A stretch of 63,344 nucleotides of DNA, filler included. It is 9 parts of 9 records of this genome, joined end to end, with 100 filler letters (N's around TTAATTAATTAA, not from the genome) between each part and the next. Parts side by side here need not be neighbours in the genome. Positions count along the whole stretch, not along the records: positions 12,969 to 19,404 come from SRR31156797_50455; 8 more parts are not named here. One strand, 5' to 3'. Under the pieces are notes generated by a model, which saw only the letters and a program-made list of their open reading frames with translations, ran no database searches and was not told the origin of the DNA. Numbering within the stretch: position 1 is the first letter of the stretch; each line of letters begins with the position of its first letter. The position numbers were made by a program, and so were the translations under genes. Below, in pieces: positions 1 to 63,344 of this stretch.

Positions 1-190
1 GATTGAGTTCATTTTTTCAAGCATATCTCATCCTCACCTTGTCTTCCAGCGCGTTCTGTTGGAATCGAAGAGCTGTTCTGTCTGCTTCAGATCTCTGTAG
101 ATGTGTCTTGGCACGCAGTTCAAGTAGAATTTTTCATCACGTTTTTGCGTGAGACTTTCATCTTTAAAAATATCCTTCCCGAAGCCCTTG

Positions 191-1216
191 TTATTTGGTC
201 CGCCGCAAGGAGCGCGTCGTCCGGATCGTCGGCTCGCCGAGAATGGCCCGTGGGCAGAGCACGTCGGAGATGAGCCGCCGCAGCCGGGCGCCTTCGATCC
301 GAGTGTGAAAATCATTGCCCATTTCGTCCTGATATCGGCCGGTGAGCTTGCGGCCAAGAAAAGTAGCGATGTTCTCGGGTTTGACCGAGTGGACGGCGGT
401 CCGGATCAATTCCTCATAGATCGGCAAAAGGTCGGTCTGACGAAAAAAGACGATATCGGTGGCGTATTCGACCTGCATGCGGCTCCAATGATACCCGGCT
501 TTAAAATGGTTAATGACCGGGCAAAACTTTTCGGCGAACTGATTCAGCTTTTTATGAAGTCGCTCCGGATGGATTTGGTCGGCCAATGCCTGAGTCTCAT
601 CCCAACACTCGACATAAACAAAGGCGTTGTCGACCATCTCAAAGCCGATGTCATGTTCCCGGAGCTTGGCCGCCAGTTCACCGTGGCCGTTGTAATAAAA
701 CTGAAGGCGGAAAGGCGCCCAGGTGGGGACGCGCAGATAGCAAAGGCCCAGATCGGAATCTATGAAGTAAAAATAGTAGTGCAGGCACTTGGCCTGGTCG
801 GGCTTGAGAAAGGCCTGATGGGTCTTTTTGTCATGCCAGGGTTTGTAGGTCGGGCACGGCTCCATGGCCGAAAAAACATGAACCAAGCCCGGGTGATCGC
901 CTCGTTGTTCCACGAACGCGCGGATGCGCTCTTCTTTGCGGAATTTATTTTTGCGGATGAATTCGATCTCAAGACCATTTTCTTTGGCCAACCGCTCGGC
1001 ATTGGCCCGGGTTTCTTCTCTCAGAGGCTCGGCCCATTTGGCATAATCGAAAATCCGGATTTTGTTGGCCTTCATGAAGCCGGTCATCCCTCCGGCATAG
1101 CAGATGCCCGGGATCGTACCGGTGATAACAACACGGTCGAAGCAGGACAGGTCGCCGCGAATCTTGGAGGCATGACGGTCAGTGAAATGTACCATGATAC
1201 GCCCTTCCTCAAACAA
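191..1216 (-). pseudogene. C-terminally truncated putative transposase
   Basis: Family similarity ends at about residue 309 (TRIEG). The remaining ~30 aa look unrelated, and the C-terminal part recalled for full-length members is absent. Confidence 0.6.
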
Positions 1217-1293
1217 TTTGAGGAACCATTATTACAAATCAGAAAAGCCGCGTGAAGCAATAACCTGTTTGGTTCCGGCTATGCCGGATTAGG
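191..1293 (-). mobile_element. Truncated IS-like element: uncharacterised transposase-like ORF (191-1216) plus 5' terminal hairpin
   Basis: The ORF carries motifs FDRVVITG, CLHYYFYFID, YLRVPTWAPFRLQFY, DNAF, QVEYATD and FLGRKL..TRIEG, which I recall from a multicopy ~500-aa family often auto-annotated as 'MarR family'. The sequence diverges right after TRIEG and stops at 341 aa. The upstream end reads CCTAATCCGGCATAGCCGGAACCAAAC on the minus strand. Confidence 0.65.
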
Positions 1294-1339
1294 CATAAGT
1301 AATTTGACGCCCCGTTGGCTTCCATGGGGCGTTATATTT

Positions 1340-1774
1340 TTATGAAGTCCGTTCGGCCTTGCCCGGTCCCCAAAAACAGAAAAAAGCAGGCGGCAACAAG
1401 GCCAGGTCTCTGACCAGAGTCATAATCCCCGCATTTCGAGCTTCGGCCGAGGTTGAGAAACAACCGCACTGAAAATTCAATCCACGGGCCAGGTTATAGG
1501 TCAGCACAGCGGCGAAAAGCAGCACAAGACCGGTAAGTATAAAGGAAGAAGAAAAGGTGTATCTTCCGCTGATAAGGATTATTCCAGCGACAAGTTCCAC
1601 CCAGGGCAATATGACGGCGGTAATATTGACCAGTTGAGTGGGGAGAATCTTATAATTAAAAACCAGTTCCGCGAATTGTTCTGGATTGACAAGCTTATCC
1701 AGGCTGGCCCAGATAAAGACTCCGCCCAAAATCAGTCGTGAAATGAAGTGTATTATGCCTCGGGCGTTTTTCAT
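1340..1774 (-). CDS. DoxX / MauE family membrane protein
   Basis: RLILGGVFIWASLDK start, LPWVEL motif, CGCF motif, multiple TM segments. Confidence 0.85.
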   Translation of the reverse strand: MKNARGIIHFISRLILGGVFIWASLDKLVNPEQFAELVFNYKILPTQLVNITAVILPWVELVAGIILISGRYTFSSSFILTGLVLLFAAVLTYNLARGLNFQCGCFSTSAEARNAGIMTLVRDLALLPPAFFCFWGPGKAERTS

Positions 1775-1777
1775 TTT

Positions 1778-2290
1778 TTAATTCACTCCAATATTCCCGC
1801 CGGAGGCCACAGGATTGTCATGGGACATCCACTCCTCCATTCCGCCAAGAAAAACCGCTGTTTCGTCATGGCCCCGTTTTTTTATTGCTTCGGCCATTTG
1901 CCTGGCTGAAGGGCATGACGGACCGTCGCAATATGTAATAATCCGGGTTGAAGCATTAGTTTTTCCAAGAAAGGTCGGCAATAATTCATCAGCCTGCTCT
2001 AGCGGAATGTTGACCGCTCCGGGGATATGTTCCATGAGGAAAAAATCTTTTGGGCGGGCGTCGATTATTTTCACGTTTTCTTTTTGGTAAATCAGTAGCA
2101 ACCGAGCCGATTCGACAGCTGGAATGCCGTTCGGCAATACTTTTTCAGCACGCCGGGCGATGGTTTCATCCCAATCCTGCACCAATGGGAACGACTCGGC
2201 TCTGAGTGCATTGAATGTCAAACCGATCGCCGCTGACAAAATCACTATAATAAATGAGATAAACAGATTTTTTCCAAGGCCGTTATTCAT
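1778..2290 (-). CDS. Membrane-anchored rhodanese-like domain protein
   Basis: N-terminal TM helix, IIDAR, HIPGAVNIP, YCDGPSC active-site loop, GGMEEW. Confidence 0.85.
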   Translation of the reverse strand: MNNGLGKNLFISFIIVILSAAIGLTFNALRAESFPLVQDWDETIARRAEKVLPNGIPAVESARLLLIYQKENVKIIDARPKDFFLMEHIPGAVNIPLEQADELLPTFLGKTNASTRIITYCDGPSCPSARQMAEAIKKRGHDETAVFLGGMEEWMSHDNPVASGGNIGVN

Positions 2291-2349
2291 ATTTTTTCTT
2301 TCGATTCACGTCAATTATCGCGCCCCATAAATACACCCTCAATGGCATG

Positions 2350-3060
2350 TCAGTCAATAAGCCGTTTTATGAGTTTGTTTAGTGAGGTCCCGGCCCTGGC
2401 CAGAGAATCGCTATCAGGAGCTTGCTCATCAATAATTCCCAGGTCCGGCAGGGCGCCCAGGAAAGGCGCATCGGTAAACATCATAGTATGCTCCACGTTA
2501 GTGGAAAGGCTTTTGTCTTCAATGTCGCCCCGTTTGCCATAGCAGAATCCCAGGGTTTTGACGCCCCTGTTTTTCAGGGCTTCAATGGTCAGCAGGCAGT
2601 GATTTATTGTTCCCAGGCCCGCGCGTCCGACAACCAGCGCATCCAGATTGATGTCTTTGAACAGATCGCCGGCAAGCACGCCGTCACCCATGGGAACCAG
2701 CAGCCCCCCTACCCCTTCCACCAGGACAAAATCGTGACTCCTGCTCAGTTCATGATAGCACGGACCGACGCTGCCCAGGTCTATTTCAAGGCCCGCGGCT
2801 TTGGCGGCGGCCAGGGGAGACATGGCGCCGGGGACGCAGACCGGATTGATAAGTTCCCATGGGTCTTCCAGTTTTGCGGCCCTGGCGACAAACAGTGCAT
2901 CAGGAGAAACAAGCCTGCCGTCAACAGGGACGCCGTCGCTGCCCACGGGTTTCATGTACGCGGCGTCCACGCCTTTTTCCTTGAGCGCGCAGACAATAGC
3001 CGCACTGACGACGGTTTTTCCGACTTCGGTGTCCGACCCTATTACAAAAACGCCTTTCAA
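2350..3060 (-). CDS. bioD: Dethiobiotin synthase
   Basis: GSDTEVGKT P-loop, KPVGS, VEGVGGLLVP, LGTINH; overlaps the bioF stop. Confidence 0.95.
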   Translation of the reverse strand: MKGVFVIGSDTEVGKTVVSAAIVCALKEKGVDAAYMKPVGSDGVPVDGRLVSPDALFVARAAKLEDPWELINPVCVPGAMSPLAAAKAAGLEIDLGSVGPCYHELSRSHDFVLVEGVGGLLVPMGDGVLAGDLFKDINLDALVVGRAGLGTINHCLLTIEALKNRGVKTLGFCYGKRGDIEDKSLSTNVEHTMMFTDAPFLGALPDLGIIDEQAPDSDSLARAGTSLNKLIKRLID

Positions 3061-4238
3061 GACAGCACTCCGGTTTTATGGGCCGCATTAACAATCAAGC
3101 TGACCGCTCTTTCAATCTGTTCGCTTGTATGAGTCGCCATCAGGGACAGTCGCAGCCGGCATTCGCCAGGCGGAACCGTGGGAGGCCTCATGGCCGGACA
3201 ATAAAGCCCGGTATTGCGGAGTTGAGCGGCCATGGCCAATGTAGGTTCGGTTTCGCCGATCATGATGGGAACAATCGCTGTCGGGCCGGAACCAGGCCGG
3301 AGGCCTGTTTCGGCTAGTTTTTGCTTGAAATTTCTAATGTTGTCATGCAGGCGCGCCCGGGTTTCAGGTTCTTGGTCCACAAGCGACAACGATTTGATAT
3401 TCGAAGCCAAAACCGAGGGAGGAAGTCCGGTTGTATAAAACAGGGTGCGAGACCGGTTGCGAAGATATTCAATTACCAGTTCGGGGCCGGCAGCGAATCC
3501 GCCAAGGCCGCCCAGGGCCTTGCTGAATGTGCCGATCTGGACAACGCCCTTGGGATCAACGCCTGAATATTCCAGGCTGCCCCGCCCCGTTTCTCCCAGG
3601 ACGCCGGTTCCGTGGGCGTCATCCACTATGAGTAGGGCGCCTTTGCTCTCGGCCAGTTCCGCCAGCTCGGCCAGGGGGGCGACGTCGCCGTCCATGGAAA
3701 ATACCCCGTCAGTCAGAATGACGGCTCTTTGATCGCTTATATCGCTCATCGCCTTTTTATATGAGGAAACATCGGCATGAGTCGCAATTCTGACTTCCGC
3801 TTTTGAAAGCCGACAGGCGTCCACAAGACTGGCGTGGTTGAGTGAGTCGCTGATTATTATATCGCCCGGACCGGCCAGTCCGGCTACAACTCCCAAATTA
3901 GCCATAAAACCGGTGCAAAAAACCAGTGCGTCGTCAGTGTGTTTAAAAGAGGATGTCTTTTTTTCAAGTTCGGCATTCAAACCTAGGTTGCCTGATATCA
4001 ACCGCGACGCCCCGGCGCCGACTCCCCATTCATCGGCGGCCTTTCGGGCTGCTTCCTTCAGGGCGGGATGTTGTGTATAGCCAAGATAATCATTACTGCT
4101 GAAAAGCAGGACGCGTTGATTATCAATGGTTATTTCCGGCCCATGGACCTCTTCGACATCCACCATTTTCCTGGACAGGCCCCTGGCTTTTTGTTCGTTC
4201 AAGGTTTGTTCAAGTTTCTGTTCCCAAAGTGAATGCAT
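3057..4238 (-). CDS. bioF: 8-amino-7-oxononanoate synthase
   Basis: FSSNDYLG, GAGASRLISG, LNHASLVD, DGVFSMDGD, DDAHG, GTFSKALG (PLP lysine), RPPTVP. Confidence 0.95.
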   Translation of the reverse strand: MHSLWEQKLEQTLNEQKARGLSRKMVDVEEVHGPEITIDNQRVLLFSSNDYLGYTQHPALKEAARKAADEWGVGAGASRLISGNLGLNAELEKKTSSFKHTDDALVFCTGFMANLGVVAGLAGPGDIIISDSLNHASLVDACRLSKAEVRIATHADVSSYKKAMSDISDQRAVILTDGVFSMDGDVAPLAELAELAESKGALLIVDDAHGTGVLGETGRGSLEYSGVDPKGVVQIGTFSKALGGLGGFAAGPELVIEYLRNRSRTLFYTTGLPPSVLASNIKSLSLVDQEPETRARLHDNIRNFKQKLAETGLRPGSGPTAIVPIMIGETEPTLAMAAQLRNTGLYCPAMRPPTVPPGECRLRLSLMATHTSEQIERAVSLIVNAAHKTGVLS

Positions 4239-4677
4239 GTTATAAATACTCCGGTTTGACTGCTATTATGACAGGCCTTTTTTACAATACCGGTTAGGCC
4301 GGGCCCGCCGGGATAGGATTTACCTTATTATATGTTTCAAAGCCCGCAATAACCATGTCCCAAAGACTAATAAAGGCCCGCGGTTCAAGCAGGCCTGAAT
4401 TCATTTGCGTTTATCTTTTTAACAGAAAAGGGCGATAAAAAGCCAGTCTAAAGGGGCGCTGTCAATTTTAGCAATAATTTTGAACTATTATTCTTTTTTT
4501 GATATACGCGTCCGACCGCCTTGCCTTTTTTATATCCGTTTTTACCCTTTACAGGTTGAATAACAGTCTGAAATATTAATTTATTTTCCTTAAAGGTTGA
4601 CAGCGCACTTGATTAGGATGGATACTTTTAATAGGAAAAGTTGTAATGAAGAACCGCCTAAATCTTTGGAGGTGAAT

Positions 4678-5289
4678 ATGGCTGAAAAACAAGGCGCCGC
4701 GCCGGTTCAACAAGATAACACTAGAGAGATAAAACAGAAGATTATTGAAGCGGCCAGCCAGTTATTCGAGAAAAAAGGTCTTTACGAGACCTCGGTAGCC
4801 GAAATCGCCGAAGAAGCAGGTATAAGCGTACCCGTGACCTACCATTATGTCAAACGCAAGTCCGATATCATGCTGTTGATAATGGAGGATTTCACCAATA
4901 AATTCATAAATATGTCAACCACGGTATTAAAGCCGCCGGATGCGCCGGACGAAAAGCTTCGAAAAGCTATTGAGTTATATATTCGGCTGGTAGATGAAGA
5001 CCTGGTAAAAGTAGTATTGGTATATCGGAAGTCCAGAACGCTTGATAAAGACGGACGTAAGAAAATCATGGCCGACGAAACCGAGGCTGTATCCGTTTTT
5101 GAGAGAATTTTGGAGGAAGGTATAGAAAAAGAGGTTTTCCGCAAGGTAGACACAAACCTGACGGCCTATAACATAATAATGTCCGCGCACGCCTGGGCGT
5201 TGAAATCATGGCATTTAAAAAAGAAATACGATCTACCGGCATATATAAAAGCGCAGACCGAATGCATCATCAGATGCATATCAATTTGA
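4678..5289 (+). CDS. TetR/AcrR family transcriptional regulator
   Basis: IIEAASQLFEKKGLYETSVAEIAEEAGIS..TYHY HTH; ATG at 4678 preceded by GGAGG. Confidence 0.9.
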   Translation: MAEKQGAAPVQQDNTREIKQKIIEAASQLFEKKGLYETSVAEIAEEAGISVPVTYHYVKRKSDIMLLIMEDFTNKFINMSTTVLKPPDAPDEKLRKAIELYIRLVDEDLVKVVLVYRKSRTLDKDGRKKIMADETEAVSVFERILEEGIEKEVFRKVDTNLTAYNIIMSAHAWALKSWHLKKKYDLPAYIKAQTECIIRCISI

Positions 5290-5349
5290 CACGGCGGGCC
5301 TAAAGCCTTATACAAGGCGTGTAAGAAAACAAAGTTGAAAGATTATTAA

Positions 5350-5583
5350 ATGACAGTTCTCCAATTTAAGAAATATGATGTAGTCCAGGAAATTATGGAC
5401 TCTTTGACTGATGACGAAGACCAGGTTGTCGAAGCCCTGGTAATTGGCAGAAAGAAGAGCGGAAACAGGTTTTCCTTTATTACCTATACGGAAAACATAC
5501 CGGAATTGCTCGGGTATCTGGAAACAATAAAAACAGACCTTGTCCTGGAAATGATTACGCAGGCTGAGAGGGGCGAAGATTAG
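5350..5583 (+). CDS. Hypothetical protein (77 aa)
   Basis: Clean ORF with protein-like composition downstream of TetR; no recognised motif. Confidence 0.55.
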   Translation: MTVLQFKKYDVVQEIMDSLTDDEDQVVEALVIGRKKSGNRFSFITYTENIPELLGYLETIKTDLVLEMITQAERGED

Positions 5584-5632
5584 TCGGTGTTATGTAATAA
5601 AAGTATAATTGGAAACTCGGACGGACTATCTT

Positions 5633-5655
5633 GTAGGTTGGGTTAGCGTAGCGTA
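5633..5655 (+). repeat. GTAG-type REP element, cut by contig end
   Basis: GTAGGTTGGGTTAGCGTAGCGTA at the contig end; GTAG followed by the left arm of a palindrome. Confidence 0.6.
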
Positions 5656-5755
5656 NNNNNNNNNNNNNNNNNNNNNNNNNNNNNNNNNNNNNNNNNNNNT
5701 TAATTAATTAANNNNNNNNNNNNNNNNNNNNNNNNNNNNNNNNNNNNNNNNNNNN
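5656..5755. other. Artificial contig linker
   Basis: N44-TTAATTAATTAA-N44, stop codons in all six frames. Confidence 0.99.
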
Positions 5756-5989
5756 CCGCCAGAATTCTTCCAGGATAATGGCATGTTCCAAAAAACCGAG
5801 GCCCGCGCCCCCGTATTCTTCATCAATGAAGACGCCTAGGAAACCCAGTTCTCCGGCTTTTTTGATAAGTTCCGGGGGAAAAATTTCATTCCGGTCACAA
5901 TCCCCTGCGATATCCTTTAGCTCTCCCAGAGCAAACTCCCTGGCCGCCCGGCGAATATCCTTTTGTTCCGCTGAAAATTCAAAATCCAT
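5756..5989 (-). CDS. Acyl-CoA dehydrogenase, N-terminal fragment (contig end)
   Basis: MDFEFSAEQKDIRRAAREFA...ELGFLGVFIDEEYGGAGLG. Confidence 0.9.
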
Positions 5990-6010
5990 TGTTTTCTCCT
6001 TATATTCAAT

Positions 6011-7603
6011 CTAAACAGCCCCCCAGGCCTTGCCGCCGGTGTCCTCGGATTGTTCGCGATACCGGTCCCGCAACTCCCGTCGGAGCAATTTGTAGCCGCC
6101 ACCGGTCATGGGCATTTCAGAGAGGCCTATGAAATCCACTGATTTCGGTTTTTTGTAGGATGCCATCCGCTCTGCGCAGAATTCAATCAGTTCCGCCTCC
6201 ATGCATTGGGCATTGTCCTTGAGCACCACCACCGCCTTGACGGATTCCCCCCATTTCTCATGGGGGATACCGATGACGCACACCAGATGAACGGATTCAT
6301 GGGCGGAAATCACATCTTCCACCTCCCGGGGATAGACGTTCAAACCGCCGGTGACGATCATGTCTTTTTTGCGGTCCACCACATAATAAAAACCGTCTTC
6401 ATCCACCCTTACCATATCGCCGGAATGCCACCATCCATCACGGAAGTCATCCGCTTCCGGTTTGTTCCAATAGCCGTCGGAAACCGCTTCGCCTTTAATG
6501 GCCAGTTCTCCGATGCCCCCCGGTTCCACTTCCTTGTTGTCCGGGTCGACGACCTTGGTCCGGTATCCAAGGCAGGCTTTGCCGATGGATGTCAGCCGCT
6601 TTGAAAGGGGACCTTTAATGCTGACTTCTTCGGGCCGCAACACGGTTCCCAGGAGGGCGGTTTCCGTGGTGCCGTACAACTGCACGAATTTTTCTCCCAG
6701 GTATGAGGCCCCTTCCTTCAACAATTCTTGGGAGATGGGTGCCGCTGAGGTGAACCAACTTTCAATGTGGGAAAAATCGGTTTTTTTCGCATCGGGATGG
6801 CGGATCACATTGGCCAGGAGCGTCGGGCTGAACTGGGTGAAGGTGATCTTGTCTTTATGGATGATATTTAAAATCTTTGCCGCGTCGGGATTGGTGACAA
6901 TCAATGTGCATCCTCTCGTTATGGCGGTCAGGGTTAAACCGGTACCGCCTGAGGTGTGTAACGGCATGAGCAGCGCCCATCGGGTATGGGGATGGATGCT
7001 CAGTTCACCGGCCCAGACGGTTGCGCTGAAACTCCATTTCCGATGGGTCAGGGGTGCGCCTTTGGGTTTTCCCGTGGTACCGCTGGTGTAAATCAGGGTG
7101 GCCATATCGTCTTCGGCGACAACGACCTGGGGCTCTTCCGTTGAACCTTCGGCAATCATTTCCTCAAAACCGTATTCACAGGTGGAATCCTCTCCAATCC
7201 CGATGAAAAATTCCACGGATTCGAGCCGGTTCCGAATGGGCGCTATCTTCTTTTTAAAGATATCCCCGTCGACCATAAAAGCCCGTGCGCCGCTGTCATG
7301 GATCTGGTAGGCGATTTCGTCGGGCATGAAGGTCCTGTCTATGGGGGCAATGGCCATGCCGGCTCTGGCAAGGGCCAGCAGGGAAAGAATATGCCCCAGT
7401 CCCGTACCGGTCTGAACCGCCACCCGATCGCCCTTTTTGAGCCCCAATATCATCAAATTATTGGCCAGACGGTTAACGGTCTCGTTCAATTCTTTATAGG
7501 TGTATCCGGTCCCGGCAGGAAAATATTTTCCATAGTCGTCCCTGACGGCGGGTTTATCCGGATAATTTCCCGCTGATCTTCTGAGCGCGTCTCCAATTAA
7601 CAT
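6011..7603 (-). CDS. Acyl/aryl-CoA synthetase (AMP-forming)
   Basis: YTSGTTGKPKG, YGTTE, SGDMVRVD, DRKKDMIVTGG, YPREVE motifs. Confidence 0.93.
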   Translation of the reverse strand: MLIGDALRRSAGNYPDKPAVRDDYGKYFPAGTGYTYKELNETVNRLANNLMILGLKKGDRVAVQTGTGLGHILSLLALARAGMAIAPIDRTFMPDEIAYQIHDSGARAFMVDGDIFKKKIAPIRNRLESVEFFIGIGEDSTCEYGFEEMIAEGSTEEPQVVVAEDDMATLIYTSGTTGKPKGAPLTHRKWSFSATVWAGELSIHPHTRWALLMPLHTSGGTGLTLTAITRGCTLIVTNPDAAKILNIIHKDKITFTQFSPTLLANVIRHPDAKKTDFSHIESWFTSAAPISQELLKEGASYLGEKFVQLYGTTETALLGTVLRPEEVSIKGPLSKRLTSIGKACLGYRTKVVDPDNKEVEPGGIGELAIKGEAVSDGYWNKPEADDFRDGWWHSGDMVRVDEDGFYYVVDRKKDMIVTGGLNVYPREVEDVISAHESVHLVCVIGIPHEKWGESVKAVVVLKDNAQCMEAELIEFCAERMASYKKPKSVDFIGLSEMPMTGGGYKLLRRELRDRYREQSEDTGGKAWGAV

Positions 7604-7645
7604 AATCGATCTCCTTAATAACCATTACAAAAAATTTCACCTCCA

Positions 7646-9568
7646 TTACTTGAGCATCATGGCCGGCAGCCAGAGGACTGTCTGGGGAAATATGACGAAG
7701 ATTAAAAGACATAACAACATGATCAAAAGAAAAGGAAGTGCTCCTTTTATGACTTTTGCCAGGGTAAATCTGGAGATCCCGTAAATCAAAAAAATATTCA
7801 GTCCCACGGGGGGCGTCAATAACCCTATTTCCAACATGACGATAAAAAAAACGCCGAACCAGACCGAGTTGAATCCCGCCGATATTATCAGTGGGTAAAA
7901 AACCGGCAGCATGATGACCATGATGGATGCCGAATCCAGAAACATGCCAAAAATGAAGAGTACAACGGCGACAAGGGCCAGCGTCGCATGGGGTGATATC
8001 CCGGCGCCGTTTACAAATTCAACGAGGTGCGCCGCAATCCTCAATTGAGAAGTTACCGCTCCGAATATCCGTGCCCCCACAATGATCAGGAGAATCATTG
8101 AGCTTATTTCCGCTCCGGTTAAGATGCATTTAAGGAGTTCTTTCCAGGCAAGGGTTTTCATGAAAACAACCGTAACCAGGATCGCATATATGACCATCAC
8201 GGCCGCGGCTTCAGATGGCGTGAATATCCCCGCGTATATCCCTCCCAGAACGAATACGGGGGCGAACAGGCCGCAGAGGGCGCCTTTGACGGCCACTTTT
8301 TTTTCTTTCCAAGAGGAATTCCCAGATGAGATTTCCCGGGGAATCCGTCCGTTTTCAAACAAAGATTTTTTATGAACAGCGCCCCGAATCATAACGTAAA
8401 GGCAGTAGCAACCGAAAATGATTCCTCCGGGGATTATGCCGGCAACAAATAATTGACCGATGGATTCCCCTGTGATGACGCCGTAAAGAATATAACCTAT
8501 GGAAGGTGGAATTACGGTTCCTATGGTGGAACCCGCGACCACGCCGCTGGAAAGGGCTTTGTCGTAGCCCTGCTTTATTAAAATGGGCAAGGCCACCGCG
8601 GCGATGATGGAGGTTGTGGCAACGCTGCTTCCGCTGATGGCGCAAAAGAATCCCCCCACCAAGATGGTTGCCACAAGGGGTGCCGCATGAAATTTGCCGG
8701 AAAAATGTTCGAAAAGATCAAAAACTTTGTGAACCACCTTCCCCTTTTCCATTATCATTCCGGCGATTATGAATAGCGGTAAACATGTGAGGGGAAAACT
8801 TTCCACGGCCTGAAAGGCGAAAAAGGGGATTTGCCTGAAAACGCCTTTTCCTATGAGCAGATAAAGCCCCACCGTGCCGACGAGTCCCAGGGCCAAAAAC
8901 ACAGGCATCCCCGAAAACAGCAACGTCAGGGTCAAAACGCACAGGCCCAACATGATGTCCACTTTTACGGCCAAGCCCAGGCTTGCGGCGATCATTAATA
9001 TTAACAGAAGGGTGTAGGGCAGGAAACTGCTTCTGAATTTTGAATCTTCGGAATAATGAGTGGTTGCATGGTTTTTAAGGGCCTGGAATTTTTCTCCGAT
9101 TATCCTGAAGGTTTCCAGGCAAAGTAAAAACGCCCCCAGAACGATGGATGAAATAAGAATTCCCTTGGGTATGGGGATTTCCGATATGGTTGAGACGGAA
9201 GATGCAAATGATCTGGAGGCCCAAATCCAGCTGCTGTATCCCAGAACGCCGATAAAGATCAATGATATGACGGAAATGGAAATGCCGAATCCCGGCTTGA
9301 CCCTTTCCGGAAGAAAGTTCACCAGAATATCCACTGATATATGGCGTTTTTGCCTCAGGGTATAGGCTGCCGACAGAAAAGTGAAGACGATAAGGGAGTA
9401 GGCGCATAAATCAAAAAGACCCTGTATGTGTACCCCCAAAAAATATCTGGCAAAGACCTGGACGTCTATGAAGACGGAGAGAAGCATAATCAGCCCAGCC
9501 GCGATTGCGCCCGTGAGAAGCATGGTTTTATCTATCGCAGAATCCAAAAACATTAAGGCTTTTTTCAT
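7646..9568 (-). CDS. TRAP transporter fused small+large permease (DctQ-DctM)
   Basis: N-terminal DctQ-like 4-TM part (HISVDIL) fused to DctM (AISGSSVAT, IPPSI, GIFTPSEAA, TPPVGLN). Start placed at MKKAL with GAGG upstream. Confidence 0.9.
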   Translation of the reverse strand: MKKALMFLDSAIDKTMLLTGAIAAGLIMLLSVFIDVQVFARYFLGVHIQGLFDLCAYSLIVFTFLSAAYTLRQKRHISVDILVNFLPERVKPGFGISISVISLIFIGVLGYSSWIWASRSFASSVSTISEIPIPKGILISSIVLGAFLLCLETFRIIGEKFQALKNHATTHYSEDSKFRSSFLPYTLLLILMIAASLGLAVKVDIMLGLCVLTLTLLFSGMPVFLALGLVGTVGLYLLIGKGVFRQIPFFAFQAVESFPLTCLPLFIIAGMIMEKGKVVHKVFDLFEHFSGKFHAAPLVATILVGGFFCAISGSSVATTSIIAAVALPILIKQGYDKALSSGVVAGSTIGTVIPPSIGYILYGVITGESIGQLFVAGIIPGGIIFGCYCLYVMIRGAVHKKSLFENGRIPREISSGNSSWKEKKVAVKGALCGLFAPVFVLGGIYAGIFTPSEAAAVMVIYAILVTVVFMKTLAWKELLKCILTGAEISSMILLIIVGARIFGAVTSQLRIAAHLVEFVNGAGISPHATLALVAVVLFIFGMFLDSASIMVIMLPVFYPLIISAGFNSVWFGVFFIVMLEIGLLTPPVGLNIFLIYGISRFTLAKVIKGALPFLLIMLLCLLIFVIFPQTVLWLPAMMLK

Positions 9569-9663
9569 TAGGCATTTCCTCACGGGCATCCGCATTGATC
9601 GGCTTGACGGCACTTGTTCCGAAACAAGTGCCGATCGAATGATCTCATTTCCACTCCGGGTCC

Positions 9664-10695
9664 TCAACGGACTTTATCCAGAGCCTCCATGATCTGTTTT
9701 GCCTGATCGCCGTATCCTTTGTCGGCGCATTTCTTTAACCATTCCCCGTAAACGGGTTTTAAGGGTTTTTTCCACTCTTTCAGTTCTTCATCGGTGAGAA
9801 TTTTAACGGTTCCCTTTTTGTTTAGCACTTCGAGACTTTTTTCTTCATACGCTTTCATCCAGGTCAGGGATTTTTCCTGGGTTTCCCGGGAAACTTCCAG
9901 TATAATCTTCTGCATATCCTCGGGAATGGCGTTCCATGTGTCCAGATTGATGAAATTCACCCAGACTGTCCACCAGAAAGGTCCCACATAATATTTGGAA
10001 ACTTCATAGAATTTCATGGCATTCATATAGCTCCAGGCCGTAACGCAGCCGTCTATGGCGCCCTTGGCCATGGCGTCGTATACTTCGGCCCCGGTTATTC
10101 TAACAGGGACGGCTCCCCATCCTTTAAGACTGTCCAGGGCGCCCGGCACGGGGGCTCTTATTTTGAGGCCCTTCATGTCCTCCACGGTGTTCACAGGCGC
10201 TTTTCCACAATAGGCGTTGCCCCCGTAGGCGCTGTAAAAAAGGATCCTGACATTATGTTCTTTAAAAAGTGGTTGAAGGATTTCATTGACTCTTTCTCTC
10301 GCTTTGAGCCAGTGATCAATGTCTTCGATTAGCAAAAAATAATCGGAAAACTGAAACACGGGGTTATAACCGGCCCAAAAACCCACGCTTGTGAGCCCCA
10401 TCTCCACCCCTCCCATGGTGGCTGCGTCGATCCCTTGAATAAAGGAAAAAAGCTGCCCCCCGGGATACAGCTGAACCTTTATTTTTCCGTTGGTCCTTTT
10501 TTCCACTTGCCGGGCAAAAAACGTCATGTCCTTGGCGGAAAAATGATGTGAAGCGGGCATTCCCGTATAATATCTGAGTACAATCGAGTCCCCGGCATAA
10601 ACTTTTCCCACACTGAAGGAAACAGATGATGTTAAGGCAAAAATCAACAGTAGGAAGGTAAAGATTCCGGTTGCTTTTGACGTGGTCATGTCCAT
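9664..10695 (-). CDS. dctP: TRAP substrate-binding protein DctP
   Basis: Signal peptide, KVQLYPGGQL, DMKGLKIRAP, EVYDAMAKGAIDG. Confidence 0.9.
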   Translation of the reverse strand: MDMTTSKATGIFTFLLLIFALTSSVSFSVGKVYAGDSIVLRYYTGMPASHHFSAKDMTFFARQVEKRTNGKIKVQLYPGGQLFSFIQGIDAATMGGVEMGLTSVGFWAGYNPVFQFSDYFLLIEDIDHWLKARERVNEILQPLFKEHNVRILFYSAYGGNAYCGKAPVNTVEDMKGLKIRAPVPGALDSLKGWGAVPVRITGAEVYDAMAKGAIDGCVTAWSYMNAMKFYEVSKYYVGPFWWTVWVNFINLDTWNAIPEDMQKIILEVSRETQEKSLTWMKAYEEKSLEVLNKKGTVKILTDEELKEWKKPLKPVYGEWLKKCADKGYGDQAKQIMEALDKVR

Positions 10696-10789
10696 ATCTC
10701 CTTTTTATCTCTATTGGGTCCTTATGTTCCGTATCGGAACAATTTCCGGCACGAAATTCCGCTTTTTTATCATTATCCGTGCCGACATT

Positions 10790-12868
10790 TTAATGCTTTG
10801 CCTTCAAGGCCGCCAGGACCTTCTCAGGGGTCATGGGAACCTCCCGCATCCGGACTCCCACCGCATCGTGGATGGCATTGGCGATGGCCGGTGCCTGCAG
10901 GAAAAGGCCGGATTCCCCCACGCTTTTGGCGCCGAAGGGGCCTGTGGGATCGCCCAACTCCACCAGTATGGCTTCATGTGGGGGCATATCCAGGATGGTG
11001 GGGATTTTGTATTTGTCAAATCCGTCCGTCAGCATGGCGCCATTTTCCTTGCTGATCACCGGATCCTCAAAAAGCGCGAAACCGATCCCCTGGGATGTCC
11101 CTCCTTCCAGTTGCCCCTCCACTACCGTGGGGTTGATGGCCCTTCCGATGTCGTGAACCGTAATCCATTTGACCACGGTCGCCACACCGGTTTCCGTATC
11201 CACTTCAACCTCGGCAAACCCCGCCTGCCACGGCGGTGCGAAGTCAGTGGGTTCAACGGTGGCATGGATTACCAGTTGTTGGCATTGTTTTTCGTAGTTG
11301 TAAATCAGATCATAGGCAACATCCTTGTAGTCAACACTCTTCTCGGGCGCTGCTTTTACAAAAATCTTCTTGTCCTTCATTACCAGGTCTTCCGGAGATG
11401 CCTCAAGTCTGACTGCGGCCCTGGCAAGGAATTTTTCCCGGGCCATGCCGGCCGCCTTCTGGATGGCTAGGCCGATGCAGTAGCAGCCCCTGGAGGCGTG
11501 GGTGCCGATATCGAAACCGGTGACGTCCGTGTCCCCCAGGACCACGTTGACGTCGTCATAATCGATGCCCAAGGCTTCCGCTGCGATTTGGGAAAGGGAG
11601 CCGACCACTCCCTGCCCGAGATTGCCCGGGGATACGATCAATGAACATCCGCCGTCTTCATTGAATTTGAGGGTGGCGTTGGTGTGCTCCAGCAACATGG
11701 GTTGTGCACCGCTGAGCCAGCCCATGGCGGCTACCCCGACACCTCTTTTGATGGGACCATCCGATTTCATTTTACCCCATTTGTCTTTCCAGCCGATTTT
11801 CTCGGCCCCCACATCCAGACACTCATCCAGCCCGCAACTGGAGATAGCCGTAGAAGGAAACCAACCCAGGCCCCCCACGCCCCGGTGGTATTTCTTTCTG
11901 AACAGGACGGGATCCATGCCGATTTTCTCGCATGCCTCGTCCACCAGGGTTTCCCTTGCGAAGCTCGACTGCATGCCTCCGAAGCCCCGCATGGCGCCGC
12001 AGGCCAGATGATTGCTATAAACGACTTCAATTTCCTGGTGCATGCTTTCAAATTCATATTCCGTGATGTTGGCCGCCAGCCCCACGCCGCAACCGGAGGC
12101 CATTTTGCAGACGTAAGCCCCGGCATCTCCCGTGTACCTGGCTTGAAGGGCCTTGGGTGTTCCGTCCTTCTTGAGACCCAGTTTCATATGAATTTTAGCG
12201 ATGTGTTCACGGGTGATGCGGTTTGAAAAATCCTCGTTGCGGTAGAATTTGGTTTTTACGGGGGCGCCCGCCTTAATGGACAGGGCCGCGCTGATATGCT
12301 CTGCGCAAAGGTCCGTGCCGGCGCCGAAACCGCAACCCGCATAGGGCTGGATGATGCGAACGGCCGATTCCGGCAGATCGAACATATAAGCCAGCATGCG
12401 CTTGGCCATATGGGGCAGCTGGATCTGGCTCCAGACCGTGAGCCGGCCATTACGGTAATCGGCCACGCTGCACGCATTTTCAAGACCTGCCTGGATCTGC
12501 TTGCTGGTACCGTAGACCCCTTCCGCCACCGCATCCGATTCACCAAAGCCTTTTTCCGCATCCCCGTAACAGAAAACAGGCGTGGGCGGTACCGGGACAT
12601 TTCCGGGCACGTTTCCATGAACCCGGGGTGCCCCTTCCTGAACAGCAGCCTCAATATCAAACACGGCGGGAAGCACCTCGTATTTCACATCAATGGAGGC
12701 CAGGGCCTCCCGGGCTATTTCCTCGTTCACCGCGGCCACCGCCGCTACGGGCTCCCCCACATACCGGACTTCGTCCCCGAACAGAAACATGTCCTGGGGT
12801 TCCCCATCGGGCAACTGGTACGTCATGACATTGAGGGTAAAGATTTTTTGGGGAACATCCTGTGATGT
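10790..12868 (-). CDS. Xanthine dehydrogenase-family molybdopterin-binding subunit (5' partial)
   Basis: VRYVGEPVAAV, GCGFG, GAMRGFG, GTHASRG, VEGQLEGG, GPFGAKSVGE; frame open to the contig edge. Confidence 0.93.
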   Translation of the reverse strand, partial: TSQDVPQKIFTLNVMTYQLPDGEPQDMFLFGDEVRYVGEPVAAVAAVNEEIAREALASIDVKYEVLPAVFDIEAAVQEGAPRVHGNVPGNVPVPPTPVFCYGDAEKGFGESDAVAEGVYGTSKQIQAGLENACSVADYRNGRLTVWSQIQLPHMAKRMLAYMFDLPESAVRIIQPYAGCGFGAGTDLCAEHISAALSIKAGAPVKTKFYRNEDFSNRITREHIAKIHMKLGLKKDGTPKALQARYTGDAGAYVCKMASGCGVGLAANITEYEFESMHQEIEVVYSNHLACGAMRGFGGMQSSFARETLVDEACEKIGMDPVLFRKKYHRGVGGLGWFPSTAISSCGLDECLDVGAEKIGWKDKWGKMKSDGPIKRGVGVAAMGWLSGAQPMLLEHTNATLKFNEDGGCSLIVSPGNLGQGVVGSLSQIAAEALGIDYDDVNVVLGDTDVTGFDIGTHASRGCYCIGLAIQKAAGMAREKFLARAAVRLEASPEDLVMKDKKIFVKAAPEKSVDYKDVAYDLIYNYEKQCQQLVIHATVEPTDFAPPWQAGFAEVEVDTETGVATVVKWITVHDIGRAINPTVVEGQLEGGTSQGIGFALFEDPVISKENGAMLTDGFDKYKIPTILDMPPHEAILVELGDPTGPFGAKSVGESGLFLQAPAIANAIHDAVGVRMREVPMTPEKVLAALKAKH

Positions 12869-12968
12869 NNNNNNNNNNNNNNNNNNNNNNNNNNNNNNNN
12901 NNNNNNNNNNNNTTAATTAATTAANNNNNNNNNNNNNNNNNNNNNNNNNNNNNNNNNNNNNNNNNNNN
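12869..12968. other. Artificial contig linker
   Basis: N44-TTAATTAATTAA-N44. Confidence 0.99.
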
Positions 12969-12973
12969 TAAGT

Positions 12974-13008
12974 CGTAAAACGTGAAATGTAAGACGTGAA
13001 ACGTAAAA
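12974..13008 (+). repeat. Degenerate 7-bp tandem repeat (5 x YGTRARA)
   Basis: cgtaaaa cgtgaaa tgtaaga cgtgaaa cgtaaaa. Confidence 0.75.
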
Positions 13009-13010
13009 TA

Positions 13011-13080
13011 TGTAACAACGTGCCATGGCACATCGCTACATCATCATAATTATTTTGTAGAGCCACGCCATGGCGTGGCT
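13011..13080. repeat. Pair of GTAG-type REP palindromes in opposite orientation
   Basis: Minus strand TGTAGCGATGTGCCATGGCACGTTG (13016-13040) and plus strand TGTAGAGCCACGCCATGGCGTGGCT (13056-13080), both centred on CCATGG. Confidence 0.7.
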
Positions 13081-13171
13081 GGACATGTGAATAATAAAAT
13101 AATTTATAAAAAATGTTGCTGTTCTTCCTGAAATAAAGCAACTTATAAGCACAAATCCAATGAGGTGAAAC

Positions 13172-13399
13172 ATGCAGAAAGAAAATTTCGTTTTATTCGC
13201 AACGTTCCACGACAAACATGAATATGAAAAAGCTCGCAACATCCTGACTGACGCACGTATTCATTTTTGGGCCTCAAACAGTGCCCCCGGTGTTAATTAC
13301 AAAGTTCCCGATGCAGCCTTTACCAGTATCGAACTACACGTAGCCGAAGAGGATACGGAGAGAGTTGAAACCCTGCTTGCCCCACTTGAGCCAGCATAG
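13172..13399 (+). CDS. Small hypothetical protein, DUF2007/putative signal-transducing-like
   Basis: ARNILTDARI...IELHVAEED pattern; GAGG RBS. Confidence 0.6.
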   Translation: MQKENFVLFATFHDKHEYEKARNILTDARIHFWASNSAPGVNYKVPDAAFTSIELHVAEEDTERVETLLAPLEPA

Positions 13400-13522
13400 C
13401 AGACAGCAGTCAATAATTTTTTAATCGCCACTTGTTACCAGTTACTAGTCACTAGTTACCTCTTTTCTGCATATATAAATATTTTCCATGACAAAGGCAG
13501 ATTTTGAGCATATATTACTTTC

Positions 13523-14101
13523 ATGAAGACTAAATTATTCGAAGAAAAGAAATTCGAAAAGTTGAATGATCCCATTCGACTTGAGCATTTGCCGCCGGTT
13601 TATATAAAAGAAAAACTGAAAATGCAGGATGTCCGGGTGATCATGGATATCGGAGCCGGTACCGGTTTTTTCTCATTGCACTTCGCGAATATTTTTTCCG
13701 ACTCTAAAGTCTATGCCTGCGACATTTCCGACTTTATGGTGAATTACATGAAAGAAAAGATAGTACCTGTCAATCCGCGCATTCATCCGATGACCATGGC
13801 ACATGATAAAGTTCCCCTTCACGATGAACTGGCCGATTTGATCTTAATGATCAATTTGCATCATGAGATCGAAGATCCGATGGCGATACTGAAAGAATGC
13901 TATCGCTTGTTGAAACCCGGTGGCAAGGTTGTCGTTTCGGACTGGAAGAAAGAAGATACCGGATTCGGACCTTCACTGGAGATCCGATTTGAAACCGGGG
14001 AAGTAAAAGAACAGCTTGAAGCGAATGGCTTTATTAAGATCTTATCCGACGAATATCTGAAATTCAATTTTCTGGTCATTGCCGAGAAACCGAAAGCATA
14101 A
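13523..14101 (+). CDS. Class I SAM-dependent methyltransferase
   Basis: MDIGAGTG, YACDIS, LHHEIEDP, RLLKPGG. Confidence 0.9.
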   Translation: MKTKLFEEKKFEKLNDPIRLEHLPPVYIKEKLKMQDVRVIMDIGAGTGFFSLHFANIFSDSKVYACDISDFMVNYMKEKIVPVNPRIHPMTMAHDKVPLHDELADLILMINLHHEIEDPMAILKECYRLLKPGGKVVVSDWKKEDTGFGPSLEIRFETGEVKEQLEANGFIKILSDEYLKFNFLVIAEKPKA

Positions 14102-14454
14102 TGAAGAACATAGTTAAATTATCTTTTATTCTTATTCTGCTTGCCGCCTGTGCAAGCATACCTGTCGGGGACACATCGCGAAACGCTCTCGATTGGCCGG
14201 GAACATATAAATGCGATAAAATGACCATCACGCTCAAAGAGAATAACACCTATAAAGCACAAGTCGATGATACCGAAGTACGATCTTCCTTTCGTTGGGA
14301 TAGGAAAGGCCGGATCATTTGTTTGGATCATCTGATGAAAAAGGCCCCCTGTAAAAAGTTCAAAGTTGGAGAGAATGTGCTAATTCCACTGAAGAATTCA
14401 GGAAGGCCGAAGAAAGACGGGAAACCGCTAGTAAAAGTAAGCACTAGGCAGTAG
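14101..14454 (+). CDS. NlpE/CutF N-terminal-like lipoprotein
   Basis: Lipobox LAAC, SRNALDWPGTY, FRWD, FKVGEN motifs. Confidence 0.7.
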   Translation: MKNIVKLSFILILLAACASIPVGDTSRNALDWPGTYKCDKMTITLKENNTYKAQVDDTEVRSSFRWDRKGRIICLDHLMKKAPCKKFKVGENVLIPLKNSGRPKKDGKPLVKVSTRQ

Positions 14455-14530
14455 GCTGAAGTAAGGCCGGTAAACAGTAAGCAGTCGTCACCTGTGCTTT
14501 AGTGAATACCAATAATTCCCCAAGCAAAAC

Positions 14531-14560
14531 GAATATTTTATCCGGGAATATTTTATCCGG
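14531..14560 (+). repeat. 15-bp direct tandem duplication
   Basis: GAATATTTTATCCGG twice in a row in the intergenic region. Confidence 0.85.
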
Positions 14561-14714
14561 GATCTAAATTACTCTGTTATATTAACCTTTCAGATACATC
14601 CGTGTCTATTAATCGATACCGGAAAGAAATTTTTATTTATAAATAATTTTATGCGCAAGGATTGGGAATCGGATTTGTCAAATGAGTGAATCGAAAATTT
14701 TGAAGGAATTGTTT

Positions 14715-17021
14715 ATGCTGAAAAAACGGGGAATATTTTTACTGTTATTGCTTGCTATCTGCGCTATTGTCTTCGCTCAGGACCTCTATGACATTACCAA
14801 CATCACAACGATAGAACTGACATTCGAGGAATCAAATTGGGACTATCAACTGGATCTACTTTATGCTCAAGGTAACGAAGAGCGCTTGCTGGGAACTGCC
14901 GTGGTCAATGGCATTCAATTTGACAGTGTTGGCGTTCGTTATAAAGGGAATAGCTCCTATAGTTATAGCAATGCAAAAAACCCCTTAAATATTAAACTGG
15001 ATTACATGATCTCTGATCAGGAATACGATAACTACGGTACCCTGAAATTATCGAATGTATACAAGGATCCCAGTTATATCCGTGAGGTCATTGCTTATGA
15101 GATCGCTCGGGATTATATGCCGGCCTCTCTTTCAAATTATGCCAAAGTAACCATCAATGGGACATATATAGGTTTGTACACAAGTACTCAGGATGTAGAT
15201 AAATATTTTGCCAAAACTCATTTCGGTTCAAAGACCAATCCTTTTTTCAAAGGTGAGTTGACCAATAGCAGTCCCAATACACTTACAACCATATGGGGTT
15301 ATAATGGCATCCTCTCTTCATCATATACCAGCTACTATGAATTAGAATCAGATGATGGATGGAATGATCTGATCAATTTTCTCAATGTTTTCAATAATGA
15401 CGTTGAGAATGTTGAAGATGTGTTGAATGTTGATCGCCATCTGTGGATGTTGGCTTTCGACAATCTTCTGGTGAATCTGGATGCGCCCATTAATTTTGGA
15501 CACAATTATTATTTATATCAGGATAATGCCGGGCGTTTCAATCCCATCATCTGGGATATGAATGAGAATTTCGGCGGATTTTCAATGTTATTAGCAGGTT
15601 CTGAATTAAGCACCACGGGCATGCAGCAAATGAGTCCCTACCAAAATGCCAATTCTTCTTACTATCCGATCATTAAACAGGTTCTATCCAACGATCGATA
15701 TAAAAAAATGTACGTTGCCCATATGAAGACCATCATCAAAGATTGGTTTACGGATGGTGAGTTCCGGACCCGCGCTCTTGAATTACAGGATATCATTGAT
15801 TCTGACGTACTGAACGATCCTAATAAATTTTACACTTATAATAATTTTATCAGCAATATCGATGCCTCTGTTTCTACAAGTACAGGTGGACGACCTGGAC
15901 CCTCAAGTTCGATCGTCGGACTTACCCAACTGATGAATGCCCGGGCGACATATCTGAGTTCTCATAGCGATTTCACGCCCATTGCTCCGACCATTTCAAG
16001 CGTCAGCAATTCTCCCGCAGAGATCAGCATGGGAGATGATGTTACCTTTACATGTGATATCACAGATGGTGATACCGTAAAATTTTGCTATAGATCTTCG
16101 GTGAACGATGCTTTTACCAAGATCAAAATGCATGATGACGGTGCCCATAGCGACGGTTCTGTAGGTGATGGCGTGTACGGTGTAACAATTGCTGCCAATT
16201 CAAGCTATCTGGAATACTATTTTTATTCTGAAAATGATCATGCCGCAAGCTTCTTTCCCGAGGGTGCTGAATATGATGTATACTCAATGAATATATCCGG
16301 CAATCTGGTGCTGAATGAATTTATGGCTGACAACGAATCAACCGTTGCGGATGCTAATGGCGATTACGACGATTGGATCGAGCTTTACAATAACACGGAA
16401 AATGATATTTCTCTATCGGGATACTATCTGGCTGATGAGATCACGGATACTGAAGCATGGGCTTTCCCCGATACGGTCATTCCGGCTTATTCGTATTTGA
16501 TCGTTTGGGCTGACAAAGATGAGTATGTTGGCGAATTACACGCCGACTTTAAACTTTCCGCTTCGGGCGAAGCTATCTATTTGATCAACCCCAGTGATGA
16601 CGTTATTGACGAGATCGTTTTTGGTGCGCAAACAGCCGATATATCCCAGGGACGTTATGAAAATGGCGTTGGCGATTGGGAATTTATGCCCCCCAGTTTT
16701 TCTGCAGAAAATATTTACAACCAAAGTTCAATAGATGATGATATCAGTATGCCGTCGGAATTCGCACTTGAACCGAATTACCCGAATCCCTTTAATCCGA
16801 CCACGACCATTGCTTTCAGTATCGCGGAAGCCGACGGCGTATCTTTGAACATCTATAATGCATCCGGCAGATTGGTGGATACCATTCTGAGCAATAGTTA
16901 TTGCTCCGCAGGGTACTACCGTTATCAATGGAATGCCTCAAGTTTTGCTTCCGGTGTATATATTGCCGTACTTCAAAGCAGCACGCAACGATCCACGCAA
17001 AAACTGATCTTGTTGAAATAA
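14715..17021 (+). CDS. Secreted CotH kinase-family protein with Ca-binding-like segment, lamin-tail domain and C-terminal secretion sorting domain
   Basis: Signal peptide; CotH motifs RYKGNSS, KLSN..DPSYIREVIAY, YIGLY, HNYYLY, PIIWDMNENFG; MHDDGAHSDGSVGDGVYG; LTD motifs LNEFMADN..DWIELYN..FKLSASGE; C-terminal YPNPFNP...SGVY..KLILLK. Confidence 0.9.
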   Translation: MLKKRGIFLLLLLAICAIVFAQDLYDITNITTIELTFEESNWDYQLDLLYAQGNEERLLGTAVVNGIQFDSVGVRYKGNSSYSYSNAKNPLNIKLDYMISDQEYDNYGTLKLSNVYKDPSYIREVIAYEIARDYMPASLSNYAKVTINGTYIGLYTSTQDVDKYFAKTHFGSKTNPFFKGELTNSSPNTLTTIWGYNGILSSSYTSYYELESDDGWNDLINFLNVFNNDVENVEDVLNVDRHLWMLAFDNLLVNLDAPINFGHNYYLYQDNAGRFNPIIWDMNENFGGFSMLLAGSELSTTGMQQMSPYQNANSSYYPIIKQVLSNDRYKKMYVAHMKTIIKDWFTDGEFRTRALELQDIIDSDVLNDPNKFYTYNNFISNIDASVSTSTGGRPGPSSSIVGLTQLMNARATYLSSHSDFTPIAPTISSVSNSPAEISMGDDVTFTCDITDGDTVKFCYRSSVNDAFTKIKMHDDGAHSDGSVGDGVYGVTIAANSSYLEYYFYSENDHAASFFPEGAEYDVYSMNISGNLVLNEFMADNESTVADANGDYDDWIELYNNTENDISLSGYYLADEITDTEAWAFPDTVIPAYSYLIVWADKDEYVGELHADFKLSASGEAIYLINPSDDVIDEIVFGAQTADISQGRYENGVGDWEFMPPSFSAENIYNQSSIDDDISMPSEFALEPNYPNPFNPTTTIAFSIAEADGVSLNIYNASGRLVDTILSNSYCSAGYYRYQWNASSFASGVYIAVLQSSTQRSTQKLILLK

Positions 17022-17093
17022 AGGGAATTGCCATTCATGATGATTTTGACTTATATTCACTTGATATCAGAATGAGAAAAGATACTTAAGGTC

Positions 17094-17873
17094 ATGCAGA
17101 ATACTTTTACCAACATACTTTCCGGTATAAAGCTGGAATCTCTTCCTCTTGAAGAAACCGCAAAGGTACGCTTGATGAACCGTATCGACAAAAAATACTG
17201 GTTCCATGATTCGGAATTGCCGGCACTTCTGGAAGCGATAAAAGATGATTATTATATCCAGTCCGTGGACGGAAAAACCTATCAGGATTACGGGACCAAG
17301 TACTTTGATACCCCGGATGATCGCATGTATACCCTGCATCACAATGGCAAACTGAACCGCTATAAGATCCGTCGCAGGGATTATCTGGACAGCGACGACC
17401 ATTTCCTGGAAGTGAAATTCAAGAACAACCAAGGCCGTACCATCAAGAAGCGGGTGGAGTCCACAGTCAAGGCTGCAGATTTTAATAATAATGAGAATGA
17501 ATTTCTCAAGAAGCGCAGTATTTTTGGTGAGGATGAACTGCAGGTTGCACTCAAGAATAAGTTCACGCGTTTGACCTTGATCGCCAAAAACAGCGCAGAA
17601 CGAGTAACGATCGATACCGGTATCAGTTTCATTTCTTGTGATAAGGTCGTTGATATGGATAATTTGGCCATTCTTGAATTGAAAACCGAAAAGGGCGGCC
17701 GCGATTCATCATTGAAAAGATATCTGAGAGACAAACGGATCAAATCGGCCGGATTTTCAAAATATTGCATCGGCCGCGCCTTGACAGATAATACGCTGAA
17801 ACGCAATCGTTTTAAACAAAGGATCCGTCAGATCGGTAAGATCACCGGTCATGCGGACCTCTACAATATGTAA
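17094..17873 (+). CDS. VTC-domain (polyphosphate polymerase, CYTH-like) protein
   Basis: LMNRIDKKY, YFDTPD, RYKIRRRDY, FLEVKFK, ERVTID, ILELK, FSKYCIG. Confidence 0.9.
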   Translation: MQNTFTNILSGIKLESLPLEETAKVRLMNRIDKKYWFHDSELPALLEAIKDDYYIQSVDGKTYQDYGTKYFDTPDDRMYTLHHNGKLNRYKIRRRDYLDSDDHFLEVKFKNNQGRTIKKRVESTVKAADFNNNENEFLKKRSIFGEDELQVALKNKFTRLTLIAKNSAERVTIDTGISFISCDKVVDMDNLAILELKTEKGGRDSSLKRYLRDKRIKSAGFSKYCIGRALTDNTLKRNRFKQRIRQIGKITGHADLYNM

Positions 17874-17881
17874 GGGATACT

Positions 17882-18565
17882 ATGAATTTTCTTTTTGCAC
17901 AAGATACCACAGCAAGCGTTCCCCTGAACGAACTGTTTGAAAATATCCGCTTTTTGGATATTCGTGTGATCAATGTGGCCGACACCCTGGAACTGTTTGT
18001 TCGGCTGGCTTTCAATTTGCTGGTCATTGCACTGATCGTCACGAAGATCTATAATAAACGCTCGAACTCCAAGGAATTCTCATTTTCCTTCATCGCGATC
18101 GGCGCTGTCGTTTTCTTGCTGAGCTTTTTGATGAACAGTGTGAAATTGCAGTTAGGATTCGCGTTCGGACTCTTTGCCATTTTCGGGATCATCCGTTATC
18201 GTACGGATACTATTCCGATCAAGGAAATGACATTCCTCTTTGTGGTGATAGCTGTTTCCGTGATCAATGCCCTGGCGAATAAAAAGGTCTCTTACGTGGA
18301 ATTGGTCCTGACAAACGCAGTGGTCTTCTTTGGATTATTTTATCTTGAAAAAGTATTGAACCCGAGAAAAGAACATGTTATGCGTATGCGCTATGAAAAA
18401 ATTGAACATATGAATAAAAAGGACGAGGCATTGCTCCTGGAAGATATTCGTGAGCGCACCGGATTGAACGTTACGCGCTTCACCGTTGAGCGTATCGATT
18501 ATTTGCGCGATATTGCGGATATGACGCTTTACTATTTCGATGATGAACCGACAGAAAAGGAATAA
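17882..18565 (+). CDS. DUF4956 family membrane protein
   Basis: LGFAFGLFAIFGIIRYRT..IKEMTFLF signature, 4-5 TM segments, C-terminal LLEDIRERTGL. Confidence 0.88.
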   Translation: MNFLFAQDTTASVPLNELFENIRFLDIRVINVADTLELFVRLAFNLLVIALIVTKIYNKRSNSKEFSFSFIAIGAVVFLLSFLMNSVKLQLGFAFGLFAIFGIIRYRTDTIPIKEMTFLFVVIAVSVINALANKKVSYVELVLTNAVVFFGLFYLEKVLNPRKEHVMRMRYEKIEHMNKKDEALLLEDIRERTGLNVTRFTVERIDYLRDIADMTLYYFDDEPTEKE

Positions 18566-18567
18566 GC

Positions 18568-19200
18568 GTGAAACATTTCTATAAAAAACTATTACTCGCA
18601 TCGCTGATCGTCTCCTCGGTATTTGCCTTGCAAATGGATGAACTGGAATTACGTCCCTCTGCAACGATCAGATTCTCACCGATCAAGAAAGTGAAACTGT
18701 ATGTCACTCCCGAGTTGCGATTCGATTATTTTACCCTGGATAAATTCCTGCTGGAAACCAAAGTGAAATATTCACCCTTGAAATATATGGATGTCGGAGC
18801 CGCATACAAGCTGGTATTGAATCGCAGAACCAATGATCCCCTTGAGGTCATTCATCGTTTTGACGTTTATGTCGCCGGTGATTACAAGATCGATCGCTTT
18901 ACACCTTCATTACGATTAATGTACGTGAGTGAGGATGAAGACGAAGGAAGCTCGCATTTATTGCGCTACAAAGCAAAGCTTGAGTATGATATTCCCAAGG
19001 TCAAGATAGATCCTTTTGTCGCTGCGGAACTTCAGCATCAATTGACTGACGGCACCCTATACAAGATGCGCTACAGTCTTGGAGCCGATTGGCGCTTTGC
19101 CAAGGATATGTCGCTGGGATTGGCCTATAAGATGGATTCATATTTTGATTCCGGTGATGTGAAGCATATTGTGGAGTTGGGGTATACCTATAAGTTTTAA
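18568..19200 (+). CDS. DUF2490-like outer-membrane beta-barrel protein
   Basis: Signal peptide, alternating amphipathic strands, LRYKAKLEY, PFVAAE, RYSLG, C-terminal LGYTYKF. Confidence 0.75.
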   Translation: MKHFYKKLLLASLIVSSVFALQMDELELRPSATIRFSPIKKVKLYVTPELRFDYFTLDKFLLETKVKYSPLKYMDVGAAYKLVLNRRTNDPLEVIHRFDVYVAGDYKIDRFTPSLRLMYVSEDEDEGSSHLLRYKAKLEYDIPKVKIDPFVAAELQHQLTDGTLYKMRYSLGADWRFAKDMSLGLAYKMDSYFDSGDVKHIVELGYTYKF

Positions 19201-19222
19201 TCAATAATAAAATAATATACTC

Positions 19223-19399
19223 GTCATCCTGAAACGATGTCCGGTGGACATCGGGGTTCAGGATCTCTCTGTCTATTCGATTTTCAATAATTGAAATGAG
19301 AATAATTATTTTCTGATACATTCCAAATATTATGAATGGCAATACTCGCGGAGGTCTCCCTACGGGACCCCTGCGGGGCTGAAACAAGTTCAGGATGAC
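19223..19399. repeat. Palindromic REP/MITE-like element with GTCATCCTGAA termini
   Basis: GTCATCCTGAA (19223-19233) and TTCAGGATGAC (19389-19399) are inverted repeats; internal hairpin CGATGTCC-GGT-GGACATCG; sits at the contig end. Confidence 0.7.
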
Positions 19400-19404
19400 C
19401 CGCG

Positions 19405-19504
19405 NNNNNNNNNNNNNNNNNNNNNNNNNNNNNNNNNNNNNNNNNNNNTTAATTAATTAANNNNNNNNNNNNNNNNNNNNNNNNNNNNNNNNNNNNNNNN
19501 NNNN
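19405..19504. other. Artificial contig linker
   Basis: N44-TTAATTAATTAA-N44. Confidence 0.99.
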
Positions 19505-19780
19505 AATTATTCAACATTTCTGGCAAAACCGGGGCTGTATCTGGAAGATTTATTTATTGAACCGAAGCTTAGGGGCAAAGGCATTGGCCGAGAGCTTTTT
19601 TCTTGTATCGGCAGGATAGCCGTTGACCGGAATTGTGGTAGACTTGAATGGTCGGTTCTTAATTGGAACGAACCGGCAATCCGGTTTTATGAACAACTCG
19701 GCGGCCTGCCGATGGATGAATGGACAGTTTTCCGCGTGAGCGGCGATGGCCTCGACCGACTTGCTGCCGAAGCAAATTGA
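19505..19780 (+). CDS. GNAT family (diamine/spermidine-type) N-acetyltransferase, 5' partial; absent from the ORF track
   Basis: Manual translation: NYSTFLAKPGLYLEDLFIEPKLRGKGIG...CGRLEWSVLNWNEPAIRFYEQLGG...*. Confidence 0.9.
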   Translation, partial: NYSTFLAKPGLYLEDLFIEPKLRGKGIGRELFSCIGRIAVDRNCGRLEWSVLNWNEPAIRFYEQLGGLPMDEWTVFRVSGDGLDRLAAEAN

Positions 19781-20041
19781 TGTATATCTTCCGATCATAA
19801 ACTGCCCCATTACGGGGCAAGAGTATGACTGTCCCGTGTGAAGCCTTTTTTCACTCTCCTCTCCTGTGATTACAAACGGTCGTCTATAGCGAGGTGAAGG
19901 GCGGATACAAGGCCGTGATAGACCTCGATAGTGAATGTCCGAACTGGAAGAAGCTCAATAAAATCCTCGGTGGGAAGGAGATCAATGTCATGGCCGAGCT
20001 GTTTAAAGACAGAAGAAGAGATCGGTAAAAAGAACCTTAGG

Positions 20042-20917
20042 CTACCTGTTGGAGAACTCGACTTTTGACGCCTTGAAGAATTTAAGAAAATCGTATTCTG
20101 GCGTGAGAATCAGCAGACTGTCTTTATCTAAACTTTTACGTGAGGCCTCCAGAGTGCGGATGAAATTGAAAAATTCAGGATCCTGTTGGTATGCTTCGGC
20201 ATATATTCGGGTCGCTTCAGCCTCTGCCTTCCCCCGGATGACCTGTGCCATTTGTTGTGCTTCAGCGATTATAGTTGCCCGCATGAGATCCGCCTGTGCT
20301 TTCAGCTTGAGGGACCGCTCCTCTCCTTCGGAAGTGTATTGCCGCGATAGCGCGTCGAAATCTGATCGCATCCGCTCAAACACGGCGTCGAGATTACCGG
20401 CAACCAACCGGATGTTTCGGATTTGAAGGTCCACGATGCTAATGCCGTATTGTTGGCAGGCCTCATTACTCCGTTGCTGTATTTCCTGGAGTGCAGGAAC
20501 CCTGCCGGTAGAAACCGTTTGGCCAAGTTCACGTTTGCCCATTTCGAAGCGGAACTCCGCTTCAATTATATCGCCCATCTTCAGCAGGGCCGTCTGCTTG
20601 TCACCGGTGCGCTTGAAAAATATAAGCGGTTCGGCAACGTGCCATTTGGTGAAACAGGATAGCAGCATTTTTTGTTTGTCGGCACTATACAATTCAAATT
20701 CTTGGGGGCAGTAATCCAAGAGCCTGTTATCGATCCGGTCTACCTGTTGGATGAAGGGGACTTTGATGTGCAACCCGGGCTCCAATGGATCTCCCATCGG
20801 TTCGCCAAACTGTGTCAGGATGGCCTGCTGGGTTTGGTTCACTGTAAACACTGCTGAATATATGGATATCGCCAAAATCAACACGATTAGAGTGAGTGGT
20901 CCAAAGCGTCTTATCAT
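20042..20917 (-). CDS. hflC: HflC-like SPFH protein
   Basis: TM anchor, QFGEP..EPGLHIKVPF, VFERMRS, RGKAEAEATRIYAEAYQQDPEFFNFIRTLEA. Confidence 0.85.
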   Translation of the reverse strand: MIRRFGPLTLIVLILAISIYSAVFTVNQTQQAILTQFGEPMGDPLEPGLHIKVPFIQQVDRIDNRLLDYCPQEFELYSADKQKMLLSCFTKWHVAEPLIFFKRTGDKQTALLKMGDIIEAEFRFEMGKRELGQTVSTGRVPALQEIQQRSNEACQQYGISIVDLQIRNIRLVAGNLDAVFERMRSDFDALSRQYTSEGEERSLKLKAQADLMRATIIAEAQQMAQVIRGKAEAEATRIYAEAYQQDPEFFNFIRTLEASRKSLDKDSLLILTPEYDFLKFFKASKVEFSNR

Positions 20918-21975
20918 TTGTCAACGTACTCCGGAGTTTGGACTGGTTGAAAAGGATCTGCTAAATTGCCGAGCGGAAGAGGAGGCCAGTACATCCGGTC
21001 CTCCGGTGTGACCACCACTTTCGAAGCGTTACTGACAATCTCCTCAACAGCCTCTAAATAAAGGCGTTGACGGGTAACCGTCTCGGCCTGGCGGTATGAG
21101 TCCATCTGAGAAAGAAACCGGGACGCATCCCCTTTTGCCCGACCAATCTTCTCTATCTTGAAAGCTTCCGCCGACTGGATGATGACGGCAGCGTCTCCCT
21201 TGGCTATGGGAATCAAAGCTTTTCCATAATGGGATGCCTCGATTTCCAGTTTTCGTCTTCGTTCTCTTGCAACCGTCAGTTTCGCAAATGCCTTGGAGAC
21301 CTGTTCCGGCGGGGTGACACGTTTTAGCTTCGCTGCTACTACCTGAACCCCTGATTGGTATTCATCCAGCATGGATTGGATTTTCGCGCGAACTTGCGTT
21401 TCAATGACCGGCGTTTCTTGAGCAAAGATCTCATCAAATCCGTAACTACCGAGGATGGCGTTTAAAGCCGCCACTGCAACATCATAAACCGTTTTATCAG
21501 GATTCTCCACGTTGTAGAGATAATCGACAATCGAAGATACGCTGGTTTGTACAACCAAGCGTGCGCAGACGAGGCTGTCATCCGCCGTCAATATCAAGAC
21601 GTTGTCAGTTGATGTTCGATCCAGGTTACCGGAATCCTGCCAACTGTTTGCCAATCCAATTGTAAAACGTTTGATCTCTTCTACGTTGCATCTGAGTACA
21701 CGTTCGAAAGGCCATGGCAAATGATAGTGAAGGCCAGGCTCCTCGATGCGGTCCAATTTACCGAACCGTTCCACTGCTCCTTGATCACAAGTGTCAACGA
21801 CGAAAAATCCCGAAAGGACCCACAATAAAATGGATATCAGCAATATTACGGTTTTGCTTGGCAGTCGTTTCCTTAATTGACCTGCGGCCATTACGGTGGC
21901 TCGGGTCCATCGTCCGACGTGTCCACTGAATCTATCAAATGTATCTCGACCTATTGCCATCCTTTTTCCCACCAT
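20914..21975 (-). CDS. hflK: HflK-like SPFH protein
   Basis: SGFFVV, ERFGK..EPGLHYHLPWPFE, PPEQVSKAF, AKGDASRF, VTRQRLYLE; ATGA overlap with hflC. Confidence 0.85.
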   Translation of the reverse strand: MVGKRMAIGRDTFDRFSGHVGRWTRATVMAAGQLRKRLPSKTVILLISILLWVLSGFFVVDTCDQGAVERFGKLDRIEEPGLHYHLPWPFERVLRCNVEEIKRFTIGLANSWQDSGNLDRTSTDNVLILTADDSLVCARLVVQTSVSSIVDYLYNVENPDKTVYDVAVAALNAILGSYGFDEIFAQETPVIETQVRAKIQSMLDEYQSGVQVVAAKLKRVTPPEQVSKAFAKLTVARERRRKLEIEASHYGKALIPIAKGDAAVIIQSAEAFKIEKIGRAKGDASRFLSQMDSYRQAETVTRQRLYLEAVEEIVSNASKVVVTPEDRMYWPPLPLGNLADPFQPVQTPEYVDK

Positions 21976-22075
21976 TGCGGTTTGTCGATAGTTGGACCGC
22001 TCGTTTCGATCTTACGTTTTTGGCATGCCATCAGGCACACATCATACTTCAGCAAAGGAAAAACGCCTGGGAAAA

Positions 22076-24157
22076 CTATTTTTCGATTTCCGGCGGAGCA
22101 TCTTCGTTCAGCCCGAGGGCGCCTCGCAGGCCTTCGATGTCGCCACCAGCAATACCGATTTCTTTTAGCACCGCATCCACCAACGGCGCTTGACCGCGGT
22201 ATCGCAACGCACTGTTGACCAGTTGCTCCGCAAGATTGCCTGACGATGGCTGTACCGCACCATCTGGGGCCGCACCGCCATTGGGGTGGAGCCCATCCAC
22301 CTGTATGATTTTAAGGCCTTCGATGGATTCGATAGGCTTCACACTCGCCTGAATAATCTCCGACAAATGTTCGATAACGGCCATTTTTATACGCGTCGTG
22401 CTTTTCTGCGGGTCCAGCGCATTTTCGGCTTCATGCAGCAAGCGTGTACCTTCGGCATCGACCTGGTATTTCTGCTGGGAGGCTTTGCTTTTGATCAATT
22501 CGGCCTCGGCCTCAGCTTGGGCGAGATGTTTGATCTTCACTGCCTGACCGGTGGCGATGATGCGTTCGGTCTCGGCTTGGCTGGTGGCGGCTTTTGCTTT
22601 GGTTTCAGCCATTTCCAACAGTGTGATGCTTTCTCGCTCGACGTTGCGGTGAGCTTCAAAGGACGCGAGCGTGTTTTCCCGGTGGGCCGTTTCCACCTGG
22701 CGCGCGGTAACGATTTGCTCTTCGGCTTTTACCGCATCCACCTGGACCTTGTCTTTTTCGGTCTGGGCGATAATGTGCGCCTTGCTTTTTTCAGCCAACT
22801 CGATGGCACGCTCTAACTCCGTCGTTTCTACAGCTTGTCGGTAGCTGATCTCTGCTGTATCCAGCGATGTTTTGTTCTCAATTCGTTTCCCTTTGAGATG
22901 AAGCTCGTTTGCAATTCGTTTTTCCTCGATGTTTTTTTCTTTGTCCAACTGGGATTGATCGAGTTGCAGTTCGGCATTAATTTTGGCTTCGCGCAGCGCG
23001 CGGTCTTTTTCGACTGTTGCCTTTTCGACCGCATTCAATTTGTCAATTTCGGCGATCTTCAGTTCTTGCTCCTTGGCGATGCGTACCTCCTCCAGAAGAC
23101 GTTGACTGACCAATTTGGCCTGCTCTGAGTTTTGTTGGGCACTGATGGCCGCCGTCTCCAGCTGCTGGTCTTTTTGTACCTGTGCCAATTCAAGTGCGAG
23201 CTGGCTCTCGAGTTCACGTTCTTTGATCAGGTGAGCCTTGGCAATCCGTTCCTCCTCCAAGGCCTTTTCAACGTTGAGTTGTGCCGATTCAACCTGTTGC
23301 TTGGCGATCAGTTTGGCTTCTCGTGCAACTTGTTCTTGGGAGACCTGTTCCTTGGTGATATTCGTCTGCTGGTTGGCCCGGCGCGTCTCAATTTCGCGTT
23401 GCTGGTCCAATCTGGCGAATTCCTCTTCCTTCATCAGATCCAGTTTCTGGCGTTCTGCTTCTAAATCCTTTTCCCTTATCCCGATTTCAGTGTCCCGTTC
23501 AATGGCATTGCGCTGCTGGGTTCGATTCTGAATCATTTCGGTCAGGAGGGTGAGTCCCTGGGCATCGAAGGCATTTTGCGGGTTGAAAAATTTCTTGTCC
23601 GTCTGATTGAGGTCGCTGAGCGAGACCGATTCCAGTTCAAGGCCGTTTTTGGCCAGGCCTTCGCCAACTTCTTCCTGAACCCTACGGACGAATTCCCCCC
23701 TGTTCCGGTGAAGTTCATCCATCATCATTTCCGCAGCCACAACCCGCAGGGCGTTAACAAATTTACCTTCCACCAGCCCTTTCAACGCCTCCGGGTTCAT
23801 CGTACGTCGACCAAGTGTTTGAGCAGCCGTGGTGATATCATCATAGTTCGGTCGGACGCGTATGTAAAATTCCGCCTGAACATCCATTCTCAACCGGTCT
23901 TTGGTAACCAGTGAGTGATTGTTTTCAAGCCGGATGTCCAGCCGCATCGTATTCATGTTGACCTGGATGATTTCGTGAAGCGTAGGAATCACCAGTGCAC
24001 CGCCACTCATGACAACCTTTTGTCCTCCGAAACCGGTCCGTATAAATGCCGCTTCCTGGGTAGCTTTCTGGAATCGCCTTGAGTAAAGCAACCAAATAAG
24101 CAGCACGGCAATGGCGACAACAATCAGTACGGTGAAAACGATAGCTGGTACCGACAT
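22076..24157 (-). CDS. Flotillin family (YqiK-like) SPFH protein with long coiled coil
   Basis: TM anchor, AFIRTGFGG, VNMNTMRL, AAQTLG, NGLELESVSL, FNPQNAFDAQGL, C-terminal SVKPIESIEGLKI..ALRYRGQAPLVD. Confidence 0.9.
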   Translation of the reverse strand: MSVPAIVFTVLIVVAIAVLLIWLLYSRRFQKATQEAAFIRTGFGGQKVVMSGGALVIPTLHEIIQVNMNTMRLDIRLENNHSLVTKDRLRMDVQAEFYIRVRPNYDDITTAAQTLGRRTMNPEALKGLVEGKFVNALRVVAAEMMMDELHRNRGEFVRRVQEEVGEGLAKNGLELESVSLSDLNQTDKKFFNPQNAFDAQGLTLLTEMIQNRTQQRNAIERDTEIGIREKDLEAERQKLDLMKEEEFARLDQQREIETRRANQQTNITKEQVSQEQVAREAKLIAKQQVESAQLNVEKALEEERIAKAHLIKERELESQLALELAQVQKDQQLETAAISAQQNSEQAKLVSQRLLEEVRIAKEQELKIAEIDKLNAVEKATVEKDRALREAKINAELQLDQSQLDKEKNIEEKRIANELHLKGKRIENKTSLDTAEISYRQAVETTELERAIELAEKSKAHIIAQTEKDKVQVDAVKAEEQIVTARQVETAHRENTLASFEAHRNVERESITLLEMAETKAKAATSQAETERIIATGQAVKIKHLAQAEAEAELIKSKASQQKYQVDAEGTRLLHEAENALDPQKSTTRIKMAVIEHLSEIIQASVKPIESIEGLKIIQVDGLHPNGGAAPDGAVQPSSGNLAEQLVNSALRYRGQAPLVDAVLKEIGIAGGDIEGLRGALGLNEDAPPEIEK

Positions 24158-24175
24158 AATCAATTCCTCTTTTTG

Positions 24176-25444
24176 TTAATGATATTGCGTTGATGGCTTC
24201 CGGCTGAACTGAACCATGGCGTAATCGAGCGGTGCTGCGCCAATCTTTTTTCTCAGATGGGAAATATCGATCCGGTTCGCGATGCAATACCTGATGACAC
24301 CGGCGTCATTTACCCGCCCGATCAATAGCGCACCCGCAATGCGCCCGCCGTCCAGATACAATGTTCTCATTTCCCCCGATCCAGGTTTTTCAAAGCTGAT
24401 TTTCTCATAGCTACCCGGTGGCGGATTGGATTCACCCAGGCTGACCACCACCAACCCCATCAGGGTGGTGACATTCTCGCGAATCAGCGGGGTCCCACGG
24501 TTTGCTTCTCCTGCCATATTGCGGCCGGCAATTTCCCCCTGGGCACAGGCGTTGAACCAGGTGGCGATTACCTCCGACTGACCGGTAATGCTGTTTTTCC
24601 CTTGGGCGACGTCACCGGCCGCATAGACACCCTTGATGTTGGTTCGCATCCGGTCATCCACGACAATGCCGTAGTCGTAGCGAACCGGCGTCTGCGCCAC
24701 CATCTGAAGATTTGGCAGAACGCCCTTTCCAACCACGACGAGGTCGGCATCCAGCGATTCTCCCCAGGAGGTGATGACGCGGACGCCCCGGCTCTTTCGG
24801 TAAACCCCTTCGACACTACGGCCGAACATGATTTCGACACCGGCGTTCCTCAAACGCTCTTGGATCAGTATGGCATTGCGACGATCCATCTGCTGGGAAA
24901 GCACCTGTTCCGATCCCACGATGAGCCAAATCTTTTTCACCGTTGGCAAAATCGCTTTAATGGTCTGAAGACCGACGAGGCCGGCGCCGAGCACTACAAC
25001 AGCGCTTGCGTTGGTGCTTGCGCTGCGGATGCATTCGGCGTCGTTAACCGTCCTGAGGGTGTGGACATGGCGCCTGGCATCGGGGTCCACCCCTTTCATT
25101 CGGCGTGCGGCGGCACCGCTGGCAATGAGCAGATTCTCGTAGTGATACGGTTTCCGGCCGTCCATGTATAACCGCTGTTTTTGGGTGTCGACCGCCTCGA
25201 CACGATGCCCCAAGATGGTCTGAACGTTGTTTTTTTGATAAAATTGCCTGTCGGCCAGATACATCTGAGCGCGGTGAATCTGGCCGGCGATGTAGTAGGT
25301 CGTCAGGACCGGCGAATAGGCATATTCATTTTCGGCGGAAATAACGGTAATCGGCCGGGTGTCCCCGCTGCACCGTATGGCTCGGATCGCAGACAGTGCC
25401 GCCGCACTGTTGCCGATGATGGTATGTCTCCTGATTCGAGGCAC
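24176..25444 (-). CDS. FAD/NAD(P)-dependent oxidoreductase (pyridine nucleotide-disulfide family)
   Basis: IIGNSAAA, LLIASGA, LGAGLVG, VVGKGVLPN, VYAAGDVA; probable GTG start 25 nt after the AOR stop. Confidence 0.88.
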   Translation of the reverse strand: MPRIRRHTIIGNSAAALSAIRAIRCSGDTRPITVISAENEYAYSPVLTTYYIAGQIHRAQMYLADRQFYQKNNVQTILGHRVEAVDTQKQRLYMDGRKPYHYENLLIASGAAARRMKGVDPDARRHVHTLRTVNDAECIRSASTNASAVVVLGAGLVGLQTIKAILPTVKKIWLIVGSEQVLSQQMDRRNAILIQERLRNAGVEIMFGRSVEGVYRKSRGVRVITSWGESLDADLVVVGKGVLPNLQMVAQTPVRYDYGIVVDDRMRTNIKGVYAAGDVAQGKNSITGQSEVIATWFNACAQGEIAGRNMAGEANRGTPLIRENVTTLMGLVVVSLGESNPPPGSYEKISFEKPGSGEMRTLYLDGGRIAGALLIGRVNDAGVIRYCIANRIDISHLRKKIGAAPLDYAMVQFSRKPSTQYH

Positions 25445-25469
25445 AGTTCTTCCGTCTCTGTCTGGTTGA

Positions 25470-26761
25470 TCAGGACTCAATCCGCAGTGAATTGAGTGTC
25501 TCGGGTGTTGGAACGCCGTCCTCACGCCAGCCTCTGAGGCGGTAGTACTCGGGCAGCATTTTATCCAAATGCGCGACCATCCCCTTGGCTGGCCCTTCGG
25601 GCATGGGTTCTTCCAGCATTCGTTTTGGCAGCGTGTCGTCTTTACAGGTAAGACCTGCTTTTAGGTTGAACAATCGCTCCTGATTAAAGATGCGCGCACC
25701 GGTACGCATCAGTTCCCGGTGGCCCCCCATATCGAAACCCGTTGCCGTCTCAATTAATCTTCGGCAATCGTCTTCGTTCAGCGCCAGGAAAAACATGAAA
25801 TTGCACATCCCGCAGGAATCCAGCACGCAAAACCAATCCTGAATTGCCACTGCCAGTTCGGCCTTGTCTTCCCACCTGAACGGATCCACAGGACCCAGAT
25901 TGCGGTCTTTGGTAACCCGCCAGTAATCCACACCGTACAATGTCAGATCATGTACTTCGCCCCGGATGTGGCATGCGCCGCGACTGTTGGTCGCATATCC
26001 CAGAGCCATGCCCTGCAAACCGCGTGGATCGTAACTGGGAAACTCCATTTTTTTAACACCCATGAAATATTCGGGATGCCCGTAACGTGTCGCCAGGCGG
26101 TATCCGCCTTCAGCTAAGAGATCTCCGAACCCCCGGCGGTAAGCCATATCCTCTGTCAATTTGATCACGGCTTCTTTGTTGCCGAAATTCAGTGGCATCC
26201 CCGCATCACTTAATGGCAGATGGCCCTCTTCGTAAAGTTCCATTGCACACGCAATTGTGGCTCCGGCCGTAATGGTATCCATCCCCATCTCATTGCAAAT
26301 GAATCCGGCTTTGGAAACGACATCGAGATCGTTTGTCAGGCAACTGGATCCGAAAATTCCGATGGTTTCGTATTCCGGGCCGACACCTTCGGATGCGAAC
26401 TGGGAACTGGTGATTTTTGTCACCCGGCCGCAACCCACCGGGCATCCTACGCAGGCCATTCCCTTGTGTTTGCGAGTTGATTGGTTGGCTGCCAGGTGCT
26501 CCCCGGAAATTTTTTCCCAGGCCTTGTTCGTTCCATACTTGAAATTGCGGGTGGGTAGAACACCGAGTTCTTTGACCAAACTGAGTACCCCGGGTGTACC
26601 AATCTGATGAAAATGATCTGTTTCCGGTGTGTCCAGTTTACGGTATGAATCCATCATGGCTTTCCAGAAGGCGGTTTTATCAGCGACCTTCAGCCCTTTG
26701 GTGCCTCTGATGGCAATTGCTTTCAGATTCTTCGAACCCATGACAGCCCCAACACCGGAGC
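25470..26761 (-). CDS. aor: Aldehyde:ferredoxin oxidoreductase (tungsten AOR family), 5' partial
   Basis: GAVMGSKNLKAI, CVGCPVGC, GPEYET, GMDTI, YDPRG, RGACH, DTLPKR, YYRLRGW. Confidence 0.93.
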
Positions 26762-26861
26762 NNNNNNNNNNNNNNNNNNNNNNNNNNNNNNNNNNNNNNN
26801 NNNNNTTAATTAATTAANNNNNNNNNNNNNNNNNNNNNNNNNNNNNNNNNNNNNNNNNNNN
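26762..26861. other. Artificial contig linker
   Basis: N44-TTAATTAATTAA-N44. Confidence 0.99.
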
Positions 26862-26901
26862 GTCAGGCCTAGCTTATTAGCTTATTGACGTATTTACAAC
26901 C

Positions 26902-26974
26902 GGGGACAGGCTTAGCTTATTGCCAAAAAATCATAAGACTCGATAAAACCGAACAATAAGCTAAGCCTGTCCCC
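26902..26974. repeat. Perfect 21-bp inverted repeat (REP-like, GGGGACAG type)
   Basis: GGGGACAGGCTTAGCTTATTG (26902-26922) and CAATAAGCTAAGCCTGTCCCC (26954-26974), 31-nt spacer; partial copies flank it. Confidence 0.85.
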
Positions 26975-27030
26975 TGGAATGCGCTACCTGACCCCGCGGT
27001 TGAGTTGCCTGACGCCGGGAATGCGTTGCA

Positions 27031-27804
27031 TTAAGCAATCAACTGGTCATAGCTGTCAAAGGAGCGCATGGAGGTAAGAACGATGGCGAGGATCACGGCA
27101 ACATACTGGACGATGAAGATGGCCAGCATGATGGCGATCTGATACTTGATGGCGGTCATGGGAAGGGCGCCCCCCAGGATCTGGCCCGTCATCATGCCGG
27201 GCAGGGCCACAAGGCCAATGGTTTCCATGCCGGCGAGCATGGGATTGGCCACGGCAAGAAGCCCCTTCCTTAAATAGGGCATGAGGGCCTCCACCCTGGA
27301 ATTTGAAAGGCTCAGGGAGTAAAGGTACTCTTTCCGGTTCTCCCTGACCCCTTTGTAAAAGGTGTTCACCCCGATGATGATGCTGCTCAAGCTGTTGCCA
27401 AGGAGCATGCCGGCAATGGGAATGGTGTGCCTGGCGTTCAAAAAACGGTCCAGGTCGGCCACAAACATGTTGAAGTAAAGCAGCATGAACAGACTTGGCA
27501 GGGCAAATGCGACCAGGATGGGAAAAAAGAGCCTGCCCCCTGTAAGATCACAGCTCTTGATGCCGGAGACGGCGGCCACAAGGATCATGCCGCAGACATA
27601 GGCAATATTGATCAAGGGGTTGTCCAGTTCAAAGACAAACTTGAGAAACAGCCCCACAAGGCTCAACTGGACCACCATGCGAAACACGGCCCAGGCAAGC
27701 TTTTTATTGATAAAAATCTTTAATTTCCAATTGATGGCAATGATGGGAACGAGCAGCACCACAAGATAGCAGAGGCTGCCGTAGGTCACGGTTCCGTTTT
27801 CCAT
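27031..27804 (-). CDS. fetB: ABC transporter permease, FetB/YbbM (UPF0014) family
   Basis: RMVVQLSLVG, IPIAGMLLGNS, GLVALPGMMTGQILGG, AIKYQIAIM. Confidence 0.88.
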   Translation of the reverse strand: MENGTVTYGSLCYLVVLLVPIIAINWKLKIFINKKLAWAVFRMVVQLSLVGLFLKFVFELDNPLINIAYVCGMILVAAVSGIKSCDLTGGRLFFPILVAFALPSLFMLLYFNMFVADLDRFLNARHTIPIAGMLLGNSLSSIIIGVNTFYKGVRENRKEYLYSLSLSNSRVEALMPYLRKGLLAVANPMLAGMETIGLVALPGMMTGQILGGALPMTAIKYQIAIMLAIFIVQYVAVILAIVLTSMRSFDSYDQLIA

Positions 27805-27813
27805 ATTTTCTCC

Positions 27814-28428
27814 TTACCAGGCGATCCGCCGCAGGGCGCCTGAAGCGTTCCAAAGGTCATCGTGGGAAATGATCACCGCGGTGCTGTCGGAATTGACTAC
27901 CGCCTGGATCACCCGTTGCTTCAGGGTCTCGTCCAGGGCCGAGGTGACCTCGTCCAGGATCCAGATCGGGCGGTTCAAGAGCAGACAGATGATCACCCCG
28001 AGACGTTGCCGCTCTCCCCCCGAAAGCTGGCTGACCCTTTTTTCCAGCACCCGGTTATCAAGGTCGAACCGCTCCATCTCACGGGCAAGGGCGGCAGGGG
28101 TGTAAAGGGCGTCACGATTGATTCTGTAGGAAAAGATCTCGGTGATCAAGGGCGCCACCACCTCATCCCTCAGGTCCACATCCTGGCTCACGTAGCAGAT
28201 TTTCCCCCGGCAGTCAGCCAGGGTTTTCCGGGAAAGCGCCTGGCCGTCGATGACAATCCTGCCCCTGTCCGGCCGCACAAACCCCATCATCATCTTCACA
28301 AGGGAGGACTTCCCGGTTCCCGACGGCGCCGAAAGGAGCACCTTCTCCCCTTTTTCCACGGCCATGGAAAAGTTGCTGAACAACACCCTGCCGTCAAAGG
28401 CAAGATCTATTTTATCCATCCGGATCAT
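27814..28428 (-). CDS. fetA: ABC transporter ATP-binding protein, FetA/YbbL-like
   Basis: APSGTGKS, LSGGERQR, LDEVTSALD; adjacent to the FetB-like permease. Confidence 0.82.
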   Translation of the reverse strand: MIRMDKIDLAFDGRVLFSNFSMAVEKGEKVLLSAPSGTGKSSLVKMMMGFVRPDRGRIVIDGQALSRKTLADCRGKICYVSQDVDLRDEVVAPLITEIFSYRINRDALYTPAALAREMERFDLDNRVLEKRVSQLSGGERQRLGVIICLLLNRPIWILDEVTSALDETLKQRVIQAVVNSDSTAVIISHDDLWNASGALRRIAW

Positions 28429-28437
28429 GATCCTCTC

Positions 28438-28746
28438 CTAATCCACCACTTCATGGAAAAGCTCTCCGGCCTTGGCAACGGCCTCGGCCAGGATCTCCTG
28501 TCCAAACTCGCTTATCACATATAACTTGGACACCTTGCCCTTCACCAGGACATCTTCCTTTGTCAAAAGCCCCTGGTCCGCCATCCTGTGAAGCAGAGGG
28601 TAGAGGGTGCCGGGACTTATCTTGTATCCGTGCCCCTTGAGCTCCTCCATGAGCCAGGTGCCGCTGACCCCCCTGTTTTTTGCGTGATGGAGAATGTGAA
28701 TCTGCACAAACCCCAGAAATAATTTCCTCAACACCTTCTCTTTCAT
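28438..28746 (-). CDS. PadR family transcriptional regulator
   Basis: RKLFLGFVQIHILHHA, ELKGHGYKISPGTLYPLLHRM; GAAGGGG RBS. Confidence 0.9.
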   Translation of the reverse strand: MKEKVLRKLFLGFVQIHILHHAKNRGVSGTWLMEELKGHGYKISPGTLYPLLHRMADQGLLTKEDVLVKGKVSKLYVISEFGQEILAEAVAKAGELFHEVVD

Positions 28747-28764
28747 GAATCCCCTTCTGTTCCT

Positions 28765-28809
28765 TTTTACGTTTATCGATATCGAAACCCGATATCGATA
28801 AACGTAAAA
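28765..28809. promoter_or_regulatory. Perfect 20-bp palindrome, probable PadR operator
   Basis: TTTTACGTTTATCGATATCG-AAACC-CGATATCGATAAACGTAAAA, 18 nt upstream of the padR ATG. Confidence 0.75.
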
Positions 28810-28924
28810 CAATCAACCGCCCCAGTCAAGGCCATTTCCCCTCCCATGGCGAATTTCATTGCTGTTTCTTCTGAAACTTGATAAATGGGAGGGCTGTTTT
28901 AAACCTTTTTTTGACGATAGATAC

Positions 28925-29491
28925 ATGGACATACCAACAATCATTTTAATAGCTGTTGCCCTGGCAATGGATGCCTTTGCCGTTGCAGTCACAGCCGGTT
29001 TCCAGATCAAGCGGCTCACTGCCCGCCACGTGTTCAGGCTCTCCTGGCATTTCGGATTCTTTCAGGCCCTGATGCCGGTGATCGGATGGTGCTCGGGCCG
29101 GGCGGTGATCTCCTACATCGAGCGCTATGACCACTGGGCTGCCTTTCTCCTTCTCCTATGGATCGGCGCCAATATGATCCGGGAGTCCTTTGACACAGAC
29201 GAAGACAAGCCCTTGATAGACCCCACCCGGGGAACACGGCTCGTCCTTCTTTCGGTTGCCACCAGCATCGACGCCCTGGCAGTGGGATTCAGCCTGGCCG
29301 CCCTCAAGGTCTCCATCCTCCTGCCTGTGATAATTATTGGAGTGGTGGCCCTCTGTTTTACCTGGATCGGCCTGATCCTGGGCAACCGGTTCCTCTCCTC
29401 GGGAAAGGTGGGAAAAAAGGCCGAGCTCCTGGGAGGCGTCATTCTCATCCTCATCGGCATCAGGATCCTCCACGAGCACAACGTATTTTAA
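28925..29491 (+). CDS. mntP: Manganese efflux pump MntP
   Basis: [49 protein letters not shown]. Confidence 0.93.
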
Positions 29492-29559
29492 TATTTTGCC
29501 CTTTGCTCCCAGGCGCCATCTTTCAACCCGCAACCATGACAACGATAAACGAGTAAACC

Positions 29560-30981
29560 ATGACAATCCTGACCCAACCCATAGCACCTCCCCTTTCCAC
29601 CAGACATCGTTACCTGGGAGAACTTGCGGCCATCATCAAGCTTGCCCTTCCCATGCTGGTGACCCAGCTCGGCGTTTCCGCCGTGGGATTCATCGACACC
29701 ATGATGGCCGGCCATTACAGCAACACCGCCCTGGCAGGGTCCGCTGTGGGCGCAAGCATCGGCTTTCCCTGCATCATTGCCCTGAACGGGGTGATGATGG
29801 CGGTCACCCCCATCACGGCCCAGCTCACGGGAGCGGGCAACCTTGAAGCAACCGGCCCCAAGGTGCGGCAGGCCCTCTGGCTCGGCCTTGTGCTGGCCGC
29901 CCTCCTCTTTGCCGTGTTCGGACACATGGACACCGTCCTTGAAATAATGAAACTTGACAATGAGGTGGTCTCGGTGGCCAAGGGCTACCTGGCCGGTCTC
30001 TCTTGGGGATTACCTGCCATAGCCGGCTATTTTGTCCTGAAATCCTTTGTGGAGGGCCTTGGCGACACAAAACCCCAGATGGTGATCTCCGTCATCTCCG
30101 TTGCCTTCAATTATGTGGCCAACGACATCCTCATCCACGGGAAATGGGGGCTTCCCGAACTTGGCGGAGCCGGATGCGGCTATGCCAGCGGACTGACCTT
30201 CTGGGTCTCTTTCATCTGCATCCTCGCCTACGCCCTGGCAAACAAAAAATGCCGAAAGACCGGTGTGTTTTCAACCCTGTCGTTCCCTTCCGCAAAAGGG
30301 ATCATGGAAATCCTGAAACTGGGGCTGCCCATCGGCGCCACCATCTTCATGGAGTGCAGCATCTTCGCCTGTATCACCCTGTTCATCGGTGTGTTGGGAC
30401 CACTGATCGTGGGCGGACACCAGATCACCCTCAACTATTCGGGCCTGGTCTTTGCCTTTCCCTTGAGCATCGGCATGTCCATCACCATCCGGGCGGGACA
30501 CGCCATCGGCCGGAAAGACCCTGAAGGGGCCCGGTTTTCCTGTATCATGGGCTGCGCCCTGGCCATGGGGATCTCCCTTTTGACCCTCACCTTCACCCGG
30601 CTCTTTTCCCATGAGATCGTGGCCATCTACACCAAGGATCCCGAAGTGTCGGCCATTGCCGTGTCCCTCTTGAAAATCGGCGCCCTCTACCAGGTATCCG
30701 ACGCCATCATGACCACCTCCCAGGGCGCGCTCCGGGGATACAAGGATGCCAACATGACCCTGCTGCTAACCTTTACGGCCTATTGGGTGATCACCCTGCC
30801 CCTGGGCTATGTCCTTGCCATGACCGACCTTGTGGTGCCGGCACTGGGGGCCAAGGGATTCTGGCTGAGCCTCATCGCGGGCCTCACCATCTCCGGGGTG
30901 TTGCTCTCGTCCCGCCTCTACCGGGTCAGCAGCAACCTTATTAAAAACCAACGCCATGGTGACGGCCATCACTGTGTTTAA
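29560..30981 (+). CDS. MATE family efflux transporter (NorM-like)
   Basis: LALPML, FIDTMMAG, GKWGLPELGGAGCG, LKLGLPIG, YQVSDA..GALRGYKD. Confidence 0.92.
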   Translation: MTILTQPIAPPLSTRHRYLGELAAIIKLALPMLVTQLGVSAVGFIDTMMAGHYSNTALAGSAVGASIGFPCIIALNGVMMAVTPITAQLTGAGNLEATGPKVRQALWLGLVLAALLFAVFGHMDTVLEIMKLDNEVVSVAKGYLAGLSWGLPAIAGYFVLKSFVEGLGDTKPQMVISVISVAFNYVANDILIHGKWGLPELGGAGCGYASGLTFWVSFICILAYALANKKCRKTGVFSTLSFPSAKGIMEILKLGLPIGATIFMECSIFACITLFIGVLGPLIVGGHQITLNYSGLVFAFPLSIGMSITIRAGHAIGRKDPEGARFSCIMGCALAMGISLLTLTFTRLFSHEIVAIYTKDPEVSAIAVSLLKIGALYQVSDAIMTTSQGALRGYKDANMTLLLTFTAYWVITLPLGYVLAMTDLVVPALGAKGFWLSLIAGLTISGVLLSSRLYRVSSNLIKNQRHGDGHHCV

Positions 30982-31049
30982 TCGTTGCCGGTCCCTCCGG
31001 GGGCCGGTCTGATTCTTATTTTCCCAACGCCCAGGAGAGACCATCGACC

Positions 31050-31283
31050 ATGACCAACCACAGCAACTCCCCGATCCCGGATCCGTCACTGCTTCTCAAG
31101 ATCGCCCGCACCCCCATGCCCTTCGGGAAATACAAGGATCTTCCCCTGGTGGATCTTCCCGAGCCCTATGTGGTGTGGTTTGCCCAGAAGGGTTTTCCCA
31201 AGGGAGAGCTCGGAGAGATGCTGAAGATGCTCTACGAGATCAAGGTGAACGGGCTCGAGTACCTGCTCAAGCCTCTGAAATAA
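31050..31283 (+). CDS. DUF3820 family small protein
   Basis: MPFGKYK..LVDLPEPYVVWF..KGFPKGELG..EIKVNGLEYLL. Confidence 0.85.
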   Translation: MTNHSNSPIPDPSLLLKIARTPMPFGKYKDLPLVDLPEPYVVWFAQKGFPKGELGEMLKMLYEIKVNGLEYLLKPLK

Positions 31284-31390
31284 CGCGCTCCGGGGCCCGG
31301 CCTGGACCGAGGTCCCCGTTTTTATGGGTTTTACAAACCCTTATTCTGTCTTATAATGATCCAATTAAATATTTTTCGGAGAAAAAAACA

Positions 31391-32290
31391 ATGCTAGTAA
31401 TCGGCAGCTATAACGAACTTGTTGTTGAACGGAAGGTGGATTTTGGTTTTTACCTCAATCCCAAGGAGGACGAAGTCCTGCTTCCGGCCAAATACGCCCC
31501 CGAGGGTCTTGAACCCGGGGATACCATCCAGGTGTTTGTCTACACCGATTCCGAGGACCGGCCCATTGCCACCACCCTCACCCCCCTGGCCGTGGTGGGC
31601 GACTTTGCCTGCCTCGAAGTCAAGGATATCCAGCCCTTTGGCGCTTTTCTGGAGTGGGGACTTGAAAAAGATCTCTTTCTGCCCAAATCGGAGATGCAGG
31701 ATCGGCTAAAACCGGGGGATAAGGTTGTCGTAAAGGCCTGCCTTGATACAAGCACCAACCGGGTCTATGCCACGAACAAAATTTCCCTGCACACGGAGAA
31801 AAACCTGGAAGAGCTCTCCCAGGGGGAGATGGTGGATCTCCTGATCTACGGCATCACCACCCTTGGCTTCAAGGCGATCATCAACAACCGGTACGCCGGC
31901 ATGCTGTACCGCAACGAGACCTTCAGGGAACTCTCAATCGGAGAGCGGACAACCGGGTACATCCAGCGCATCAAGGAGGACGGCAAGATCGATCTTCTCC
32001 TGAAAAAACCCGGGTACGGCTCCGTGTCGGACTCCGCCACCGGCATCCTCGAACTTTTGGAAAAGGAGGGAGGGTTTATTCCCATCAACGACAAAAGCTC
32101 CCCGGACGCCATCAGGGAACGGTTCGCCATGAGCAAAAAGGAATTCAAGCGAACCATCGGCGGGCTGTACAAGAAAAGGATCATCCAAATCACCGATACC
32201 GGCATCACCCTGGTGGAGCAGCCTAAGGGAGCGGCACAGGCCGCCCCGGAACCCTCCCCCTGGGACGCGGCGACCAAAAAGCGTTCCTGA
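31391..32290 (+). CDS. cvfB: CvfB/YitL S1-domain RNA-binding protein
   Basis: VFVYTDSEDRPIAT, GAFLEWGLEKDLFLP, DGKIDL, DKSSPDAI..FAMSKKEFKRTIGGLYK. Confidence 0.88.
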   Translation: MLVIGSYNELVVERKVDFGFYLNPKEDEVLLPAKYAPEGLEPGDTIQVFVYTDSEDRPIATTLTPLAVVGDFACLEVKDIQPFGAFLEWGLEKDLFLPKSEMQDRLKPGDKVVVKACLDTSTNRVYATNKISLHTEKNLEELSQGEMVDLLIYGITTLGFKAIINNRYAGMLYRNETFRELSIGERTTGYIQRIKEDGKIDLLLKKPGYGSVSDSATGILELLEKEGGFIPINDKSSPDAIRERFAMSKKEFKRTIGGLYKKRIIQITDTGITLVEQPKGAAQAAPEPSPWDAATKKRS

Positions 32291-32378
32291 TAAGACGCCC
32301 CACCGACACTCCTGGCCCGCCACCCGCAAACAACAGCCCTTAAACCGAAAACGGGTAGGCGGCCAGGAAGAGATGGAA

Positions 32379-35039
32379 TCAATCCACCTTGATGAGGCGG
32401 AGGGAATCGAGGCGGAGCCGGGCTGTGTCCATGTGGGCCAAAAGCCCAGTAGCCTCCTCCCGTGCCGCCATGATCTCATCCTCCCGGATGGCGGGATTGC
32501 GCTCCTTGAGCCGGGCAAGCCGCCTGGCCTCGCCACCGACAAGTTGGATCACCTCGTCCTTGGCCTTTTCAATTGCCTGGGCCGCCTCTTTTTCGGCAAG
32601 TTTGAACCCGGCCTCCACAAGCTGGGGCAGCAGTTTTTCCTTTATTTCGGGAAACTGGCCGAGCCAGGACCTGGCGCAGGTGGAGACCTTTTCGTTGAGG
32701 GCCTCTGACGGCAGTTTTCGGGTCAAGTCGGTCAGGGTGTGATCCACCAGGCAGCGTATGGGCGTTCTTGCCAGGAACCGGTTGATGTGAAGCTCCCTGG
32801 GCGCGACGCACTCCAGGATGTAAACCGACTCCAGCAGGATCTGGAATTCGCCGGTGCCTCGGATCTCGGCAATGGAGACATTGCCGTTGTCGCTGCCGAG
32901 GAACAGCTCCATGGCGCCGGTCACCATGGGATGATCCCAGGTCAGGAATTCGATATCGTCCCGGGTCACGGCCACCTTTCTGTCAAAAGTCACCACCATT
33001 CTATCCGACTTGAGGCCGGGAAACTCAACCTCCGAGGCATTGAGCACCTCCAGCCGGTAGGTCCTCTCCATGACCGGTTCCGGAGAAATGCCGTAAAACT
33101 TGAACATCCTTGCCATGAAACGATCGATCCCCGTGTCTCCATCCATGGATCGGATGGTATCAACCAGGCCCCGGGCTTTCCCGGGCCGGAAGGAGTTGAG
33201 TTCCAGCAGCCGGTCCCGGCCTGAAGAAAGCTGTTCAGCGATCTCCCGGGAAAACGCCCGGGTATGATCGATCAGCGCCCCAAGCGCCTCCTCCGGAAAC
33301 GTTTCATCTCCGTTACACTGGGTTGCCAAGGTTTCAAGGGTTGCTTCAAACCGTTTGTGAATCTGGTGGATGCCGCTGATGTTCTTTTCAAATATGCCCG
33401 TGCCCTCCTTGTACCACCGGGCCAGGATCTCCTGGACGCTGCCTTTGGCATAGGGCACATGGATGGAGATGGGATGCTGCTGGCCGATCCTGTCCAGCCG
33501 CCCGATCCGCTGCTCAACCAGCTCGGGATTGGCGGGCAGGTCGAACATCACCAGATGGTGGGCGAACTGAAAATTACGCCCTTCGCTCCCGATCTCGGAG
33601 CAGATCATCAGCTGGGCCCCGTCGGGCTCGGAAAACCATGCCGCGCTCCTGTCCCGCTGCATGATGGTCATGGTCTCGGTGAACAAGGCGATCTTGATGG
33701 ACACGATCTCCCGGATGGCCGATTCGATCCGGGCCACGGTGTCAGGAGAACTGCAGATCAGGAGCACCTTGTCATTGCCCCGTTTTTTCAGCAGGGTGAC
33801 AAGCCACTGGATTTTTTCACGAACGGCAGCCCCATGGTCCGCCCCGGCCACGGCAAGGGGATAAAGGATGCCCCGGCGCTCGGGAAACCCCTTGATCACG
33901 GCCCGGGTATTCCGGAACACGGCCCGGCCCGGCCCGTGGCAATCCAGCATCTCCCTCATTTTGGGCGAATCCTCGTCCAGGGCCATCAGGTCGTCCATGG
34001 CGGCGGCCGTTTGCCGGTAGGCCCGGCTCTCTTGAAGATAGGTCTCAAAATCGGTGTACCGGGCAGGATCCAGGAGCCTGAGATGGGAAAAATGGGTCCG
34101 CTGGCCAAGCTGTTCCGGGGTGGCGCTCAACAGCATCATACCGGTTTCTGGGCTGCCAAGCCCCTCCAGCAGGGAATAGGCCATGCTTCCCTCTTCCACG
34201 TGGTGGACCTCATCCACCACCACCATGTCCCATCCCGCTTCCATGAGCTGGACCCGCCGGCGCTTGTTCTCCGCCACCCCTTCCAGGGAGCAGAGGACCA
34301 GCTGGTCGGATAAGAAGGGATTGGCGCCGGGCTCCGACCGTTCCATATCCCGGCAATGGTCTTCGTCAAAGATCCGGAAGACAAGGTTGAACCGCCGGTA
34401 GAACTCGACAAACCACTGGTGAACCAGGGCGTCGGGCACCAGGATCACCACCCGGGAGATCCGCTCGCTCAACAGGAGCCGGTGGAGGATCAGGCAGGCC
34501 TCGATGGTCTTGCCAAGCCCGGTCTCATCGGAAAGAAGAATTCGGGGCACGTGCCGGGCCGCCACCTCGCCGGCGATATAAAACTGGTGGGGCACGAGAT
34601 CCACCCGGCCGCCCATGAACCCCATGGTCTCGGAACGTTCGTGCTCGAACCGCAGACGATTGGCCTCATACCGCAGGTCAAAGGTCTCCACCGGGTCGAA
34701 CATGCCGGCCCCAAGCCGGTCCCTGGGTGCAGAAACACTCATGGCATCGGAAAGATCCGGCTCAAGCACGCTCCGGCCCCCGCCCCGGTAGCGAAGAAGC
34801 CCGTCCTCCTCCTCCACGGATTCAACCACCATGGTGGTGTTGTCACGAAAGGTGACGGTGTCCCCCACATCAAACCGGACCCGTCTCAAGGGGGCGTTGC
34901 TCACGGTGTAGCGCCGGACGCAGTTACTGGCCGCAAAATTGATGGCAAGGGTCCTTGCATCACTCTCGACAAGGATGCCAAGCCCCAGTTCCGGTTCCAT
35001 TTCGCTTGTGAAGCGCTGGCCTATTTTCAATTGTATCAT
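32379..35039 (-). CDS. rapA: RNA polymerase-associated SNF2 ATPase RapA/HepA
   Basis: GQRFTSEMEPELGLG, LSDETGLGKTIEA, DEVHH, SATPEQLG, CSEIGSEGRNFQFAHHL, EQRIGRLDRIGQ, GRDRLLELNS. Confidence 0.93.
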   Translation of the reverse strand: MIQLKIGQRFTSEMEPELGLGILVESDARTLAINFAASNCVRRYTVSNAPLRRVRFDVGDTVTFRDNTTMVVESVEEEDGLLRYRGGGRSVLEPDLSDAMSVSAPRDRLGAGMFDPVETFDLRYEANRLRFEHERSETMGFMGGRVDLVPHQFYIAGEVAARHVPRILLSDETGLGKTIEACLILHRLLLSERISRVVILVPDALVHQWFVEFYRRFNLVFRIFDEDHCRDMERSEPGANPFLSDQLVLCSLEGVAENKRRRVQLMEAGWDMVVVDEVHHVEEGSMAYSLLEGLGSPETGMMLLSATPEQLGQRTHFSHLRLLDPARYTDFETYLQESRAYRQTAAAMDDLMALDEDSPKMREMLDCHGPGRAVFRNTRAVIKGFPERRGILYPLAVAGADHGAAVREKIQWLVTLLKKRGNDKVLLICSSPDTVARIESAIREIVSIKIALFTETMTIMQRDRSAAWFSEPDGAQLMICSEIGSEGRNFQFAHHLVMFDLPANPELVEQRIGRLDRIGQQHPISIHVPYAKGSVQEILARWYKEGTGIFEKNISGIHQIHKRFEATLETLATQCNGDETFPEEALGALIDHTRAFSREIAEQLSSGRDRLLELNSFRPGKARGLVDTIRSMDGDTGIDRFMARMFKFYGISPEPVMERTYRLEVLNASEVEFPGLKSDRMVVTFDRKVAVTRDDIEFLTWDHPMVTGAMELFLGSDNGNVSIAEIRGTGEFQILLESVYILECVAPRELHINRFLARTPIRCLVDHTLTDLTRKLPSEALNEKVSTCARSWLGQFPEIKEKLLPQLVEAGFKLAEKEAAQAIEKAKDEVIQLVGGEARRLARLKERNPAIREDEIMAAREEATGLLAHMDTARLRLDSLRLIKVD

Positions 35040-35224
35040 CGACTCAGGATTTCCCAGAAGGTAATAAAAAAAGGGAGATATATGCCAGAAAACCGAACGC
35101 TTGTCAATGATCGCCCGAACAGGTCAGGAGATAATCCTATACAGGAACAGAGATTAACGATATAGTCGGTCATTTTTTAATCGCCAGCAATTTTTATTTT
35201 TCTCTTCACCGGGATGCGGAACAT

Positions 35225-35878
35225 ATGACAGATCAGAATGAATGTAAGCGGTGCGGCACCTGCTGCGAAAACGGCGGCCCTGCACTGCACAGCCAGGACC
35301 TGCCTTTGATAGAAAACGGATCGTTATCCCTGGATAACCTCATCACCATCAGAAAGGGTGAGCTTGCCCATGATCCGGTCACAAACGCCATTGAGCCGGT
35401 CAAAACCGAGCTGTTGAAGATCCGCGGAAAAAAGGGATCATGGGCCTGTATCTTTTATGACAAGAACGGGAAGGGATGCACCATATACGACCATCGTCCC
35501 CTGGCCTGCGGGGTGCTCAAGTGCTGGGACACGGATGAGATTCTCGCCCTTGCCGGCAAGGACCTCCTTTCCCGGCTGGACCTTGTGAAGGAGGACAATC
35601 CCCTGAAGAAACGGATGATCGAGCATGAACAGCTTTTTCCGGTACCGAATCTGAAAACCATCTCCCGGACCGTTTCCCGGTCATCCAAAAAAACAATCAA
35701 AAAACTTGAACGGATCAGCAATAAGGATATTGCCTATCGCATCCAGGCCATCGATGAATTTCATCTCTCCGTGTCGGAAGAGCTGTTCTATTTTGGCCGC
35801 CCGCTTTTCCAGCTGCTTACCCCCCTTGGGTTCACCGCAAGGGAAACGGCTTCAGGCATCAAACTGCAATTCAAGTAA
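35225..35878 (+). CDS. YkgJ family cysteine-cluster protein
   Basis: CKRCGTCC, CIFY, CTIYDHRPLAC. Confidence 0.85.
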   Translation: MTDQNECKRCGTCCENGGPALHSQDLPLIENGSLSLDNLITIRKGELAHDPVTNAIEPVKTELLKIRGKKGSWACIFYDKNGKGCTIYDHRPLACGVLKCWDTDEILALAGKDLLSRLDLVKEDNPLKKRMIEHEQLFPVPNLKTISRTVSRSSKKTIKKLERISNKDIAYRIQAIDEFHLSVSEELFYFGRPLFQLLTPLGFTARETASGIKLQFK

Positions 35879-35907
35879 CAAAAACGGGCGCTGAAGAACG
35901 GGAGCGG

Positions 35908-36303
35908 TTACACATGGACCGTTACGCCGTTCTCAGCCAGGATCTCCATCATGGACTCCGAAGGCATGGTGTCGGTGAAAAGTTCGTCAAGATCCGAGAC
36001 ATGGCCCAGGCGAACCATGGCCTCCCTTCCGAATTTGGAGTGATCGGCCGCAAGCAGCACCTTTGACGAGTTGGCGATGATCGCCTTGGCCACCTGGACC
36101 TCCCGGTAGTCAAAATCCAGGAGATCGCCGTTATGGCCGATGCCGCTGATGCCGATGACGCAATAGTCGGTCCGGAACTGGCGGATGAACTCAAGGGTGG
36201 CATGGCCCGTGATGCCGCAGTCCCGGTGCCTCACAATCCCGCCGGCCATGTAAACCTCGATCTCGGGATTCCGGCTCAGGGTGACGGCCACGTTCAGGTT
36301 GTT
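35908..36303 (-). CDS. glpR: DeoR/GlpR family regulator, C-terminal part
   Basis: NNLNVA, AGGIVRHRD, GISGI..GDLLDFDYREV, LAADHSKFGR. Confidence 0.85.
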   Translation of the reverse strand, partial: NNLNVAVTLSRNPEIEVYMAGGIVRHRDCGITGHATLEFIRQFRTDYCVIGISGIGHNGDLLDFDYREVQVAKAIIANSSKVLLAADHSKFGREAMVRLGHVSDLDELFTDTMPSESMMEILAENGVTVHV

Positions 36304-36403
36304 NNNNNNNNNNNNNNNNNNNNNNNNNNNNNNNNNNNNNNNNNNNNTTAATTAATTAANNNNNNNNNNNNNNNNNNNNNNNNNNNNNNNNNNNNNNNNN
36401 NNN
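36304..36403. other. Artificial contig linker
   Basis: N44-TTAATTAATTAA-N44. Confidence 0.99.
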
Positions 36404-36613
36404 ACCCTTGGCAGTGAGAAAATGGCTGATATGGTCTACTCGGGCTTTATCCGCCTGGGCAAAACCATACTGGGCGTCATAAACGGCATGGAATACGGTG
36501 TCGGAGAACTGGTTGCGGACCTGGGATACAAGGTTCACCAGATCACCCCTGCAAAGGTGACCCTTTTAACCGAATCCAATAAACAGATCATCCTTTACTT
36601 GGAAGAAGATTAA
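36404..36613 (+). CDS. Hypothetical pilus/secretion accessory protein, C-terminal fragment
   Basis: Open frame ending 1 nt before pilQ; YSGFI..GVINGMEYGVGE resembles PilP/GspB-like beta domains. Confidence 0.5.
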   Translation, partial: TLGSEKMADMVYSGFIRLGKTILGVINGMEYGVGELVADLGYKVHQITPAKVTLLTESNKQIILYLEED

Positions 36614-36614
36614 A

Positions 36615-38312
36615 ATGAAAAAAATCCTTCAAATTTGTTTTTTAGTATTGATTGCAATGTGTTTGATTTCCGGCTGCAAAACCACGGAAAAAGAAGCCCA
36701 AAAGCCCGACCGCTTTGAAAAATGGCGGACCATGGCCGACGATTCACCCAAAAACACCCCCGACCCCAGGCCCTATAATGAACAGGCGGACAAAGACGTG
36801 CAGGAAATCGTCAAGGCCCTTGAGCAGGAACAGGCCGCCCGGGCAGCAGCAGAGGCCCGGGCAATGAAAGAACCGGAAAAACACCTTCCCACCATGCGGC
36901 TGACCATGAAAATGCACGATGTGCCGGTGGCGGTTCTCTTAAGGACCCTGGCCCGGGCCGCAGACATTAATATCCTCATCAATGAAACCGTATCCGGCCA
37001 GGCCAAGATCAATATCGTCAATGTATCCTGGGACCAGGCCTTTACCGGCCTGCTCAACACCTACGGCCTGACCTATAAGTGGAGCGGGGATATTCTCAGG
37101 GTGATCACCGTGGAGGATCTGAACAAGGAAATCGCCCTCATGGAGGCCACCCAGAAATTCCAGAAATCCAAAAAAGAACATGCCCTGGCCATGCGGGAAA
37201 TCGCCAGAAAGGCTGAAAAACTGGAACCCCTGGTGACCCGGGTGGTAAAAATCAATTTTGCAGACCTGGCCGAGATCCGGGACAATATTGAAAACTATCT
37301 TATTTCCAATTCCCGGGAACTGGCCTTGAAAAAAGCCTCCATGGAAGGGGATAAGAAAAAAGCGCCCGCCAAAACAGAGGGGTTCAGGGGATCCATCCTC
37401 AAGGATAAAAATACCAATTCTCTGATCATCCACGCCACCAGGGCCGACCTTGACAAAATCATGCCCCTGGTCCAGAAACTGGACCGGCCCAGCCGCCAGA
37501 TCCTCATCGAGGCCCATATTGTGGAGGCCACCTCGGATACGGCCAAGGAACTGGGGGTCCAATGGGGCGGGCTGGGCGAAACCAGCCAGAGCAACGGATC
37601 AAAACGCCACTCCATCGGGGGGGGCAGCATGACGGATTTCAACCAGGGACTGAGGGATTCCGACGGAAATCCCCAGCCCTATGAACCCAATGACGGCAAT
37701 ATTTCCAACTTCCCCATAGAAGCGGCCACCTCTGGCCTCTCTTTGGGGATGATGACCCAGAAGGTCGGGGAATATGTCCTCTATGCCCAGCTCTCGGCCC
37801 TGGAGCAGGAGGGCAAGCTCAATATTTTGTCCAAACCCTCCATCACCACCCTGGACCACCATAAGGCCAGCATTGAGTCGGGCAAGGATGTCCCCTTCCA
37901 GACCGTGGAGGACGGGGAGGTCAATATTGAATGGAGAAAGGCCGTCATCAGCCTGGAAGTCACCCCCCATGTGATCAACAATGAGATTGTCCGCCTTGAA
38001 ATCCTCACCCACAAGGATGAACTGGATTTTACCAATACAGTGGAAGGCAATCCCACCATTATTACCAAAAATGCCGAAACCATGGTCAACCTCTTTGACG
38101 GCCAGACCACGGTCATCGGCGGGCTCAACAAGGAGTTTGTCGAGGAAGGGGAGTCCGGGGTCCCCTGGATGAAGGATGTACCGGGGTTGGGCTGGTTATT
38201 TAAAAGCGTTAAAAACGGTTCGGATATGGAAGAACTTTTGATTTTCATCACCCCCCATATCCTGGAAGGCAAACATTCAATCGCAGATGCATCCGGGAAA
38301 AATCCCGAATAG
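36615..38312 (+). CDS. pilQ: Type IV pilus secretin PilQ
   Basis: Lipobox ISGC, WDQAF, QILIEAHIVEA, LGVQWG, secretin C-terminus GVPWMKDVPGLGWLFK..ELLIFITPHI. Confidence 0.92.
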   Translation: MKKILQICFLVLIAMCLISGCKTTEKEAQKPDRFEKWRTMADDSPKNTPDPRPYNEQADKDVQEIVKALEQEQAARAAAEARAMKEPEKHLPTMRLTMKMHDVPVAVLLRTLARAADINILINETVSGQAKINIVNVSWDQAFTGLLNTYGLTYKWSGDILRVITVEDLNKEIALMEATQKFQKSKKEHALAMREIARKAEKLEPLVTRVVKINFADLAEIRDNIENYLISNSRELALKKASMEGDKKKAPAKTEGFRGSILKDKNTNSLIIHATRADLDKIMPLVQKLDRPSRQILIEAHIVEATSDTAKELGVQWGGLGETSQSNGSKRHSIGGGSMTDFNQGLRDSDGNPQPYEPNDGNISNFPIEAATSGLSLGMMTQKVGEYVLYAQLSALEQEGKLNILSKPSITTLDHHKASIESGKDVPFQTVEDGEVNIEWRKAVISLEVTPHVINNEIVRLEILTHKDELDFTNTVEGNPTIITKNAETMVNLFDGQTTVIGGLNKEFVEEGESGVPWMKDVPGLGWLFKSVKNGSDMEELLIFITPHILEGKHSIADASGKNPE

Positions 38313-38319
38313 GTCAGCC

Positions 38320-39906
38320 ATGGAATATTACCGGACCCTTCACCTGGAAAAGGAACCCTTTTCCAATTCCCCTGACCCGGGCTTTTTTTTCAACTCCCGG
38401 CAGCACAGGGAGGCCCTACAGCAGCTGGAAATTTCCATCCGGCTCCGCCGGGGCCTCAATGTGATCACCGGGGATGTGGGCACCGGAAAGACAACGGTCT
38501 GCCGCCAGCTCATCCGGAAAATAGACCATGACGACACCATCCGCTATTTTTTAATCCTGGATCCGGGATTTGCCTCGGCACCGGAATTTTTATCGGCCAT
38601 CCTCACCCAGTTCACCGGCATCATCCCCTCAAAGGAAGATGCAGGCAATGAAATTCTCCTCAAGGAAAAGATCAAAACCTTTCTCTTTTCCAGGGGGGTG
38701 GACCAGGATATGATCACCGTCCTTATGATAGACGAGGGCCAGAAACTCCCGTTTTTCTGCCTGGAAACCTTAAGGGAACTGCTCAATTACGAGACCAATG
38801 ATAAAAAACTCCTCCAGATCGTTATCTTTGCCCAGAATGAATTTAATCCCATTATCGGGGGGATGGAAAATTTCATGGACCGGATCAATTTCCGGTACAC
38901 CTTTACCCCCTTGGGTTTCAGGGAGACCCGGGAGTTTATTCAATTCAGGATAGAGCAGTCGGCAGATCCCAAGGCCTTTGAAGGAAAAAAACTTCCCGGA
39001 TTTTCACTCCCCGCCCTATGGGCCGTCCATAGGTATACCCGCGGATATCCCAGGAAAATCATCAACCTCTGCCACCATGTTATTTTGGCCCTGATCATTA
39101 AACATAAAACCCGGGCCGGATACTTTTTTGTCCGCTCCTGCGCCGGCCAGGTTTTTTTCCGGAAGCCAAAAGCTTTGGTGTTTCGTCTTTCAACCGCCCT
39201 TGTTTTGTTTTTTATGGCTGCAGGGATATTGAATTTTACGGATATACCCGGAATGATCATTGATAAATTTGACCGGGCCGTTTTTACCGAATCTGCTGCG
39301 GCCCCGGAAAAACCGGCTGCCGACCTTCCCCAACGAGGGGATCCCCTTGAACCGGTGGTTGAACCGGCGGTTGAGAAGGTGGTCAAGCAGGTGGTCAAAC
39401 CAGAGGGTTTACCCCCATCCATTCCTGAGACGCCTGCGGCCCTATCCCCCCCGTCCCTTCTGGGCCGGATGAAAGTCCCGAAAAACGAAACCCTGTACAA
39501 TATGCTGGCCACGGTATACGGCAGCTTTTCCAAAACCTGCCAGGACCGGTTTCTGGATAAAAATCCGGATATCGTCAACCCTGACCTGATTTTTCACGGA
39601 CTCTGGGTGAGCTTTCCCGTTCTCCAGGCCCCGGCCGGGTGGACCCCGGAAAATTCCTGCCTGGTATATGCAAGGGAAGACAGATTTGAAACAGCCTATG
39701 AAAAGGCCAGGAACTGCAGAAGCAAAGGGGTGGATACACGGATTATATCTGCCTGGGACCCAGGCGGATACCTGTATCTTGTTGTGCTGGACAGGATATT
39801 CGTCACAGCCGAGGCCGCCTGTGATACAAAGGCCGGCCTGGCAGAACGAATAGAACTGGAAGAAGAGAATATCGCCGCCCTGATCGGAAAGAGGATCATA
39901 TTATGA
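38320..39906 (+). CDS. ExeA/GspA-type AAA ATPase with TM and periplasmic LysM-like region
   Basis: PFSNSPDP, GDVGTGKTT, IDEGQ, LRELLNYET, GYPRKIINLC; TM segment; ETLYNML..NPDIVNPDLI. Confidence 0.82.
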   Translation: MEYYRTLHLEKEPFSNSPDPGFFFNSRQHREALQQLEISIRLRRGLNVITGDVGTGKTTVCRQLIRKIDHDDTIRYFLILDPGFASAPEFLSAILTQFTGIIPSKEDAGNEILLKEKIKTFLFSRGVDQDMITVLMIDEGQKLPFFCLETLRELLNYETNDKKLLQIVIFAQNEFNPIIGGMENFMDRINFRYTFTPLGFRETREFIQFRIEQSADPKAFEGKKLPGFSLPALWAVHRYTRGYPRKIINLCHHVILALIIKHKTRAGYFFVRSCAGQVFFRKPKALVFRLSTALVLFFMAAGILNFTDIPGMIIDKFDRAVFTESAAAPEKPAADLPQRGDPLEPVVEPAVEKVVKQVVKPEGLPPSIPETPAALSPPSLLGRMKVPKNETLYNMLATVYGSFSKTCQDRFLDKNPDIVNPDLIFHGLWVSFPVLQAPAGWTPENSCLVYAREDRFETAYEKARNCRSKGVDTRIISAWDPGGYLYLVVLDRIFVTAEAACDTKAGLAERIELEEENIAALIGKRIIL

Positions 39907-39931
39907 ATTCGGTATTAAAAAGAGGATATGG

Positions 39932-41638
39932 ATGGTAACGACACGTAAACGGCTGGGAGAAATGCTGCTGGACGCCGGCCTCATTGAAAAAGCCCAGCTG
40001 GACAAGGCCTTGATTTCCATCAAAACCCAGGGCAAGCGGCTGGGACAATACCTGGTCACAGAAGGAATCGTCAGTGAAAAAGCCATAGTGGACCTGATTT
40101 CAACCCAGGTCCGGATAAAGCGGTATCTCCCCACCGACTATACCATCTCCCCGGCCCTGTCCACCGTCATCGATGTGGATACGGCCCGGAAATTCCAGGC
40201 CGTGCCCGTCCATAAAAAGGGAAACATCCTCACCCTTGCCATGACCGATCCCCTGGACATCAATGCCCTGGACCATATAGAGGTCTATGCCGATGTCGAA
40301 GCCGAGGCCGTCATCTGCACCGAGCAGGAGTTCAACACCCTGGTCTCCTCCATCTACGGCACCTATTCCGGATCCGACGGGGTCATGGAAAACATCCAGG
40401 AAATGGAGGAAATGGATGTAAAAGACGAGGTGGACGAGCCCCAGAACAGCTCCATCACCTCCCTAATGGACATGGCAGAAGAAGCCCCGGTCATCCGCCT
40501 GGTCAACTCCATCCTCACCCAGGCCGTAAAGGAAGGGGCCTCGGACATCCATCTTTCCCCTGAAAAAAATTATGTGGAGATCCGGTTCAGGGTGGACGGC
40601 AAGCTCCACCATGTCCCGGCCCCGCCCAAGGCCATGTTCCTGTCCATGGTTTCCCGGCTGAAAATCCTGGCCTCCCTGGATATCTCGGTCTCCAGAATCC
40701 CCCAGGACGGCCGGTTCACCGTCTTTGTCCAGGAAAAGGAAATCAATATCAGGGTCTCCACCATCCCCACGGTATACGGGGAAAACGTGGTCTTAAGACT
40801 GCTTGACACCAGTTCCGGCATCTACACCCTGGACAAGCTCGGGGTGTCGTCCAAGGATATCGCAACAATAGAAAAAATGATCAAAATGCCCTACGGCATG
40901 ATACTGGCCACCGGCCCCACCGGCTCGGGCAAGAGTACCTCCCTTTTTTCCATGCTCAAGATCATCAACAAACCCCACGTCAACATCATCACCCTGGAGG
41001 ACCCGGTGGAATACAGAATGGAGCATGTCCGCCAGGGTCAGCTCAACCGTAAGGCGGGCATGACCTTTGCCTCGGGCCTGCGGTCCATCCTCCGCCAGGA
41101 CCCGGATGTGGTCATGATCGGGGAGATCCGTGACGGGGAAACCGCAGGGGTGGCGGTCCAGGCCGCCCTCACCGGCCATATGGTCCTTTCCACCGTCCAT
41201 ACCAATGACGCCGCCGGGGCCATCACCCGCTTCGTGGACATGGGGGTCGAGCCCTTTCTGGTCTCTTCGGTCATGCTGGTCACCATTGCCCAGCGCCTCA
41301 TCCGGAAGGTCTGCCCCCATTGCAAAGAATCCTATTCCCCCCCTGAAGAGGTCAAAAGGTATTGGGGCCTTGAAAATGCCCAGGGCGTGGATTTTGTCCG
41401 GGGCAGGGGCTGCCTCCAATGCAAGGACACCGGCTATGCCGGCCGTACCGGCCTCTACGAGGTCCTCCATGTCAATGAAGATGTCCAGCAGATGATCCTT
41501 TCCGGCAAATCCGCCCAGGACATCACCAGGGCCTGCGCCCTTTCCGGCCAGCTCACCACCCTGAAACAGGATGCCGCCGACAAAGTGGCCAACGGCATCA
41601 CAACCCCGGAAGAGGCGGCCTCGGCCGTAATGATGTAA
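39932..41638 (+). CDS. pilB: GspE/PilB assembly ATPase
   Basis: RKRLGEMLL MshEN motif, ASDIH, PQDGR, GPTGSGKST, TLEDPVEY, LRQDPD, GEIRD, CPHC..CLQC. Confidence 0.92.
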   Translation: MVTTRKRLGEMLLDAGLIEKAQLDKALISIKTQGKRLGQYLVTEGIVSEKAIVDLISTQVRIKRYLPTDYTISPALSTVIDVDTARKFQAVPVHKKGNILTLAMTDPLDINALDHIEVYADVEAEAVICTEQEFNTLVSSIYGTYSGSDGVMENIQEMEEMDVKDEVDEPQNSSITSLMDMAEEAPVIRLVNSILTQAVKEGASDIHLSPEKNYVEIRFRVDGKLHHVPAPPKAMFLSMVSRLKILASLDISVSRIPQDGRFTVFVQEKEINIRVSTIPTVYGENVVLRLLDTSSGIYTLDKLGVSSKDIATIEKMIKMPYGMILATGPTGSGKSTSLFSMLKIINKPHVNIITLEDPVEYRMEHVRQGQLNRKAGMTFASGLRSILRQDPDVVMIGEIRDGETAGVAVQAALTGHMVLSTVHTNDAAGAITRFVDMGVEPFLVSSVMLVTIAQRLIRKVCPHCKESYSPPEEVKRYWGLENAQGVDFVRGRGCLQCKDTGYAGRTGLYEVLHVNEDVQQMILSGKSAQDITRACALSGQLTTLKQDAADKVANGITTPEEAASAVMM

Positions 41639-42132
41639 ATGACCCAGTTTATCTACAAAGCCATCAATGAAAACGGCAATACCATCACCGGCGACCTGGA
41701 CGCCCCCTCAAAGGACCAGGCCTTTGAAATCCTCTCCGCCCGGGGCTATATCCCGGAATCGGTACGGGAAAAAGGCGCCTCGGCATTGGAAAACTCCCAG
41801 ACCCTGTCCAAAATCATGGACAAACTCACCCCGGTAAAGCCCAGGGACCTCATCCTCTTTACCAAACAGTTTAAAACCCTGATCCAAGCCGGGGTCTCCA
41901 TGATGGATATCCTTTCCACCATGGAAGAGCAGACCGAGAACAAGCGGTTGAAAAAGGTGATCGGCGTTATCCGGGCGGATATCCGTGAGGGGGCTAATCT
42001 TTATATTGCCTTTTCCAAGCATGATGCCATTTTTTCTGAGCTCTACTGTAATATGCTCCATGCAGGGGAAGCTTCGGGTTCACTGCCGGATGTGCTGGAA
42101 AGGCTGATTTATATCATTGAGCATGAGCATAA
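41639..42132 (+). CDS. pilC: GspF/PilC platform protein, 3' partial
   Basis: FIYKA, FTKQFKTLIQAGVS, AGEASGSL. Confidence 0.9.
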
Positions 42133-42232
42133 NNNNNNNNNNNNNNNNNNNNNNNNNNNNNNNNNNNNNNNNNNNNTTAATTAATTAANNNNNNNNNNNN
42201 NNNNNNNNNNNNNNNNNNNNNNNNNNNNNNNN
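42133..42232. other. Artificial contig linker
   Basis: N44-TTAATTAATTAA-N44. Confidence 0.99.
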
Positions 42233-42338
42233 ACAGTCAGGTTGCCATCATTTGTCCTTTTATAAAGTTACCAAGTGGTTGCGGCCGGTGAAACGTATGC
42301 AATGATAAAGGCGCGTTGTGCGCATGACTCCTTAAATA

Positions 42339-44693
42339 TCATCCATGCCCATTCCAAAAACGCTTCAATTCTTCTGAAATCTTCTCGGGCCTGTTAACCC
42401 TTAAAGGGCGGCGATCCGGTGGAAACAGCCTCTGATAGCGGCCTGAAGTAAAACGCTCGTCTATTAAAAATACTACGCCCCGGTCGCTCTCGGTGCGTAT
42501 CACCCGGCCGGCGGCCTGAAACACCCGGCTTAATCCGGGGTACATGTAAGCGTATTCAAAGCCCCGGCCGCAGGCTTCATTGAAATAATCGCGGATCAAT
42601 TCCCGCTCCGGAGATATTCCCGGCAGACCCACGCCCACTATTACGGCCCCGGTCAGCCTGTCTCCGACCAGATCAATCGCTTCGCCGAAAATGCCGCCCA
42701 TAACCGAAAAAGCGGCCAGGGTTTTGTCCCTGTCCCCGCTGAACACATCCAGAAAATCCATCCGCTCCTGTTCGGTCATGCCCGGACGCTGGACCATAAT
42801 GTCTATGCCTTCGGCTTCCGAAGCAAACAACTCGCAGACCATATCCATGTAACGGTAAGAAGGAAAAAAGACCAGGTAATTGCCTTTCTTGCCGCCAATA
42901 ACCGCCTTGATGACCCGGCAGACCTGTTCAATCGTATGTTCCCGGTGTCTGTAAGTGGTTGATATGTTATCCGACACCATCAGGCAGAGGTTTTCCTTTG
43001 GAAAAGGAGAAGCCAGGGAAATTGATCCCGCGGTTTCATGGCACCCGAAAAGCTTGCGGAAATATTCGGGCGGGCGTAACGTGGCGGAAAAAAATACGGC
43101 TGAATCGCCCCTCTTTAAAGCTGCTTGAATACTTTTCGAAGGATCCAGGCAATACAGCCTCAACCGCAAATCATTGCGGTCGGGTTCGTAGCAGGTTATG
43201 TACCGGTCGTCATATTCTTCGGCAATCCTGATAAATCCGGAAATGGAAAAATATAAATCCAGAAAATCATCATGGCGGGACGCCTTGTACCCGCTCGCCA
43301 GCCTGCTTTCCGAAGCCCGGATAAAGTCCTTGAGCAAATCGGTCAAACCCTCGGGCGCTTCCTTCAAGGACAAAAAACCGCCTTGTCCTTCACAATACTT
43401 TCTTGCTTCCAGCAGCCATTTGTTTATTTCACCAAGACTGTCGGCAATATCAGGCGATTCATCCTTGAGCAGCTTTTTCAGGTTTAAAACATCCTGTTTT
43501 TGTATTTCCGCGGAATACATGTACCTGGACCGGTCCACCAGGTTGTGGGCTTCGTCCACCAAAAACACCATGCAGTCTTTGTCGGCCAATTGCCTTTTCA
43601 ACTGGATTTTGGGATCAAAGACATAATTGTAATCCCCGATAATAAAATCGGCCCGAAGGGCCAGGTCGAGAGACAATTCAAACGGACAGACTTTGTGTTT
43701 TTGGGCCGTTTCCCTGATGGCGTCCGCTGTCAGTTCGTCCTGATTGAAAGCTTCGGCCATGGCCGCGCCCACCCGGTCAAAATGGCCGACAGCATAGGCG
43801 CATTCTTCGGCATTGCAGTTTTTATCAGGATTAAAGCATATCTTTTCCTTGGCGGTCAGGGTCACCGCCTTGATCCCGGCGCCATGTTCTCGCAAATCCG
43901 CCAGGGCCTTTTCCGCTGCTGTCCGGCCCGTGGTCCGGGCGGTCAGGTAGAATATGGTTTTTGCCAAATCTCCGGCCAAGGCCTTGACTGCGGGAAAAAT
44001 AACAGCCATGGTTTTACCGATGCCCGTGGGCGCCTGGGCGGTCAACTGCCCCTTGTCGCGAATGGTCCGGTACACGGCCACGGCCATGGCCCTTTGCCCC
44101 GGCCGATAATCACCGTACGGAAAATCCAGCTTTTCCAGGGATTCGTTTCTGAATTTTCTCCAGGCATGGATTGTTTCCAGGTCCTTGATATAAGCGTCGA
44201 CGATGCGTTCGAAAAAATCTTCCAGTTCTGCAATTGAAAACGTGCGGCAAACTTCCCTTTGCTCGCCCCGCCCGATTTCGAAATAGGTAAGTTGACACTG
44301 CACTTCATCCAAACCGTGAAAGACGCCATGTATATAGGCATAAATCTTTACCTGGGCCCAGTGGACCGGATTTTCATCCCGCACCGCTGCATCAATGTTC
44401 CGGGTCACGGTTTTTATTTCTTCAATAACGGGTGGTTCGATGTCGTGAAAGACGCCGTCAATCCTCCCCCTTAACTGTAAAACGAATTCCCCGGCTTCCA
44501 CCGTATGGGAAACAGGAACTTCGCCCTGGTAATCGCCTGTTCTGGATTTCTGTATTTCGCGATGAGCGCGGATGGCTTCCACGTTTCGCGTTGTGCCGGT
44601 GAATTCACTGTTAAGGTCCCCGGAACGCATTACGCTTTCCACCAGCGCGCGCACCTGGACCGTGATCGTTTCTTTGGGCGCCTGTTCGGTCAT
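42339..44693 (-). CDS. Rad3/DinG/XPD-family Fe-S DNA helicase with N-terminal PD-(D/E)xK nuclease domain
   Basis: GRIDG..IEEIKT..HWAQVKIY nuclease motifs; RPGQ, QAPTGIGKT, Cys cluster (KICF..C..C, VCPFE), DEAHNL, FSATL, QAAGRVIR. Confidence 0.9.
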   Translation of the reverse strand: MTEQAPKETITVQVRALVESVMRSGDLNSEFTGTTRNVEAIRAHREIQKSRTGDYQGEVPVSHTVEAGEFVLQLRGRIDGVFHDIEPPVIEEIKTVTRNIDAAVRDENPVHWAQVKIYAYIHGVFHGLDEVQCQLTYFEIGRGEQREVCRTFSIAELEDFFERIVDAYIKDLETIHAWRKFRNESLEKLDFPYGDYRPGQRAMAVAVYRTIRDKGQLTAQAPTGIGKTMAVIFPAVKALAGDLAKTIFYLTARTTGRTAAEKALADLREHGAGIKAVTLTAKEKICFNPDKNCNAEECAYAVGHFDRVGAAMAEAFNQDELTADAIRETAQKHKVCPFELSLDLALRADFIIGDYNYVFDPKIQLKRQLADKDCMVFLVDEAHNLVDRSRYMYSAEIQKQDVLNLKKLLKDESPDIADSLGEINKWLLEARKYCEGQGGFLSLKEAPEGLTDLLKDFIRASESRLASGYKASRHDDFLDLYFSISGFIRIAEEYDDRYITCYEPDRNDLRLRLYCLDPSKSIQAALKRGDSAVFFSATLRPPEYFRKLFGCHETAGSISLASPFPKENLCLMVSDNISTTYRHREHTIEQVCRVIKAVIGGKKGNYLVFFPSYRYMDMVCELFASEAEGIDIMVQRPGMTEQERMDFLDVFSGDRDKTLAAFSVMGGIFGEAIDLVGDRLTGAVIVGVGLPGISPERELIRDYFNEACGRGFEYAYMYPGLSRVFQAAGRVIRTESDRGVVFLIDERFTSGRYQRLFPPDRRPLRVNRPEKISEELKRFWNGHG

Positions 44694-47692
44694 GGCCCGA
44701 CCGGCTGGATATGATCCACAATCAACGTGGGGATGTCGAAATCCACATCCACTTTCCCGTTAAGTATATAAGGCCGTCCCCGGTCCAGGATGTTGCAGAA
44801 CCGCTTGTAGGCCCGGGGGAAAAAAGTCGTCTCCACGATTCCGGTTTCATCTTCAAAAGTCAAAAACTTCATGGCCTGGCCCGTTTTGGTGCTGACCAGC
44901 TTGCCCGTGATCAGCCAGCCCGCCATTCTTATCCTCCTTCCGGCCATTTGAGGCGACAGGTCTTCGGCTTTTATCAGGCCCTTCTGAAGTTTGTCTTTGA
45001 AAAGCACAATGGGATGCCGGTCGGGTAAAAATCCAAGGACGGCGTACTGACGCCGCAGCCTTTCGATTTCGCTGCCCGGCGGAATGTTGGGCGCCGGCAG
45101 GTCCGGACTTGTCGGGAAGAGGCTCCCTGACGCGCCCCGGCCCGCGGCCGCGACCCTGGCGGTTCTTTTTCCGGCCAGCTTCCACAAAAGAAGGGCGTGT
45201 TCCCGCCTGTCTTCCACATCGTCAAAAGCCCCGGCCTGGACCAGGGCCCGGGCTTCGTCTTCATCCGGCCTCACCCTGATGAGAAAATCATCAAAACCGG
45301 AAAAAAGGCCTATCTCCCGCTCGGACACTATCCTGTCCCTGGTCTTGACGCCCAGGCCCTTGATCGATTGCAGCCCGACCCGGATGCTCCCGCTTTCGCC
45401 TTTCCAGGAAATATCGCTTTTATTCACATCCGGGGGCAGCACCTTAAGCCCCAGCCGCCAGGCTTCGGAAACATAGGCAAAAGCGCTGTAAAATCCGCCC
45501 TGGTTGCTGATAACCGCGGCCATGAATTCGGCGGGGTAATGAACCTTCAAATACGCGGCCTGGAAAGAAACCCTCGCATAACTGGCGCTGTGGGGCTTGC
45601 AAAAGGAATACCCGCTGAAGCTCAGCATCATTTCCCAGACCGCGGTTATGCTTTCTTCCGAAACCCCTTTGGCCCGAGCCCCGGCTTCAAACTTGGCCTT
45701 GTAATCCCTTAACGCGGTTTCCTTGTCCTTCCTGGCCATGACCTTGCGCAGCCCGTCCGCTTCTGCATGGGAAAAGCCGGCCATGGCCGCGGCCGTCTTG
45801 GAAACGTCTTCCTGAAAGACCATTATGCCGAAAGTCTCATCCAGTATGTCCGTCAGCAACGGGTGTATGGGCTGCCAGGCCCCGCCCTTGAGGCGGCGGA
45901 TGTATTCCCTGACAAATTCATTGGCCGCGGGCCGGATAATGCTGCTGTGAATGACCAGGTGTTGAAAATCGCCCACGCCGGCCTTTTGCTGGAAAAGGCG
46001 CATGGCCGGGCTTTCTATATAAAAACAGCCCATGGTCAAACCCCGGGCGATGGCGGCCCGGGTGGGCGGGTCGTCTTCAGGCTCCCACCCGGATTCATCA
46101 AAAACCCGGCCGTTTTCCCGGACGCTTTTGATGGCGTCCCGAATGACCCCCAGACTGCGGTTGCCCAGCAGATCTATTTTTACCAGGCCGGCGTCCTCGC
46201 TCCCGTCCTTTTCCCACTGGACAATGGGCACGCCCTTGGGCGCTTTTTCAATGGGCGTGTATTCCTCTATCGGCCGGGGCGTGATTATCATGCCCCCGGC
46301 ATGCACGGAAAGATGCCGGGGGATGCCGATGATCTTCTGGGCCAGGCGCAGTATATCCGGCCAGGGTTCGGGAAATTCCAGCTCCCGAGTTTCCGGCATG
46401 ACCCTGAGCCGGGCTTCCAGGTCGGAACTGAATTCCTTGTGGCTCCAAAACCAGGGCAGGCGCTTGGCCACATGGCTTATTTCCCTTTCCGCCAGCCCGA
46501 AAACCTTGGCCGTCTCCCGGATGGCCATGCGAGGCTGAAAAAGAACGTGGTTGCAGACCATGGCCGCGCGTCCCTCGTACTGCTTAAGCACGGAATCAAG
46601 CACGTCGTCCCGCTCGTCCCAGGCAAAATCCACGTCAATATCCGGCGGGTCCTTGCGGTCCGCATTTATGAAACGTTCAAAATAAAGGTTGTTTTTCAAG
46701 GGGCAGACATTGGTGATGCGCAGGCAGTAGGCCACAAGGGAAGCCGCTCCCGAACCCCGGCCGCATATCCGGGGGCTGCGCCGGATTATATCCCGGACCA
46801 CCAGGAAATAAGACGAAAAGTCCTTGGCCGCGATAATGGCCAGTTCGTGCTCCAACCGCTCGACGATTGCTTCGGAAAGGTCGTGCCCGTAAACGTCCCG
46901 CGCGCCGGCGTACGCTTCTTGCCTGAGTACTTCGTTCGCACACCGGCCTTGAGCGTCTTCCCAGGGGGGCATGACCGTGCTTGCATTCGGCCCCCGAAAG
47001 GAAAGCCGTTCGGCCAGGGCGTAACCGGCCGTGATCGTTTCCGGGAACATTTCGAAACGTTCTTCGTATTCCCAGGCCGAAGCCAGCCAGGCGTCCGGCA
47101 AAGCCAGATCCGAATCAGCCAGGCGGGAAAGGGAAGTGTTAAGGTCGATAGCCCTGAGCAGTCGGTGGACTTCAAAATCCCCGGGTTCAAGAAAATAACT
47201 GTCCGGCACGGCTACGGCCGGACGCCCGAGCCGCGCGGCCGATTTGATGATTTCGCCCACCGCGTCCGAAGGCCGGCGGGGCAGGGCCGCGAAAACTTCC
47301 GCCCCGGCTTCATGCCAGCCTTCAAGCAAATCAAGATCGGAAGTTAAAACGACCAGGCCCGGCGATTTTTCGGCGACCGTTTTTAAAAGGTCGAAATCAT
47401 CGTCCTGGCTCCGGCGGGTGAGCAGCCGGCAAAGATTGCGATACCCGTCATCGTTTTGCACCAGGCACACGGCCCGGCGATCGCTGTCGGGCTCGTCAAC
47501 TTCAGCGCCCACAATAGGGGTCAGTTTTTCCCGCGCACAGGCCTGCAAAAAAGGCCAGAGCCCATAGAGATTGTTTGTGTCGGTCAGGGCGATATGGCTG
47601 AAACCCCGCTCCCGCGCGGCCCGGCAAAGAGCTCCCGGCGAAGCCGCGCCCCGCATCAACGAATAATGGGAACGAACCGCCAACGGAATCAT
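44690..47692 (-). CDS. dnaE2: Error-prone DNA polymerase III alpha (DnaE2-type)
   Basis: PHP domain RSHYS..TDTNNLYG, GRGSGAASLV, PPDIDVDF, KIDLLG, YSFCKPHS, C-terminal OB fold FLTFEDETG; 1000 aa; downstream of a Y-family gene. Confidence 0.88.
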   Translation of the reverse strand: MIPLAVRSHYSLMRGAASPGALCRAARERGFSHIALTDTNNLYGLWPFLQACAREKLTPIVGAEVDEPDSDRRAVCLVQNDDGYRNLCRLLTRRSQDDDFDLLKTVAEKSPGLVVLTSDLDLLEGWHEAGAEVFAALPRRPSDAVGEIIKSAARLGRPAVAVPDSYFLEPGDFEVHRLLRAIDLNTSLSRLADSDLALPDAWLASAWEYEERFEMFPETITAGYALAERLSFRGPNASTVMPPWEDAQGRCANEVLRQEAYAGARDVYGHDLSEAIVERLEHELAIIAAKDFSSYFLVVRDIIRRSPRICGRGSGAASLVAYCLRITNVCPLKNNLYFERFINADRKDPPDIDVDFAWDERDDVLDSVLKQYEGRAAMVCNHVLFQPRMAIRETAKVFGLAEREISHVAKRLPWFWSHKEFSSDLEARLRVMPETRELEFPEPWPDILRLAQKIIGIPRHLSVHAGGMIITPRPIEEYTPIEKAPKGVPIVQWEKDGSEDAGLVKIDLLGNRSLGVIRDAIKSVRENGRVFDESGWEPEDDPPTRAAIARGLTMGCFYIESPAMRLFQQKAGVGDFQHLVIHSSIIRPAANEFVREYIRRLKGGAWQPIHPLLTDILDETFGIMVFQEDVSKTAAAMAGFSHAEADGLRKVMARKDKETALRDYKAKFEAGARAKGVSEESITAVWEMMLSFSGYSFCKPHSASYARVSFQAAYLKVHYPAEFMAAVISNQGGFYSAFAYVSEAWRLGLKVLPPDVNKSDISWKGESGSIRVGLQSIKGLGVKTRDRIVSEREIGLFSGFDDFLIRVRPDEDEARALVQAGAFDDVEDRREHALLLWKLAGKRTARVAAAGRGASGSLFPTSPDLPAPNIPPGSEIERLRRQYAVLGFLPDRHPIVLFKDKLQKGLIKAEDLSPQMAGRRIRMAGWLITGKLVSTKTGQAMKFLTFEDETGIVETTFFPRAYKRFCNILDRGRPYILNGKVDVDFDIPTLIVDHIQPVGP

Positions 47693-48383
47693 AATCCCTC
47701 CGCGGCCAAGGTCCGGCCCACCCGGATCATGTCCGCGCCGAACTTGCTCCGGATTAAATCCAGGGCCATGGGAATTTTTTCGCTCGGCGCCTTTTCCTGT
47801 TCTTCTTCGGGAAAAAGCTCCAACTGGGCCGGCGGCTCGGTCAGGCTGCCGCAGACAAGCCGTATGTGCCTTATACGCACCCTCCTGAGCCAGGCCAGTT
47901 CCAGGGCCTGTCGGGCCAGGGAAAAAAGCTTGAAATCGACAGCCGTGCCTACAGCGGCCGATTTTTGCCGCACCGCCCGCATGCCGTCCGAATAATCTAT
48001 CAGCACAGACGCCCGGCGCGCGGCCAGGCCCTTTCGCCTGAGCTCTTCCCCGATTGTTTCCACCATGCCGTACAAGGCCCCTTCCACCACGGCCCGGTCG
48101 TTTGTGTCTTCCCCGAATTCATGGTCCCGGCGGATGTTCTTGTCCTTTTTTCGGGCCGGCATGACCGGCGAAGCATCTATGCCCCGGAACGAATTGAACA
48201 GGCTTTTGCCCCGCTTGCCGAACACCGCATGAAGTTGCTCCACGGTCCACAGGGCCGCTTCCCCCACCCTGTATATATTGAATTCCCTTAAGCAAAGGAC
48301 GTCCTCCCGTTCCAGGCCGGGTAAAAGATAAACCGGCAGGGGTTTTAATATTTCTTCTTCTTCTCCCGCCTCAACAATGTATT
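47689..48383 (-). CDS. DinB/ImuB-like Y-family polymerase, C-terminal part
   Basis: Frame open to the contig edge (LKPLPVYLLPGL..); GIDASPV, little-finger region, QLELF clamp motif, ALDLIRSKFG; ATGA overlap with dnaE2. Confidence 0.8.
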
Positions 48384-48483
48384 NNNNNNNNNNNNNNNNN
48401 NNNNNNNNNNNNNNNNNNNNNNNNNNNTTAATTAATTAANNNNNNNNNNNNNNNNNNNNNNNNNNNNNNNNNNNNNNNNNNNN
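48384..48483. other. Artificial contig linker
   Basis: N44-TTAATTAATTAA-N44. Confidence 0.99.
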
Positions 48484-48486
48484 ACT

Positions 48487-48511
48487 GTAGGGGCACGGCG
48501 TGCCGTGCCCT
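48487..48511 (+). repeat. GTAG-type REP element
   Basis: GTAG followed by the palindrome GGGCACGGC-GT-GCCGTGCCC at the contig start. Confidence 0.75.
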
Positions 48512-48606
48512 TTTAGGGCCTGACCAATTAGGAAATATTGTTGAGAACCACTATAAATCAGGTAAAATTCTCCACTAATCATCAGGCCGGCATCTCCGTC
48601 CCAGCT

Positions 48607-49854
48607 TTATTGTTTTTTCCCGGGCATTTTTAGGAGCGACAAACCAAGGGCGACCGCGCATATCCCGCAGGCGGCCAGGATCCCGGAAACGGCCGAAGAG
48701 TAAGCGATTCCAAGAGAATGAGTTCCATCCAGCAATAAACCGAACAGGGCCATACCGATAGGCAGGGAGCTGCCGCCAAGGGCCTGGGCCGCGCCCATGG
48801 TACGGCCCCGCTCATCTTCAGTGGAACTGAGTTGTAATTCCGTAAGCAGGTTTACGACAATGACGCCGATGCCTGTTCCAATCAATACGAGCGAAACCAG
48901 GCACAGCGGGACGGAACCGACTAATGCGGCCGAACAAAACATAAAGCCGGTCAGACATGCAGCCAGGGCGATGAGTTTATGACGCGCAGCAAAGCCGGAG
49001 GGAATGGATCCGGCGACAATAAAACCGAAAAGTATGCCGATTGTGTATGATCCGTAAAAAAGGCCGACCCATTTTTCCTGAACATTCAATTTATGTTCCG
49101 CCAGAAAAGGCAGGAGCACGGGCAAGGCGGAAAGACACAGGTGGAAAGCGGCTATGTAAAGAATAAGTCTGAAAAGGTATGGTGTGCTGCGTATTTTTTT
49201 CAGGGTTAGCCACATGTCTTTCATAACTGCTTTGGGGGTGTTTTCCGCTTTTACTACTTTGTCCGTGGAATTGGGAATCCGGATGAACATTTCCGAAAAG
49301 GCGGAAGCCGCAAATGAGACCGCATTGACCGCAAAAGCCAGGACTGCGCCGAACGCTGCGAAAAGCACACCGCCTGCCGCCTGCCCTATCACGCTGGCCC
49401 CGACATTGCTGAACTGATGCGCTGCATTGGCTTTTTCCAGGTATTTTTCTTCAACTATTGATGGAATAATCGATGTGGCCGCGGGAATAAAAGATGCGGC
49501 GCAGCCCCCCAGAATAAGGTTTGCGACGCCCAGGGCGATTAGAATAAGCAACGTGTTGGATGACAACAGGCAAACGCCGACCAGGGCGAATAAAGCAAGG
49601 CTGCTTATAATATCGGATACGACCATTATTTTTACTTTGCCGAATCGATCGGCCAGGGTTCCGCCCAAAGGAGCCAGGATGGATTCGGGCAAACTTGTCA
49701 ACAACATGGCCAGACCCATAATGGCGGCCGATCCCGTCAATTCCTTAATCCACAATAGCATGGCTATATCGTAGACATAACTGCCGAAACTGCTCACAAA
49801 CTGTCCCTGCAGCAAAAGAATCAGGTTTTTAATTGATTTACTCTTTGTGGTCAT
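48607..49854 (-). CDS. MFS transporter (macrolide-efflux/DHA3-like)
   Basis: GQFVSSFG, GGTLADRFGK motif A, ~12 TM segments, ERGR. Confidence 0.88.
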   Translation of the reverse strand: MTTKSKSIKNLILLLQGQFVSSFGSYVYDIAMLLWIKELTGSAAIMGLAMLLTSLPESILAPLGGTLADRFGKVKIMVVSDIISSLALFALVGVCLLSSNTLLILIALGVANLILGGCAASFIPAATSIIPSIVEEKYLEKANAAHQFSNVGASVIGQAAGGVLFAAFGAVLAFAVNAVSFAASAFSEMFIRIPNSTDKVVKAENTPKAVMKDMWLTLKKIRSTPYLFRLILYIAAFHLCLSALPVLLPFLAEHKLNVQEKWVGLFYGSYTIGILFGFIVAGSIPSGFAARHKLIALAACLTGFMFCSAALVGSVPLCLVSLVLIGTGIGVIVVNLLTELQLSSTEDERGRTMGAAQALGGSSLPIGMALFGLLLDGTHSLGIAYSSAVSGILAACGICAVALGLSLLKMPGKKQ

Positions 49855-50044
49855 TATCAGTATTCCGTCCCGCCTGATTGAATTAAAAATATCAAAATAA
49901 AGTGTGAAGTAATAGACAGGTCAAGAAATATAATTAAGGATTGCGAAAGTTCAAGAGGCTGGCGATTTTAAAATAAAAGGAGTATCATTCCTTTCTTGAA
50001 AATTCGAACGGCCTCTTGAAACAGCCGTACAGGAGCAATGAAAA

Positions 50045-51145
50045 GTGTTTTCCGAAGACAGATACGAAAAGTTCAATAACAAGCTGGTTGATATTTTAAA
50101 TTACGGAGCCTTGAACCTGGCTTTGGGCATCGGTTACAGGTTGGGGTTGCTTGAAGCCATGGCCGGGTTGGATAAGCCGGCGACAGTCGAGTCAATCGCC
50201 CAAAAGGCCGGATTGAGCGCCAGATATGTGAGAGAATGGCTGGGCGTGATGATGTCCGGGGATATCGTTGAGTTGACGGCCGGGCCGGGTGGTGAATTGT
50301 ATTTCCTTCCCGCAGAGCACGCAGCCGTATTGACCGACGCCGGCGGAAGATCGAACATGGGGGTGTATACCCAGGAAATCCCGCTTTTAACAGACCTGGC
50401 CGCTAATGCAGTTGAGTCTGGTTTCCGCACGGGGGAAGGAGTTCCGTATACCAGGTATCCGACATTTCAGGCCTTCATGTCCGAGCTTTCCATTGCCAAG
50501 CACAAACAGCTTCTTGTTGAAACGTTTATTCCTTCAGTGGACGACGGCAACCTGTTAAAAAGATTGGAAGATGGGATCAAGGTTCTTGACCTGGGCTGTG
50601 GAGAAGGGACAGCGACTATCTTAATGGCCGCAGCTTTTCCCAATAGCACATTTTCTGGAATGGATATTGCCGAAGAAGCCCTGGCCGAAGGGAGAAGGCT
50701 GGCCGGAAAAAAGGGCTTGAAAAATATTGATTTTATACAGACGGATGCAGCATTACTTGCGGATGATCCTGATTTGGCCGGGGCCTTTGATTACATAACC
50801 GCGTTTGACGCCATACACGACCAGACCGCTCCCCTGGAGGCTCTTAAAAGCGCTTATCATTTGTTGGCCAGGGGTGGTATTTTTTCCATGGTCGATATAG
50901 CCGCTGAAAGCGGGCACCAGGGCAATAAAGACCACCCCATGGGTCCGTTTCTTTACACTGTCAGTCTCATGCACTGCATGCCCGTGGGCCTGTGCGATGC
51001 CGGAGCCGGCCTGGGCATGATGTGGGGCAGGCAGAAAGCGGTTGAAATGATGGAACAAGCAGGTTTCGACCAGGTGGAAATAGAGGAAATGGATTACGAC
51101 CCGTTTAATTATCATTTTGTGGGGAGAAAGAGTCAGTCGCTTTAA
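50045..51145 (+). CDS. SAM-dependent methyltransferase with N-terminal wHTH (Rv2258c-like)
   Basis: GLSARYVREWL, FRTGEGVPY, VLDLGCGEG, FDAIHDQ, YTVSLMHCMPV, GLGMMWG. Confidence 0.88.
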   Translation: MFSEDRYEKFNNKLVDILNYGALNLALGIGYRLGLLEAMAGLDKPATVESIAQKAGLSARYVREWLGVMMSGDIVELTAGPGGELYFLPAEHAAVLTDAGGRSNMGVYTQEIPLLTDLAANAVESGFRTGEGVPYTRYPTFQAFMSELSIAKHKQLLVETFIPSVDDGNLLKRLEDGIKVLDLGCGEGTATILMAAAFPNSTFSGMDIAEEALAEGRRLAGKKGLKNIDFIQTDAALLADDPDLAGAFDYITAFDAIHDQTAPLEALKSAYHLLARGGIFSMVDIAAESGHQGNKDHPMGPFLYTVSLMHCMPVGLCDAGAGLGMMWGRQKAVEMMEQAGFDQVEIEEMDYDPFNYHFVGRKSQSL

Positions 51146-51197
51146 AAAGCTGTTAGCGGCAAGCAACACCGGGCGGATAGAGGAAAGCCGAAAAAAG

Positions 51198-51228
51198 AGT
51201 GTAACCTTTTCAGTATATGAAGGCTCAT
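51198..51228 (+). promoter_or_regulatory. Putative ECF-sigma promoter (copy 1), upstream of the DsrE gene
   Basis: AGTGTAACCTTTT-N13-CTCAT; the same 13-mer recurs at 56979. Confidence 0.5.
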
Positions 51229-51267
51229 TACCTCGATAATGACAGGTGAATTATTGGAGGAAAAAAT

Positions 51268-51639
51268 ATGACCGAGCCTTATACCGATGAAGTAGTTATC
51301 GCTCTATCCTGCGGGACCGACAATCCGAATCGTTCCACCCGGGCCATTCATCTGGCCACAATCGCCCACAAGGAAGGAAAAAAGGTCTGCCTGTTTTTGC
51401 TCGATGAAGGAGTTTACCTGGCCAAAAAAGGCATAGCCGACAACCTTAGGGCCGCAACCGGCGATGTGGCCGACGATCTTTTGCATTATCTTCAGGAATA
51501 CGAAGTCCCCATATTGGTTTGCACTCCCTGTGCCGCAGCCAGGCAGATAAGCGAAGACGACCTGATTAAAGGATCCCGCATGGCCACTGCCGCGGAACTG
51601 ATTCAGAAATCCTGCCAAAGCGCGGTAATAAGTCTTTAG
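51268..51639 (+). CDS. DsrE/DsrF-like family protein
   Basis: LFLLDEGVYLA, VCTPCAAAR; GGAGG RBS. Confidence 0.85.
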   Translation: MTEPYTDEVVIALSCGTDNPNRSTRAIHLATIAHKEGKKVCLFLLDEGVYLAKKGIADNLRAATGDVADDLLHYLQEYEVPILVCTPCAAARQISEDDLIKGSRMATAAELIQKSCQSAVISL

Positions 51640-51647
51640 AGTAGATT

Positions 51648-51670
51648 GACCCGGCTCTGGTCGGGTCTTT
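51648..51670 (+). terminator. Possible intrinsic terminator
   Basis: GACCCGGC-TCTG-GTCGGGTC-TTT just after the DsrE stop. Confidence 0.45.
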
Positions 51671-51768
51671 CATCATTACTTCGCCCGATATTATGCGGCC
51701 CCATGTCAGGGCCGCTCTTCGCTATTCCCGCCGTATTCCATGGCGTCCGTCTATTGAATTACAATGCG

Positions 51769-52536
51769 TCAGGCCAATCCCGTGACCAGAACAAACGGTT
51801 TTTCGTTTTCCATCCAGATTCTGGCATTAACGCCGTACACGGCGGCTATGTTTTGAGTCGTAAAGACTTCGCTAGGCGGACCGGCGGCGTAAACCGCGCC
51901 TGAGGCCATTAAAATGATTCTGTCGGCATATCGTGAAGCAAGGTTGAGATCATGGACGACCATGATCACGGACAGCTTTCTTGATATGGCCAGGTCTTTC
52001 ACTTTTTCCATTACAGACAACTGATGCCGAATATCAAGGTCGCTTGTGGGTTCGTCAAGGATCAAGGTTTTTGCTTCCTGGGCGATTGACCGGGCCAGCA
52101 TGACTCTTTGCTGTTCGCCGCCGGAAAGGGTTTCAAAGTCCCGTTCGGCGTAATCCATGAGATCCATGCTTTGCAGGGCTTCAATGGTTTTTATAACGTC
52201 GCTTTCACTTTTCCGCCATGATGCATGAGGTCTTCGCCCCATGAGAACGGCGTCAAAAACCGTTGCAGGGAAGCCGCAACCGGAAGACTGCGGCAGGTAC
52301 GCCAGGCGTCCGGCCAGTTCCCGGCGGTTTAATTCAATGGCGTCTTGTCCATTGATTTGAACACGGCCCGAATCGGGTTCAAGGATGCGGACAATACATT
52401 TAAGGAGAGTGGATTTGCCGGATCCATTTGGCCCGGCAATGCACAGGATTTCTCCACTGTCCACCTTGAACGATATATTATCTAAAACTGGATGGCTGTT
52501 GTATTTAAAAGTTATGTTCCCGACTGAAACATTCAT
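51769..52536 (-). CDS. Iron-chelate/cobalamin-type ABC transporter ATPase (FecE/BtuD-like)
   Basis: GPNGSGKST, LSGGEQQR, LDEPTSDLD, HDLNLA; ATG overlaps the permease stop. Confidence 0.9.
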   Translation of the reverse strand: MNVSVGNITFKYNSHPVLDNISFKVDSGEILCIAGPNGSGKSTLLKCIVRILEPDSGRVQINGQDAIELNRRELAGRLAYLPQSSGCGFPATVFDAVLMGRRPHASWRKSESDVIKTIEALQSMDLMDYAERDFETLSGGEQQRVMLARSIAQEAKTLILDEPTSDLDIRHQLSVMEKVKDLAISRKLSVIMVVHDLNLASRYADRIILMASGAVYAAGPPSEVFTTQNIAAVYGVNARIWMENEKPFVLVTGLA

Positions 52537-53651
52537 GGCTTTCTTTTTCCTCTGACAATGAAATAGAGAAAAAGCGGCACGCCCATTATTGATGTGATCA
52601 CGCCCACAGGCATTACATTGGGCGCCAGGATCGTCAATGAGACCATATCCGCGGCGGACAACAGCACTGCGCCGGCCAGGCCCGAGGCGGGAATAAGCAT
52701 TCGGTGATTGTCCTTGACCGCCAGGCGCATGATATGCGGAGCGACCAGGCCGATGAAGCCGACGGCGCCGATAAAGGCGACAATTGCCGCGGTTAATATC
52801 GAACACACCGCCATTATGCTATTCCTGGTCCAGCCGACATTCACGCCCAGGCTGAAGGCGGTTTCGTCTCCAAAACCCAGAATGTCCAAATCCCATGTTT
52901 TTTTAATCAGATATACTGTTGCCGGCAGCAATATCAAGGCGTTAAGCATCAAGCCGCCCCAGGAAGCCCGGCCGACATCCCCCACCAGCCAGAACACAAC
53001 CGCCTGAATCGCGTAAGGATCCGCGATAAATTGCATGACCGTTACGCCGGCGGAGAAAAGAAACATAATGGCAATGCCGGCCAGTATCATGGTTTCGGGC
53101 ATGGCGTCGCGCCTGCCTGAAATCATGAGTACGGCCGCCGAGCAGGCCAGGGCGAAAACAAAAGCGTTTACAACTATCATATATTGGGAAGAGATAATGC
53201 CCACGCCCAACACAATGGCCAGGGACGCCCCGAATCCGGCGGCCGCTGAAATGCCCAGTGTATAAGGGCTGGCCAGCGGATTTTTCAAGACGCCCTGCAT
53301 GGCGCACCCGGCCATTCCCAGGCCGAACCCGGCCAGATTGGCCATCAGGATGCGGGGCAATCTGATGTTGACGACCACTGTATGGTGCATGGCCGGGACG
53401 TCAAAATATCCAGGAAAAACCAGGTCGATAATCGCCGTGTACGCCTGGGTTATGGTTATGTCGGCCGGCCCGATTGTCGCGGCCCAGCCGGCCAAAAGAA
53501 AATCAATAATAACCAGGGCCGCGACAAGAATTAATCTGGCTGTTTTTTTTCCAGACAGGTCGTAAGCTATTTTTTCCGCTTGCCTGTTATTGGCGGACAA
53601 TAAGTTATCCAACGTGAATTCGGTTCCTGTATTTGCCGGCATGCTTGTCAT
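52533..53651 (-). CDS. FecCD/BtuC family ABC permease
   Basis: IRLPR, AMQGVLKNPLASPYTLGIS, GDETAFSLG, GFIGLVAPH, PVGVITS. Confidence 0.92.
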   Translation of the reverse strand: MTSMPANTGTEFTLDNLLSANNRQAEKIAYDLSGKKTARLILVAALVIIDFLLAGWAATIGPADITITQAYTAIIDLVFPGYFDVPAMHHTVVVNIRLPRILMANLAGFGLGMAGCAMQGVLKNPLASPYTLGISAAAGFGASLAIVLGVGIISSQYMIVVNAFVFALACSAAVLMISGRRDAMPETMILAGIAIMFLFSAGVTVMQFIADPYAIQAVVFWLVGDVGRASWGGLMLNALILLPATVYLIKKTWDLDILGFGDETAFSLGVNVGWTRNSIMAVCSILTAAIVAFIGAVGFIGLVAPHIMRLAVKDNHRMLIPASGLAGAVLLSAADMVSLTILAPNVMPVGVITSIMGVPLFLYFIVRGKRKP

Positions 53652-54703
53652 TCAATAAAACCGAGTTCCCTGCCTCTTGCCGTCCAGAGGCCCGGTTTGC
53701 CGAAAAAGAATTCGTATATCTTATTTCCATAGGCTTCGGGATCAATATCAGCAAATTTTTTCGGGTGAAACCGGCAAGCCATGTATAGCGTTTCGGTAAG
53801 GGCCCGGGGGTAGTGCCAGCCCCGCCACATGCCCAGGGTATAATAGACATTCTTGTTTCGAACAGCGTTGACGCCGGCCATCCGCGGATCGGTTAATACT
53901 TTATCAACATTAACCGGCGTCCACTTTTTCGGAGAACCGTGGATGAGTATAAAATCAGGATTCCAGACAACGACCTGCTCCACTGGAACTTTTATGGAAT
54001 AACCGTAAACATTTGATTCCTGGCCTCGGGCGATGTTTATACCTCCGGCGATTTGCACCGGATCGTAATATATCGGTATCCGGGAAACTCCATTCCAGAA
54101 TCCCCAAAACAGCAGGTGAACCTTGGGGCGCTCCTTTTCAGGTATTTGATCCGTGACTCTGCTTATCTTTTCGATTACATCGTCCCCGAATTCCATGAGC
54201 TCCCGCGCTCGCTCCTGCTCATCTATCAAGCGGGATACAAGTTTGTAGTTTTCTTTCACGCCTTTTATAGTAGTCAAAGTGTGAAGGCAAACCACGGGAA
54301 TCCCGGTTTTGCGCTGAAGTTCGTCTGCCGGTTCCGTGCCGTATCCGCCCCAGGTCAAAATCAAATCGGGTTTAAGGGAAACTATTAATTCGATGTTCGG
54401 CGCTTTTGTCTTGCCGACAGGAGCGGCCGGGTGGGAGTCAAACCATGCTTTTCTGTAAACCAGGTCTTCAGCGGACAAGGAATCAACGCCTACAAGCCGA
54501 TCTCCGGCGCCGAGCGTCAGCATGACCGTTGTGCATTCCTGCATGAGGGAGACGACTCGGCGGGCGGGAACATTTACTTCCACCTGCCTGTTGTTGCGGT
54601 CGGTTATTGTTATTGTCCCGGCATGGGAGGCCCCGCAATTTAAAGTCAGTATTAAAAGGGCCAAAAGGCCGGCGCCGTAATTAACCAAGGCTGCATGTTT
54701 CAC
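53648..54703 (-). CDS. Fe/B12-type periplasmic binding protein
   Basis: Signal peptide, ITDRNNRQV, PARRVVSL, PNIELIVSLKPDLI, WNPDFI, AVRNKNVY. Confidence 0.88.
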   Translation of the reverse strand: MKHAALVNYGAGLLALLILTLNCGASHAGTITITDRNNRQVEVNVPARRVVSLMQECTTVMLTLGAGDRLVGVDSLSAEDLVYRKAWFDSHPAAPVGKTKAPNIELIVSLKPDLILTWGGYGTEPADELQRKTGIPVVCLHTLTTIKGVKENYKLVSRLIDEQERARELMEFGDDVIEKISRVTDQIPEKERPKVHLLFWGFWNGVSRIPIYYDPVQIAGGINIARGQESNVYGYSIKVPVEQVVVWNPDFILIHGSPKKWTPVNVDKVLTDPRMAGVNAVRNKNVYYTLGMWRGWHYPRALTETLYMACRFHPKKFADIDPEAYGNKIYEFFFGKPGLWTARGRELGFIE

Positions 54704-54715
54704 AGCAAGCTCCTT

Positions 54716-55546
54716 TCAGGCAATATTCACAGTGATCATGGCCAGTTGCTGGCGCTGGACAAGCCGGATTGCATTTCCTTCATATTCAACGCGTTCGGCC
54801 AGGTAATCCGAAGCCAGGGCCGGATCGACGTCAATGAGTCGGGCCATTGATTCGATAAGCAGGTCGACTGCTTCATCCATAGTTTTGTAATTTTTAACCA
54901 TTGAATATTCACCGATGACAACGTCGGCAAAAAGGCCCATTTCATGCAGAAGGTTAACAATGTACATATAATCCGGACCCGGATCGAAAGGCATGGATGT
55001 CAGGCGCGGCCATAAATCCGGGTGCTGCCAATGTCGCGGCCCGGCCGGTTCAACGATAACTGCCTGCCGCGCGGCCGCTTGTATCATTCTTTCTATAAAC
55101 GGTTTTGGTACAACCGTTCCCAGGGCATATGCCGCCAGCACGACATCGTGGCGGTCGACATCTTTGCCCACATCCAAATCAAGCCAGGATTCAGGAATGA
55201 TCCGGACGTTGTTTAATTTGTTGGATTCCAGACTTTCCTTAAGGCGGGAAGCCGCGACCTCGGATTGCTCCACAGCGGTAACGAGCCTGGCTCGTTCGGC
55301 CAGGGGGATAGTCAACAATCCCGGCCCTGCGCCTATGTCCAAAACAGAATCATTTGGGCCGATTTCAAGGCGGTGTAATATCCACTCTATACGTTCTGAG
55401 TGATCGGCATGACTCTTGCCCCATTGCTTGTCCCAGAAACTTTTGGTTAGACAGCTTTCAGTCGTCCAGGTGGAGCGGTTCCGGGCTTCCACCCAGAGAT
55501 CGCTCCAATTGAATGCCTGCCCGTTACTCGATGCTAATTCCATCAT
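54716..55546 (-). CDS. Class I SAM-dependent methyltransferase, first gene of the ABC operon
   Basis: VLDIGAGPGLLTIPLA, VTAVEQS, YIVNLLHEMG; AAAGGAG RBS. Confidence 0.87.
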   Translation of the reverse strand: MMELASSNGQAFNWSDLWVEARNRSTWTTESCLTKSFWDKQWGKSHADHSERIEWILHRLEIGPNDSVLDIGAGPGLLTIPLAERARLVTAVEQSEVAASRLKESLESNKLNNVRIIPESWLDLDVGKDVDRHDVVLAAYALGTVVPKPFIERMIQAAARQAVIVEPAGPRHWQHPDLWPRLTSMPFDPGPDYMYIVNLLHEMGLFADVVIGEYSMVKNYKTMDEAVDLLIESMARLIDVDPALASDYLAERVEYEGNAIRLVQRQQLAMITVNIA

Positions 55547-55559
55547 TAAACAGCTCCTT

Positions 55560-55741
55560 TGAGAGGACGGGCAGCATGGTTTCTTTTTTTACTTTCAAAA
55601 TAAAAAGCCACGAAACCGACCCGTCCATGCGGGAATCAGCCTTCGTGGCTTATAATTCAACAAGGATAATTATGTATAAAATGCGGCCTTCGGACCGCTT
55701 TATTCACTTAAAGCTTATCCGATGCAATTTTATCTTGTCAA
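55560..55741 (-). promoter_or_regulatory. Structured 5' leader: sigma70-like promoter and terminator-like hairpin (candidate attenuator)
   Basis: Minus strand TTGACA-N18-TAAGCT; AAGCCACGAA..TTCGTGGCTT stem followed by a U-rich run, ~60 nt before the start codon. Confidence 0.5.
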
Positions 55742-55883
55742 GCCAAATCGGTTGACGGACTTGAATCCGGAAAATAGCAAGAATGAATTGGAAATATATG
55801 AAACATATGTGTGTCCTGTATTAATTTGAATTTGGAAACAGGGAGTGTATAATTAGTGTAATCCATATACAGGAAGGCGTAAA

Positions 55884-56903
55884 ATGAACACATTTATCTT
55901 GGGACAGACGGGTTTCGAGGTTATGGAACTGGGATTCGGCGGCATACCGATAATCCCTTTATCCAATGAAGAGGCCATTGAAGTTGTAAAGCATTGCTAT
56001 GAAGTCGGAATCAATTTTTTCGACACCGCCAACATGTACGGAGACAGCGAGAAAAAAATCGGCCAGGCCCTGGAACCGGTGCGCGACAAGGTTTACATCG
56101 CCACCAAAACCCTGGCCCGGGACGCCGCCGGCGCCACAGAGCATATAGAACTGAGCCTTAAAAACCTGCGCACGGATTACATAGACCTGTTCCAACTTCA
56201 CGCATTGAGCAAGCCCGAAGAACTGGAAACCGTCATGGCCCCGGGGGGTGCGTACGAGGCCGTTCAGCGGTTCATAAACGATGGGCAAATCAGGCACGTC
56301 GGCTTCAGTTCCCACGACATCGCCACAGCCATAAAGGGCTGCCGAACCGGCATGTTTGCAACCATTCAGATTCCTTTCAACTTTATCGAACACGAACCGG
56401 CTGAAAAGCTTTTTAAAACAGCCGGCGAAGAAAATATGGGCATAATCGGCATGAAGCCTCTGGGCGGAGGTCTGCTTGACCGGGCCGACCTTTGTTTTAA
56501 ATTTCTACGCCAGTACCCCAATGTCATCCCCATACCTGGCTTTTGCAGCATTGAAGAAATTGACCAGGTTATCGCCCTATATGAAGAGCCCGGCAATCTG
56601 ACCGATAAGGACCTTACCGATATTGACCGTATCCGGGGCGAGTTGGGCAAGGCTTTCTGTCACCGTTGCGGCTATTGCGGGCCCTGCGAACAGGGCGTCA
56701 AAATAACCGACGTCTTGATGTTCCGTTCGATGGCCCAGCGTATTGATCCGCCCATGGCCTTATTCATCGGAAAGCCGGCCATGGAAACAGTTGAAAACTG
56801 TACGGATTGCGGAGAATGCCTGGAAAAATGCCCTTATAACCTGCCAATTCCCGAATTGCTGCGGGAATATCTGCAGTATTATAATGAACTGGCCGCTGTT
56901 TAA
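55884..56903 (+). CDS. Aldo/keto reductase with C-terminal 4Fe-4S domain
   Basis: LGFGGIP, FFDTANMYG, TDYIDLFQLH, MKPLGGG, CHRCGYCGPC, CTDCGECLEKCP. Confidence 0.93.
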   Translation: MNTFILGQTGFEVMELGFGGIPIIPLSNEEAIEVVKHCYEVGINFFDTANMYGDSEKKIGQALEPVRDKVYIATKTLARDAAGATEHIELSLKNLRTDYIDLFQLHALSKPEELETVMAPGGAYEAVQRFINDGQIRHVGFSSHDIATAIKGCRTGMFATIQIPFNFIEHEPAEKLFKTAGEENMGIIGMKPLGGGLLDRADLCFKFLRQYPNVIPIPGFCSIEEIDQVIALYEEPGNLTDKDLTDIDRIRGELGKAFCHRCGYCGPCEQGVKITDVLMFRSMAQRIDPPMALFIGKPAMETVENCTDCGECLEKCPYNLPIPELLREYLQYYNELAAV

Positions 56904-56937
56904 TATCAGCAATAATTAGTAATATTTAACCAGCTTG

Positions 56938-56969
56938 ACCGCCGTTTTCTTTCCGGCGGTTTATTTTTT
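56938..56969 (+). terminator. Probable intrinsic terminator
   Basis: ACCGCCG..CGGCGGT stem followed by TTATTTTTT. Confidence 0.6.
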
Positions 56970-56978
56970 ACGCTTTAA

Positions 56979-57008
56979 AGTGTAACCTTTTATCCTGTAA
57001 CGTCTCAT
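56979..57008 (+). promoter_or_regulatory. Putative ECF-sigma promoter (copy 2), upstream of the rhodanese gene
   Basis: AGTGTAACCTTTT-N9-CGTCTCAT, with AAC at -35 and CGT at -10. Confidence 0.55.
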
Positions 57009-57044
57009 AAATAAGAAGAGAATACTGGAGAGGTGTGTCTTGAA

Positions 57045-57773
57045 ATGATCAATAAGAAAAGAATCTTTAGAATATTACCGATAATCGTCGCCCTTTTTCT
57101 TGCTTTGTCGGGAATTGCAGCCGCATCTGGACAACAAAATCTTAAGGTTGACGGGCGGCTTGTAGACGGCGTGCGGTTTGTGGATATGTCAAAGCTTCAT
57201 AAACAAGGGAACATTATCGTTTACAGGGGTGACGCCGTTAAGTTAATCAGCCCTCAAATGGCCGAAGCCGGTGAACTGATTATTCCTAAATACGATATTT
57301 CCGAATTCGTGGATAAAGGACGGACCATTACGGTCAAGTTCAAGGCCAAGGATATCGGTTTTTTTCCTTACCTGATTAAACCGAAGAACGGAGACGGCGG
57401 CAACGCCCAATCAGGAAATATCAAGGTCATTCAGTATGAAGCAGCAGGCGAGGCGAAATATTACGAGTTAAATGCCGGGCAAGCCAGAAATTTGATTAGC
57501 AAAAAGAATCCTTTGATTTTGGATGTGCGTACGCCCATGGAATTCGACCAGGTCCGTTTGGAGAATTCCACCTTAATTCCGGTTCAGCACCTGGCTTACA
57601 GGCTTGACGAAATCGGGCATTACAAAAACAACGACATTCTTATTTACTGCCGTTCCGGCAACCGTAGCACAGTGGCCGCGGCCATCATGGCCAAGTACGG
57701 CTTCAAAAGGCTTTATAACCTTCGCTACGGAATAAAAGACTGGATAAAGCAGGGGTATGATGTCATAAATTAA
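57045..57773 (+). CDS. Exported rhodanese-domain protein with N-terminal cupredoxin-like region
   Basis: Signal peptide; IVYRGDAV..FKAKDIGFFPY; ILDVRTP, YCRSGNRS, NLRYGIKDW. Confidence 0.85.
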   Translation: MINKKRIFRILPIIVALFLALSGIAAASGQQNLKVDGRLVDGVRFVDMSKLHKQGNIIVYRGDAVKLISPQMAEAGELIIPKYDISEFVDKGRTITVKFKAKDIGFFPYLIKPKNGDGGNAQSGNIKVIQYEAAGEAKYYELNAGQARNLISKKNPLILDVRTPMEFDQVRLENSTLIPVQHLAYRLDEIGHYKNNDILIYCRSGNRSTVAAAIMAKYGFKRLYNLRYGIKDWIKQGYDVIN

Positions 57774-57798
57774 CCTGAAAACAATCAGGCTTAAGATC

Positions 57799-57845
57799 AA
57801 ATAAGGGATTCATCAGTTAATATATGGTGAATCCCTTATTTTTTT
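57799..57845 (+). terminator. Intrinsic terminator
   Basis: AAATAAGGGATTCATCA..TGGTGAATCCCTTATTT stem followed by a T run. Confidence 0.75.
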
Positions 57846-57861
57846 GTGTTGCGATGTTTTT

Positions 57862-57913
57862 TAGTGCCTGTCCAGAAATGAGAGATTTTTTCCAAGGTCG
57901 AGGAGAGCGAAAA
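57862..57913 (+). mobile_element. End of a MITE/IS-like repeat cut by the contig edge
   Basis: TAGTGCCTGTCCAGAAAT..., 15/18 identical to the motif at 63316; both are at contig ends. Confidence 0.5.
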
Positions 57914-58013
57914 NNNNNNNNNNNNNNNNNNNNNNNNNNNNNNNNNNNNNNNNNNNNTTAATTAATTAANNNNNNNNNNNNNNNNNNNNNNNNNNNNNNN
58001 NNNNNNNNNNNNN
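57914..58013. other. Artificial contig linker
   Basis: N44-TTAATTAATTAA-N44. Confidence 0.99.
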
Positions 58014-59573
<1,560 letters not shown>

Positions 59574-59580
59574 TCTACCA

Positions 59581-60858
59581 TTAATCACCAACGAAAATAT
59601 CCATGGCGAATTGCGCCCCCTGGTCCAGGCCCTCTTCAATGCGGATCAACTGGTTGTATTTGGCAATCCGGTCGGAGCGGGACAGAGAACCGGTTTTAAT
59701 CTGACCGCTGTTCACCGCGACAGCCAGATCGGCTATAAACGCATCTTCGGTTTCACCGCTACGGTGTGAGATAACGGTTGTGTAACCGGCTTGTTTGGCC
59801 ATTTCAATGGCATCCAGGGTCTCCGTCACCGTGCCGATCTGATTCAATTTAATGAGGATGGAATTGGCGATGCCATCTTCAATTCCTTTGCCAAAGATGG
59901 AGGGGTTGGTGACGAAGACGTCGTCGCCCACAATCTGAATGTATTCATCGAGACGTTCGGTCATCAGCGCCCAGTTGTCCCAATCCTGTTCGGCCAGGCC
60001 GTCCTCGATGGACAAGATGGGGTATTTTTCTATCAGACCCTCATAGTAATCGATCAATTCCACTGCGGACAGGGTTTTTCCTTCCCCTTTGAGCGCATAT
60101 TTCTTTTTGGCGTAAAGTTCACTGGCCGCTACATCCAGGGCAAGGCCGATCTCCTTGCCGGCTGTATAACCGGCAGCCTTGATCGCTTTCATGATATAGC
60201 TCAACGCCTCTTCGTTGGATTTGAGATCCGGTGCGAATCCGCCTTCATCCCCTACGGCCGTGCTCAATCCTTTGGACTTCAGGATCTTTTTCAGGGCATG
60301 AAAGGTTTCGGCCCCCATCTGAATGGCTTGGGCCATTGTGGACGCTCCGAAAGGAACGATCATGAATTCCTGGATGTCCAGGTTGTTTGCGGCATGAGCG
60401 CCACCGTTGATCACATTCATCATGGGAACCGGAAGGATTCTGGCATTAACACCGCCCAGGTAGCGATAAAGAGGGAGCCCATAAGCATTGGCAGATGCAC
60501 GGGCGGCAGCCATGGAAACACCAAGGATGGCATTGGCGCCCAGTTTGGATTTGTTTTTGGTGCCGTCCAGTTCGAGCATGCAGGCGTCCAAGGCCATCTG
60601 GTCCGATGCGTCCATGCCGCGAATTTTATCGGCGATGGTGGTGTTGACATTCTTTACCGCCGTGACCACCCCTTTTCCTCCGTAACGTTTGGCGCGGGTA
60701 TTGCGAAGCTCCAGCGCTTCCCGCTTTCCCGTGGATGCTCCGGAAGGAACCGCAGCTCGGCCAGTGGCGCCGGAATTCAGCAGCATCTCCACTTCCACGG
60801 TGGGATTGCCTCTGGAATCCAAAATTTCCCTTGCCCGAACATCAATAATTTGTGTCAT
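59581..60858 (-). CDS. eno: Enolase
   Basis: [60 protein letters not shown]. Confidence 0.98.
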
Positions 60859-61087
60859 GATTTTTCCTCTGATTATTTGTTTGGCGCGGAATAAACCGAT
60901 AACTCCGACGTACGCGAAAAATGATCCAAAGCTTTGGTGGACAACGGTTGGCTGCCCTCCGCTTGTGGGCGGGTGAGAGCCAGTTGGCGCTTGACAATCC
61001 AACCGCAAATGTTACTCTCCTTGCATGGTGTTGTCAAGAAATTGGCTTAGTGTTTTCATCAGATTCAATGAAACCCGGGAAACAACC

Positions 61088-61492
61088 ATGACGAAACCAA
61101 ATGATATCTATTCAATGGCCCATCTGTTCGTATCGGCAGTTCGGGTTTTGGACTACAAAGAGGGCACCCCGCCATCCCTTGAGGCCGTGTGCCAGTTGAT
61201 CGGTTGTTCGGATGAAAAAGGGAGCTACCTGGTCAACAGGTTGATGGAACTGGGTGTCGTCGGAACGGTTAAGAGCGGCTTCAATGACCGGATCGTCGTT
61301 GGCGACCATCTGGCGATCGAGGATCTGCCGCGAGAGAATGAAGAGAGCCGGCTGGAGCAGGAATTGAAAAAATTTAAAAAGGGCAAGAACGTTATGGAAG
61401 AGAAGGTGGCTTCCATCAGAGCCCAGCAGGACCAGAAAAAGCAGGATCTTTTTGCAGAGATTGAAAAAAAATTGAAAAAGAAGATAACCTAA
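61088..61492 (+). CDS. Conserved-looking hypothetical protein (wHTH-like plus coiled coil)
   Basis: HLFVSAVRVL..PPSLE, DHLAIEDLP, C-terminal coiled coil. Confidence 0.65.
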   Translation: MTKPNDIYSMAHLFVSAVRVLDYKEGTPPSLEAVCQLIGCSDEKGSYLVNRLMELGVVGTVKSGFNDRIVVGDHLAIEDLPRENEESRLEQELKKFKKGKNVMEEKVASIRAQQDQKKQDLFAEIEKKLKKKIT

Positions 61493-61507
61493 ACCGATCT
61501 TTCTTTC

Positions 61508-62134
61508 ATGCGATTCATCCTCCTCTCCCCCCCGCACAGCAGGCCGGACGAACAACAATTGGTCGTTCGGATTCTTCAACAATCCCCGGCCGTTTTCCAC
61601 CTTCGCAAACCCCGATGGGCGGCCGACGATCTGGCCCGGTATCTTCAACGGATTCCGGACAGCCTGCACACCCGTATCATGGTCCACGACCACTGGGAAT
61701 TGCTTGACCGGTTTGATCTCCGGGGGATCCATTTTACGGAGAATGCGCGGCGGGATAAAAAGGAGCTCTTTCGACAGGTATTGAAAGAAAAATCGACCTT
61801 TCGCTTTTCCTCCGCGTTTCATCGAACCACAGACATTGCAAAATTCGATGGCGGCCTGGATTATCTTTTTCTAAGCCCCATCTTCGACAGTATCTCCAAA
61901 CCGGACTATCCGGCCGCTTTTACCCCTATGGAGGTAAGGCCGTTTCTCCAACGTACAGATCATCACGTCATTGCCCTGGGTGGGGTCCATGGGGAGCGAA
62001 TCTTCACTGCTGCAGATCTGGGGTTTGCAGGGGTTGCTGTTCTGGGGGCAGTGTGGGGTTCTGATGATCCGGTTGCCGCGGCTCTGCATTTGGCTGAGAC
62101 GTGTGAACGATTTATCGGTTCAGGGTCTGCATAA
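61508..62134 (+). CDS. Thiamine-phosphate synthase-like (ThiE/TenI family)
   Basis: FHLRKP, IMVHD, GIH, SAFH, DYLFLSPIFDSISK, VIALGGV, GVAVLGAVW. Confidence 0.8.
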   Translation: MRFILLSPPHSRPDEQQLVVRILQQSPAVFHLRKPRWAADDLARYLQRIPDSLHTRIMVHDHWELLDRFDLRGIHFTENARRDKKELFRQVLKEKSTFRFSSAFHRTTDIAKFDGGLDYLFLSPIFDSISKPDYPAAFTPMEVRPFLQRTDHHVIALGGVHGERIFTAADLGFAGVAVLGAVWGSDDPVAAALHLAETCERFIGSGSA

Positions 62135-62206
62135 AACCCTCGGAGGGACTTCGTTGTGATTAGACGGCGGTTCTGCCGCTTATCTCGCACTGTCACAAAA
62201 TTAGAT

Positions 62207-63100
62207 TCAAAAGCTGTCCCTGACCCGAAGAAAAGATGGAAATTTGGGGATGCCAGATTTGTAATACCCGTAATATTTAAACGTGATCAGTGCACCAACG
62301 GGAGGTGGGTTCTCCCTGATATCGTCCGAAAATCCGGTGCCAATTTTGAATCGCGTCTGGCCGCCCGGCAATTCGACCAGAAGGGCGCCCATTCGGTCCC
62401 GGTTCCTCCCGCGTCCGGCTATGTGTGCAACGACCACCGCTTCCATGTCCGAATAGCTTTTTACTTTCAGGATATTCCGGCTCCTGCCGGGGGTATAGGC
62501 GGAACCCCGCCGTCTCAAAATGATTCCCTCACCACCAAGCGCTTCAATCCGTTTCAATTCACTGGATAGATGGGCGTGGCTGTCAACCGGTTGGTGGGCG
62601 ATGACAAAGGCATGGCCGGAAGGGTTTCGGGTAAACCAGTCGGCCGCTTTCCTCAGCCGGACTTCAAAGCTTCCGCTTGCCTTGGGCACGTCGAAAATGG
62701 CGAATTTCAAGTTGAACCAGCCCGCATGGACTTTTTGTCTTTTGACGATCCCCACTGTTTCTTCAAAGGTCTGTCGGCCTCCCCACAGTTCCCCCTCGAC
62801 GGCAAAATCGGGGAAATTTTTCGTAAATGCCTTCGGGGCATGAAACGGATTCCCGTTTTTCGAAAAGAGTTGCTGCCCGTCCCAATAGCCGCGTACCCCG
62901 TCAAGTTTCTCACTCATCAGCCAATTTGAAAACTCGATGCCTTCCTCATAGGACAAAGGCTTCATAATTTCAAATGCCTGTACCTTCGAACCTGCAAAGC
63001 CGGCAATTAGAACAAGTGAAAGGAATACTTTTAGGGCCTTCACCAGTTGGTGCCTGTCCAAACTCAATGGGTCAGAACGTATATACAGGAAAAGTTCCAT
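62207..63100 (-). CDS. Minimal ATP-dependent DNA ligase with signal peptide (Lig E type)
   Basis: SEKLDGVRGYWDG, EGELW, FAIFD, EGIILR, LKVK, OB domain GTGFSD..PKFPSFLRVR; hydrophobic leader ending VQA. The true start may lie slightly downstream. Confidence 0.9.
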   Translation of the reverse strand: MELFLYIRSDPLSLDRHQLVKALKVFLSLVLIAGFAGSKVQAFEIMKPLSYEEGIEFSNWLMSEKLDGVRGYWDGQQLFSKNGNPFHAPKAFTKNFPDFAVEGELWGGRQTFEETVGIVKRQKVHAGWFNLKFAIFDVPKASGSFEVRLRKAADWFTRNPSGHAFVIAHQPVDSHAHLSSELKRIEALGGEGIILRRRGSAYTPGRSRNILKVKSYSDMEAVVVAHIAGRGRNRDRMGALLVELPGGQTRFKIGTGFSDDIRENPPPVGALITFKYYGYYKSGIPKFPSFLRVRDSF

Positions 63101-63315
63101 GTTTCCATTATCGGTGTTTTCAGGAACGAGGTTAAGCTTTCAGATCCAAAAAGGAGGCAATATCGATTCGGATTTTTGAATATAGGATTGAAGAATTTTG
63201 ATTGTTGGCTTATAAACCACAGGTTCCCTGCCCATCTCTCTTTAAGATTTTTCTTTCTGAGCGAATTGATGTTGCGTCATATTGCTAAAAATTTGGTGTC
63301 GAGGGTCATTCTACT

Positions 63316-63344
63316 TAGTGTCCATCCAGAAATAGGGAAATTTG
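63316..63344 (+). mobile_element. End of a MITE/IS-like repeat cut by the window end
   Basis: TAGTGTCCATCCAGAAATAGGG, related to the motif at 57862. Confidence 0.45.

Follow-up and report, generated by a model that had tools for sequence, protein, structure and literature searches.

A conserved CotH, VTC, DUF4956 and DUF2490 gene cluster as a candidate envelope-spanning polyphosphate module

What might be the joint function of four genes whose predicted products occupy the cytoplasm, the inner membrane, the outer membrane and the cell surface? The question is raised by a run of co-oriented genes, separated by gaps of 72, 8 and 2 nt, that encode a CotH protein with an LTD domain and a T9SS tail, a VTC-domain protein, a DUF4956 protein and a DUF2490 protein within a window (the whole stretch of DNA analyzed) of 63,344 nucleotides. 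An earlier note on this DNA had described this arrangement and remarked that the products span every compartment; ORF calls and Pfam searches reproduced the arrangement, with every Pfam match above its curated cut-off, and the predicted locations agree with the remark. The note had missed that the window strings together nine contigs with N/TTAATTAATTAA spacers between them. The cluster occupies its own 6,436-base contig (12969-19404), bounded by artificial contig-join spacers (N44-TTAATTAATTAA-N44) at 12869..12968 on the left and, over 100 nt, at 19405..19504 on the right, and because these spacers mark a separate contig, the genes beyond them are no true neighbors of the cluster. The stop codon of the DUF2490 gene lies 204 nt from the contig end, and the GC content of the contig is 0.416, against 0.49-0.565 in the other contigs of the window. 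We find that the cluster is a single instance of a widely conserved module, and we propose, with about an even chance of being right, that this module spans the envelope, makes polyphosphate and delivers it toward surface CotH kinases.

The CotH-family protein (14682..17021, plus strand; 779 aa) is predicted to be secreted and comprises a signal peptide, a CotH kinase domain (residues 85-389, 14934..15848; PF08757, 2.2e-41), an LTD (lamin-tail) Ig-like domain (residues 539-647, 16296..16622; PF00932, 1.8e-18) and a T9SS type A C-terminal sorting domain, Por_Secre_tail (residues 700-776, 16779..17009; PF18962 1.6e-10, NCBIfam TIGR04183 1.3e-10), all on the plus strand; the earlier note had likewise described a secreted kinase with a C-terminal sorting domain. 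The start given there, 14715, corresponds to Met12 of an ORF that opens in full at 14682; it is the likely true start and yields a canonical signal peptide (MLKKRGIFLLLLLAICAIVFA/QD). SprA_N, a family of the T9SS translocon, was present in 5/5 related genomes searched. A profile built from 31 relatives matched Bacillus cereus CotH (5jd9) at E 2.8e-37, and the VNLD, HNYYLY and IIWDMNE motifs of the cluster protein share columns with QNWD, HNYYLY and IPWDNNE of the family consensus, which in turn align with QNFD, HNYALY and IPWDYD of 5jd9. The cluster protein is thus homologous in its kinase domain to the Bacillus spore-coat protein kinase (PDB 5jd9/5jda) and retains the aligned Asp/Asn motifs. 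Bacillus CotH works within the mother cell, with ATP at hand, whereas the cluster protein carries Sec and T9SS export signals together with LTD and sorting domains. In most relatives CotH is instead a lipoprotein encoded directly after DUF2490: 36 of 46 such genes start within 14 nt of the DUF2490 stop, and nearly all open with a lipoprotein signal whose Cys precedes R/K and acidic residues, a pattern that resembles the Bacteroidota surface-export signal.

The VTC-domain protein (17094..17873, plus strand; 259 aa) is of the Vtc4-type triphosphate-tunnel class, with an essentially full-length match to PF09359 (6.5e-27; profile positions 1-233 of 235); it has no signal peptide, SPX or membrane domain and is predicted to be cytoplasmic. 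Triphosphate-tunnel families are mostly hydrolases or cyclases, and yeast Vtc2/3 retain the fold and are inactive. Residues R30, K34, K91, R93, R95, E106 and K108, and further R159, R170, E195, K197, S222 and K223, are invariant in 46 relatives. In a profile alignment to Vtc4 (3g3q), a match that is weak by E-value (0.079) and does not cover the Vtc4 E426 equivalent, K34, R93, R95, K108, R159 and R170 fall on chain positions 15, 79, 81, 96, 176 and 188, that is, on Vtc4 K200, R264, R266, K281, R361 and R373, and 6/6 of these aligned residues are invariant among the relatives. The tunnel motifs, which the earlier note had called intact, are retained wherever the alignment covers them. As described in PMC9911596, the Vtc4 triple mutant R264A/R266A/E426N is catalytically impaired, the yeast VTC channel is lined by Lys/Arg, and polyphosphate synthesis in yeast is coupled to translocation. 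The cluster resembles the yeast VTC complex (Vtc4/Vtc3 or Vtc2/Vtc1) in two ways: both catalytic domains are members of PF09359, and in both a tunnel enzyme of the cytoplasm is linked genetically to a membrane protein. It differs in that the bacterial enzyme is a separate soluble protein, its partner is DUF4956 with five helices and an ACT-like domain rather than a three-helix Vtc1-type domain, and the bacterial set has an additional outer-membrane barrel and surface kinases.

The DUF4956 protein (17882..18565, plus strand; 227 aa; PF16316, 6.6e-46) is predicted to reside in the inner membrane, with five helices (32-57, 64-83, 87-108, 113-131 and 138-159) and a C-terminal beta-alpha-beta-beta domain at 164-219 (model pLDDT 73.6); its ACT-like tail is of a kind typical of regulators that sense ligands. 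Residues K88, R105, Y106, R107, K114, E115, K134 and E140 are invariant in 32 relatives. DUF4956 showed no detectable likeness to the membrane domains of Vtc1/3/4, nor to any solved fold or transporter. DUF4956-like proteins without VTC, matched in the membrane part only, adjoin an HlyD-type periplasmic adaptor in 10/10 genomes examined, which fits a transport role for the DUF4956 membrane domain.

The DUF2490 protein (18568..19200, plus strand; 210 aa, GTG start; PF10677, 1.4e-12) is a predicted outer-membrane beta-barrel that has a signal peptide, ends in Phe (...YTYKF) and yields a 12-stranded model (pLDDT 93.2), in keeping with the earlier reading of a signal-peptide barrel ending in F. 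Its best structural matches were KdgM (4pr7; Z 16.8, rmsd 2.2 over 156 residues), NanC (2wjq; Z 16.7, rmsd 2.7 over 170 residues) and VhGalP (8xua; Z 16.2), all porins for acidic oligosaccharides, and its lumen is densely charged (17 K/R and 16 D/E). The modeled fold, size, strand number and charged lumen thus support a resemblance to acidic-oligomer porins of the KdgM/NanC family, from which DUF2490 differs in sequence (~10% identity) and Pfam family; because autotransporter barrels with 12 strands come within 1 Z unit of these matches (NalP 16.5), the model establishes the barrel class alone. Residues R51, Y68, R97, R116, R133, E154 and R168 are conserved, and since they also occur in 20 unlinked DUF2490 proteins, this Arg/Glu/Tyr core is a family trait and no polyphosphate adaptation. 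Residues of this kind were read in a 2026 preprint as a buried charge network, which in DUF2490 could mean a closed barrel.

The four families, which the earlier note described as co-occurring, are linked far beyond chance across 80 loci and samples of 151 and 101 genomes. A DUF4956 profile retrieved 80 related loci, and in 78 of them the gene immediately upstream of DUF4956, in the same orientation, is VTC. DUF2490 occurs in at least 74 loci and CotH kinase domains in at least 47, both counts being minima as several loci end at contig ends; in most of the 74, DUF2490 directly follows DUF4956 and the reading frames overlap or nearly touch. All 27 genomes holding VTC in the first sample (151 genomes, one phylum) hold both DUF4956 and CotH, and CotH occurs in 30/124 genomes without VTC (Fisher p 2.7e-14, uncorrected for relatedness); DUF4956 is directly downstream for 28/30 VTC matches. 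In the second sample (101 genomes), DUF4956 is found in 31/32 VTC genomes, adjoining VTC in 23 and, in the other 8, sitting 2.6-3.7 kb upstream of it in the same orientation, and CotH is found in 29/32, the three exceptions having VTC matches that sit at a contig start or are fragmentary. Of fourteen named control genomes, B. thetaiotaomicron, C. glutamicum and M. acetivorans alone matched VTC, and they alone matched DUF4956; 3/3 of these hold CotH too. VTC and DUF4956 thus behave as an obligate pair, as their adjacency in 78/80 loci and for 28/30 matches attests. Outside the pair, two genomes (G116 and G140) gave a strong DUF4956 match and no VTC match, DUF4956-like proteins without VTC occur in 21/48 genomes, and 30/57 CotH genomes of the first sample and 18/47 of the second are without VTC.

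The CotH/VTC/DUF4956 triad has already been published; the form with DUF2490 has not. Gram-positive pel loci carry genes for CotH, a 'polyphosphate polymerase' and DUF4956 (/DUF4832) as accessory genes (Whitfield et al. 2020), and the triad directly adjoins pelDEADAFG in streptococci, clostridia and bifidobacteria. In C. perfringens NELoc-2 it is accompanied by genes for a polysaccharide deacetylase and a glycosyltransferase. Like the cluster, these loci have the three families side by side in one orientation and encode a CotH that is exported, whereas the cluster and the 80 related loci are without pel genes, their gene order differs, and the cluster has an extra DUF2490 barrel and a CotH with a T9SS tail (a lipoprotein signal in relatives). 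According to one report (mBio 2025, PMC12345266), the S. intermedius triad is SIR_1594-1592, deletions of the DUF4956 and CotH genes gave mild aggregation phenotypes and that of the VTC gene no significant change, and the Pel signal went up on DUF4956 deletion and down on CotH deletion. Its authors remark that triad synteny is absent outside the Pel locus, which does not hold for the present lineages in 80 loci and two genome samples. Literature searches covering DUF4956, DUF2490, CotH with VTC or polyphosphate, and the NCBI product names turned up no biochemical test of any step in any bacterium. The earlier statement that no functional description was known is nearly right, the exceptions being the pel loci and these mild deletion phenotypes.

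The gene content, the predicted compartments, the residue conservation and the linkage are results of the analyses above, whereas polymerase activity of the VTC protein, transport of its product and any use of polyphosphate by CotH are inferred. In the cytoplasm, the VTC protein, as a Vtc4-type tunnel enzyme, would polymerize phosphate from nucleoside triphosphate. DUF4956, its obligate and translationally coupled partner with five helices and a cytoplasmic ACT-like domain, would move the growing polyanion through the inner membrane, filling the role of the yeast Vtc1/3/4 membrane channel though unrelated to it. A DUF2490 barrel of KdgM/NanC size and shape may then carry the polymer or its phosphate units to the surface, where CotH would act on them or with them; that CotH uses polyphosphate as a donor is pure inference on our part. 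Against the scheme count the hydrolase or cyclase activity of most triphosphate-tunnel families and the inactive Vtc2/3, the weak E-value of the Vtc4 match, the lack of a detectable relative of DUF4956 among solved transporters and its regulator-type tail, the missing aggregation effect of the S. intermedius VTC deletion, the family-wide charged core of the barrel, and the genomes with DUF4956 or CotH that gave no VTC match. The earlier interpretation is partly supported, by the linkage, the VTC-DUF4956 pairing, the predicted compartments, the tunnel residues and the porin-like barrel, while DUF4956 showed no detectable likeness to the Vtc1/3/4 membrane domains.

Of the alternatives, a regulatory one appears rather unlikely to us: VTC would bind or hydrolyze tri- or polyphosphate in the cytoplasm, and DUF4956, whose multi-helix membrane part and ACT-like domain give it the layout of MgtC, would be a membrane regulator through which the phosphate or energy status influences the envelope, for instance exopolysaccharide production. 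There would be no export, and CotH and the barrel would be co-regulated envelope proteins. The opposite Pel responses in S. intermedius and the lack of a significant aggregation effect of its VTC deletion are consistent with this, as are the description of its DUF4956 homologue in PMC12345266, where an ACT domain follows a membrane domain of MgtC type, the want of a transporter-like fold match, the VTC-less DUF4956-like proteins, and the frequent presence nearby, among the 80 loci, of a LytTR response regulator (43 loci) and a histidine kinase (33 loci). However, Pfam MgtC matched 0/32 DUF4956 proteins even with E-values of up to 5 allowed, a pure sensor would not need to keep the invariant catalytic-type tunnel residues, and the HlyD-type adaptor provides a transport context; regulation alone also explains poorly both the tight operon with a barrel and surface-directed kinases and the presence of CotH in every VTC genome of the first sample.

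It is improbable, in our estimate, that the cassette modifies an exopolysaccharide or other surface polymer, with CotH as a glycan or matrix kinase, VTC-DUF4956 as the source of a phosphodonor or of a polyanion for cross-linking a cationic matrix, the barrel as outer-membrane route, and a modified matrix rather than free polyphosphate as the main product. The pel and NELoc-2 contexts speak for this reading, as do the carbohydrate-binding Cthe_2159 and Lcl_C families that neighbor 14/80 and 19/80 loci, respectively, and one fused Cthe_2159+DUF4956 protein on record. Yet there are no pel or polysaccharide-synthase genes among the annotated recurrent families of the 80 Bacteroidota-type loci or, by ORFs and Pfam, on the contig of the cluster, so the module stands alone in these lineages. 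A loose association, in which VTC-DUF4956 handles polyphosphate or phosphate at the cytoplasmic membrane and CotH-DUF2490 is an independent outer-membrane pair often nearby, would account for CotH-DUF2490 pairs without VTC nearby (G001:C99, G104:C7 and G148:C22), for CotH genes away from VTC-DUF4956 in the closest related genome (G002) and for the 33/80 loci without CotH within the sequence examined, but is highly improbable given the CotH counts in VTC genomes of both samples, the near-touching DUF4956 and DUF2490 frames, and the recurrence of the CotH-VTC-DUF4956-DUF2490 order of the cluster in L037, G184, G172 and G160.

Four plus-strand reading frames lie between 14682 and 19200, encoding CotH (14682..17021), VTC (17094..17873), DUF4956 (17882..18565) and DUF2490 (18568..19200) proteins, and reading of these frames bore out the shared orientation and the intergenic gaps of 72, 8 and 2 nt described in an earlier note drawn from the sequence alone. 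All four family assignments made there also hold, each protein scoring above its curated Pfam cut-off. A scan of the window located eight artificial 100-nt spacers, each N44-TTAATTAATTAA-N44 (5656-5755, 12869-12968, 19405-19504, 26762-26861, 36304-36403, 42133-42232, 48384-48483 and 57914-58013), so that the window strings together nine contigs from a draft or binned genome and gene adjacency across the spacer points is not real. Because the cluster occupies a contig of its own (12969-19404, 6,436 bases), the genes seen to either side of it in the window, for DctP, a molybdopterin dehydrogenase and flotillin, are not its true neighbours. The GC content of this contig is 0.416 compared with 0.49-0.565 in the other eight; an island of low GC within a single genome was considered and rejected once the spacers were recognised. 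The contig may be mis-binned or recently acquired, and may derive from an organism other than the rest of the bin; its closest relatives fall in the group of the related genomes G002 and G003, whose labels include 'Neomarinimicrobiota'.

Upstream on the same contig, a methyltransferase gene (13523-14101) and an NlpE-like lipoprotein gene (14101-14454) have no homologues in the 80 related loci described below and are not counted in the module. Downstream, the contig ends 204 nt past the DUF2490 stop, so the cluster could extend further, and a reading of the DNA found no frame longer than ~20 codons beginning in those 204 nt. Contigs from one public DNA run cover the stretch in 30 of 30 bins with no joints; this run is probably the source sample and is thus not independent. 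Assembly loose ends in the same run map to 13095, 19223 and 19269, the latter two within the non-coding tail after DUF2490 (19201-19404), where the assembly probably broke off at a repeat or a strain variant. No RNA run is listed as covering the stretch. Scans for sigma-70 promoters (18 vs 17.7) and terminators (7 vs 5.6) returned counts at the level of shuffled sequence.

The cluster is a conserved module. We fetched 80 loci with the DUF4956 profile from species-representative genomes, labelled mostly as Bacteroidales with some Neomarinimicrobiota, Cyclobacteriaceae, Saprospiraceae and Chitinophaga, and counted genes with profiles built iteratively on the window's four proteins. VTC lies directly upstream of DUF4956 on the same strand in 78 of the 80 loci, DUF2490 is present in at least 74, almost always directly downstream, and a CotH kinase domain is present in at least 47, where the last two counts are minima because several loci end at contig ends. 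The usual order in relatives is VTC, DUF4956, DUF2490 and a short CotH of ~460 aa. The window's order, with a long CotH ahead of VTC, DUF4956 and DUF2490, recurs in locus L037 and in three further genomes (G184, G172 and G160); the long CotH of L037 is 51% identical to that of the window by BLASTP and 58% in the domain alignment. A tblastn search elsewhere in the window found neither a second CotH nor a short CotH remnant 3' of DUF2490. In G002, the closest related genome, the CotH genes are not next to VTC-DUF4956.

Pfam profile searches of two genome samples, the first comprising 151 genomes from the phylum of genome G001 and the second 101 genomes from the phylum of G003, to which G002 also belongs (possibly the same phylum), bear out the co-occurrence of these families mentioned in the earlier note, at a level beyond chance, as does the adjacency across the 80 loci. 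VTC was found in 27/151 and 32/101 genomes, DUF4956 in 48/151 and 34/101, CotH in 57/151 and 47/101, and DUF2490 in 48/151 of the first sample. Among VTC genomes, DUF4956 was present in 27/27 and 31/32 and CotH in 27/27 and 29/32, compared with CotH in 30/124 and 18/69 of the genomes lacking VTC; the three CotH-less VTC genomes of the second sample have VTC matches that are fragmentary or at a contig start. DUF4956 is directly downstream of 28 of 30 VTC matches in the first sample. In the second, 23 genomes have the two genes side by side, and in eight others DUF4956 is found on the same strand 2.6-3.7 kb upstream of VTC. Fisher tests of the VTC-CotH association (p 2.7e-14 and 8.1e-10) ignore relatedness and so overstate independence. 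Fourteen named controls offer a more independent hint of linkage: VTC and DUF4956 both occur in the same three, B. thetaiotaomicron, C. glutamicum and M. acetivorans, all of which carry CotH, and B. subtilis has CotH alone. VTC seems always to be accompanied by DUF4956 and CotH, and CotH and DUF4956-like proteins are also found without VTC.

The VTC protein (259 aa) is a full-length VTC domain with nothing else attached (PF09359, 95 bits vs a cut-off of 23, E 6.5e-27, profile positions 1-233 of 235). In Pfam searches it carries neither the SPX domain nor the Vtc1-type three-helix channel domain of the eukaryotic VTC complex, and its partner is instead DUF4956. A profile of 46 relatives aligned with the Vtc4 catalytic-domain structure 3g3q at a weak E-value (0.079) but in register; single-sequence and profile searches of PDB sequences gave nothing beyond such weak values (0.038 to Vtc2, besides this 0.079 to Vtc4), and we use the alignment, not the E-value. 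On this alignment K34, R93, R95, E106, K108, F157, R159 and R170, each invariant across the 46 relatives, correspond to Vtc4 K200, R264, R266, E279, K281, Y359, R361 and R373, respectively, so that the basic tunnel motif described as intact in the earlier note is retained, with six basic Vtc4-equivalent residues kept. Roles for Vtc4 K200, K281, Y359, R361 and R373 are said to have been set out by Hothorn and colleagues in 2009. The HMMER alignment to 3g3q ends before the Vtc4 E426 region, where the invariant E195 of an ExK motif is a candidate equivalent. The first strand of the protein has no ExExK motif, which marks hydrolase-type tunnel enzymes. Adding 185 to the 3g3q chain numbering gives R264 and R266, an offset checked against PMC9911596, in which both arginines are named as catalytic.

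The simplest model that uses every part, and one that we hold to have about an even prospect of being correct, divides the module into two halves: at the inner membrane, VTC and DUF4956 would make a phosphate polymer and pass it out of the cytoplasm, and at the outer membrane the DUF2490 barrel and surface CotH would receive it. VTC depends strictly on CotH and not the reverse, as would be expected if CotH acted on, or together with, what VTC makes, and CotH paralogues outside the module would do other things. Onto the observed gene content, conserved residues and linkage and the predicted compartments, this model would superimpose polymerisation, transport and use of polyphosphate by CotH, and the cluster would amount to a polyphosphate polymerase of the VTC type that has another membrane partner and gains a stage at the outer membrane. 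The mechanism in the earlier note, in which a split polymerase and channel feeds a barrel and then a kinase, is a reasonable one where VTC and DUF4956 are concerned; the case for the barrel is weaker, and that for CotH is speculative.

The main alternative, which we consider rather unlikely, is that VTC and DUF4956 form a regulatory pair and nothing is exported. The DUF4956 protein (227 aa; PF16316, 156.6 bits vs a cut-off of 30.6, E 6.6e-46, profile 1-169 of 169) is modelled at pLDDT 73.6 as five predicted helices followed by a C-terminal beta-alpha-beta-beta domain, and this ACT-like tail would favour a regulatory pair. From where Lys and Arg fall among the loops we infer that the N-terminus is outside and the tail cytoplasmic; the invariant charged residues (K88, R105, R107, K114, E115, K134 and E140) lie at both membrane faces. 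The absence of a transporter-like fold in structure searches also favours regulation: Foldseek against the PDB returned no relative at E up to 0.001, and the best VIA-align score among 48,161 chains (Z 7.9) is within noise for helical bundles. Neither a VTC membrane chain nor MgtC appeared in these searches, which does not exclude them, and an ESM Atlas look-up gave no usable match. The S. intermedius homologue is described in PMC12345266 as joining a membrane domain of MgtC type to an ACT domain, and the same paper reports an S. intermedius VTC deletion without phenotype, a further point for regulation. The likeness to MgtC is one of domain layout only; none of 32 DUF4956 proteins matched Pfam MgtC at E up to 5. 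Prediction of a VTC-DUF4956 complex scored 0.00 vs a mark of 0.34 and is neither support nor counter-evidence.

A hint that the DUF4956 membrane domain is a transport module comes from a divergent, VTC-less DUF4956-like protein, matching the membrane part only, that adjoins an HlyD-type adaptor in 10/10 genomes examined (loci L081-L090, e.g. L082:4785-5468). Besides this protein, the fixed block at these loci holds the adaptor, an SDR, DUF6580 and a protein of 410 aa that matches no Pfam family. It may represent an export system in its own right that uses the same membrane module. Seven longer DUF4956 proteins were found, three of them DUF2490+DUF4956 and one Cthe_2159+DUF4956, and these fusions are possibly gene-calling read-through; no longer, fused VTC protein was found, which is weak evidence.

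For the outer-membrane half of the two-half model, the DUF2490 product (210 aa; PF10677, 48.2 bits vs a cut-off of 29.8, E 1.4e-12) has a signal peptide and a C-terminal Phe and is modelled as a barrel at pLDDT 93.2, with lumen-facing residues that include 17 K/R and 16 D/E. Its best structural match is KdgM (Z 16.8, rmsd 2.2 over 156 residues), followed by NanC (Z 16.7, rmsd 2.7 over 170 residues) and VhGalP (Z 16.2). The model shares the fold class of these 12-stranded acidic-sugar porins but has no sequence membership among them, and autotransporter barrels with 12 strands come within one Z unit of these scores. We set 44 linked DUF2490 proteins against 20 unlinked ones, the latter 11-18% identical to that of the window and encoded among heterogeneous neighbours. 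R51, Y68, R97, R116, R133, E154 and R168 occur in linked and unlinked proteins alike and hence form a family core, which is probably a buried charge network, as described for such residues in a 2026 preprint, and not a mark of polyphosphate transport. A polyphosphate-specific channel defined by the conserved arginines was rejected on the same ground, the unlinked barrels having the same residues. Residues added in the linked branch are both basic (K43, R81, K135, K166, K176 and K209) and acidic (E49, D58, E93, D124 and D190). CotH and DUF2490 also lie close together without VTC or DUF4956 nearby on contigs of three genomes (G001:C99:242785-245841, G104:C7:26316-29048 and G148:C22:87674-91834), which suggests a link between barrel and CotH that does not depend on the other two genes, as in an outer-membrane sub-module.

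The CotH frame encodes 779 aa, and the start at 14715 chosen in the earlier note is Met12 of this frame and yields a canonical signal peptide. The protein contains a CotH domain (PF08757, 142.9 bits vs a cut-off of 23.8, E 2.2e-41), a lamin-tail domain (Pfam E 1.8e-18) and a C-terminal T9SS sorting domain (PF18962, 1.6e-10; NCBIfam TIGR04183, 1.3e-10); SprA_N, a T9SS translocon family, is present in 5/5 related genomes, and the window's CotH is predicted to reach the surface via T9SS. A profile from 31 CotH relatives matched the B. cereus CotH structure 5jd9 (E 2.8e-37), and the Asp/Asn motifs of the two fall in the same columns. Two positions, D227 and D252, do not vary, and N225, N254 and E255 are nearly invariant (domain numbering, alignment A4; D267, D292, N265, N294 and E295 of the reading frame), and the conserved Asp/Asn residues sit in motifs aligned with QNFD and IPWDYD of 5jd9. 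We take these motif residues to be catalytic, as reportedly identified by Nguyen and colleagues in 2016. Of the 46 CotH genes located after DUF2490 in relatives, 36 start no more than 14 nt from the DUF2490 stop and 45 encode, as read from the N-termini, a lipoprotein signal with R/K after the Cys and acidic residues next (31 under a strict pattern), which resembles the Bacteroidota surface-export signal. On the evidence of these tails and signals, T9SS-tailed and lipoprotein CotH both seem destined for the cell surface.

Part of this gene set is already in print. As accessory genes of Gram-positive pel loci, cotH, a 'polyphosphate polymerase' and DUF4956 appear in 10.1101/768473 (PMC7112168), and PMC12345266 with its preprint and PMC11677781 place the triad in S. 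intermedius and in C. perfringens NELoc-2, respectively. The view in the earlier note that no functional description exists therefore needs qualifying: our literature search found no paper testing the function of a bacterial VTC protein, but the triad had been described in three places. The search also found no paper describing the DUF2490 form of the module, which differs from the triad beside pel genes in its added outer-membrane stage; B. thetaiotaomicron BT3498-3499 (DUF4956, DUF2490) occupies one row of an iron-stimulon table (PMC10434189). The mBio paper states that the triad synteny is absent outside the Pel locus (PMC12345266), contrary to the loci examined here, where it is common without pel genes.

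That the module modifies a surface polymer, as the Gram-positive pel context and neighbouring genes for Lcl_C-domain (19/80 loci) and Cthe_2159 carbohydrate-binding (14/80) proteins would suggest, is improbable given that no polysaccharide-synthase genes are among the annotated recurrent families of the 80 loci. Other recurrent neighbours are a LytTR response regulator (43/80), a LytS-type histidine kinase (33/80) and, upstream of VTC, a 135-aa protein without a Pfam match (16/80); examples of recurrent neighbours are at L012:16776-17492, L009:4264-5403, L043:12840-14159 and L005:12883-14631.

The most far-reaching version of the two-half model is a two-membrane polyphosphate secretion line in which the product of a Vtc4-like polymerase would cross by way of DUF4956 and then the DUF2490 barrel and reach CotH enzymes anchored at the surface that would use polyphosphate, not ATP, as phosphodonor, and we regard it as a long shot. 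If true, it would provide the first protein-kinase-fold enzymes running on polyphosphate, an answer to how bacteria phosphorylate outside the cell, a third, non-PPK prokaryotic polyphosphate route and an origin for polyphosphate found outside cells in sediments and guts. PPK1 and PPK2 are the enzymes to which bacterial polyphosphate is ascribed, and a polymerase of Vtc4 type that came with an export path would be a further route and the first dedicated means of placing the polymer outside the cytoplasm; because ATP is scarce outside the cell, the model would also suggest a phosphoryl source for exported CotH kinases. The pay-off could be large if either polyphosphate export or polyphosphate-driven surface phosphorylation were true. 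Since the module is common (27/151 and 32/101 sampled genomes), its function matters for gut commensals and for the matrix of biofilms (as in pel loci and NELoc-2 of C. perfringens), and it is possibly relevant to phosphorus cycling in sediments.

In G002 the DUF4956 gene (G002:C1:94491-95012, equivalent to locus L001:10001-10684) contains one in-frame TGA, which could reflect a pseudogene, a sequencing error or recoding. At a locus of genome G116 (L091:4963-8071), a strong DUF4956 match occurs without VTC; after it come a protein of 341 aa that matches no Pfam family and a calcineurin-like, purple-acid-type phosphoesterase.
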